64,000 bases of DNA from Methanomassiliicoccaceae archaeon (lineage in GTDB: Archaea > Thermoplasmatota > Thermoplasmata > Methanomassiliicoccales > Methanomassiliicoccaceae): positions 320,001 to 384,000 of the forward strand of contig JAXGZN010000001.1 in the NCBI GenBank assembly GCA_040776945.1. Direction: 5' to 3'. How positions within the stretch are numbered: the first letter of the stretch is position 1; each line of letters starts with the position of its first letter. The position numbers were made by a program, and so were the translations under genes. Positions 1-64,000 of this stretch are shown piece by piece. The notes under the pieces were generated by a model. It made no database searches and had not been told where the DNA came from. It saw only the letters and a program-made list of their open reading frames with translations.

Positions 1-1
1 C

Positions 2-520
2 GATCTTCAGTATGAGTTCCGGCGGGACCTCACAGCGGCGGAGGTGGTTCTGTCAGGGTTCTTCGGCTCCATTGGCACAAACCGTTCGCAGGACATAACG
101 GAGGATATGGGGCGCAGGGCGGCCAACGCATTATCGCTTGTGGGTTCCCTATACCTCGCGTCGAGGACCATGAGCACACTATCTGCTGGCGAAGCTCGAA
201 GGGTCCTCATTGCCCGCGCCTTGGTGAACGAACCTAAGGCCCTTGTTTTGGATGAGCCCATGACCTCGCTCGACCTTACTGGAAAGCATATCGTACGCGA
301 GACCCTGCGCTCCTTGGCCATGTCCGGAAGGACGCTGGTGATGGTCACGCATGATCCATCGGACATTATACCTGAGATCGAGAGAGTGGTCCTTATGAAA
401 AAAGGACGCATCTTTCAGGACGGCGGCATCGATGAGCTTAATGAGCGGACACTTTCAGACCTCTACGGAGTCCCTGTCCACCTTGCAAGGATGGATGGCA
501 GGTTCTTTGCATGGTCCTAA
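2..520 (+). CDS. ABC transporter ATP-binding protein (ModF-like), 5'-truncated by window edge
   Basis: LSAGEARR signature, Walker B LVLDEP and H-loop VTHD; frame is open from base 2. Confidence 0.85.
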   Translation, partial: DLQYEFRRDLTAAEVVLSGFFGSIGTNRSQDITEDMGRRAANALSLVGSLYLASRTMSTLSAGEARRVLIARALVNEPKALVLDEPMTSLDLTGKHIVRETLRSLAMSGRTLVMVTHDPSDIIPEIERVVLMKKGRIFQDGGIDELNERTLSDLYGVPVHLARMDGRFFAWS

Positions 521-1187
521 TGGCAAGGACGGCGTGAGCAAGAGCGATCTGCTCCCATGGCAGATCGGCCCCATCAGGCCTGAATGTCATGGCATCTTGT
601 AAGATTGAACGGCCTGCCGACATCGATCAGCGGCATGTTGTACGACGACCATAAGAATTGGTCGATCAGGAAGGCGTGAAGACCGATTCTAAACCATGGA
701 ACATGAAATGAGGCTAGGGAACCTGGTTCACGGGCATCTGAAGTTCACGTTCTTGCATTATCTCAACATCGGTCCGCGATATCGCCTTACTTGTAAGCAG
801 GGTCACGAGAACGGTCGACATCTTCTGTCGAGCAACGTGGTGCCTCATCTAATGGACCCATTTGATATGATGAACGTTATTAATACAGTACAATAATGGA
901 CATTTTTGGACCGAACTTAATGATCTTGATGCTCGCAGGCATATCCTCAAGAGGCGCGTCCGCAGGGTCTGAACGCATCATGCTCGCATCAACGAACCGA
1001 ACGGGCCCGGATATTGTTGATCTGACGTTCGATGATGTTTCGTTCCATGATCTCAAAGTACGATTCCAAACTCTAGTGATGGAAATGGCTCAAGATGGGT
1101 GTTGCTTACTTCCTAGGAACGACCTTCGCAAGTGGTCCGCGTTCTAACGTGAAATCATTTATTATCATAAGATATTGGTGGATATAC

Positions 1188-1517
1188 ATGACATCCAAGG
1201 TCCGGGTCGACATGTCGATATGTGCCCATAAGACGCTGATCGACGCCGACCTGCAGGAGGACGGGACGGTCAAGGTCAAGATCCGTTCCACCTGCAGGGA
1301 CGTTCGGGACTATGGGAAACGCCTGGGGGTCCTGACCCCTGATGAATATATCCAAGCCGAGGATTCGAAGATCATGAAGCTCGCCTGCCAATGCCATCTT
1401 ACTCCCACTTGCCTTGTTCCCGCAGCGGTATATAATGTGGTATGGATAGAGGTAGGGCACATCTCGAAGCGGCACGCCCTTGCGAACAAGTGCATTGGCA
1501 TCCATTTCGAAGGTTGA
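1188..1517 (+). CDS. Small Cys-containing conserved protein (DUF6951-like)
   Basis: ATG at 1188 (MTSKVRVDMSICAH...IRSTC...TCLVPAAV); resembles a family common in anaerobes; assignment from memory. Confidence 0.55.
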   Translation: MTSKVRVDMSICAHKTLIDADLQEDGTVKVKIRSTCRDVRDYGKRLGVLTPDEYIQAEDSKIMKLACQCHLTPTCLVPAAVYNVVWIEVGHISKRHALANKCIGIHFEG

Positions 1518-1790
1518 CTTGGATATCGGCCCTCGAGATAGGGCGATATCGTCGTTCTCGCGTGTGCTCCCGTGATCGATCGTCTACCGGACCATGCCTG
1601 GACCATCAGCAGAGAGGACCACTTCCTGGATCTTGGCTTATGGGCCGTTGGCTCACGGCGGCCTGTGAGCGTGCCGACCTTTATTGAGGCGATACCGGAG
1701 GAGGTGACCGATGATCGTTGCAGGCCTTCTCCCCAAGTTGGTCCATGGCCCCCCTGATCGGAGAGGTATAAGGGCGCCTTCTTGTCCATC

Positions 1791-2342
1791 TTATCCTTTT
1801 TCTACTATCTTGGCCGATCTCCCGCGAACGGCCTTTAGGTCTCCAAGGGCCTTCTCGCGATCGAGCAGCTTTGCCTTAGTATCTGGACCTTTGCCGCCAG
1901 AGTAGTTCCCCAGACCCCCTGATGCGGGCACGACCCTGTGACAGGGTATGATTATGGGGGCCGGATTTCGCGCGCACGCGCTCCCCACCGCCCTTGCTGC
2001 ATTAGGGCGGCCGATCTTGTGGGCCACCTCCCCATAGGTCATGACCCTTCCCGGGGGTATTTCACGCAGCGCTTCCAGTACCTCCCGGTCGAAAATGGAC
2101 ATGTCAAGATGAACAGGGATGTCCCTTAGATCGTCCCTCCCGGTGGACAGGTGCGCGATCAACCTGTCGATGTAGGGATGATTGGTCCCATAAGGTCTCG
2201 TAGGCTCATCGGTCGACAGGGCGACCGATATCACCTCATCCCTCTTGATGATCAGCGTCACGAACAGGTCCAGATCGGGGCTGTACCTAGCAAATCGGCG
2301 TATGTTCCCTGCTCCTTCCTCATTGTTCACTTTTTCGATCAT
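1791..2342 (-). CDS. ogt: Methylated-DNA--protein-cysteine methyltransferase
   Basis: TYGEVA, ARAVG and active-site PCHRVV motifs; start uncertain (2342 or upstream). Confidence 0.9.
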   Translation of the reverse strand: MIEKVNNEEGAGNIRRFARYSPDLDLFVTLIIKRDEVISVALSTDEPTRPYGTNHPYIDRLIAHLSTGRDDLRDIPVHLDMSIFDREVLEALREIPPGRVMTYGEVAHKIGRPNAARAVGSACARNPAPIIIPCHRVVPASGGLGNYSGGKGPDTKAKLLDREKALGDLKAVRGRSAKIVEKG

Positions 2343-2429
2343 CGGAACGCTCCATATGATAATGACCCAGGGGCCTGCTTGTGTTGCCGCCATCCTCGCT
2401 TCAAGCAGAGGCCGTTGGAATAGTATGCT

Positions 2430-2840
2430 TCATTCGGTCGTCTTGCCGTCGAAGTGCTCCTCCTCGACGTCCGCCTTTGTCCTGTGCACAGTCTTGTCCT
2501 TATGTTCTGGAGGCGAGTATATCGTGTACATCTTTAGATCGGTCTTACCTGTGTTTACGACGTTATGCATAGCGCCTGAAGGCACAACTACCGCGCTCCC
2601 GTCCTTTACATTATGCTTGTGGCCGTCGATCGACACGAACCCTTCGCCTTCTTCAAAACGGAAGAACTGGTCGCCGTCGTCATGAGCCTCCATTCCGATC
2701 TCCTCTCCCGGCCTGAGGCACATAAGTACGAGCTGACTGTATTTCGCCGTGTAGAGAACCTTGCGAAAATTGGTGTTGTCCACTGTGTCCTTCTCAATGT
2801 CGGTAGAGAAACCTCTCTTCTTCACCTTGCCGTTGGTCAT
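2430..2840 (-). CDS. Cupin domain protein
   Basis: GEEIGMEAH...DQFF and VPSGAMHNV cupin motifs, IYSPPEH. Confidence 0.88.
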   Translation of the reverse strand: MTNGKVKKRGFSTDIEKDTVDNTNFRKVLYTAKYSQLVLMCLRPGEEIGMEAHDDGDQFFRFEEGEGFVSIDGHKHNVKDGSAVVVPSGAMHNVVNTGKTDLKMYTIYSPPEHKDKTVHRTKADVEEEHFDGKTTE

Positions 2841-2952
2841 GCTTGTATCGATGGGGGCCTCGCATACGTCAAACTTGCGCCTGCCAACGAAGCCGGACGG
2901 CGTGGGGGGCGCACAAGATACAATATTAATTATTTAACGAGCATGCAGGTCC

Positions 2953-3987
2953 ATGAACTCACGCCAACGTTTTGAGACCACACTGGAGAAAGGAACAACG
3001 GACCGCATACCGCTCTTCTATCAGCATCTTGGGGCGGCCAAATGGCTTCTGGCCTCGACTGGGCTCAAGTGGTACGACGGATTTCATGACCCTGATGTCT
3101 TCGCCACACTGTCATTGGCCGCTCACGAGGCATATGGGTTCGATAACGTGATGGCAGGATGGGGCGACATGCTTACGGAGGCCCAGGCACACGGCATGAT
3201 ATGGAAATGGCCGGAGCGGGACTTCTACCCGCGCGTTGACCGCTATGTGGACATGAGCGCGGTGGACGAACTGGTTCCCGTGGACCCCTGCCAGGATAAG
3301 TTCTGGTCCGTTCCCCTGAAGGCAGCATCGATAATGCTGGACAAGATCGGGAAGGATGTGGCAGTAGTCGGTTGCATCAACTCGCCGGCAGTGATCGCCT
3401 CCGGTCTCCTGGGCATGGAGAACGTGTTGATGGGGTATTTCACAGACCCGGACACCGTGGACCGTGCTCTGGGAGTCCTGACCGATTCCTGCCGCGCCTA
3501 TGGAGAAGCGCTTGTGGAGATGGGCATAGAGAACGTGTTCGTGGTGAACGATAGCGCCGGTGCCGAGATGGTGGGCCCGGAGCAATACGACCAGTTCGAC
3601 GGAAAGTACATGGGCCAGGCCCTTAGATCGTACCGCGATAAGGGTCTGAGGACGATATGCCACAACTGTTCTGCCAAACCGTTCTGGAGAGCGCAGTTGG
3701 ACCTCGAACCTACTGCGCTCCATCTGCATATGAAATATGTCAGCCCGGGTGAGGTTTTCGATGCGGTCAGGCAGAGATCCTGTATGATAGCAGGGATCGA
3801 TCACGCCGAGCTTCTTCTCAATGGAACTCCTGAACAGGTCGAGGCAGCGGTCAAGGACGTGATCGATGGGTGGGGGCATGACCTAGGCCTGATCATCGGG
3901 CTGGGCTGCGAGATGGGATACAAGACCCCGATAGAGAACATAAAAAGGTTAAGGGAGAGCGTCGAACGACATGGTTCGAGGACCTGA
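2953..3987 (+). CDS. MtaA/CmuA-family methylcobamide:CoM methyltransferase-like protein (uroporphyrinogen decarboxylase family)
   Basis: UroD-fold pattern DRIP..., Zn-ligand HNC, LLLNGTPEQV, GLGCEM..TPIENI. Confidence 0.8.
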   Translation: MNSRQRFETTLEKGTTDRIPLFYQHLGAAKWLLASTGLKWYDGFHDPDVFATLSLAAHEAYGFDNVMAGWGDMLTEAQAHGMIWKWPERDFYPRVDRYVDMSAVDELVPVDPCQDKFWSVPLKAASIMLDKIGKDVAVVGCINSPAVIASGLLGMENVLMGYFTDPDTVDRALGVLTDSCRAYGEALVEMGIENVFVVNDSAGAEMVGPEQYDQFDGKYMGQALRSYRDKGLRTICHNCSAKPFWRAQLDLEPTALHLHMKYVSPGEVFDAVRQRSCMIAGIDHAELLLNGTPEQVEAAVKDVIDGWGHDLGLIIGLGCEMGYKTPIENIKRLRESVERHGSRT

Positions 3988-4061
3988 TAGAGGGTTTTCA
4001 GAACTGGAGTCGATAAACATTTAGTGCCTTGACCCATTCCCGTGCCAACGGCCAGGGATAG

Positions 4062-5411
4062 ATGATGGAGGTCTTGATAATCGGAGCGGGAAGCGTGGGG
4101 TATACCCTCGCCCGCACACTGTCCAAACATCACTCGGTCATGATGGTGGAGCAGGACGAGAAACGGTACGAGAGGATCGTAGAGAACTTGGACATCGCGG
4201 CGGTGAACGCCAATGGCGGGAATCCCAGAGTGTTGCGGGACCTTATAGATGAAGAGACCAGCCTGTTCCTCGCGGTCACTGAGAGCGATGAGTTCAACAT
4301 GTTCGCCTGCCTGGTAGCGAAGCAGGTCAAGCCAGAGATCATTACCGTCGCCAGGGTCCGTAACCCTGACTACTTGGGCGGCGTCCTTCGTTCCAGCGCC
4401 ATGGGTGTGGACAAGACCTTCTCCCCGGAGCGTCTCACCGCGGCCAAGATCGCCCGAATAGCCAGGGTCGAGAACCTAATAGATTATGAGAGCATACCGG
4501 TCCTCGGCCTAGAGCTGGGCGTGTTTAGGATCTCGGCCCAGCAGGACGCGTCCCGCTTTCGCCCCCTGAGATACTTGGAAATGCCTCCCGGCAGCGCCAT
4601 GGCGGTAGTTCATAGGAACGGGCAGGTGTTGATGCCTGGAGACACCGAGCACCTGTTGGTCGGCGATACCGTAACCATAATCGGCCGGCCAGGCGCACTG
4701 GAGGCGTTCAATGCGATGCTTGGCAAGGTCAGGGAGTGCAAGGACTTCGTTATCGTTGGAGGCGGCATTCTGGCCGAACATCTGATAGGGGAGCTGGTTG
4801 ACAGGAAATGTGTAGTGAAACTTATCGATCGCGATGAGAAGGACTGCTTGCGTCTCTCCAGAAGGCTCCCTGGGACGGTGATAATCAATGATAGCGGGAC
4901 CGACCCCTCGGTCCTCAGGAACGAGAACGTGAACATGGCCGATGCGTTGATCAGCACCGCTGATAGCGAGGAGGAGAACCTTCTCTCCTGCCTCATAGGC
5001 AAGCATCTGGGCGTCCCTAAGACCATCACGAAGTACTCTCGTCGAGAGTATGAAAGGGTGTTCAACATGAGCGGGGTGGATGCCGCTATAGGCTACTATC
5101 ACGTCGTGGCCAATGAGATCGTGAAGCAGACCGCCAAGGGGCTGGAGGTCATGCTCCTGATGGAAGGGTTCCAGGAGTTCCTTTTAGGTGTCACCGTGAC
5201 CGATCGCTGCCGGCTAAAAGGGACCTTGGTGTGCGACATAGATCTTCCAGGCCGCTCCGGACTTGTTATGGTGGTGAAGGACGGAGGGCCGGTGGTGCCG
5301 ACCCCCGAGATGAGCTTGGAAGAGGGGGACGTGGTCCTTATCTATGCAGTACGTCAGGACATTCCCCGCCTGGAACGGATGTTCAACACGAACATACCTC
5401 AGGGGCCGTGA
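4062..5411 (+). CDS. trkA: Trk potassium uptake system NAD-binding subunit
   Basis: Two RCK units with GAGSVG and GGGILA Rossmann motifs; adjacent to trkH. Confidence 0.93.
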   Translation: MMEVLIIGAGSVGYTLARTLSKHHSVMMVEQDEKRYERIVENLDIAAVNANGGNPRVLRDLIDEETSLFLAVTESDEFNMFACLVAKQVKPEIITVARVRNPDYLGGVLRSSAMGVDKTFSPERLTAAKIARIARVENLIDYESIPVLGLELGVFRISAQQDASRFRPLRYLEMPPGSAMAVVHRNGQVLMPGDTEHLLVGDTVTIIGRPGALEAFNAMLGKVRECKDFVIVGGGILAEHLIGELVDRKCVVKLIDRDEKDCLRLSRRLPGTVIINDSGTDPSVLRNENVNMADALISTADSEEENLLSCLIGKHLGVPKTITKYSRREYERVFNMSGVDAAIGYYHVVANEIVKQTAKGLEVMLLMEGFQEFLLGVTVTDRCRLKGTLVCDIDLPGRSGLVMVVKDGGPVVPTPEMSLEEGDVVLIYAVRQDIPRLERMFNTNIPQGP

Positions 5412-5417
5412 GCGCAC

Positions 5418-6971
5418 TTGCCTCTGACATCATGGCGGGCCCGCGGGAGACGGGCGTACCGGACCATGATGAAACACCTTGGTGTCGATCGCTACTGGTT
5501 GCTCAGCAAGGTGGCCAGAAAGGAAAGGGCCATCCCTCATCTCATGGGCACGCTCATGGCCTATATGGCCATAGCCCTGCTCTTCCCTATGGCCGTGGCC
5601 TTGTTCTATGGAGAGGACGAAAGGATATGGCTGTTCCCGTTCATGCTTGTCCTTATCGTCGGGGGAGCGCTGCTGGTTCGCTATCGCCCCCCTGAGGTCA
5701 CCCGGCCCAGCGAGGCGCTGTTCGTGGTGGCGACAAGCTACCTGGTGGCCGTCATGGTCGGCGCCATCCCGTTCATGATGAGCGGCATGCCTCCGGTGGA
5801 CGCCATCTTTGAGATGATGAGCGGGTTCACCACCACCGGGTCGACCATAATGACCGACATCGAGTCCTGGTCCAGGAGCCTGTTGTTCTGGAGGAGCTTC
5901 AGCCAGTGGCTCGGGGGAGCGGGCATCATCATGATCTTTGTATCCATGCTGCCCATGCTGGGCGTCGGGGGCAGGGCGCTCATCAAGAACGAGTTCCCGG
6001 GACTGAACATACAGAACTTTTCCCTCCGCATTCAGGAGGAATCGAAGAAGTTCCATTACATATACATCGCCCTTTCTGCCGTTCAACTTGGGTTACTTCT
6101 CCTAACTGGCATTGGCATATATGACTCGCTACTGGTCATGTTCTCTACCGCCTCTAGCGGAGGGTTGTCCCCCCATTCTGGAAGCATCGCCTACTATGAC
6201 AATGTCCTGGTGGAATGGATCGTCATGATATTCATGTTCCTGGCAGGCACGAATTTCTATCTTCATTACCATGTGTTCGCAACCCGCAGGATCAGGAACT
6301 ACTGGAAGAACACCGAGTTCAGAGCATATGTGGCCCTTATCTGTCTGGCCTCAGCGGCGGTCTTCTACGCGATCTGGAACGGAGATATCAGAGACATCGA
6401 GCCCATGGCGCGCACGGCCCTGTTCCAGGTGGTGTCGGTTATTACCTCCACCGGATTCGCCACCGCCGACTTTGCCACCTGGAGCGGCAGCGCGGTCCTC
6501 GTTCTTATGCTAATGACAGCAATAGGCGGAAGCACTGGTTCGACCGCCGGCGGCATCAAGGTCGTCCGCTTTGTCCTTTCTTGGGAGTTCGTGTATGCCA
6601 GCCTCTATAAGATGGTCCATCCCCGCGCAGTGTTCTACGCGCGATTGGATGGCCGTCCCCTAGGCCAGGAGGCCTTGACCTCGCTGATGGCAGTGGTGGT
6701 GTGCTTCATCGGAACGGTAACTCTGACGACCGTTGCATTGACCTTCATGGGGGTTGAGCCCATAACTGCCCTGGGTGGCGCGGTCTCCACCATCTCCAAC
6801 TCGGGAGGAGGCATCGGGGCCCTAGGACCCATGGGCAGCTACGCCGGGATCCCCGCCGCGGGCAAGATCGTCCTTACCCTGGCAATGTGGGCCGGTCGTC
6901 TTGAGTTCCTGACGGTCTTCGTCATACTCACTCCAGTGTTCTGGCGTGAGCTGCTTCGATACCATGATTGA
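5418..6971 (+). CDS. trkH: Trk potassium uptake membrane protein
   Basis: SGFTTTG, QWLGGAG, ITSTGF, GSTAGGIK and GRLE motifs; multiple TM helices; start may be ATG 5466. Confidence 0.93.
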   Translation: MPLTSWRARGRRAYRTMMKHLGVDRYWLLSKVARKERAIPHLMGTLMAYMAIALLFPMAVALFYGEDERIWLFPFMLVLIVGGALLVRYRPPEVTRPSEALFVVATSYLVAVMVGAIPFMMSGMPPVDAIFEMMSGFTTTGSTIMTDIESWSRSLLFWRSFSQWLGGAGIIMIFVSMLPMLGVGGRALIKNEFPGLNIQNFSLRIQEESKKFHYIYIALSAVQLGLLLLTGIGIYDSLLVMFSTASSGGLSPHSGSIAYYDNVLVEWIVMIFMFLAGTNFYLHYHVFATRRIRNYWKNTEFRAYVALICLASAAVFYAIWNGDIRDIEPMARTALFQVVSVITSTGFATADFATWSGSAVLVLMLMTAIGGSTGSTAGGIKVVRFVLSWEFVYASLYKMVHPRAVFYARLDGRPLGQEALTSLMAVVVCFIGTVTLTTVALTFMGVEPITALGGAVSTISNSGGGIGALGPMGSYAGIPAAGKIVLTLAMWAGRLEFLTVFVILTPVFWRELLRYHD

Positions 6972-7102
6972 CCGGACCATGCTGCGCGGGCGAGTGGGGG
7001 GCGGCGGACATGGCACGATGAGGGCCAAGGCCTCAAGGCGGCCGAGGATCTGGGTCCACAAAGATCCTGCCGGAAGCGAAGCGGCGTCCCCGGTCTACGG
7101 CC

Positions 7103-8404
7103 TCAGAGCATGCCGAGGAGCATCATTGCCCCTATCAGCAGCATGACCAGGCCCAGTATCAACCGGAGACCTCTACGGTTCTCCAGCCGCCAGGAGTTGG
7201 CCCTCTCCGCGGAGACCCCTGCCAGGATCACCCCGAGTATGATGGCCAGCGGGAGCACGTAGATAAGATTATAAAGCGCCAGCCATGGGACGCCCTCCGA
7301 GAACGTCATGGAGTTGCTAAGCAGGTTCAATATGGCAAAGTATATGCCGCCGGTGCAGGGCAGCTCGAAGAGGCTGACCAGCACTCCCAAGACGACCGCC
7401 GCCGGGATGGTCGCCTTTTCTATGTATTTCTTGATTGTTGGCTTTTTCGACTCCGGTATGGCCATCGTGGACTTGTCCTTGAAGAAGATGAAGTCCTTGA
7501 TGTTGATGAGGCCTATGGCTATGGAGACTACCCCGGCCCCGTAGTAGATCATCCTGGTCATTGCTGTCGATTGCAAGAAGGTCAACAGCCCTAGCCCGGC
7601 TATGAAATAGACAAGGTAGACCGTGGCTATGTAGACCAGGCCCACCATGGTCACCTTCCTCTTGTCACCCAGGCTTGTGAGGAACAGCAATAAGAATATC
7701 ATGACGCTTATCGCACACGGGTTGATGCTGTCCGCGGCCGCGGCGACGATGACCATCGCGATCGTGAGGTCATTGGACCGGCCGATGCCTCCCGTGCCTG
7801 GACCATCGCTCGGTATCGTCCCTGCCGTATCGTTGCTGTCTGCACTACCGCCGGGGTCGTCCCCTCCGGCAGTGCTATTGTCCTGCCCATTGCCTGCATC
7901 GCCGGTGTTGTTCGTTGGGTCATCGCCCGGCTCATCGCCCGGCTCTTCATTGTTAATGGCCTCAAGGATCTCGATGATGGCCGGTTCAAGACCGGTCCGG
8001 ATGGCCTCTTCACCTATCAGTGCCCTTTCTCCGAGGAAGACGGACGGCACTACGCGGTTGGTGACGTTGAAGCGGTCGTTGAGCTCTTGATACAGAGCAT
8101 AATTGGTGCTATTGCGGCTAATTTCCAGCCGCAAGAACTCAACTTCAGGATATTTTCCTTCCAGACTGTCGATGTGCGGCTCTATGATCGCGCAATGGGG
8201 GCAGCCGATGGCATGGAAGAAGCGCACTACTATGCTTGCGTTATCACCGATGCCGGTGTTAGAGATATCAAGGGACGCTCCGCGCGCACCTGACAATAGG
8301 CCATCGATATAGCTGGAGCTGCCATCGGCATAGGCGGGATAGGACGCCAATACCAGCCACAGCGTCAATGCTAATGTTATGGTCATGCGGCCAACTGCTC
8401 TCAT
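7103..8404 (-). CDS. Thioredoxin-fold plus CcdA-like membrane protein
   Basis: Signal peptide, CPHC motif, acidic Gly/Asp/Asn linker, TM domain with DSINPCA and ELPCTGG. Confidence 0.8.
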   Translation of the reverse strand: MRAVGRMTITLALTLWLVLASYPAYADGSSSYIDGLLSGARGASLDISNTGIGDNASIVVRFFHAIGCPHCAIIEPHIDSLEGKYPEVEFLRLEISRNSTNYALYQELNDRFNVTNRVVPSVFLGERALIGEEAIRTGLEPAIIEILEAINNEEPGDEPGDDPTNNTGDAGNGQDNSTAGGDDPGGSADSNDTAGTIPSDGPGTGGIGRSNDLTIAMVIVAAAADSINPCAISVMIFLLLFLTSLGDKRKVTMVGLVYIATVYLVYFIAGLGLLTFLQSTAMTRMIYYGAGVVSIAIGLINIKDFIFFKDKSTMAIPESKKPTIKKYIEKATIPAAVVLGVLVSLFELPCTGGIYFAILNLLSNSMTFSEGVPWLALYNLIYVLPLAIILGVILAGVSAERANSWRLENRRGLRLILGLVMLLIGAMMLLGML

Positions 8405-8713
8405 GCCCCTGCCCCTTATGACAAATATATAGAGCTGTCCTCTAATAAAATAACGCCCGGATGGGAAGGTTACCGGCCGACATGACCTTCCGACCTTGCC
8501 TTGTCCGGTGTTTAGGGACCGGTAGAGATTCCATATGCATCACCATGTAGATGGAAGTCACGCCCGTCCGTTTTGACCCAAATGCTCTTTGGCCGATGTG
8601 CATGTTCCAATTGCATAGGGTGCCGGCCGAGGGCCACGGACAATCGGCCTCAGAGACAGATAGAATGAAGGTATCTGTTGTCCATCCTATGGTCAGATCC
8701 ATTGGGGCGATGA

Positions 8714-9484
8714 ATGAACGATGATATGGCATGGCCGATAGTTCCGGGCGATTATCAGATAGGCGATGTTAACAGTCCAGTAGCCGTTCTGATCATAGGC
8801 CGCGGAAAGGTGGTCCTTCCTGATGCCAGATATGCGATCATGGGGACGCTGAAGACTGAGAACATTGGTCTGGAAAAGGTGATCACCAACATAGTGAGCA
8901 ATCCGCGCATTAGATTCCTGGTCATCTGCGGCCGCGAGGAGTTCGGTCATTTTCCTGCCAGCGCCGTTACCTCTCTCTATAAGCGCGGTGCCGACGCACA
9001 GATGCGCATCGTTGGCTCGCGTTCAGCGATACCGTTCCTATGCAACATCCCTCGTGAAGCGGTGGACCGCTTCAGACGCCAGGTCGAGGTTATTGACCTG
9101 GTGCATTTGAAGGATGTCTCCGAGATCGTAGCCTATGATCCCCTGTACGAGCTGGATGAGAGCAGCGCAGAGGAACTGGCCCGCACCATAGACGATTGCT
9201 GGGCCAGGGATCCGGGGCCCTTCCCGGGAGAAGCGCTCACCTTTACCAGAGAGCCGCTGCTCGTCGACAGTGGCCATATCGCAGTAGAACTGAATAGGCT
9301 GGCGGACGACATCGTCGGTCAGATGCTGAGAATGCCGAGCGAACGGCTGAGCACTCGGACCGACCTCGTGATCGTCTCTTCCGAGTTCAGGATGATCATC
9401 GATCCGGTCGATGGGGTGGTGAGGACGGTGCCTTCAGTAGGGCTCGCTGGACAGATGCAGAGATATCTAAAAGGAGGGGAGTGA
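8714..9484 (+). CDS. MtrA-like corrinoid protein (MtxA-type, no C-terminal membrane anchor)
   Basis: WPIVPGDY, KTENIGLEKVITNIVSNPRIRFLVICGxE, GH cobamide-ligand His, AIPFL, RFRRQVE. Confidence 0.82.
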   Translation: MNDDMAWPIVPGDYQIGDVNSPVAVLIIGRGKVVLPDARYAIMGTLKTENIGLEKVITNIVSNPRIRFLVICGREEFGHFPASAVTSLYKRGADAQMRIVGSRSAIPFLCNIPREAVDRFRRQVEVIDLVHLKDVSEIVAYDPLYELDESSAEELARTIDDCWARDPGPFPGEALTFTREPLLVDSGHIAVELNRLADDIVGQMLRMPSERLSTRTDLVIVSSEFRMIIDPVDGVVRTVPSVGLAGQMQRYLKGGE

Positions 9485-10375
9485 TTGTTCAGGTTCAAAA
9501 ACCAGCAGTTCGAGTTCACGATATCTGGTGTTAGGTTCGGGGGTCAGCCTGGAAGGCGCAGGACAGTGATGGTGGGCTCAATGTGCTATCCGAGGCACAC
9601 CATCATCGAGGACCGCACCACCGGTCGTTGCCATGCCGGCTCCTTCGAACGCTTGCTGGCCCTTAAGTCAGCGGCCATGGAAGAGACCTCGACGCCCGGC
9701 GGCGTCATGCTGTTCGCCGAGACCGCTGAGGCCATGGAGATGCATCTCAGGAGAGCTGCTGACATTACCTCGATGCCGCTGTTCATCGATTCCCCCAGCG
9801 TCGACGTCAGGCTCGTGGGGGCGAGGATCGCGCACGAGATCGGCATCTCGGAGCGGGTCGTCTATAACTCCATCACCGCTGGCGTTTCCGAGAGGGAGCT
9901 TGAAGCCATCTGTGACTCTGGCATCACCGCCGCCGTCCTCCTGGCGTTCAACCCCGCCGATCTGGGGGTGAAGGGGAAGATATACCTTCTTGAAGATGGT
10001 GGGGGACTGCTTCCCTCTGGCCTTGTGGAACTCGCACGCAAGGCAGGGATTACCAGGCCCCTGATAGACACCGCGGTCATGGCCGCCGAGCAAGGGGCCG
10101 GAGCTGCTCTAAGAGCCATCATAGTTTCCAAGGCCAAATGGGGGCTGCCCTCAGGTTGCGCGCTCCATAATGCTGTGGAATCATATTCTCCACTGGCGGC
10201 CCTAAAGGATGAAGAGCGAAAGATATACCAATACGTGGACACGGCCTCGGCGATAATGCCTATAATGGCCGGCGGCGATTTTGTCATATACGGGCCGATC
10301 GAGCACGCTAGGCGGGCCTGCCATGCAGCATCCTTCGCCGACGAGATGATGGAACAGGCGGCCGCAGACCTCTAG
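9485..10375 (+). CDS. MtrH-like pterin-binding methyltransferase (MtxH-type)
   Basis: MFRF..Q..F.ISG..FGGQPG, FIDS, YNSI, PLIDTA, GxPSGCALHN, GDFVIYGPIE; TTG start after AGGAGG. Confidence 0.85.
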   Translation: MFRFKNQQFEFTISGVRFGGQPGRRRTVMVGSMCYPRHTIIEDRTTGRCHAGSFERLLALKSAAMEETSTPGGVMLFAETAEAMEMHLRRAADITSMPLFIDSPSVDVRLVGARIAHEIGISERVVYNSITAGVSERELEAICDSGITAAVLLAFNPADLGVKGKIYLLEDGGGLLPSGLVELARKAGITRPLIDTAVMAAEQGAGAALRAIIVSKAKWGLPSGCALHNAVESYSPLAALKDEERKIYQYVDTASAIMPIMAGGDFVIYGPIEHARRACHAASFADEMMEQAAADL

Positions 10376-12336
10376 ATCTCCAGGGCCTTGCCCACCGCAC
10401 GTGCTCGCACCCGCATCTGGACAAGTTCGTCGTCCTGCAGCGTACTGTTAGAGCGCCCCCTCTCCTCCTCGATCTTTAGGTCCACTGTGAGATTGACCCC
10501 TCCCGCGGCCCTCGCTCGGTCCAACGCGTACTTGGTGGCGAGCTCACGGGCCTTTTTTACAGCCTCGTCCTCGCCACCGCAGGGTATCGGCGCATTATAG
10601 GACGAGAACACCGCGTACCCTTTCTCCCGAGGATATACGAAAACGTCGACGAACTCGGACACCTGTCCGCAGGCCGCGCCGACGGCATTGCCCACCTCAT
10701 AGTCGTTCGGTATTATCACATGAGCACCGAGAAGTTCCGCCAGTGGAGCTATGAACTCCTTTGCTGGTGCGCCCAGGCCGATGATCGGCCGGCCCACTTT
10801 GGCCTTGAGGGATATCATGGAGCACCTCTTGTTCCCGGTGACCAGGTCCATAACGCCCTGGAAGGATTTTGAGTCCGGCAGCGCCCCTATCTCATCCGAG
10901 AGAAGCTTGCGCACGACCTCGTCCGCTATCTTGGCGCTGACCGAGCGCATCACCATCTCCATCAGTTCCTCGTCCTTGACCCCTAGCACCCCAGCGAACA
11001 GGCGTACGCCCATAAGGGAGGCTTGCCGATCACCTTTTACATACTTGCCGGTTGCATGGAGCACATCGGTGGGGGTGAGGCCTATCCCTTGTATCACCTC
11101 CCTGGAGCGCATGTCTCGGACATGCGAGTCCAGGAGCACCACGTCGTCAAGCTCCCGCTTGAGCTCGACGGGGGCCAATGGGCCTTTCTCCCGCAGCACA
11201 CTAACTATCCTTTCCTCTGTTTGGGACAGACGATGCTGTCCCGGTGGCGCGAACAGGAAGCGGGCCTGACCAAGATCGGTCATCTTATCGTTCAGTCCTG
11301 GGAACGTCCGTGAGGCGTGGCACAGGGGCACGACCCTCTCCGGACCGATGAGCACCCCTCCATCCTTGGCCGCTCTCACCTCAGAGTCCCCGCCCAAGGC
11401 CGTGGTCCACATGTCAACCGCTTCCACTCGGGTGCGCCACCTGCCTACCATGGAGCCTTCCGACGTGACCTTGGGCACTCCGCCTTGCAGGACCGCGATG
11501 TCGGTGGATGTGCCCCCCATGTCGATGACCACACAGTCCTCGAGACCGGCGAGCACTCTTCCGCCCATGGCACTGGCCGCCGGACCTGAAAGGATCGTAT
11601 CCACTGGTCTCTCCATTGCCGTCCTGATGTTCATCAATGTGCCGTCCCCCTTGAACACCATGACCGGGGCCTCGATGCCGTGCCGGGTCAGGATCCTCCC
11701 GACCTTGGAAAGGAAATCCTCAAGGACCGGGATGAGCCTGGCGTTGAGCACGGCGGTCACTGTTCGCTCATGAACGCCCAGTTCTCCGGTGAGCTGGTGT
11801 GCCAGGACGGTCGGGATGCCGTATCTTTTTCCGATGAGCTTTCCGGCCTCGATCTCATGATAGGGATTGTGCACGCTGAACAGACCAGAGACCACGACGC
11901 TGTCCACCTGACCTTTCATCTCTCCGGCCGCAGCATCGATGCCATCTACATCCAGGAGACCGACCGATCTCCCGCGGACATCATGACCGCCGCCCACGAA
12001 CCTTTGCATCTTGGCGCCCAGTTCCCATCCTCCCTGCGGCTTCCAGCCCAGGCCGATCAGCCCCACCTGACCGCCCTTCCCCTCGAGGATCGAGTTCGTC
12101 GCCAGAGTGGTCGAAACACCGACCAGGCTAGGCTCGAAGGATCGATGGCCATATGCGTCCAGTACGTTGTCGATCGCCTCTTCCAACCCGATGCTCAGCT
12201 CGTGATGGGTCGTACGCGCCTTGGCCTTGAAAAGGACCTCGTTGCTGCGCATGTCCATTATCGCCGCATCGGTGAACGTGCCCCCTGTGTCGATGCCTAG
12301 TCCGTAGATCACGCCATTGTTCGCCTGGAACGTCAT
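10372..12336 (-). CDS. Hydantoinase/oxoprolinase family protein
   Basis: GIDTGGTFTD, STTLATN, TAVLNARL, ILSGPAAS, DMGGTSTD, GGDS and TPTD motifs. Confidence 0.9.
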   Translation of the reverse strand: MTFQANNGVIYGLGIDTGGTFTDAAIMDMRSNEVLFKAKARTTHHELSIGLEEAIDNVLDAYGHRSFEPSLVGVSTTLATNSILEGKGGQVGLIGLGWKPQGGWELGAKMQRFVGGGHDVRGRSVGLLDVDGIDAAAGEMKGQVDSVVVSGLFSVHNPYHEIEAGKLIGKRYGIPTVLAHQLTGELGVHERTVTAVLNARLIPVLEDFLSKVGRILTRHGIEAPVMVFKGDGTLMNIRTAMERPVDTILSGPAASAMGGRVLAGLEDCVVIDMGGTSTDIAVLQGGVPKVTSEGSMVGRWRTRVEAVDMWTTALGGDSEVRAAKDGGVLIGPERVVPLCHASRTFPGLNDKMTDLGQARFLFAPPGQHRLSQTEERIVSVLREKGPLAPVELKRELDDVVLLDSHVRDMRSREVIQGIGLTPTDVLHATGKYVKGDRQASLMGVRLFAGVLGVKDEELMEMVMRSVSAKIADEVVRKLLSDEIGALPDSKSFQGVMDLVTGNKRCSMISLKAKVGRPIIGLGAPAKEFIAPLAELLGAHVIIPNDYEVGNAVGAACGQVSEFVDVFVYPREKGYAVFSSYNAPIPCGGEDEAVKKARELATKYALDRARAAGGVNLTVDLKIEEERGRSNSTLQDDELVQMRVRARAVGKALEI

Positions 12337-12641
12337 TGCGGTCTCATCCCTCAGGATGGCCGCGACGGCTCAGGCCGCCGCGGCCGGCCGTTTATTCCGT
12401 ACAATGGTATAATTCCTTTTCCGAAAACATCGCCGAAGGTAAGGCCAAGGCAACGCGCAATTCCCTGCGGACAGAGGGCCGCCTGTCCCTTCGCACGTCC
12501 ATTCACGTCACGCCGGGAGGCGTGTTCCTCATCCTGATGGCAAGGATGCGGCCATAGGCCTCGCCGGAAGGGGCCGTCATAGGGCCTTGGACATTATCGA
12601 TTCCGGCCTGCCAAGCGCCCTATCCTTCGTCCTCAGCACCG

Positions 12642-14072
12642 TCATGCTCCCTTCTTGAGGACCTTTCGGAAAATCTCTATATCCTCCTGGTCGACCGCTT
12701 TCAATGCGAAGAGCAGTAAAAGGTAGACCGCCGCCCCTGTGATTATGGAGAGCAACAGATTGTCCCAGGGAAGCATGATGAGAACGAAGGCCATTCCCAG
12801 ACCGGCCAGGGTGGGCCGGAGGATGATATCGGAGACCTTCAGATGCACCACCCTCCTGCTCATGAAATAATGGCTGATGACGTTGGTTATCAATGTGGCC
12901 ACCGTGAACGCCAAGGCTGCCCCCAGCGCTCCCCATGCAGGGATGGCGAGGAAACATATCAGAAGGTTGGCGGCGGCCCCCGCCACTGAAGATATTGTGC
13001 TCAGATGCATTAGGTTGGCGGCGGCCAGGAGGCTCCCTTGCCCAGTGCCGAAATAGGAAATGGCCAGGACCGGCAGCAAGATCTGCAGGACCACGGCGGA
13101 CTCGGGCCGGTCGGGGAACAACAGGCCGATGATCTGGTGAGCCAGGATCGTTCCTCCCAAGGTCATGGGGAGTCCCAGGCTGTACATGTACTTCATGATC
13201 TTTTGCTGCGCCAGTTTGGTCATCTCCTTCGATGAGCCGAAGAGCCGGGCTATGACCGGGAGAAGGGCCGTGCGGAACACCGTGGGGACCGCGATCAGGG
13301 CGGCCACTAGATTGAAGGCGACAACGAACTGGTTATTGGCCGCCTGGCCGGCGCTAAGGCCGTCCAGTCCGCCGATTATCGAGAGAAGGAGGAACCCGTT
13401 TATCGAGTATAGTGTGCTCACCAGGGCGACGTTGATGGCGAACGGCGTGGCCCCCTTCAGGTCCGCCTTGATGTCCCTGAACCTGATCTCCTTCGAAGGT
13501 TTGACTATCAGGCGGGAGCACACCGTATATGAGAGGATCGCGTACAGCAGGCTCCCTGTGAGCACCACCATGACCACTGTCGCCAGCCCATACCCCATTA
13601 TCACTAGGGCGATGGCGGTGGAGACGGTGAACATCCTCTCCACCAAGTAGGTCATGAAGACATAGTGCATCTTCTCGAAGGCGGTGAACATTGAGGTGAA
13701 CGTCTGAGCTATCCATCCCAGAAGATTGGATAGCGCTATGACCAGGTACGCGAAGGCCACATCGGACGGGAGGTCAGATATGAGAACGAAGCCTAGCGTC
13801 AATATCACGGCAACGGTGCCAAGCGTCCCCCTGATCGTTAGGATGGAGCTCAGCTTTCTACCGGCGATGTCCCGGTTCTGAGCCACGTCGATCACCATCT
13901 TGGTCCCCAAGCCCAGGTCGGCTATCAGGAACAGGACGGTGGCCACTGAGAACGCGGAGGTGTAGGTGGGGTAGTCATCGACCAGCTTGACGCTCAGAAC
14001 CATCGCTAGGACCAGGGTGCTCAACTGGCTTATGAACTGGACCATTCCCATGGCCAGGGAGTTCTTTGCCAC
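12642..14072 (-). CDS. Polysaccharide flippase (Wzx/MOP superfamily)
   Basis: About 12-14 hydrophobic helices, DLGLG, LIPAWGALGAALA-like C-terminal pattern; GTG start after GAGGAG. Confidence 0.85.
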   Translation of the reverse strand: MAKNSLAMGMVQFISQLSTLVLAMVLSVKLVDDYPTYTSAFSVATVLFLIADLGLGTKMVIDVAQNRDIAGRKLSSILTIRGTLGTVAVILTLGFVLISDLPSDVAFAYLVIALSNLLGWIAQTFTSMFTAFEKMHYVFMTYLVERMFTVSTAIALVIMGYGLATVVMVVLTGSLLYAILSYTVCSRLIVKPSKEIRFRDIKADLKGATPFAINVALVSTLYSINGFLLLSIIGGLDGLSAGQAANNQFVVAFNLVAALIAVPTVFRTALLPVIARLFGSSKEMTKLAQQKIMKYMYSLGLPMTLGGTILAHQIIGLLFPDRPESAVVLQILLPVLAISYFGTGQGSLLAAANLMHLSTISSVAGAAANLLICFLAIPAWGALGAALAFTVATLITNVISHYFMSRRVVHLKVSDIILRPTLAGLGMAFVLIMLPWDNLLLSIITGAAVYLLLLFALKAVDQEDIEIFRKVLKKGA

Positions 14073-14123
14073 TCCTCGTACAAGTCCTATCGGATCACCA
14101 TCACATTCGTTCCCTTGAAGCCA

Positions 14124-15455
14124 TCAGAGATCCTCCCGCTGATGCTTCTTGGCATCGCTCCTCTTGAAGATGGCCCGGAACTTATCCTTTGCGGGAAAAA
14201 CGGCCGTTCTAGACCTGTCCAAGGCATCCTCATCGGTCTTCATTCTCAGGAGGTCGTAGGCCTTTTTCGCCAGCTCCCCTCCGTACCTATACCTCCAGAG
14301 CATAGGGAAAGGGTCGGTCAGTGCATAGTAGGCGTGTACGTCGACCTTGGCAATGGACTGGAGCCATTGGAACGTATTGATCTCTCCTCTCCGATAAAGT
14401 CTCCAGAACGAGTTGATATCGTTGAGGCTGTCCCACCAGACCATTCCGTCGGGGTAGTCGCCAACCTCCGGTAATGGATGGCCGATTAGGTCGCAGTATT
14501 GGAACAGGACCAAGGGAATGCCGGCCGCGGCCTGAAGGGCATTGGTCTGCCCGGTCCTGGCGTTCATCTCGACCATTTTAAAGGCCCCGTCCCGCTGGTC
14601 CCGCTTGAACTCCACATATCCTATTCCGCGGTACCCCATGCCTTTCATGAATCGAATGGCTAGCTCCCTCACCTCAGGCTGATGAGCGCTCTTCACGAGG
14701 GAGCCGACGCCGAAGCTGGGAGGATATTGTCTTAGCTTATGCCAACAAAAGTCCGGCGAAACATAGCCGTTCCGGCCGAAATATGCCCCTACGCTGTAGA
14801 GGTCCTTCCCCGTAGGGGTCATTATCGTCTGCACCATCACCTCATGTCCGGACGCGAAGATCGCCTTCATCTTATTCCGAAGCTCCTCGGCGTCCTTGAC
14901 CGCGAACCCCTTATTGTCAAAGGTTGCACACCATTTGTGAGAGCGCAGCGGCTTGATGAAAGCAGGGAACCGCACAGTGTAAGCGACCATCTCAAGATCG
15001 TCCGGCCCGGAAGGGAAGCACGTCTCTGGGACCGGGATTCCCAAACGGACCGCTTCCCTGTACTGGAGGCGTTTGTCGACCATCGCCTCGCGGACACCTT
15101 CGGGAGGTACGTTGAAATGGAAATGCTTGGAAAGCTCCCGCTCATGATGGGCTAGAAGTTGAACAGCGTCGTCCGACGCGGGGAAGATCACTCCCTTGCG
15201 GTCCTGTCCCTCCCCTGCCTGGATGAGCGCCTCTACCGCAGCCTTGGGGTCCTCCCTTATGTCCTCGATCAGAAGACGGTCGACGTACCTAGAGGCGAAC
15301 CCCGGCGCCTTGGGGTGGCTGTCGATGCCGATAACCGGTACCCCGCTTCGTCCTAACGTGCGGGCGACGGCCAGGCCATTGGCGCCCATGTTGATCACGT
15401 AGGCGGTAGGCATCATATCCTTTGGAATGGTCTGGCCTCCATGGCCGGCTACCAC
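14124..15455 (-). CDS. ATP-grasp carboxylate-amine ligase (D-aspartate ligase-like)
   Basis: NGLAVARTLG, DKRLQY, FPAFIKP, VEFKRDQRDG.FK..EMNAR; start may be ATG 15416. Confidence 0.82.
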   Translation of the reverse strand: MVAGHGGQTIPKDMMPTAYVINMGANGLAVARTLGRSGVPVIGIDSHPKAPGFASRYVDRLLIEDIREDPKAAVEALIQAGEGQDRKGVIFPASDDAVQLLAHHERELSKHFHFNVPPEGVREAMVDKRLQYREAVRLGIPVPETCFPSGPDDLEMVAYTVRFPAFIKPLRSHKWCATFDNKGFAVKDAEELRNKMKAIFASGHEVMVQTIMTPTGKDLYSVGAYFGRNGYVSPDFCWHKLRQYPPSFGVGSLVKSAHQPEVRELAIRFMKGMGYRGIGYVEFKRDQRDGAFKMVEMNARTGQTNALQAAAGIPLVLFQYCDLIGHPLPEVGDYPDGMVWWDSLNDINSFWRLYRRGEINTFQWLQSIAKVDVHAYYALTDPFPMLWRYRYGGELAKKAYDLLRMKTDEDALDRSRTAVFPAKDKFRAIFKRSDAKKHQREDL

Positions 15456-15590
15456 TTAATCCCTATTTAACTTATTCCGCTGGAGAATCTTAATCAGGAC
15501 GATCACGTTCCGATGGTGGGCCCCTCCGAGCGATCGATGATGGCCTTGGGCGGAGAGAGGCGGTGAACCATGGCGCATGATATCGCTCGT

Positions 15591-16910
15591 TCATGCCGGC
15601 CTGTTGCCCTTATCCGCGTCTGCCGAGTAAGGGGCAAGCCGCGCCTTGTTGAGCGTTACGGACCCTTGCCGGGCGCCCACATCATCTTCGTCGACCTTCA
15701 TCCTTAACAGGTCTGCCATGAGCCTTGCCAACTTGATGCCGAAACCATACCGATAGAGCACAGGGAGGCGGTCATCGGGCGCATAATGTGAGTAAATATC
15801 AGAGCCGAGCCATGAGCGAAGCCATTGTCCGCATGTCATCTCGCCACGACGGCGGAGCCGATAGAACGAGTCGATATCCATCATGCCGTCCCACCACCTG
15901 ACCCCATCGCGGAAGTCCTTCAGCTCCGGCTTGGGCCGGCCGGTCAGGTCCAAGTATTGCAAGTACACCAAGGGGATCCCTGCCCCGTCGGAAAGCTCGT
16001 GCGCCATCCAGGTACGGGCGTTCAGTTCGATCAGCTTCCACTCCCCGTCCCTCTCGTCCCTCTTGAAGCCCACCGATGCGATCCCTTTGTACCCAAGTCC
16101 GTTCATGAACTTCATTCCCAGTTCGGCGACCTCGGGTTGATGGCAGCTCATGGCCAACGACGCGACCCCGAAGTTCGGAGGGTACTGTCGCACCTTTTGC
16201 CAGGTGATCACAGGGGAGACGTACCCGTCACGGCCCATGTACGCTCCTACGTTGAAAAGGTCCTTGCCCGGTGGCCATATGATGTCCTGCACCATGACCT
16301 CCTGGTCTGTCGCCAACACCTGTCTCATCCTCTCCCTCAGTTCAGCGGCGTCCTTGACCACGAACCCCTTTACCCTAAAGATCGGGGACCAAAGATGAGA
16401 GTACAGCGGCTTGATGAACGCGGGGAAGCGCAGCCGGTCCATCCCTTCCTCCACCTCCCTCATCGAGCGAGGGTAGAAGGTCTCCGTCATCGGTATGCCC
16501 AGCCTTATAGCCTCCTCATACTGAAGGCGCTTGTTTATCATCGCCTCCACCACCTTCTCTGGCGGCGCGATTAGTTCGAAGCTTCCTGCCAACCTGCCTC
16601 GGTTCCTTGAGATGAACAGGACGGCGGGGTCCGAGGCAGCGAAGAGGACAGGTCGCTCGTCCAGTCTTTCACCTTCCTCCATGAGCATATCGAGCAATCT
16701 TTCCGGTTCCTTGAGTATGTCCGGGCCGATCATGGGAGCGACGAACCTGGAGCGCATTCCAGGCAGGTCCGTCCGATGGTCCACTCCCACGACCGTGATG
16801 CCTCTCCTGCCAAGTGTCCTGGCGATCCCTAGGCCATTTATGCCCATGTTGAGCACGTACGCTCTTGGTAACGGTCCATCTTGCACCCTATCGCTATCCT
16901 GTCTGAACAT
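15591..16910 (-). CDS. ATP-grasp carboxylate-amine ligase, tandem paralog
   Basis: Same motifs (NGLGIARTLG, NKRLQY, FPAFIKP, FKRDERDGEWKLIELNAR); clearly similar to 14124..15455. Confidence 0.82.
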   Translation of the reverse strand: MFRQDSDRVQDGPLPRAYVLNMGINGLGIARTLGRRGITVVGVDHRTDLPGMRSRFVAPMIGPDILKEPERLLDMLMEEGERLDERPVLFAASDPAVLFISRNRGRLAGSFELIAPPEKVVEAMINKRLQYEEAIRLGIPMTETFYPRSMREVEEGMDRLRFPAFIKPLYSHLWSPIFRVKGFVVKDAAELRERMRQVLATDQEVMVQDIIWPPGKDLFNVGAYMGRDGYVSPVITWQKVRQYPPNFGVASLAMSCHQPEVAELGMKFMNGLGYKGIASVGFKRDERDGEWKLIELNARTWMAHELSDGAGIPLVYLQYLDLTGRPKPELKDFRDGVRWWDGMMDIDSFYRLRRRGEMTCGQWLRSWLGSDIYSHYAPDDRLPVLYRYGFGIKLARLMADLLRMKVDEDDVGARQGSVTLNKARLAPYSADADKGNRPA

Positions 16911-17033
16911 CGGAGCCTCCCCTTAATGTACTTGTCCAAGGTAGCTTTGGCAGGCCCAATACGCCTGCCTCGGGCCGGTCGAGAGCCGGCGGGCCGTCAA
17001 AAGGATTATCCTTGCCCATCCCCTAGGCCCCAT

Positions 17034-17801
17034 GTGAGCATCGGACTTGCACCGGAGGGACAACTGGCACGTCAGAGGGAGTGGCTGGAGGAATCTTGGC
17101 TGTGGTTGCTCCGGACGCTGGTTCTGGACGAAGCACATGAGCGTTCTGGGAGACCAACGGCACTGGACGTGGGGTGCGGTCCAGGCCTGGTGATGGAGCT
17201 GCTTTCACCGTTCCTCGATGTCCAAGGGGTCGATGTCGATCCCGAGGCGGTCAGAGCGAGCGCCGCCCGTGGGACCATGGCCTCCGTGGCGAGAGCGGAG
17301 GAATTGCCTTTCGAGGACGACGCGTTCGATATCGTATATTGCTCATACCTGCTTCTATGGGTCGATGATCCCGAGGTCGTCGTCAGGGAAATGAAAAGAG
17401 TGTCCCGGAACTGGGTGATCTGCCTCGCCGAGCCGGACCATTCAGGTCGGATCTCCTATCCAGAAGGGCTGTCCGTTCTTGACGATCTGTTCGTAGCCTC
17501 TATTCGGGAGAAGGGCGCCGACCCGGCCATGGGGCGCAGGCTTAGACATATATTCGCCAAATGCGGCCTCGATCCCATTGCAGGGGTCCACGCCAACATG
17601 TGGATCGGCCCCACGCCTAAGGAGGAGACGGACGCCGAGTGGGTCTCCTTGACCTCCGGGACCGATCGCGAGAGCTTGGCCGAGCTGCAAGGGGTTTGGG
17701 AGAGGGCCGCGGCCGATGGCTCTTTGGTCCAATTCAACCCTGTGTTCTACGCCTTGGCCAGAAAGGGCCCGGTAGATCAGGGGCGGCTGATGCATGAGTA
17801 A
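17034..17801 (+). CDS. Class I SAM-dependent methyltransferase
   Basis: LDVGCGPG motif I, GVDVD, LPFEDDAFD; start uncertain (GTG 17034 chosen). Confidence 0.85.
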   Translation: MSIGLAPEGQLARQREWLEESWLWLLRTLVLDEAHERSGRPTALDVGCGPGLVMELLSPFLDVQGVDVDPEAVRASAARGTMASVARAEELPFEDDAFDIVYCSYLLLWVDDPEVVVREMKRVSRNWVICLAEPDHSGRISYPEGLSVLDDLFVASIREKGADPAMGRRLRHIFAKCGLDPIAGVHANMWIGPTPKEETDAEWVSLTSGTDRESLAELQGVWERAAADGSLVQFNPVFYALARKGPVDQGRLMHE

Positions 17802-19117
17802 TCGCCGTTCTCCCTGGCCAGAGGACAGCCTCCTCCGCAGGTGTCCACCAGGAAACAACCAGCGCACTCGTCATCCAGATACCCTCTGTTGCGTATCTCA
17901 TTGCACAGCTCATTGTTCCATATGTACTCCCACTGGTCCCTGAGGATGTTGCCCAGCGGGCGGTAGTAGCTCTGGCAGGGCAAGACCGTTCCGTCCGGCT
18001 CCACTGCCATGTTCTGCGAGCATGCGGTGCATTGCTTAATGCCCAATCCCAGGCTCACCGGGTTCATCTGACAGTATGGGGTCGGGGTGAACCATATCAT
18101 CCGCGCTCCCGCGGCCTCCACCATCTCCTTCATCCTTATGAGGGTCTCCTCCAGATCACTGCAGTCGACGCCTTCGGTCCTCACTCCTTTGCCTGAGCGG
18201 ATGACGCTGTTGAACGAGATGTTCTTGACCCCGAGATCGATGAGGAACCTTGTCGTCCCCTCCATATCATCTATGTTGGATGCCATGATGGTGGTGTTGG
18301 TGCTGACGTACAGGTTCTCTCCCAGTGCGACCTTGAGCCCCTCTATGGTCTCCTTCCACGCCCCCGCCTTGCCGACCAGGCGATCGTGGACCTCCTGGCG
18401 ATGCGAAAGGACCGTTATCTGCACATGGTCCAGCCCCTTGGCGACCAGTTCGGCGAGATAGCCTGGGACCCGAAGGTACCGGCCGTTGGTCACGATCCCG
18501 GTGACCTGGCCATAGCTCTCCGAAAGAGCGATCAGATCACCCAGGTATGGCACCAGTGTCGGCTCCCCGCCGGTGAAGACGATGTGGGGCACGCCCAGGT
18601 TCCAGGTCTTGGCGATGACCTTGCGCCATTGCTTGGCCGTTAGCTCATTGAGCGTGCTCGGCTCGTTGTAGCAATGCAGACAGGCGTTTTGGCAATTGTA
18701 GGTGAGAGCAAGGTCCATGCGATATGGGGCATGGAAGCCGTCGGCCCCCTTGGTCGGCGATTCGGTCCCAATGACGTTTACCACGTCCTTGCTTCCTTGC
18801 AAATATTGCTCTAGCTGCCTCTCGATAAGTGCATAGTGGCTGGTGGCGGTGGCCCGCTCCAGTTTATTGTATCTTCTGGACATATAGATGAACATCTCAT
18901 CCTCAGAGCGCCCCTCCAGCAGGCATCGTGCATAGTCAAGCGCGGTTCCGTTTAGCACGATCAGGTGGGAGGCGTCGATGATCAGCATGCCCTTGTGGTC
19001 GGCATCCACCCTCAAATGGAAGCGATGCCCCTTCAGCTTTCCCCTCCCGTCATACTTCCATACTCCAGGAGACAGGCCTTTTCCGGTAAGCTCGGCCCAT
19101 TTGCGGCCCAGTGACAT
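17777..19117 (-). CDS. Radical SAM/SPASM-domain protein (PqqE-like) with N-terminal PqqD/RRE-like region
   Basis: CQNACLHC (CxxxCxxC), FTGGEP, SPASM Cys cluster CTAC..DGTVLPC...CAGC..TCGGGC; ATG overlaps the upstream TGA (TGATG at 19119-19115). Confidence 0.9.
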   Translation of the reverse strand: MSLGRKWAELTGKGLSPGVWKYDGRGKLKGHRFHLRVDADHKGMLIIDASHLIVLNGTALDYARCLLEGRSEDEMFIYMSRRYNKLERATATSHYALIERQLEQYLQGSKDVVNVIGTESPTKGADGFHAPYRMDLALTYNCQNACLHCYNEPSTLNELTAKQWRKVIAKTWNLGVPHIVFTGGEPTLVPYLGDLIALSESYGQVTGIVTNGRYLRVPGYLAELVAKGLDHVQITVLSHRQEVHDRLVGKAGAWKETIEGLKVALGENLYVSTNTTIMASNIDDMEGTTRFLIDLGVKNISFNSVIRSGKGVRTEGVDCSDLEETLIRMKEMVEAAGARMIWFTPTPYCQMNPVSLGLGIKQCTACSQNMAVEPDGTVLPCQSYYRPLGNILRDQWEYIWNNELCNEIRNRGYLDDECAGCFLVDTCGGGCPLARENGDYSCISRP

Positions 19118-20802
19118 CAGCGCCCACCTCCGGCACAGGCACAGGCGCAAGCGCAGGCACAGGCGCAGCTATGGCCGCCCCCGCCACCTCCGAACCCTCC
19201 GCTGGACGCAGAGGTGGAGGTAGCGGGGATAGGATTGGTGAAAGGCGTAACCTGCCTCGCAAGCCCTTTGATGTCATTGACCAGGTTGCTGCTGGTGGCC
19301 TTTACCTTGCTGACATAGTCCTGGGCGATGTTGCCGCCGCCCTGCGTGGGAAAGCCGGGGACCTGGGACCCTGAGGTTGTCCTGGGACCGCTGGCGGTGC
19401 CTGAACCAGGGGCACTAGTATGGCCGATGAGGACAGGAAGCGGGAACACCGTCCTGCGCATCCGACCCTCATAATCATTGTCGATCATCATCCAGTCGTT
19501 CCTCTCGTTCAGGACGGATGCGATCTCCTCGGGCGTCTTGGAATCGATCACCTGCCTCCAAGCAGTTTCAACGATAGTTCGGTAATAGTTCTGCGTGGCG
19601 TTGAAGTCGAAGCCCTCCACCTTCTTGGAGGTCGCCTTGATAAGGTCCACAAGGCAGATCCTCAGCATATTGCGGTCCATGGTTCCGTCCGGCCTGATCG
19701 CCCCTAGGTACGCGTTCTCATATGCGTGCTCCCCGGTCTCCGATAGCTTCTGCAGGCGCATCGGCAGCGATTCCGAGAGCACTTTGACCTTACCTTTCCT
19801 GATGAGACCAAAAAGGACCATGGTGGCGACATCCTCCAGAGGACGTTCCATGATTATCGCCGCCTCCACCGCGGTAAGGTCCCTCCTAGGGCCAGCACCT
19901 ACCACGCTCAGCTTTGGATCGAAGTAGTCCTCTCGCCGCTTGGCCGCGCTGCGGACCGCGGATATCATGCCCCCAATGATTATCGCGATGAAGGTCAGTG
20001 GGAACAGCAGGCATGTAAGGGCGATCATGTCGTCGATTATGTTGCCTCCGCCGCCGAGGTTGGGATCGGTGGTCGGATCATAATGGACCTGTACATAACT
20101 GGCGGGGAAACCCACGCCGACGTCAAAGGCCCCCCTGGCCTGGTCCTTCGGGTTCACCCCGGTGGCCTCCCATGCAACGACTCCTCGTCCTAGGGAGCTG
20201 TCGAAGTAAGCGGCGTTGAACGGCTGGTTCTCCAACCAGGTGGTTTCGTTGAGGTCGGTCATGCCGGCCGGCAGGATGATGGAGGCGTTCAGCAGACCGG
20301 TGTTCCCGACCTGAAGTTCGGTATCGAACCAGGTAGGTGTGAAGGCGACCCCTGCCCGGTCGGCCACCTGTGGGTCGGAGTAGACCATATGTGGATTATT
20401 GATGTGGAGGTAGAGAGCGAACGAGCCTCCGCCCTGCACCTCTGATACGGTCGCAGGATCGAGCTCCACCGCGATCCCGGGATGCACATATGATGAGTCG
20501 TGTATCTGCCGCGGACTGCGTTCATGGCCGTTCACAACAATGCGCGCGGACGCTGTCGATAGGTCATAAAGGCTGTTGGGCATGCCAACATCCACACCGT
20601 CCAGGTAGCCGATGTTGGTGAAAACGAACTTATAATCTATGTCCACGCTGCCGTCCTGCATGACAGTTACATTGACCCTTTCCTCTGATACAGAGAAGGA
20701 ATAATCCTGAGCCGATGCGATACTGACCGGACCGGTCGGCAGAAGAGACATCATCGCCAGGGCGACGATGGCCAGCATCAACAGCGCTCGCCCCTTTACC
20801 AT
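19117..20802 (-). CDS. Single-pass membrane protein (DUF2207-like) with C-terminal Gly-rich/(Cys-Ala)6 tail
   Basis: Signal peptide, V.V.QDGS.V beta-rich ectodomain, TM helix, cytoplasmic domain ending SSGGFGGGGGGHSCACACACACACAGGGR; ATG 20802 overlaps the upstream gene end. Confidence 0.8.
   Translation of the reverse strand: MVKGRALLMLAIVALAMMSLLPTGPVSIASAQDYSFSVSEERVNVTVMQDGSVDIDYKFVFTNIGYLDGVDVGMPNSLYDLSTASARIVVNGHERSPRQIHDSSYVHPGIAVELDPATVSEVQGGGSFALYLHINNPHMVYSDPQVADRAGVAFTPTWFDTELQVGNTGLLNASIILPAGMTDLNETTWLENQPFNAAYFDSSLGRGVVAWEATGVNPKDQARGAFDVGVGFPASYVQVHYDPTTDPNLGGGGNIIDDMIALTCLLFPLTFIAIIIGGMISAVRSAAKRREDYFDPKLSVVGAGPRRDLTAVEAAIIMERPLEDVATMVLFGLIRKGKVKVLSESLPMRLQKLSETGEHAYENAYLGAIRPDGTMDRNMLRICLVDLIKATSKKVEGFDFNATQNYYRTIVETAWRQVIDSKTPEEIASVLNERNDWMMIDNDYEGRMRRTVFPLPVLIGHTSAPGSGTASGPRTTSGSQVPGFPTQGGGNIAQDYVSKVKATSSNLVNDIKGLARQVTPFTNPIPATSTSASSGGFGGGGGGHSCACACACACACAGGGR
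19132..19167 (-). repeat. (Cys-Ala)6 coding repeat
   Basis: TGC GCC TGT GCC TGC GCT TGC GCC TGT GCC TGT GCC; synonymous variation between units. Confidence 0.95.
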
Positions 20803-30809: not shown

Positions 30810-31913
30810 TCATAGCAGAGGCTCGATCAGCTCGACCAGGTCGATTATCTCCACCTTGGCCTTGGAGCTTTCCTTTCCAACTTTCAGGTTGTTCACGCAG
30901 AATGGGCAGGTGGTCACCATGACATCGGCGAACTTGGCCTCCTCCACCCGCTTCTCCGCGATCTGACCGGACAGCTCGGGGTAAGCGGAGCGGACGCCTC
31001 CACCGCCGCCACAGCAGCGAGAGGTCTCGGCGTTGCGGGGCATCTCCTTGAACTGCGCTCCCGGGATCTTGGCCAGCACCTCTCTCGGTGCCTTGTACAC
31101 CTTGGTGTGCCGTCCCAGGTGGCACGGGTCATGGTAGGTTATCTTCTTCTCCAGCTTTGAAGGCTTGAGGTCCTTTGACGCTAGATATTCAGCCACATGG
31201 AGCACCTTGAACGGCACGTCCACATGCCTCGGGTACTCCTCCTTGAACATGCGGTAGCAACCTGCGCAGGAGAAGATCACCTCCTCCACTCCCAGGGAGA
31301 CTATGGCGTCGATGTTCTTCCTCATCTGCGCCGCCACATCCTCCTCCTTCCAACCGATCCTTTCCATGACGCTGCCGCAGCAGGACTCATCCAGCAGGGT
31401 GTAGTCCTCGCCCAGCTTCTTCAATATCGATATCGTGGCCTTTGCCGTCGAAGGGTTCCGATAGGCCGAGGTGCACCCGATGAAGTAGCCAAGCTTGGCC
31501 TTTCGAGGCTTTTCCCCGAAGACCTCGGGGACGGGGCGCCGCTCCGCGTAGGGGTTGCCGTTGTCGAGGATGCTTTCGACCACCTTGCGGTGGCTGGGCA
31601 GCATTATTCCTGAGGCGACGATATCCCTTCGGGCCCGCTCGACTATGTCGACGACCTTCACTTTTGACGGGCAACGACGCTCGCAGTCCTTGCAGGTAGT
31701 GCATTGATAGAGGGCCTCCACCACCGACTCGTCGGCCGGTATCTCGCCCTGCATGAGCCCGTAAGAGAGGATCACCCTGCCTCTCGCCACCCCGGGGTCC
31801 CAACCGATGTCCTCGAAGGCCGGGCACACGCTCTTGCAAAACCCGCACATGGTGCAGGTCATCATCTCTTTCTTGACATCCATGAGGTTCTTCGCATCGA
31901 TCTTGTCGGCCAT
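30810..31913 (-). CDS. HdrD/GlcF-like Fe-S oxidoreductase (two 4Fe-4S sites plus two CCG domains)
   Basis: CTMCGFCKSVCP, CTTCKDCERRCP, ESCCG, YHDPCHLGR, CCGGGGG, TCPFC. Confidence 0.88.
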   Translation of the reverse strand: MADKIDAKNLMDVKKEMMTCTMCGFCKSVCPAFEDIGWDPGVARGRVILSYGLMQGEIPADESVVEALYQCTTCKDCERRCPSKVKVVDIVERARRDIVASGIMLPSHRKVVESILDNGNPYAERRPVPEVFGEKPRKAKLGYFIGCTSAYRNPSTAKATISILKKLGEDYTLLDESCCGSVMERIGWKEEDVAAQMRKNIDAIVSLGVEEVIFSCAGCYRMFKEEYPRHVDVPFKVLHVAEYLASKDLKPSKLEKKITYHDPCHLGRHTKVYKAPREVLAKIPGAQFKEMPRNAETSRCCGGGGGVRSAYPELSGQIAEKRVEEAKFADVMVTTCPFCVNNLKVGKESSKAKVEIIDLVELIEPLL

Positions 31914-31914
31914 C

Positions 31915-33156
31915 CTATCCCACCCTGGGAACTGTTATGCTGCCATCCATGTTGATCAGCACCTTGGCATCCTTGTTCTTGGCCAGCGCGGCGTCGACGG
32001 CCTCTTGCACCGTGGCGAACGGCCTGATGTTGGCCTTTTTCAATAGCTCAGGGTCGAGATCTGTGACGGCCCAGACATCAGCCCATACTGCGATCTCGGC
32101 CATCTTGGCCGCCTTATGGTAGCCGAGCTTGTACTCCTTGGCCAGGTTCTCCAGGACCTTGCGGGGGTCCTCGGACAAGGATAGTTGTTGAAGGAAGGTA
32201 TCGTGCCCTATGCCTTCCCGGCACTTCGAGACCATGATGATCGTTCCCCCTTCCTTGAGGGCCCACTTGCCGTTGTCCAGCGCCTTCTGTGACTGGTAAA
32301 GGTCAACGTCCATGGGGTATGGGGCGATCGATACCACGATTTCCGCTTTTTCCTTGATCTTGACAGAGAACACCTCATTGGCCCACTTGACGGCGTGGGC
32401 GAACGACTCGTGCAGGTCCCCGGCCTCTACCTTGTAGATGTTCTGGTGGCGATCGAGCACTATTTGGATAGCGAATATGGGCTTGTCCTTCACCACCTTC
32501 AGGGCATCCATCATGTCCTCGTGCACCGGGTTCCCCTCGAGCACCAGGGCCTGTGCCTCTTGCTTCATCGCCAGCTTGTGGTTCTGTTCGATCGTCTTCC
32601 TGGCCGCCACACCTGGCAGGAACGATTTCCTGCCGCCGGTATAACCGGCGAAGTAGTGCGGTTCCACCGATGTGATGATCACGAGCCGATCGGCGTTCAC
32701 CGCCATCTCGTTCACCAGCATCTCGGTGCCGTTCTTTGAGGTGCCCAGGAACACGCAGGGATCGTTCCTGGAGCTATGAGAATGGATGTTGGGACGGAGC
32801 TTCTCCAGATGTTTGCCGAATATGAAGCGGTACTCGCCCTCGGTCGGGGCCCGGTGATCGCCTGTGGCGATGAGGTACCTGGCATTTGTGAGGTCCATCC
32901 TCTCGGCCAGCGCATCCAGGACCTTGCAGGTCGGCGTCGGTCTGGTCCCGTCGTTCACGATGAACACGATGTCCTTGCCGCCCTCCAGGAACTTTTCCAG
33001 AGAGGGCCCGGCCACCGGCCTGTCGAGGGCCCGCCGCAGCTCAGCGCGCTCGTCGCCGACCTCCACGTCCTTAGGATATATCTTACCGGCGAAGTTCTCC
33101 TCTGGCAGATTGAGGAACTGCTTATCGTCCTTTCCGTAAGGGATGGTCAATCTCAT
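31915..33156 (-). CDS. larA: Nickel-pincer-dependent lactate racemase family protein
   Basis: M..TIPYG start, NDGTRPTP, ATGDHR, EPHYFAGYTGGRKS, DLYQSQKA. Confidence 0.88.
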   Translation of the reverse strand: MRLTIPYGKDDKQFLNLPEENFAGKIYPKDVEVGDERAELRRALDRPVAGPSLEKFLEGGKDIVFIVNDGTRPTPTCKVLDALAERMDLTNARYLIATGDHRAPTEGEYRFIFGKHLEKLRPNIHSHSSRNDPCVFLGTSKNGTEMLVNEMAVNADRLVIITSVEPHYFAGYTGGRKSFLPGVAARKTIEQNHKLAMKQEAQALVLEGNPVHEDMMDALKVVKDKPIFAIQIVLDRHQNIYKVEAGDLHESFAHAVKWANEVFSVKIKEKAEIVVSIAPYPMDVDLYQSQKALDNGKWALKEGGTIIMVSKCREGIGHDTFLQQLSLSEDPRKVLENLAKEYKLGYHKAAKMAEIAVWADVWAVTDLDPELLKKANIRPFATVQEAVDAALAKNKDAKVLINMDGSITVPRVG

Positions 33157-34092
33157 GGCTTGGTCCGTTTTGGAATGATGGACCCCGTATTTTAAACTTT
33201 GATAAGGTATGACATGGTATCGGGAGCTTTCCGACAGGGTCCGGACCGTAGCTGCGAAAAACACCTTTTCAACAACACTCAGGTGCACTTATGGACCCAT
33301 GCGCGGAGATAAGCGTAGGCCCCGGCCAAAATGCTTGAACCGTTTGCCTGCCTCGAGCGATCGGGGCCCGCTTGAACGCATGATCATCACAGCATTTCCA
33401 CTGCCTCTAAGCCGGAGCGGCGCAAGATATCGATGCGCTCCTCCGCCATGGTCGGGAAGCGTTCCGTCGGCCCTAGCGTTGTGGACGGTCGCTTCCTCCA
33501 GGATGCTGCAGTTCTCCATCGAGGACCGTTGCCAATAACGCTCGCCCATCTCGGTCCCTCTCCGGTTTGAATGAGGTATGTTCGAAAAGGCCACGAGGAC
33601 TACTGACCGCCAGGAGGTCAATGCAGGCTTGCACGCCTTTCACCATCTCATCCATCGAGAGGTGGTGATGGCATTCGAACGCGGTGATCGCATAGAACGT
33701 TCCCTCAACACGACCTGGGAGTCCCTGCCCTCCCTTCGCCGCCGAGGCCCCTTCCCGCCCCTCCGGCATGGAGATCGACGGGTCAATGATCATGAGGTTG
33801 GTGTCCGGTTGAGGGTCGAGCATGGTCCCACTCTTGACCCCGGCGTCGCGCCTGGCATCCGACCAGTGCTTGATCGGGCAAGCGGAGGATGTTCATCGCC
33901 TACCGGTGGACCATATCGTCCTGAGGAATGACCTTACGCATCCTGTCATCAAATCCGATCGGAAAATGGGGAGAGCGGTCTCGAGAGATTGTCCGATCCA
34001 GCATCAGCCCCATGCACGATCGCCCTCGGTGAAAGCGGCACTTAGCGATGAAAAATGGAAATGATATATGCCTGGAGGTCTGTTCGCAGAGC

Positions 34093-35049
34093 ATGAAGAC
34101 CTTGGCCGATCTCGGGGAAAAGGCCGTCATCTCGCAGCTCCTTGATGATGTGAGGACCAGCGCCGTTGTGGGCCCTGGGGATGATGCCGCGGCGGTGGAG
34201 CTCGGAGATAAGTGCGTGGTAATCTCGACCGACGTGGTCTCCCGGGCCTCCCATCTTCCCAAGGGGATGACAGATTGGCAGATAGGCTGGTTCGCCGCAG
34301 CGGTGAACTTCAGCGACATTGCGGCCATGGGCGCACGGCCGGTAGGCCTGCTCTTGGCATACGTGCTGCCTCGCGACCTGCCATACGAGGACCTTGCTCG
34401 CATCAGCAAGGGGGCTCAGGACTGCTGCACGTTCGTCGGCGCGGAACTCCTAGGGGGGGATACAAAGGAAGGGGACAGCATGGTCATCGCCGGCACCGCC
34501 TTGGGTGTGGCGGACAAGGGCAAGCTGCTGCTCCGTCGCGGTGCTCGGAAAGGGGACCTTCTGGCCGTGACCGGCCCTATCGGTTCGGCAGGGGCAGGGT
34601 TCACCGCTCTGAAGAGAGGCATCTTTGCTCCCCGCTCGGTCAAGGCGCTGCTTGAGCCGCAACCCCGGACCAAGGAGGGTATGTCGCTATCGTCCTCGGG
34701 CAGGGTCACCTCGTGCATGGACATCACCGACGGCCTCGCCTACTCGGTCGGAGAGCTTTCCCGGCAGAGCGGGGTTGGATTCGAGGTCCAATGGTGCTCG
34801 ATCCCCCGGGGTGAAGAGGTGGCGAAGGTCGCCGCCAAGAGCGGGGTGGCGATAGAGGACATGGTCCTGCACTTCGGTGGCGACTACGAGCTCCTGTTCA
34901 CCATATCACCTGGAGGTTATGAGGAGCTGAACAAAGAGCTTGGAGGCAGGCTGCATATCATAGGGCGAGCCATCGAGAAGGAAAATGTATTAATCAGAGA
35001 TGATGAGGTAGTTCAACTGGACACCAGGGGCTATGAGCATTTCAGATGA
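34093..35049 (+). CDS. thiL: Thiamine-monophosphate kinase
   Basis: GPGDDAA, NFSDIAAMGA, GGDT, MDITDGL, GGDYELL, GYEHF. Confidence 0.93.
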   Translation: MKTLADLGEKAVISQLLDDVRTSAVVGPGDDAAAVELGDKCVVISTDVVSRASHLPKGMTDWQIGWFAAAVNFSDIAAMGARPVGLLLAYVLPRDLPYEDLARISKGAQDCCTFVGAELLGGDTKEGDSMVIAGTALGVADKGKLLLRRGARKGDLLAVTGPIGSAGAGFTALKRGIFAPRSVKALLEPQPRTKEGMSLSSSGRVTSCMDITDGLAYSVGELSRQSGVGFEVQWCSIPRGEEVAKVAAKSGVAIEDMVLHFGGDYELLFTISPGGYEELNKELGGRLHIIGRAIEKENVLIRDDEVVQLDTRGYEHFR

Positions 35050-37165
35050 CGGCAGGCATGAGGCAAGGTTCTGGTTCACTGAGGGAGAGCGCATACGATG
35101 CCGCCTATGCCCACATAACTGCAGCATCAGCCCTCTGAGGCGCGGGATCTGCGGGGTCCGGGAGAACCGCGACGGCAAGCTGTACAGCATGAACTATGGC
35201 AAGGTGTCGTCCATTAACGTGGACCCCATCGAGAAGAAGCCGCTGTTCCACTTCTATCCTGGAGAGGAGGTGTTCTCCCTCGGCAGTGTGGGATGCAATT
35301 TCAGGTGCAGGCATTGCTTTGTTCCTGGGACCTTCGTCGTGACGAGCGCAGGATCGCATCGGATCGAGGAGATAACGGGGATAGACAAGGACGAGCTGTT
35401 GACCCATTCCGGAAGGTTCATGAAGGTCAAGGACGTCTTCGACCACCATTATGCCGGCCAAGTCTGCAGGGTGAGGCCTGCGAACCTACCTGAGATCGTT
35501 TGTACTCCACAACATCGGTTCCTCGCTTCGGTCGGTCCTAGCTCAGATCTCGTTCATATTGTAGAGGCCCAGGAACTAAGAGAGGAACATTTCGTCGTGA
35601 TCCCCAAGAGGAAAGAGGCGGGTGAGGTCCAGAGCACCGGCCACAGGCCGGCCGATGGTAATGCTCCCGATAGTACACGTCATTGGCGCCATGCCTCCCC
35701 TGAGGCTGGGACCGACCCCAGGTTAGCGCGCCTCCTTGGCCTTTTTTGTGCCAGAGGACAAGTGAGCGGGCTTGCCGGCAGAGCGGACCTGTTTGACATC
35801 CTTCTCTCCTTTGCCTCCTCGGATAACGGCCTTGCCGAAGAGGTTCAGGCCGCCTGCCATGACCTTTTCGGCGCCGATGTTCGTATTGACAATGGAGGGC
35901 GATCGCTCAAGGCCTGCGTAGGAGTGTCGATCGCCAAGATGTTCGTAGAACTATGCGGTGCCGACAGCATGACCAGGAAGGTGCCTGGCTTCATGTTCAA
36001 CAGCCCTAAAGGTATCGTTGGTCCCTTTCTTCAAGGTTATTTTGAAGGCAACGGATGTTATAGGAATGACCGCTCAGAGGCTTATGCCGCCTCCAGATCA
36101 TTGGCGATGGGCATCTGCGAGCTTCTGATCAACCAGGGAGCGGTCCCTGCGCTCGATCTATGCGGCCCTGATGCGCAGCGTCCGTCGGTCGGCGGAAAGG
36201 CGGAGCTCTGTGCCGAGCATGTCATCCGGGTCCCCTCAGCGTTCGACTTTGTTCGAGGGAAATGGAAGAGCGGGTACAGACCGTTCTACCACGAGGACGA
36301 GAATTATTTCTTCATTCCGGTCCGTTCGGTCTCCAGAGAACAGTATGAGGGCAGAGTCCACAACTTAGAGGTGGAGGGGGACCACACATATACGGCCAAC
36401 TTCGCGGCAGTATGCAATTGCCAGAACTACAACATCTCCATGGCCTCTCTCAGCGAGTTCGGGCTGAAGGACATTAGGCCGGAGGAGGTCTCGGAGATGG
36501 CACTGTCCAACGGCTGCCGGGGGATCGCCTTCACCTACAACGAGCCGACCATATGGCATGAGTTCGCCTACGACGCCATGGGGCCGGCCAAGGAGAAGGG
36601 CATGTTCACCGTCTACGTGACCAATGGCTACATCCAAGAGGATCCCCTCCGCGAGCTGTCTGACCGACTGGACGCAATGAACATAGACGTCAAGGGCTTC
36701 AGCCAGCGGTTCTATGATAAGGTCTGCCTTGCATCGCTGCAGCCGGTGCTCGACACCGTCGCCTTGGCGCACGGGCTGGGGATCCACATCGAGCTCACGT
36801 ACCTGATAATCCCCGGAGAGAATGACCAAAGGGAGGAGATAAGGAGGTTCTCGGAGTGGGTGTCCGACCTGGATCCCCGCATTCCTGTCCACTTCACCAG
36901 GTTCCATCCGGACTATAAGATGGCCGACAGGCCGCCAACGCCCATCCCGACGATGGAGATGGCACGAGATGTCGGCAGGGAGGCGGGCCTGAAGTTCGTC
37001 TACCTCGGCAACGTTGCGCTCACGCACGGCGAAGATACCTTCTGCCCGGAGTGCCGCCGCCTTGTCGCTGAGCGCCGGAGGTTCGGGGTCATGAGGGTCG
37101 AGGCCCGAAACGGGCGCTGCCCGAGCTGCGGGCATGATCTGTACATGGTCCAAAGGAGCGGTTGA
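35033..37165 (+). CDS. amrS: AmmeMemoRadiSam system radical SAM enzyme, intein-containing (342-aa extein)
   Basis: CRLCPHNC, DPIEKKPLFHF, GCNFRCRH/CQN, FTYNEP, HFTRFHPDY, YLGNV. Confidence 0.9.
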   Translation: MSISDDGRHEARFWFTEGERIRCRLCPHNCSISPLRRGICGVRENRDGKLYSMNYGKVSSINVDPIEKKPLFHFYPGEEVFSLGSVGCNFRCRHCFVPGTFVVTSAGSHRIEEITGIDKDELLTHSGRFMKVKDVFDHHYAGQVCRVRPANLPEIVCTPQHRFLASVGPSSDLVHIVEAQELREEHFVVIPKRKEAGEVQSTGHRPADGNAPDSTRHWRHASPEAGTDPRLARLLGLFCARGQVSGLAGRADLFDILLSFASSDNGLAEEVQAACHDLFGADVRIDNGGRSLKACVGVSIAKMFVELCGADSMTRKVPGFMFNSPKGIVGPFLQGYFEGNGCYRNDRSEAYAASRSLAMGICELLINQGAVPALDLCGPDAQRPSVGGKAELCAEHVIRVPSAFDFVRGKWKSGYRPFYHEDENYFFIPVRSVSREQYEGRVHNLEVEGDHTYTANFAAVCNCQNYNISMASLSEFGLKDIRPEEVSEMALSNGCRGIAFTYNEPTIWHEFAYDAMGPAKEKGMFTVYVTNGYIQEDPLRELSDRLDAMNIDVKGFSQRFYDKVCLASLQPVLDTVALAHGLGIHIELTYLIIPGENDQREEIRRFSEWVSDLDPRIPVHFTRFHPDYKMADRPPTPIPTMEMARDVGREAGLKFVYLGNVALTHGEDTFCPECRRLVAERRRFGVMRVEARNGRCPSCGHDLYMVQRSG
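35315..36418 (+). mobile_element. Intein (368 aa) with degenerate LAGLIDADG homing endonuclease
   Basis: Block A CFVPGT, block B CTPQHRFL, block F/G YEGRVHNLEVEGDHTYTANFAAVCN followed by extein Cys; LLGLFCARG and FLQGYFEGNG remnants. Confidence 0.92.
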
Positions 37166-37457
37166 GCGGCTCGGTCCGAGGAGCTGGGCCAACGTTTCCA
37201 AGAAATGACGAGCTGGAGGTAGGCGAGGTCCCTCTTAGCCTGTCCCGCGGCGCCGATGCTCGTGATCCATGGCCCGCCGAAACGCCCAGGGACGTCGTGG
37301 CCGTGGCGGTCCTGATGCGCCGTACCGGCAGGGAGATAGGAAGAAAGAAGGGCGCTTGCCGGGTTGAAGGGACGGGGACCACGCTGAGGAGCGGCATGTC
37401 CCTCTAGGTCGCAAGCGTCTCTGTGCGGCCTCTGTGCTCTGAGATCGATATGTTATA

Positions 37458-38342
37458 TCAGCTCAGGAACAGGAAGATTATGTTGCCGACCACGACCGAG
37501 AACGCCAGGGAGGCGGCGATAGGGATAAGGAACGGTATCTTGGGAGTTACCCAGACCTCCTTGGACCCAAGCTCCGCCAATCTGTCGAGGTCGGCGGCGG
37601 TGTCCTCCGACGGCCCGGGGAAGACGCTGAACTTCCTTTCGCCGTTCTCAACGCGTTCCATCGGCCACACGTGCTTTTTCCTGGCCTCCGCCAAGGGCAT
37701 GACGTACCCGAAGGCCATGGCGGGGAACCTGAACTGCCGCCTGGAGATGTTGATAGCCATCATCGCCACCGGCACCGCGAGGGTCAGGATGGCCGCGTTG
37801 AACAGGACCAGCATCGGGAACGGTAGCACGAACTGAGCGGTCTCGAAGGGGATGGCGATCAGCGGTAGAGGACCTATCTGGGGATAGGTCGGGAACATTA
37901 TGGCAAGCGCGATCAATGCCTTGGCATCGGCCCCGCCCTTAATGACATCGAACTGATACAGCAGGATCAGCGCCAGGAACATTATGGGCACCATCATCAG
38001 CTGCCAGAAGTATAGTTCGGAATGGAATTGGTAGACCATCCATCCAAGTATGGCAAGGCCGGCGGCGTAAAGTGCCAGTGGAGCTACGTTTATTCCGTCC
38101 TCGAACATCCCCCTGCGCTCCCAGAATATGTCGACGAAGAATATCGCTATGGGCACGAGGATCGCCAAGTAGGTGAGGTCTGCCCCGTCCATGACCATCT
38201 GGGCGGCTATCAGCACCATGCCCGCTCCCCCGATTACCATCCAATAGGCGTCAGAGGCCTCTCTTGTCCTCCAATCCGATCGGGCTGCCAGCGTCAGGGC
38301 GGCGAGAGATATGGAGACCTTGAGGAGGGGCATCCAGTCCAT
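37458..38342 (-). CDS. A24 family prepilin/prearchaellin peptidase
   Basis: SDWRTRE and GGADAK aspartate motifs, VWVTPKIPFL C-terminal motif, multiple TM helices. Confidence 0.88.
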   Translation of the reverse strand: MDWMPLLKVSISLAALTLAARSDWRTREASDAYWMVIGGAGMVLIAAQMVMDGADLTYLAILVPIAIFFVDIFWERRGMFEDGINVAPLALYAAGLAILGWMVYQFHSELYFWQLMMVPIMFLALILLYQFDVIKGGADAKALIALAIMFPTYPQIGPLPLIAIPFETAQFVLPFPMLVLFNAAILTLAVPVAMMAINISRRQFRFPAMAFGYVMPLAEARKKHVWPMERVENGERKFSVFPGPSEDTAADLDRLAELGSKEVWVTPKIPFLIPIAASLAFSVVVGNIIFLFLS

Positions 38343-38429
38343 GATGGCGGTCAATCAGGGATCGGATAAATATCCTTCTCCCCGATTTTCAGGGAAGATT
38401 AATTAAGCAAAAACCGTTCCGCCCAGACA

Positions 38430-39965
38430 ATGAGAGAGAGCTTGGTCCTTTCCTCCCTTTCTGTGGTCCTCATCGCAGTCCTTCTCGCCCCCTCGGTCGC
38501 GGCCGAGGGCGTCAACGTCCTGGAGATGAGCGATGGCTATGACAAGATCGAGGACGCATCGGAGTCTGTGAGCTTCACCTGGGTGATCTATAATAACGAC
38601 ACCGGACCTTATTTGGTACAGGCCGCCGCGGCAATGGGGCTGGATGGTTCAGGGGCATATCCGCACAATATCGCTCTGAGCATGAACCATAATTACAGCA
38701 CTCTGGCCCCTGGGCAGAGCGGAGAGATCGTCCTGACCGTTTCCGCGGACAGGACCGCGTCGTCCGTCGATTTTCCGGTGTACGTGAACCTCACCTTCAC
38801 CCGCATGGACGCCCCTGAGCAGGTACAGCTCGTCTCCAAGACCGTGCATGTTCACGTTATTGCGATGTTCGAGTCCAGCGGCAACCGGATCTTCGGGACC
38901 TGGGAGAACACATTGCCGGCCCCGTTCAACTCCGTGGAATGGTCGTTCGTTCTCACTATACTAATGTGGGTCCTGATCGCCGCGGCGATCTACTTCGTCA
39001 TCGACCCCATCATCCATAAGTTCACCAGGAAGACCAGGACCGATCTTGACGATCGGATACTGGAGATCACCAGGATGCCTATCTTCGCCCTGATCATCTC
39101 CTTTGGCCTGGTGGACTCCCTCGCCATCCTGGACATATCTCAGACGCTGCACTTCACTATCATGCAGATTTACGAGGTGGGGGTGGTCCTCATCATCGCC
39201 TACACCGCATACCGTATCTTCGACCGGGTGGTTATCTTCTACGCCCAGAAGTGGTCGGCCAAGACCGACACGGAGATCGATGATGTGTTGGTGCCCCTTC
39301 TTCAGAAGGCAGGCGTAATGATCATACCCTCTATCGGACTTGTGACCGTCCTCAGTATACTGGGCATAAACGTCACGCTGCTGATAGCCGGCATGGGGGT
39401 CATCGGACTTGTTGTAGCCTTCGCCGTGCAGCAGACCTTGGGGAACCTCTTCGCTGGACTGCAGCTCCTGCTCGATCGCCCGTTCAAGGTGGGAGACCTG
39501 ATCGAGCTGGAGTCCGGTGACGTCTGCGAGGTGAGAAAGATAGGCCTCCGTTCCACGACCATGTACAACACTGGTGATCATGAGATCATCATAGTGCCGA
39601 ACAATGACATGGTCAACAAGAAGGTCGTTAACTACTCGAGACCGGACCGCCATCGCTCCATGAGCTGCGAGATCGGCGTTGCCTACGGCACCGATCTGAA
39701 CAAGGTTAAAAGGTCCCTTCTGGACGTGGCGATGGAGCATCCGGACGTCATCAAGGAAGATGGTCAGATGCCGTACGTCCGCCTGGCAAGGTTCAGCGCC
39801 TCCTCGGTCGACTACAAGCTATGGTACTGGGTGGACATCAAGAACATGTGGAGGGTGGCCTCTGAGGTCCGGCAGGCGGTTTACGACCGCTTCAACAAGG
39901 AAGGAATCGAGATACCTTTCCCACAGAGCGTGGTGACCTTCAAGAACGGCGTTCCTCAGGAGTGA
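38430..39965 (+). CDS. MscS-family mechanosensitive channel with large N-terminal extracellular domain
   Basis: AFAVQQTLGNLFAG, DRPFKVGD, IGLRST, IVPN, GIEIPFPQ; signal peptide plus about 130-aa beta-rich N-terminus. Confidence 0.9.
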   Translation: MRESLVLSSLSVVLIAVLLAPSVAAEGVNVLEMSDGYDKIEDASESVSFTWVIYNNDTGPYLVQAAAAMGLDGSGAYPHNIALSMNHNYSTLAPGQSGEIVLTVSADRTASSVDFPVYVNLTFTRMDAPEQVQLVSKTVHVHVIAMFESSGNRIFGTWENTLPAPFNSVEWSFVLTILMWVLIAAAIYFVIDPIIHKFTRKTRTDLDDRILEITRMPIFALIISFGLVDSLAILDISQTLHFTIMQIYEVGVVLIIAYTAYRIFDRVVIFYAQKWSAKTDTEIDDVLVPLLQKAGVMIIPSIGLVTVLSILGINVTLLIAGMGVIGLVVAFAVQQTLGNLFAGLQLLLDRPFKVGDLIELESGDVCEVRKIGLRSTTMYNTGDHEIIIVPNNDMVNKKVVNYSRPDRHRSMSCEIGVAYGTDLNKVKRSLLDVAMEHPDVIKEDGQMPYVRLARFSASSVDYKLWYWVDIKNMWRVASEVRQAVYDRFNKEGIEIPFPQSVVTFKNGVPQE

Positions 39966-50523: not shown

Positions 50524-51350
50524 TCTTCTGGAAGTACCATGGGTTGGGCAATGATTTCATATTGATAGAGGACCCCGACCTCAAGGCCCCGGTCGACCCC
50601 GATGCCGTGGTCAGGCTGTGCGACCGGCGCACCGGGATCGGCGCGGACGGCATTCTCTACATAAGGCCGGACCCGGAGGCCGATGCGTTCATGAAGATCA
50701 TGAACTCCGACGGCAGCGAGGCGGAGATGTGCGGCAACGGTATACGATGCGCCGCCAAACACCTCTACGATCTCTCCCCGCGGCCGTCGGGATCCATGAG
50801 GATCAACACCTTGGCAGGCGCCATGGACATCGAGGTCACGGCCTCTGGCGGGGAAGCGACCGAGATCTCAGTGAACATGGGCGCGCCCCGCCTGGATTGC
50901 CTCGATATCCCCATGGCCTGCGAAGGGCGGTTCATCGACCGTGAGATAATCGTACATGGGCGTGGGATCAGAGGGACCGCGGTCAGCATGGGCAACCCTC
51001 ACTTCATCACCTTCCAGGAGCTTTCCGAACATGAGATGTGCTCTTTGGGGCCCGAGATCCTTTCCCACGCAATGTTTCCGAACAAGACCAATGTTGAGTT
51101 CGTGCGGCCCCGCGAGGGCCGCCTCGACGTGAAGGTGCTCGAACGAGGCGCGGGCTGGACCCAGGCCTGCGGCACGGGCGCGTGCGCCGTGGCGGTCGCC
51201 GCCGGATTGACAGGGGTTGCCCCCCTGGGCACGGATGTGAAGGTCGGCCTCCCCGGAGGAGAACTAAGGATAAATGTCAATAAGGACCTGACCATGGTCC
51301 GCATGACCGGCCCTGCCGTTCGGGTGTACCAGGGCGAGATAGATATCTGA
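50520..51350 (+). CDS. dapF: Diaminopimelate epimerase
   Basis: KYHGLGNDF, EMCGNG, MGNPH, ERGAG.T.ACGTG. Confidence 0.96.
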   Translation: MIFWKYHGLGNDFILIEDPDLKAPVDPDAVVRLCDRRTGIGADGILYIRPDPEADAFMKIMNSDGSEAEMCGNGIRCAAKHLYDLSPRPSGSMRINTLAGAMDIEVTASGGEATEISVNMGAPRLDCLDIPMACEGRFIDREIIVHGRGIRGTAVSMGNPHFITFQELSEHEMCSLGPEILSHAMFPNKTNVEFVRPREGRLDVKVLERGAGWTQACGTGACAVAVAAGLTGVAPLGTDVKVGLPGGELRINVNKDLTMVRMTGPAVRVYQGEIDI

Positions 51351-51363
51351 TAGAGGTGTATGA

Positions 51364-52515
51364 ATGCCAAAGGATTTTGCTTATCGCTTGAGGAAGATCC
51401 CGCCTTACCTGTTCGCGGAGATCGAGGAGAAGGTCAACAGGAAGAAGGCCGAGGGTCTAGACATCATAGATCTGGGCATCGGGGACCCCGACCTGCCCAC
51501 ACCGCGCCCGCTGGTTGAAGAGGTCAAGAGGCAGCTGGACGATCAGGAGAACCACCGATATCCATCCTCAGGAGGGGAGCGCGACACGCGCGTCGCGGTG
51601 GCGGAGTGGTATGGCCGCAGGTTCGGCGTGGACGTCGATCCGGACCGAGAGGTCGCCATCCTCCTAGGCAGCAAGGAGGGCCTCGCCAACATAGCCCGGG
51701 CGTTCGTTAACCCCGACGATCATGTGCTGTGCCCCGATCCCGCGTATCCGGTGTATGCGCAGGGCGCCACGCTGCTGTGCGATGCGGTGCCGGTGAAGGT
51801 CCCTCTGCGTGAGCGCGACGGGTTCCTGCCGGACGTAGATCTCCTGCCCTCCGACGCCCGCATGCTGTACCTGAACTATCCGAACAATCCCACAGGTGCG
51901 ACCGCCACGCCGGAGTTCCTCAAGGACGCGGTTCGCTGGTGCAGCGAGACCGAGACCATCTTGTGCTATGACAACGCGTACTCGGAGATGACCTTCGACG
52001 ACTACATCGCCCCTTCGGTACTGGAGTTCGGCCGGGAGGCCATCGAGTTCGGTTCACTGTCTAAGACCTTCAACATGACCGGGTATCGGCTGGGCTATGC
52101 GGTGGGCGACCCGACGCTCATCGCCGGGCTGAAGAAGGTGAAATCCCAGGTGGATTCCGGCGCTCCCAAGTTCATACAGAAGGCCGCCTCGATCGCCCTG
52201 GGCCAATATAATGGCCGTTCCCGCCCAGCGATGGTGGAGGACAGCGTCAAGGTGTATAAGGAGCGCAGGGACGTCATGGTCAGGGGCCTTCGTGAGCTGG
52301 GTTTCAACGTTACCCTGCCTAAGGGCACGTTCTACCTGTTCTTCGGCATAGGGGGCAGCTCGATCGATTTCGCCAACCGGTTGCTCGATGCAGGCGTGGT
52401 GGTCACTCCAGGCATCGGTTTCGGACAGAACGGGGAGGGCTTCGTGCGCATGGCCCTCACTCAGCCGGTCTCGAGGCTGGAAGAAGCTCTGGAACGGATG
52501 AGGAAGGCCCTTTAG
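51364..52515 (+). CDS. dapL: LL-diaminopimelate aminotransferase
   Basis: PPYLFA, LGIGDPD, GSKEG, NYPNNPTG, SLSKTFNMTG; located in the dap operon. Confidence 0.88.
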   Translation: MPKDFAYRLRKIPPYLFAEIEEKVNRKKAEGLDIIDLGIGDPDLPTPRPLVEEVKRQLDDQENHRYPSSGGERDTRVAVAEWYGRRFGVDVDPDREVAILLGSKEGLANIARAFVNPDDHVLCPDPAYPVYAQGATLLCDAVPVKVPLRERDGFLPDVDLLPSDARMLYLNYPNNPTGATATPEFLKDAVRWCSETETILCYDNAYSEMTFDDYIAPSVLEFGREAIEFGSLSKTFNMTGYRLGYAVGDPTLIAGLKKVKSQVDSGAPKFIQKAASIALGQYNGRSRPAMVEDSVKVYKERRDVMVRGLRELGFNVTLPKGTFYLFFGIGGSSIDFANRLLDAGVVVTPGIGFGQNGEGFVRMALTQPVSRLEEALERMRKAL

Positions 52516-53735
52516 GCCTTCCGACATTGTTTAAGGGCCTCGATCGCCGGCAGGGGCTTGCCCAGGACGAACGTCTCCAGGGCCCCGCCGGCGGTCGAAA
52601 CGTAGGAGAACTTCTCCGCCAGGCCGAACCGCTCGGCCGCTCCAACGGTGTGCCCTCCGCCGATCAGGGTGAAAGCCTTGGAGTGCACCATCGCAGACAT
52701 AATCTCCCTGGTCCCCAGGCAGAACTGCTCCTTCTCGATGAGCCCCGCCGGTCCGGACATGAATATCGTCCTTGCTGGTCCCAACACCTTGGCGAACTTG
52801 GCGACGGAGAACTTGCCCACATCATATATCGGCACATCTATTGGCAGGTCCCCGACCATCATGTCCCTCCTCTGGCCGTTGATCTCGACCGCAACATCGA
52901 AGGGCAGGAGGATGCGTTCCCCGTGCTCCTTGAACAATGCCTTAGCGGCCTCCAGCGTCTCCGGGGTCAGCTCGTTCTCCAGGATCTTGGTCGACCTCTC
53001 CCCGAGCTTGATCCCCCGGGCGATGAGGAAAGCATTGGCACTAAGGCCGACCAGTATCACCCAGTCCGCGGTCCCGCTCTTCAACAGCCTTTCGATGACC
53101 GTGATGGAGTCGCCGAACTTGGCCCCTCCCAATATGAAAACCGCCGGGTGGTCGGGATCGTTGAAGACCGACTGCAACGCGGTAAGCTCCTTCTCCATGA
53201 GACGGCCTACTGCCGACGGGAGCACTTTGGGGAAGCCGACCAGGGAGCACTGGGAGCGGTGAGCGGCGGCGAAAGCGTCGTTGACATAATAGTCCGCGAG
53301 AGGCGCAAGCACCGTGACGAGCTCGCTCTTGGCATGTTCGTCCATGCTCTTCTTTTCCAGCTCGTATGGCAGCTCCCGAACGTTCTTCAGCAGCAAGGCG
53401 TTGCCGGGGGTGAGCGCTCTTATCTCGGCCACCGCGGTCTCGCCCACGATGTCGTCGATGTATCTGACCTGCTTGCCCAGATACTTGGAGAGGTACACGG
53501 CGTGCCTGTCCAGGGGCGCGTAGTCCCAGTCGCCCGGCCTTCCTTGATGCGCGATGATCACCACCTTGGCCCCTTGCTCCAATAGCTCGCGGACCGTCGG
53601 TATGATCTGCCGGATGCGGTTGTCGTCCTCGATATCCAGAGTTTCCTTGGTCAGGGGACAGTTGATGTCCACCCTCAGCAGAACGGTCTTGTTCTGGAAG
53701 TCAAAATCATCGAGCGTGTTAAACAGCTTCATCAT
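52512..53735 (-). CDS. pgk: Phosphoglycerate kinase
   Basis: LRVDINCP, AHQGRPG, NDAFAAAHR, LGGAK, GGGHT, STAGGA. Confidence 0.95.
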   Translation of the reverse strand: MMKLFNTLDDFDFQNKTVLLRVDINCPLTKETLDIEDDNRIRQIIPTVRELLEQGAKVVIIAHQGRPGDWDYAPLDRHAVYLSKYLGKQVRYIDDIVGETAVAEIRALTPGNALLLKNVRELPYELEKKSMDEHAKSELVTVLAPLADYYVNDAFAAAHRSQCSLVGFPKVLPSAVGRLMEKELTALQSVFNDPDHPAVFILGGAKFGDSITVIERLLKSGTADWVILVGLSANAFLIARGIKLGERSTKILENELTPETLEAAKALFKEHGERILLPFDVAVEINGQRRDMMVGDLPIDVPIYDVGKFSVAKFAKVLGPARTIFMSGPAGLIEKEQFCLGTREIMSAMVHSKAFTLIGGGHTVGAAERFGLAEKFSYVSTAGGALETFVLGKPLPAIEALKQCRKA

Positions 53736-53836
53736 GATCACTGCGGTCAGGCCGGCGCTAGGACCACGATGATGCATGCCGGACATAACCTTTCCGCTGA
53801 CCATAACGGTGCCCACATTTATGCCCGTCCCCGGCC

Positions 53837-54586
53837 ATGACGGGCCGGATGAGGGTACCTTCCTGCCGCCACAGGCTTAGGCCGGACGAGGAGAGCTTTT
53901 GTTGGTTGGAGACAGCGGCCGTTGTTGAGGGTGCCCCTTCGCTGGCATTCAATGATGGGTACGGCCGCCCCCTCAAGTGCACGGGGCGTATTGCCTCGGC
54001 GTGCCCGTTCCGGGAACGTCCCGCACCGAAGGCCAAGGCCCATATGGTCCCTTGCCCTCATTGCCGCGGGCGCCATCGCAACGGTTCGAACAGCCAACAG
54101 CTGTGCGAGGCTTGGAGCGACGTCAAGGCGGTACTGGCCAGGCTCCGCCGGGAGCTGCCGGAGGGGCGCCGCTACTATGGTGAGGGTACCTCAATGCCTC
54201 CCTACGACGAAGGGACCGCCCCCCTAATCCAGCGGCTGGTATGGCAAAGGCTGCAGCCCTTGGTGCTCAGACGCGATAGATATCGCTGCCAGGACTGCGG
54301 CGTCTGCTTCGGCGCCCGGCGCCGCAAGGTCTACGATCCCTCGCTCCGCCGCGGAAAGGGAGGTTACCGCTGGGAATCGCTGGAGGTGCATCACATCATC
54401 GCCCGCTCCCTTGGAGGCTCCGATCATCCTGGAAACCTTAAGACGCTGTGTCCCTCATGCCACGCCCTCTATACTCAGGAACAGGCAGCGGCTAGGGCCG
54501 CGGACCGAAGGAGGCGGGAGTCGATGCTGCAGGCACTGGACAAGTTGGACAATGAGGACGATGGTTTCAACGAGATCTATGACTGA
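53837..54586 (+). CDS. HNH endonuclease with Cys-rich N-terminus
   Basis: RDRYRCQDCG...EVHHII...GGSDHPGNLKTLCPSCH. Confidence 0.82.
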   Translation: MTGRMRVPSCRHRLRPDEESFCWLETAAVVEGAPSLAFNDGYGRPLKCTGRIASACPFRERPAPKAKAHMVPCPHCRGRHRNGSNSQQLCEAWSDVKAVLARLRRELPEGRRYYGEGTSMPPYDEGTAPLIQRLVWQRLQPLVLRRDRYRCQDCGVCFGARRRKVYDPSLRRGKGGYRWESLEVHHIIARSLGGSDHPGNLKTLCPSCHALYTQEQAAARAADRRRRESMLQALDKLDNEDDGFNEIYD

Positions 54587-54713
54587 AGGGGCCTCTAGCT
54601 CGTTCGACGACAGGACAGAGCTCCCCAAAGGGGTCGGAATAACCTAAATACGCAAAGGGCTTTTGTGGAACGCTGCCAAGGGGTGCAGGGACCTGACCCC
54701 GGGAGATGGCTCC

Positions 54714-55694
54714 TTGATAGAAACGGTCACGATGGAATGGCTAGTTTTTTTTGTCGTCATCTCGGTCCTGATGGTGCTGGACCTGGGCGTGTTCAACCGC
54801 AGGGCGCGTACCGTTCAAGCCCGGGGGGCGCTGCTGCAGGTCGCCTTCTTCATGTCTGTCGCCATCATGTTCAATGCCGGCATATATCTCTGGATCGGAT
54901 CGCAGGCGGGCTTGGAGTTCACTACTGGCTACGTCATGGAGCTTATGCTGAGCGTTGACAACCTGTTCGTGTTCGTCATCGTTTTCGCTTCCTTCTCGGT
55001 TCCGACGAGGGTCCAGCACAAAGTGCTGTTCTACGGGATCATAGGCGCCCTGGTGTTCAGGCTGGCGTTCATCCTCGCAGGGGTGGCGCTGGTAAACGCG
55101 TTCTCATGGGTGCTTTACATCTTCGGAGCCTTCCTGATATTTACGGGCATCAGCATGGTGGTCAGGAAAGAGGAGAAGAAGGTGGAGCCTGACAAGAACA
55201 TCATGGTGCGCGGGTTCCGTAAGATCATGCCGGTCACCAAGGGCTATGAGGGCGACCATTTCTTCGTCCGCCGGCTCGGAGCGAAGGGGAAGATGGTGCT
55301 GTGGGCAACCCCCATGTTCGTTACCCTCTTGGTCGTGGAGACGACGGACATCATGTTCGCCGTTGACTCCATCCCCGCCATCCTTGGCATCACCACCGAT
55401 CCGTTCATCGTTTTCAGCTCCAATGTTTTCGCCATCCTCGGCCTGAGGTCGATGTACTTCGCGCTGGCCCATATCATGAACGCCTTTTGCTATCTCAAAT
55501 ACGGCCTGGCCGGGATCCTGACCTTCGTCGGGATTAAGATGATCGTCGCCGACCTCTACCACTTGGACGTTTTGCTGTCCCTCACCATCATCGTCATAAT
55601 ACTTGGGATGGCAATAGCTGCCTCGCTGATCAAGAACAGGCGGGACGCAAAGCATGCCGAGCCAAAGAAGGCCGAGCGCGAGCAAGTTCCGTGA
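54714..55694 (+). CDS. TerC/Alx family membrane protein
   Basis: LSVDNLFVF, VLFYGI.GA, DIMFAVDSIPA, SNVFAILGLRS; start TTG 54714 or ATG 54732. Confidence 0.93.
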   Translation: MIETVTMEWLVFFVVISVLMVLDLGVFNRRARTVQARGALLQVAFFMSVAIMFNAGIYLWIGSQAGLEFTTGYVMELMLSVDNLFVFVIVFASFSVPTRVQHKVLFYGIIGALVFRLAFILAGVALVNAFSWVLYIFGAFLIFTGISMVVRKEEKKVEPDKNIMVRGFRKIMPVTKGYEGDHFFVRRLGAKGKMVLWATPMFVTLLVVETTDIMFAVDSIPAILGITTDPFIVFSSNVFAILGLRSMYFALAHIMNAFCYLKYGLAGILTFVGIKMIVADLYHLDVLLSLTIIVIILGMAIAASLIKNRRDAKHAEPKKAEREQVP

Positions 55695-55798
55695 TCCGCG
55701 ATCGGTCCGATCTTTCTTGAGGGTGTGAAAAAATGGGCCGGGGCGGGGCCGCCCGGACCCGGCCGGGGAAGGGGAGGCCTCTTTGAGCGGCCCTGCTC

Positions 55799-56815
55799 TC
55801 ATTTGCCTATGCTCAGGCTCTTGTCCGTCTTGCTGATGGACTTCATGCCGTCAGGCTCGAGCTTCATCATGGAGCGGATGCAGTCTATGTTCTCCGGGAC
55901 CACATCGCTCTCCTGGTGGATGGCTTGATAGTAATAGAGCGTGTTCCCGACGACCTTAACGCCGTCCTGCCATACAACGATCTCCATGAAGTCCCCGCGG
56001 TCCCGCATCAGGTCCCGGCCGAGCTCCATTATCTGGGCGGTGCTCTTTATGCCGTCCTTGCCTCTTACGAACTTCACCCTGGGCACATTGTCCCATACGG
56101 ACAGCACGTCCTGGTCCTTGGCCTTCTTCCTGAGGTCGGCCGCAATGCAGTGCAGGTGCATCAGGGTGGTAGGGGCCTTCACTGCCATGGTCGTGATGTT
56201 AAGCCACGGCATTATCGTCTGCGCGTCAGGTCCGTGGTGCGTCGGGAGCTTGAGGGATGGTTCCAGCGAGTTCAGCGCCGAGCCCTTTATGTCCGAAGGG
56301 TCTGCGCCCCTCCTGACGATGGTCGCAGAGACCCTGTCCAGACCGAACACCTTGTCCAGCGGATAGAGGGTCCGCACCAGGCCAGTGGTGTTGCAAGAGA
56401 CCACGCGAACGAACTGCGCCCCCCATGCCTCATTATAATTGGCGAAGGCGTTGAACGATATTCCGGCCAAACCGTGGTCCTCCCCTCCCTGGAAGATGGC
56501 CTTGACCCCGGCCTTCTCATACAGGCCCTTATAGTTCTCGGCCACTCCTCCAGGGGTCGCGTCGACGATAATATCGACCTTGCCCAGCAGGTCCTCGATG
56601 GTGCCCGCGACCTTGATCCCTTCCTTTTCAAAGGCGGCCACCTGCTCGGCGGTGGCGGTGTACATGGGGAAGCCTTCCATGCCTGCCAGCCGGGCCTCGT
56701 ACGACGGCCTGGTCTTAGTTACCCCTATGATCTCCATATCGTCCTGGGCCTTCACCGCGCAAGCCACGCGCTTACCGATGGTCCCATAACCGTTGATGCC
56801 GACTCTGACCTTCAT
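55799..56815 (-). CDS. gap: Type II (archaeal) glyceraldehyde-3-phosphate dehydrogenase
   Basis: NGYGTIGKRVA, FQGGE, VVSCNTTG, HHGPD, IHQESDVVPENID. Confidence 0.96.
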   Translation of the reverse strand: MKVRVGINGYGTIGKRVACAVKAQDDMEIIGVTKTRPSYEARLAGMEGFPMYTATAEQVAAFEKEGIKVAGTIEDLLGKVDIIVDATPGGVAENYKGLYEKAGVKAIFQGGEDHGLAGISFNAFANYNEAWGAQFVRVVSCNTTGLVRTLYPLDKVFGLDRVSATIVRRGADPSDIKGSALNSLEPSLKLPTHHGPDAQTIMPWLNITTMAVKAPTTLMHLHCIAADLRKKAKDQDVLSVWDNVPRVKFVRGKDGIKSTAQIMELGRDLMRDRGDFMEIVVWQDGVKVVGNTLYYYQAIHQESDVVPENIDCIRSMMKLEPDGMKSISKTDKSLSIGK

Positions 56816-57026
56816 GTAGACTACTCCATTATCGCTCCTTCCAGGGGGCGAGCGGCTGCCATCCCCGCCTCCACAGGATAGGCGTGTTCACATGCCTATA
56901 TTGTCGGAAGGTTTATTTTTACCGGGTCCTGAACAGTGCCGTTCGATATTGGGCCTCGAGCGCGCATGATTATCGGGAGGGTTCATATGTGGTTAACATG
57001 CGTTATGGGGCCGATCTAGCAAGTGC

Positions 57027-57033
57027 TTATATA
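57027..57033 (+). promoter_or_regulatory. Putative TATA box for the ilv leader/ilvB operon
   Basis: TTATATA ending 21 nt before ATG 57055, spacing consistent with a leaderless transcript starting near that ATG. Confidence 0.6.
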
Positions 57034-57054
57034 CGATTTCCGTAATTCAGGATA

Positions 57055-57126
57055 ATGATGTCAAACGCCACGAAGCGCTCTAACGTTTCTCTGGGCTTGG
57101 GCGTAGTGGTAGTATTGATTAGGTAG
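57055..57126 (+). CDS. Putative ilv operon leader peptide MMSNATKRSNVSLGLGVVVVLIR
   Basis: 23-codon ORF ending CTG GGC TTG GGC GTA GTG GTA GTA TTG ATT AGG TAG, directly upstream of ilvB; followed by a hairpin at 57126-57152. Confidence 0.7.
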   Translation: MMSNATKRSNVSLGLGVVVVLIR

Positions 57127-57174
57127 AGGCATCCAGTTCATTGGGTGACCTCGCTCATTGCAGGGGATGTTTAT

Positions 57175-58845
57175 TTGAGAGGATCAAAGGCCGTTCTCAC
57201 ACTGCTGGAAAAAGAAGGCGTCGATGTCATGTTCGGGTACCCTGGGGGCTCCACCCTAACCCTGTACGATGACATGCTGACGTCTAACATACGCCATGTG
57301 CTGGTCCGCCATGAACAATGCGCGGCGCACATGGCCGACGGGTACGCTAGGGCCACGGGAAAGATCGGAGTGTGCACCTCGACCTCCGGACCTGGCTCCA
57401 CCAACCTGATCACTGGGGTCGCCACCGCCTACGTCGATTCGTCTCCCATGCTGGTGCTCACCGGCCAGGTTACCACCTCGGCTATAGGGAACCAGGCATT
57501 CCAGGAGGCTGACTCGTTCTCCCTGATGATGCCGATCACCAAGCACAACTTCCGCCTCCTGGCCCCATCGGAGATACCGGAGGCGATTAAGCGCGGCGTT
57601 TCCATCGCCAATGCCGGGCGCAAAGGACCGGTGCACATCGACCTGCCGTCGGACGTCCAGAAGGGGGAGGTGCCTGAGGCCGAGATGAGGCGGGAGTTCC
57701 CCGAGCCGCCTCCCCTGGAGGACTTCCATGACCTGCCCGAGGCGATCAAGATCCTCCGGGCCGCGGAGCGGCCGCTGCTCCTGGTGGGCGGAGGGATCAT
57801 ATGGTCCAACGCCAGCCCTGAGGTCGTCCAGCTGGCCGAGATGCTCATGGCACCGGTGACCACCACGATCATGGCCAAGGGCGTTATCCCGGAAGAGCAT
57901 CCGCTGTCGCTAGGCATCATTGGAATGCACGGGAAGGAGGCGGCCCGGAAGGCATTCATGGAGGCCGATGTCATCCTTGCGGTCGGAACCAGGTTCTCGG
58001 ACCGTAGCTCCGGCGCGCAGTCCGAACTTCCCATGTCCACGAAGCTCATACATATTGACATCGATCCCGGCGAAGCGGGGAAGTCCGCCCGCACCCAGGT
58101 CCGCCTTGTAGGCGATGCCAAGAAGGGTCTGCGGCTCCTGATCGACGGTCTGCAGATGAGCAAGGGGGAGACCGCATGGTCCCTCCGCATCAAGGAGATC
58201 CTTAAGAACTGCGCTTGCAACATAAACGTGCCCTCGTCGCCGGTCCTCCCGCAGTTCGCCATCTTCGAGCTGAACCGGACCCTGCCCAAGGACGCCATCG
58301 TCTGCACTGAGGTCGGGCAGAACCAGATGTGGGCTGCCCATTTCTTCAAGGCGCGATATCCGAGGCAGTTCATCACCTCCGGCGGCTTCGGCACGATGGG
58401 CTTCGGGTTCCCCGCCTCGCTAGGGGCGAAGTACGCCTTCCCCAACAAGGTGGTCATCGACATCGCCGGCGATGGCAGCATCCAGATGGTCTCTCACGAG
58501 TTCGCCACGGCGGTCTCCGAGAACCTCCCGGTGGTCGTCTGCGTGTTCAACAACGGCTGGCTGGGCATGGTCCGGCAGTGGCAGAAGCTGTTCGCCGACA
58601 GGCGATACAGCGGGACGGAACTGCGTGAGAATCCGGATTTCGTCAAGCTTGCCCAGGCCTACGGGGCTGACGGCATCCATGTCGAGCGGGCATCCGAACT
58701 TCAGGAAGCGCTCAGGACCGGCATGGACGCCGGGATCCCGTTCCTGATCGATATCCACATGGACCCGGATGAGGACGTCCTTCCGATGATCCCTCCGGGC
58801 GGAAACCCAAACGCGGTCATAAGAGGTAGGTGCATATGGAAGTGA
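57175..58845 (+). CDS. ilvB: Acetolactate synthase large subunit
   Basis: FGYPGG, RHEQ, TSGPG, GPVHIDLP, GQNQMW, TPP motif GDGS...NNG; TTG 57175 after GGGGATG. Confidence 0.96.
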   Translation: MRGSKAVLTLLEKEGVDVMFGYPGGSTLTLYDDMLTSNIRHVLVRHEQCAAHMADGYARATGKIGVCTSTSGPGSTNLITGVATAYVDSSPMLVLTGQVTTSAIGNQAFQEADSFSLMMPITKHNFRLLAPSEIPEAIKRGVSIANAGRKGPVHIDLPSDVQKGEVPEAEMRREFPEPPPLEDFHDLPEAIKILRAAERPLLLVGGGIIWSNASPEVVQLAEMLMAPVTTTIMAKGVIPEEHPLSLGIIGMHGKEAARKAFMEADVILAVGTRFSDRSSGAQSELPMSTKLIHIDIDPGEAGKSARTQVRLVGDAKKGLRLLIDGLQMSKGETAWSLRIKEILKNCACNINVPSSPVLPQFAIFELNRTLPKDAIVCTEVGQNQMWAAHFFKARYPRQFITSGGFGTMGFGFPASLGAKYAFPNKVVIDIAGDGSIQMVSHEFATAVSENLPVVVCVFNNGWLGMVRQWQKLFADRRYSGTELRENPDFVKLAQAYGADGIHVERASELQEALRTGMDAGIPFLIDIHMDPDEDVLPMIPPGGNPNAVIRGRCIWK

Positions 58846-59186
58846 TAAAGATAGTCGGATGTGACTCCCCGGGCCTGTTCCAAAGGATCCTGGTGGAGCT
58901 TGGAAGAAGAAAGATCGAGGTCGAGAAGTCGTTCATGGCCAGGGAGAAGGGGAAGATCAACATAATCGTGGAGGCGGAGACCGGAAGCATGAACGGCAGG
59001 CTGCTCCATGCGATCATGGCCCTACAGGACATCGAGTCCGCGGAGTATATTGCGGAGGACTACTTCTGCTTCTGGGAGACCTCCCCGACCAAGGGATCGG
59101 GATACATCATCGCCTGCGGCCACGACAAGAACGCTGGTGAGATGCGGAGGACGGCCGAACATTGTTTATACAAAGGCACGGATTAG
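58836..59186 (+). CDS. Divergent ACT-domain protein, probable AHAS regulatory subunit
   Basis: DSPGLFQRI...RRKIEVE resembles the IlvN NxPGVL.RI...RR..NI motif; lies between ilvB and ilvC. Confidence 0.6.
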   Translation: MEVIKIVGCDSPGLFQRILVELGRRKIEVEKSFMAREKGKINIIVEAETGSMNGRLLHAIMALQDIESAEYIAEDYFCFWETSPTKGSGYIIACGHDKNAGEMRRTAEHCLYKGTD

Positions 59187-59214
59187 GCTGGAAAGCTCAT
59201 CTGAGCGTGCGAGA

Positions 59215-64000: not shown

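Follow-up and report, generated by a model that had tools for sequence, protein, structure and literature searches.

Leader-peptide attenuation is a textbook form of bacterial gene control that depends on translation acting on the nascent RNA. In enterobacteria, branched-chain operons are governed by leader-peptide transcription attenuators of this type (ivbL-ilvBN, ilvL-ilvGMEDA and leuL). In the anti-Shine-Dalgarno (anti-SD)/anti-anti-SD platforms of translational riboswitches, and in ermC-type translational attenuation, it is a ribosome or a ligand that decides which strands pair. Archaea couple transcription and translation, use eukaryote-like promoters, and have many leaderless mRNAs.

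Two further bacterial systems bear on the locus described here. The leaderless polycysteine short ORFs of mycobacteria are reported to be Cys-responsive translational attenuators, in which the codon tract and the next gene's SD region base-pair (bioRxiv 10.1101/834739). For Corynebacterium ilvBNC, a uORF, or ilvB-II motif, with a three-hairpin attenuator is reported (PMC10272879, PMC11857589). A full-text literature search found no precedent in print for leader-peptide attenuation in archaea, and the archaeal ribosome-profiling literature that we examined mentions upstream ORFs only in general terms.

Here we describe an element ahead of ilvB in a Methanomassiliicoccaceae archaeon and its relatives. 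Judging from sequence, it appears to be an amino-acid sensor read by the ribosome, a type for which descriptions have until now come from bacteria alone. The window analyzed is a stretch of 64,000 nucleotides (contig JAXGZN010000001.1 of assembly GCA_040776945.1, positions 320,001 to 384,000); all positions below are those of the window, and all features lie on its + strand.

Results

A short ORF, 57055-57126, lies between a TATA box and ilvB-ORF-ilvC and is translated as MMSNATKRSNVSLGLGVVVVLIR*, with the C-terminal residues VVVVLIR. It comprises 22 or 23 codons: the in-frame upstream ATG at 57055 contributes one extra Met, and the relatives point to the second ATG as the likelier start, giving a leader ORF of 22 codons plus TAG at 57058-57126 (MSNATKRSNVSLGLGVVVVLIR). 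The ORF and its run of Val, Leu and Ile codons had been noticed in a sequence-only reading of the window and are present as claimed; the putative regulatory run is Val-Val-Val-Val-Leu-Ile (GTA GTG GTA GTA TTG ATT, 57103-57120). That reading had also called these codons mostly non-preferred, which genome codon usage in open frames of at least 350 codons bears out. The shares are 8.9% for GTA among Val codons, 8.7% for TTG among Leu codons and 7.4% for ATT among Ile codons, so that five of the six are the rarest or near-rarest for their amino acid; that of GTG among Val codons is 39.7%.

Downstream, ilvB (57175-58845) begins with TTG, as had been proposed, and its product, the large subunit of biosynthetic acetolactate synthase, scores 674.6 bits on TIGR00118, above the cut-off of 538.35 for that family. 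The start codon is preceded by a Shine-Dalgarno-like GGGGAUG (57163-57169), which includes GGAUG at 57165-57169. The gene for ketol-acid reductoisomerase, ilvC, follows at 59230-60201; its start is not fixed, the frame being open from 59008. Between the two lies an ORF of 118 amino acids (58830-59186) in the position of a small regulatory subunit. It has no Pfam or NCBIfam family match, and its earlier label of "ACT" is thus not confirmed. The leader and ilvB frames coincide here without an intervening stop, and the genome carries a tRNA-Pyl gene. Amber read-through from the leader into IlvB was considered and rejected, as among the loci of the genus only L001 and L004 combine an open frame with a stop-to-start distance that is a multiple of three.

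A search of the genome with an RNA model of the element returned a single match, this locus. Scanning the same genome for short ORFs 29-32 nt past a TATA-like box gave 143 candidates, none of them another product-matched leader ahead of a biosynthetic gene.

The TTATATA box reported earlier is found at 57028-57034, within the TATA box TTATATAC (57028-57035), and relatives conserve a GCAA-type motif ahead of it. Of the 29 loci whose promoter is readable, 27 have the leader start codon 30 or 31 nt from the first T of the box; L014, with a promoter masked by N, is not in this count. The exceptions are L019 (29 nt) and L011 (36 nt by eye), whose start is ATG; by eye, the distance is also 31 nt in L181, L184, L189 and L195. 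With its start codon 30-31 nt past the TATA box, the leader mRNA is probably leaderless. Across this genome there is no sharp TATA-like peak 30-31 nt before candidate start codons, so leaderless mRNAs are not shown to be the norm for it.

Metatranscriptome contigs from three studies run from 57072/57073 through the hairpin described below into ilvB, and one reaches beyond 59500. They begin 14-15 nt 3´ of the leader start, and past 57060, the limit that the sequence-only reading had set for the transcription start under its model; such contigs, though, cannot define a transcription start. Were 57072/57073 the true start, the leader start codon would be missing from the RNA. In X1, the RNA contigs leave 57052-57071 uncovered, a gap that, like the contig depths, carries no weight.

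The sequence-only reading had suggested looking in relatives for a conserved short ORF with covarying pairings. All 41 ilvB upstream regions read, from five families of the order Methanomassiliicoccales, have an equivalent ORF that closes with a Val/Leu/Ile run and leads directly into a hairpin. These sequences comprise all 30 ilvB loci from 30 related genomes and 11 further loci, with L182 excluded as identical to L181. In a sixth family of the order, none of six ilvB loci has the element. ORF length ranges over 21-26 codons in the 41 sequences; 19 open with ATG and 22 with GTG, and the stop is TAG in 27, TGA in 9 and TAA in 5. Each has 4-7 Val, Ile or Leu codons among its last eight sense codons, with the codons used varying by family. 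The N-terminal half of the peptide varies freely, even within the genus. In alignment A2 (16 sequences from one family), indels within the ORF are of 3 or 6 nt; one-nucleotide differences occur between the stop and the hairpin, as in L184 versus L185. Rfam gave two matches, both with E > 3 and far below gathering scores. A DNA pattern scan of contigs was unspecific, hitting at least 120 stretches; among the matches listed, 6 of the 19 places with a following CCTC were the element.

Two helices overlap or adjoin the leader ORF. The first, P1, ties the run to the 5´ end of the transcript, a feature that the sequence-only reading had missed. In this helix, minimum-energy folds, pairing probabilities and covariation counts join a 5´ strand right after the start codon (57060-57071, GUCAAACGCCAC) to a 3´ strand formed by the run codons themselves (57106-57119, GUGGUAGUAUUGAU). 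When the 41 sequences were folded without constraint, the first 18 nt paired with the last eight codons in every one (fraction 0.27-0.80), and this was the largest partner class in 38. The second helix, P2, is the hairpin that had been seen at the leader stop, and it is part of the minimum-energy fold. It has 10 bp (57126-57152), begins at the G of the stop codon, and consists of a 5´ arm at 57126-57135 (GAGGCAUCCA) and a 3´ arm at 57142-57152 (UGGGUG-A-CCUC) with A57148 bulged. Four nucleotides past P2, alignments and the sequences of relatives reveal a conserved CAUUG motif (57156-57160), ATTG or a one-base variant being found after P2 in most lineages.

Covariation was assessed in A4, an alignment of 49 rows from 48 loci. 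Paired cells reached 81.8%, compared with 37-51% when the partners were slid, and 15 of 29 pairs had changes on both sides, counts that are inflated both by the kinship of the genomes and by the fitting of the alignment to an RNA model. The covariation score was 0.233 versus 0.128 +/- 0.007 for shuffles, none of 500 of which reached it, and alignment A3 gave similar figures. The GAGG/CCUC base of P2 is nearly invariant, in that its three inner base pairs do not change in any of the 49 rows and the outermost G-C pair is kept in 45. Single-sequence folding energy is ordinary at this locus (z -0.85). On a plain MAFFT alignment, RNAalifold recovered six pairs of P2 and none of P1, indicating that model-based alignments are needed; within the closest 16 sequences there is no covariation, as the helix sequences there are nearly identical. 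Taken with the conservation of the ORF and its run at 41 related loci, the covarying conservation of both helices is, on these comparative grounds, more than chance.

Measured from the last Val/Ile/Leu codon, the P2 core begins at 8 nt in 35 of the 41 sequences, at 9 nt in four and at 11 nt in two, while its distance from the stop codon varies (2, 5 or 6 nt). The 3´ arm of P2 resembles the 3´ end of 16S rRNA, which in this genome is GGAUCACCUCCU: positions 57143-57152 are identical to it at 8 of 10 positions. Compared with the GGAUCACCUC portion of the 16S 3´ end, the arm matches at 8 of 10 positions in 17 of the 41 sequences and at 7 of 10 in 19.

We modeled two ribosome positions. When the ribosome occupied the stop codon, the CCUC core was paired within -16 to +14 of ilvB at P > 0.5 in 19 of the 41 sequences; when it was stalled on the run, this happened in one. 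For the window's own sequence, no contact of the core with the ilvB start is predicted (P 0.01). Whether the ribosome was stalled or terminating made no consistent difference to how accessible the ilvB ribosome-binding region was (means 0.40 and 0.39, 41 sequences), and the per-position difference was at most 0.17 in 20 representatives. Giving up P2 costs a fold 1.6-11.8 kcal/mol in stability; any OFF state would thus be transient or kinetically trapped.

Duplex tests against the ilvB start region gave mean z values from -0.17 to +0.44 for the 5´ strand, the middle of the ORF, the P2 3´ arm with CAUUG, and the run; for the run itself, the mean was +0.36, with one of 19 sequences below -1.5. 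A trend appeared for the P2 5´ arm alone (mean z -1.0), its complementarity to the ilvB ribosome-binding region being marked (z < -1.5) in 6 of 19 representative lineages, this genome included. This result qualifies the earlier proposal of mutually exclusive folds in which CAUCC of the P2 5´ arm pairs instead with GGAUG before ilvB: the alternative is possible in this genome and its clade, but it is not conserved across relatives, and in this genome the hairpin fold is favored over it by 5.3 kcal/mol. With the run masked, the freed 5´ strand had no consistent partner, and no conserved antiterminator pairing (segment 2:3) emerged. Two pairings judged by eye were also rejected, a local UGGGUG:CGCUCA pairing past P2 and one of CAUUG with the start-codon context, each of which is kept only within subgroups. 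In agreement with the sequence-only reading, which saw no long U-tract terminator, a consensus scan found no intrinsic terminator between the leader ORF and ilvB, nor did inspection by eye; the sequence after P2 is CGCUCAUUG.

Discussion

We consider it likely, with a probability of roughly 0.7, that this element is a cis-acting, ribosome-read sensor of Val/Leu/Ile supply that governs ilvB-ORF-ilvC. Transcription would start at the AUG of 57058 or right beside it, about 31 nt past the TATA box, and a ribosome would load directly on the 5´ end of a 22-codon ORF that closes with six rare Val/Leu/Ile codons. In the free RNA, folding and covariation show these codons paired to nucleotides 3-14 of the mRNA in P1, with P2 starting at the stop. 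A ribosome waiting for Val, Leu or Ile tRNA would hold P1 open and halt just short of P2, given that P2 starts 8 nt past the last of these codons; the ribosome reach assumed here is taken from bacterial data. A ribosome that moves past the run to the stop would have to unwind the 5´ arm of P2.

How this position might be relayed to ilvB is a separate matter. We tentatively prefer a translational output, the masking and unmasking of the ilvB ribosome-binding region, even though we give it somewhat less than an even chance if the element is a sensor at all. P2 can be viewed as an SD-like 5´ arm (GAGG...AUCC) joined to a 3´ arm like the 16S rRNA 3´ end. Passing or terminating ribosomes would free the anti-SD-like 3´ arm to mask the ilvB ribosome-binding region; in the clade of this genome, it may instead be the freed 5´ arm that pairs with the ilvB SD after ribosome release. 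Under starvation, P2 would stay closed and ilvB would be translated.

The same sensor could possibly act through transcription or mRNA stability. In the first case, P2 formation or the coupling of ribosome and RNA polymerase would decide termination or pausing before ilvB, with termination either intrinsic or brought about by an archaeal termination factor. Such an output would profit from P1, which on finished RNA would block re-initiation, so that chiefly the first, co-transcriptional ribosome would read the leader, as attenuators need. T-rich stretches occur near the ilvB start in this genus (TGTTTATTTG) and in the P2 loops of many relatives. Nevertheless, we regard a transcriptional output as unlikely, for there is no hairpin-plus-T terminator, and by eye no T-run between P2 and ilvB is conserved across lineages. 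The geometry would moreover have P2 forming under starvation, the wrong sign for a terminator, and the RNA contigs span the whole leader into ilvB with no separate short leader contig among them, even if contigs cannot show levels.

An output through mRNA stability, in which P2 and a ribosome halted close to the 5´ end would jointly shield the ilvB mRNA from 5´-to-3´ decay under starvation, fits the place of the element at the extreme 5´ end, which P1 buries, and the lack of a convincing switch of the ribosome-binding region in the folding models. It is improbable nonetheless, as P1 would protect the 5´ end even without a stalled ribosome, and the invariant GAGG/CCUC base and the 8-nt spacing would be left unexplained.

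Two other readings dispense with the sensor. The RNA could be a structured 5´ leader with no coding role, bound by a protein or by a ligand, the ORF being a by-product of its sequence; this would suit its very high nucleotide conservation (55 invariant columns in the 16 A2 sequences of one family), the covariation of P1 and P2, and the first position of the RNA contigs. What makes us more doubtful still of this explanation is that, for all the changes in codons, stop codons and length, there is no loss of the reading frame, of the constant spacing from TATA box to start codon, of the stop beside P2 or of the run; indels within the ORF come in multiples of three, and Rfam families provide no match. 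That the ORF makes a small hydrophobic peptide acting in trans is most improbable: the C-terminal half is indeed conserved and hydrophobic, but this amounts to only about seven hydrophobic residues, encoded in the run by rare codons and coinciding with the RNA helices, while the N-terminal half is free to vary.

Returning to the sensor, we give slightly better than even odds to a fuller version: a ribosome-mediated archaeal amino-acid sensor on a leaderless mRNA, with the run paired to its own 5´ end and a copy of the SD/anti-SD duplex relaying the status of the run to ilvB. The pairing of the run with the 5´ end would have mainly the first ribosome read the leader, and the duplex copy would sit exactly one ribosome reach past the last regulatory codon. 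The element bears on whether archaea use the logic of leader-peptide attenuation, and it is conserved, precisely spaced, and short enough for direct testing. If the reading is true, it would provide an example of a leaderless mRNA gated by its own coding sequence, and for the engineering of amino-acid production in methanogens it would mark a control point of ilvBNC that needs removal.

Set against the attenuators of ivbL, ilvL and leuL, the element shares a short ORF upstream of ilvB, a codon run cognate to the product, helices that overlap the ORF, and the position of a ribosome as the presumed signal. In contrast to them, it has no intrinsic terminator and no conserved antiterminator alternative, the codons that would do the regulating make up the 3´ strand of its first helix rather than being in segment 1, its mRNA is probably leaderless, and its host is an archaeon with a TATA-box promoter. 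Corynebacterium ilvBNC, a Gram-positive case, is likewise reported to have a conserved uORF with hairpins ahead of the operon; it differs in being bacterial, in having a leader before the uORF, and in its terminator model. As in riboswitch and ermC platforms, the CCUC strand here can pair either with an upstream GAGG or with the SD of a gene, yet a ligand-binding domain is absent and the folding models agree with such a switch only in part.

The closest working analogy is with the mycobacterial polycysteine ORFs. In both, the first cistron, leaderless there and probably so here, closes with cognate codons, a terminator is lacking, and the downstream gene has its own SD. Unlike the polycysteine tract as described there, the run here pairs with the mRNA's own 5´ end and has no complementarity to the ilvB ribosome-binding region, and a separate SD/anti-SD-like hairpin lies past the stop. 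What is new at this locus is the probable leaderlessness, P1 with its covariation, the prevailing 8-nt spacing of P2, and a 3´ arm that resembles the end of 16S rRNA.

An ilvB leader with a run of branched-chain codons

The locus reads as the sequence-only reading had described it, with a short ORF, a TATA box and a hairpin ahead of ilvB, all borne out by translation, domain matches and the minimum-energy fold. The leader ORF (57055-57126, + strand; translation MMSNATKRSNVSLGLGVVVVLIR*) follows a TATA box (TTATATA, 57028-57034) and precedes ilvB (57175-58845, + strand, TTG start), whose product has three thiamine-pyrophosphate enzyme domains and scores 674.6 bits for NCBIfam TIGR00118, the biosynthetic acetolactate synthase large subunit, above that model's cut-off of 538.35. 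A 118-aa ORF 3´ of ilvB matched no Pfam or NCBIfam family, and ilvC comes next (TIGR00465, 434.8 bits); the divergent gene upstream of the leader is an archaeal type II glyceraldehyde-3-phosphate dehydrogenase (GAPDH). The G+C content of the window is 58.9%, and the genome's 16S rRNA matched the archaeal model, with the 3´ end GGAUCACCUCCU. Outside the window (G000:C1:8385-9992, + strand) lies another thiamine-pyrophosphate enzyme homologue, which shares 33% identity with IlvB and contains one in-frame TGA.

The leader ORF ends in the run GTA GTG GTA GTA TTG ATT (57103-57120). Most of these codons are rare in the genome, as had been suspected: over 606 open frames of at least 350 codons, GTA makes up 8.9% and GTG 39.7% of Val codons, TTG 8.7% of Leu codons and ATT 7.4% of Ile codons.

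Comparison with relatives carries the case for function. ilvB was present in all 41 related genomes examined, and we read the 350 nt 5´ of it for the best 30 loci (ilvB identity 100% down to 65%). All 30 have a short ORF with a terminal Val/Ile/Leu run, then a hairpin, then the ilvB SD and start, and 11 added loci, from genomes reached via the RNA model or via ilvB, share the layout of ORF, run and hairpin. In this 41-sequence set, which excludes one locus (L182) identical to another (L181), the ORF is 21-26 codons long, starts with ATG (19) or GTG (22), stops with TAG (27), TGA (9) or TAA (5), and 4-7 of its last 8 sense codons encode Val, Ile or Leu. The C-terminal tails differ from family to family (VVVVLIR, AVVIIIS, VGIIIR, VIVVL, VVVVI, SVVMTVI and VIVVLG), and the N-terminal half varies freely, even inside the genus. 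When the 16 closest sequences are aligned, gaps within the ORF measure 3 or 6 nt, and the stop-to-hairpin interval tolerates 1-nt differences (locus L184 versus L185). Such a pattern is typical of a translated frame whose product, apart from the run, matters little.

In the window, the leader ORF and ilvB share a frame over 57124-57177, with the TAG at 57124-57126 as the sole stop between them. A tRNA-Pyl(CUA) gene is present in the genome, where ~25% of long open frames end in TAG; amber read-through at the leader TAG would yield a leader-IlvB fusion. This same-frame layout is not conserved, being found among the genus loci in L001 and L004 only.

Distribution

With the first RNA model, 44 of the 151 genomes of the order matched at E <= 0.01, a lower bound, since one genus of family f3 and loci of family f4 have the ORF and hairpin yet score weakly or not at all. 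By family within Methanomassiliicoccales, this genome excluded, the matches were 22/23 in f1, 1/1 in f2, 11/47 in f3, 1/4 in f4, 0/1 in f5, 8/10 in f6 and 0/64 in f7. The model search found one copy in this genome. In f7, the leader ORF was absent from 6/6 ilvB upstream regions, which have only a TATA box and a short SD-bearing leader. Outside the order, the element was found in none of three sampled genomes of the phylum with an ilvB match at E <= 1e-100.

Several side observations concern related loci. Seven of the ten f7 genomes with an ilvB match have two ilvB-like genes (G029, G033, G041, G044, G047, G053 and G061), each ~50-52% identical to the window's IlvB and separated by ~100 to 2,000 bp in six of the seven and by ~5 kb in G041. 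Two AT-rich genomes from another order of the same class (G212, locus L197, and G224, locus L198) share the motif ATCTAACATCT(A/G)(C/T)GGC followed by a T-run, ~60-110 nt 5´ of ilvB and overlapping the ends of tiny ORFs (MAKRLI*, VKSVSRFI*); this may be a different leader. Elsewhere in the window's own genome (G000 C2:641578-641604, + strand), an 8-codon ORF, MKCPIIII*, starts 29-32 nt after a TATA-like box; 74 nt separate its end from a 619-aa ORF whose product by eye resembles a membrane-anchored solute-binding protein. The short ORF may be another leader with an Ile run, or a chance occurrence within an AT-rich spacer.

Promoter and transcript

The distance from the first T of the TATA box to the leader start codon is 30 or 31 nt in 27 of the 29 loci whose promoter can be read; the other two have 29 nt (L019) and, by eye, 36 nt (L011), and the L014 promoter is masked and outside this count. 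By eye it is 31 nt in four added loci. Since the archaeal TATA box is centred ~26-27 nt before the transcription start, transcription would begin on the leader start codon, and in the window this spacing favours the second ATG (57058). A genome-wide check gave no sharp TATA-like peak at 30-31 nt from candidate start codons.

Contigs from three metatranscriptome studies (X1, X2 and X8) all start at 57072 or 57073 and extend into ilvB, one reaching beyond 59500, which shows that a single RNA carries ilvB, the hairpin and the 3´ portion of the leader. The 5´ ends of transcripts are commonly under-covered and contigs cannot define a transcription start; we read these as placing a transcript boundary somewhere in 57052-57073. 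Another X1 contig (56634-57051) runs from within the GAPDH gene through the spacer and past the leader TATA box, and may be DNA carry-over, an upstream transcript or an antisense transcript.

Two conserved helices

In the minimum-energy fold of 57040-57200, the hairpin P2 pairs 57126-57135 with 57142-57152, A57148 bulged. That segment folds with ordinary energy (z -0.85, equalled by 37/200 shuffles), so the case for structure rests on relatives; Rfam has no family for the leader element. A second helix, P1, joins the 5´ end of the ORF to the run: with sequences folded singly, GUCAAACGCCAC (57060-57071) pairs with GUGGUAGUAUUGAU (57106-57119) in the window. In unconstrained folding, 0.27-0.80 of the first 18 nt pair with the last 8 codons, their largest partner class in 38 of the 41 sequences. 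Compensating changes in P1 can be seen by eye: L012 has UCAAAAU/GUUUUGA, L014 has UCAAGAU/GUCUUGA, L017 has GUUAGUC/GACUAGC (versus GCUAAUC/GAUUAGC in L019), L024 and L027 have CCCAC/GUGGG, and L029 has AACAACAAC/GUUGUUGUU.

A covariance model, built on 16 sequences and rebuilt on 30, produced an alignment of 49 matches, drawn from 48 of 58 sources, and the helices covary. Because this alignment is model-fitted, includes one spurious reverse-strand match and draws on kin, its figures lean in the structure's favour: 81.8% of cells are paired, versus 37-51% after partners are shifted by 1-3 columns, covariation scores 0.233, versus 0.128 +/- 0.007 in 500 shuffles (0/500 reach 0.233), and 15 of 29 pairs changed on both sides. 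In an earlier alignment, 82.8% of cells were paired and covariation scored 0.159 versus 0.115. At the P2 base, GAGG/CCUC, the three inner pairs are identical in 49/49 rows and the outermost G-C in 45/49; the upper stem is variable. A (C/G)AUUG motif 4-6 nt 3´ of P2 (57156-57160) is kept in most lineages, and no pairing partner for it was found in the window or relatives.

Counted from the first base of the final Val/Ile/Leu codon, the P2 core GAGG (or AAGG) begins 8 nt further on in 35 of the 41 sequences (9 nt in 4, 11 nt in 2); from the stop codon it is 2, 5 or 6 nt away. Where the run directly abuts the stop, a 2-3 nt spacer replaces the missing Arg, Ser or Gly codon; thus the conserved distance is the one measured from the run, not from the stop. 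In bacteria, the ribosome unwinds mRNA to a point ~11-13 nt past the first base of its P-site codon. By this measure, a ribosome whose A site holds the last run codon would only just reach P2, and one on the stop codon would have opened most of the P2 5´ arm.

Proposed sensor and output

We suggest that a ribosome stalled on the run would hold P1 open and leave P2 closed, and one beyond the run would open P2. As the operon is biosynthetic, closed P2 should mean ON. Once the leader is translated to completion, a freed anti-SD-like arm would cover the ilvB ribosome-binding region. In the window, the P2 3´ arm, GGGUGACCUC, has the same base as the 16S 3´ end, GGAUCACCUC, at 8/10 positions (among the 41 sequences, 8/10 in 17, 7/10 in 19 and 5-6/10 in 5), and the 5´ arm in turn resembles an SD (GAGG...AUCC). 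When the model places a ribosome on the stop codon, the CCUC core pairs with ilvB -16 to +14 at P > 0.5 in 19/41 (mean 0.44), versus 1/41 (mean 0.04) when the ribosome is halted at the run.

The clade to which the window belongs is not predicted to form this pairing (P 0.01); its P2 5´ arm could pair with the ilvB SD instead, the CAUCC:GGAUG fold of the sequence-only reading. That fold is possible in this genome (z -2.5) and is not general: of 19 representative lineages, just 6 have z < -1.5. Its energy is the minimum in one sequence context and lies 5.3 kcal/mol above that of the P2 fold in a different one.

The earlier interpretation, that stalling on the run controls ilvB, thus fared differently in its two parts. 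The reading of the leader as a branched-chain amino-acid sensor is well supported by the comparison with relatives. For the output, predicted overall accessibility of the ilvB ribosome-binding region does not change consistently between the stalled and terminating states, and leaving out P2 lowers fold stability in every case (by 1.6-11.8 kcal/mol), so we only infer this step. Given the sensor, we regard masking of the ribosome-binding region as possible, at somewhat less than even odds. Output through transcription is a rival; the terminator scan of the leader found no bacterial-type terminator, in agreement with the earlier remark that no U-tract terminator is visible, and no T-run conserved across lineages was seen by eye after P2. 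Output through mRNA stability is listed as a further rival.

Comparison with known systems

The element would work like a leader-peptide attenuator. Our literature search found no archaeal leader-peptide sensor; supplementary files might list such ORFs, and passages of archaeal ribosome-profiling papers mention upstream ORFs only in general terms. Two features that define classical enterobacterial attenuators are a terminator and a conserved antiterminator alternative. The present element has no terminator and no conserved antiterminator alternative, and so differs from the classical type on both. The closest design is that of the mycobacterial polycysteine leaderless short ORFs, in which the codon tract is partnered with a downstream SD (10.1101/834739), whereas here its partner is the mRNA 5´ end.
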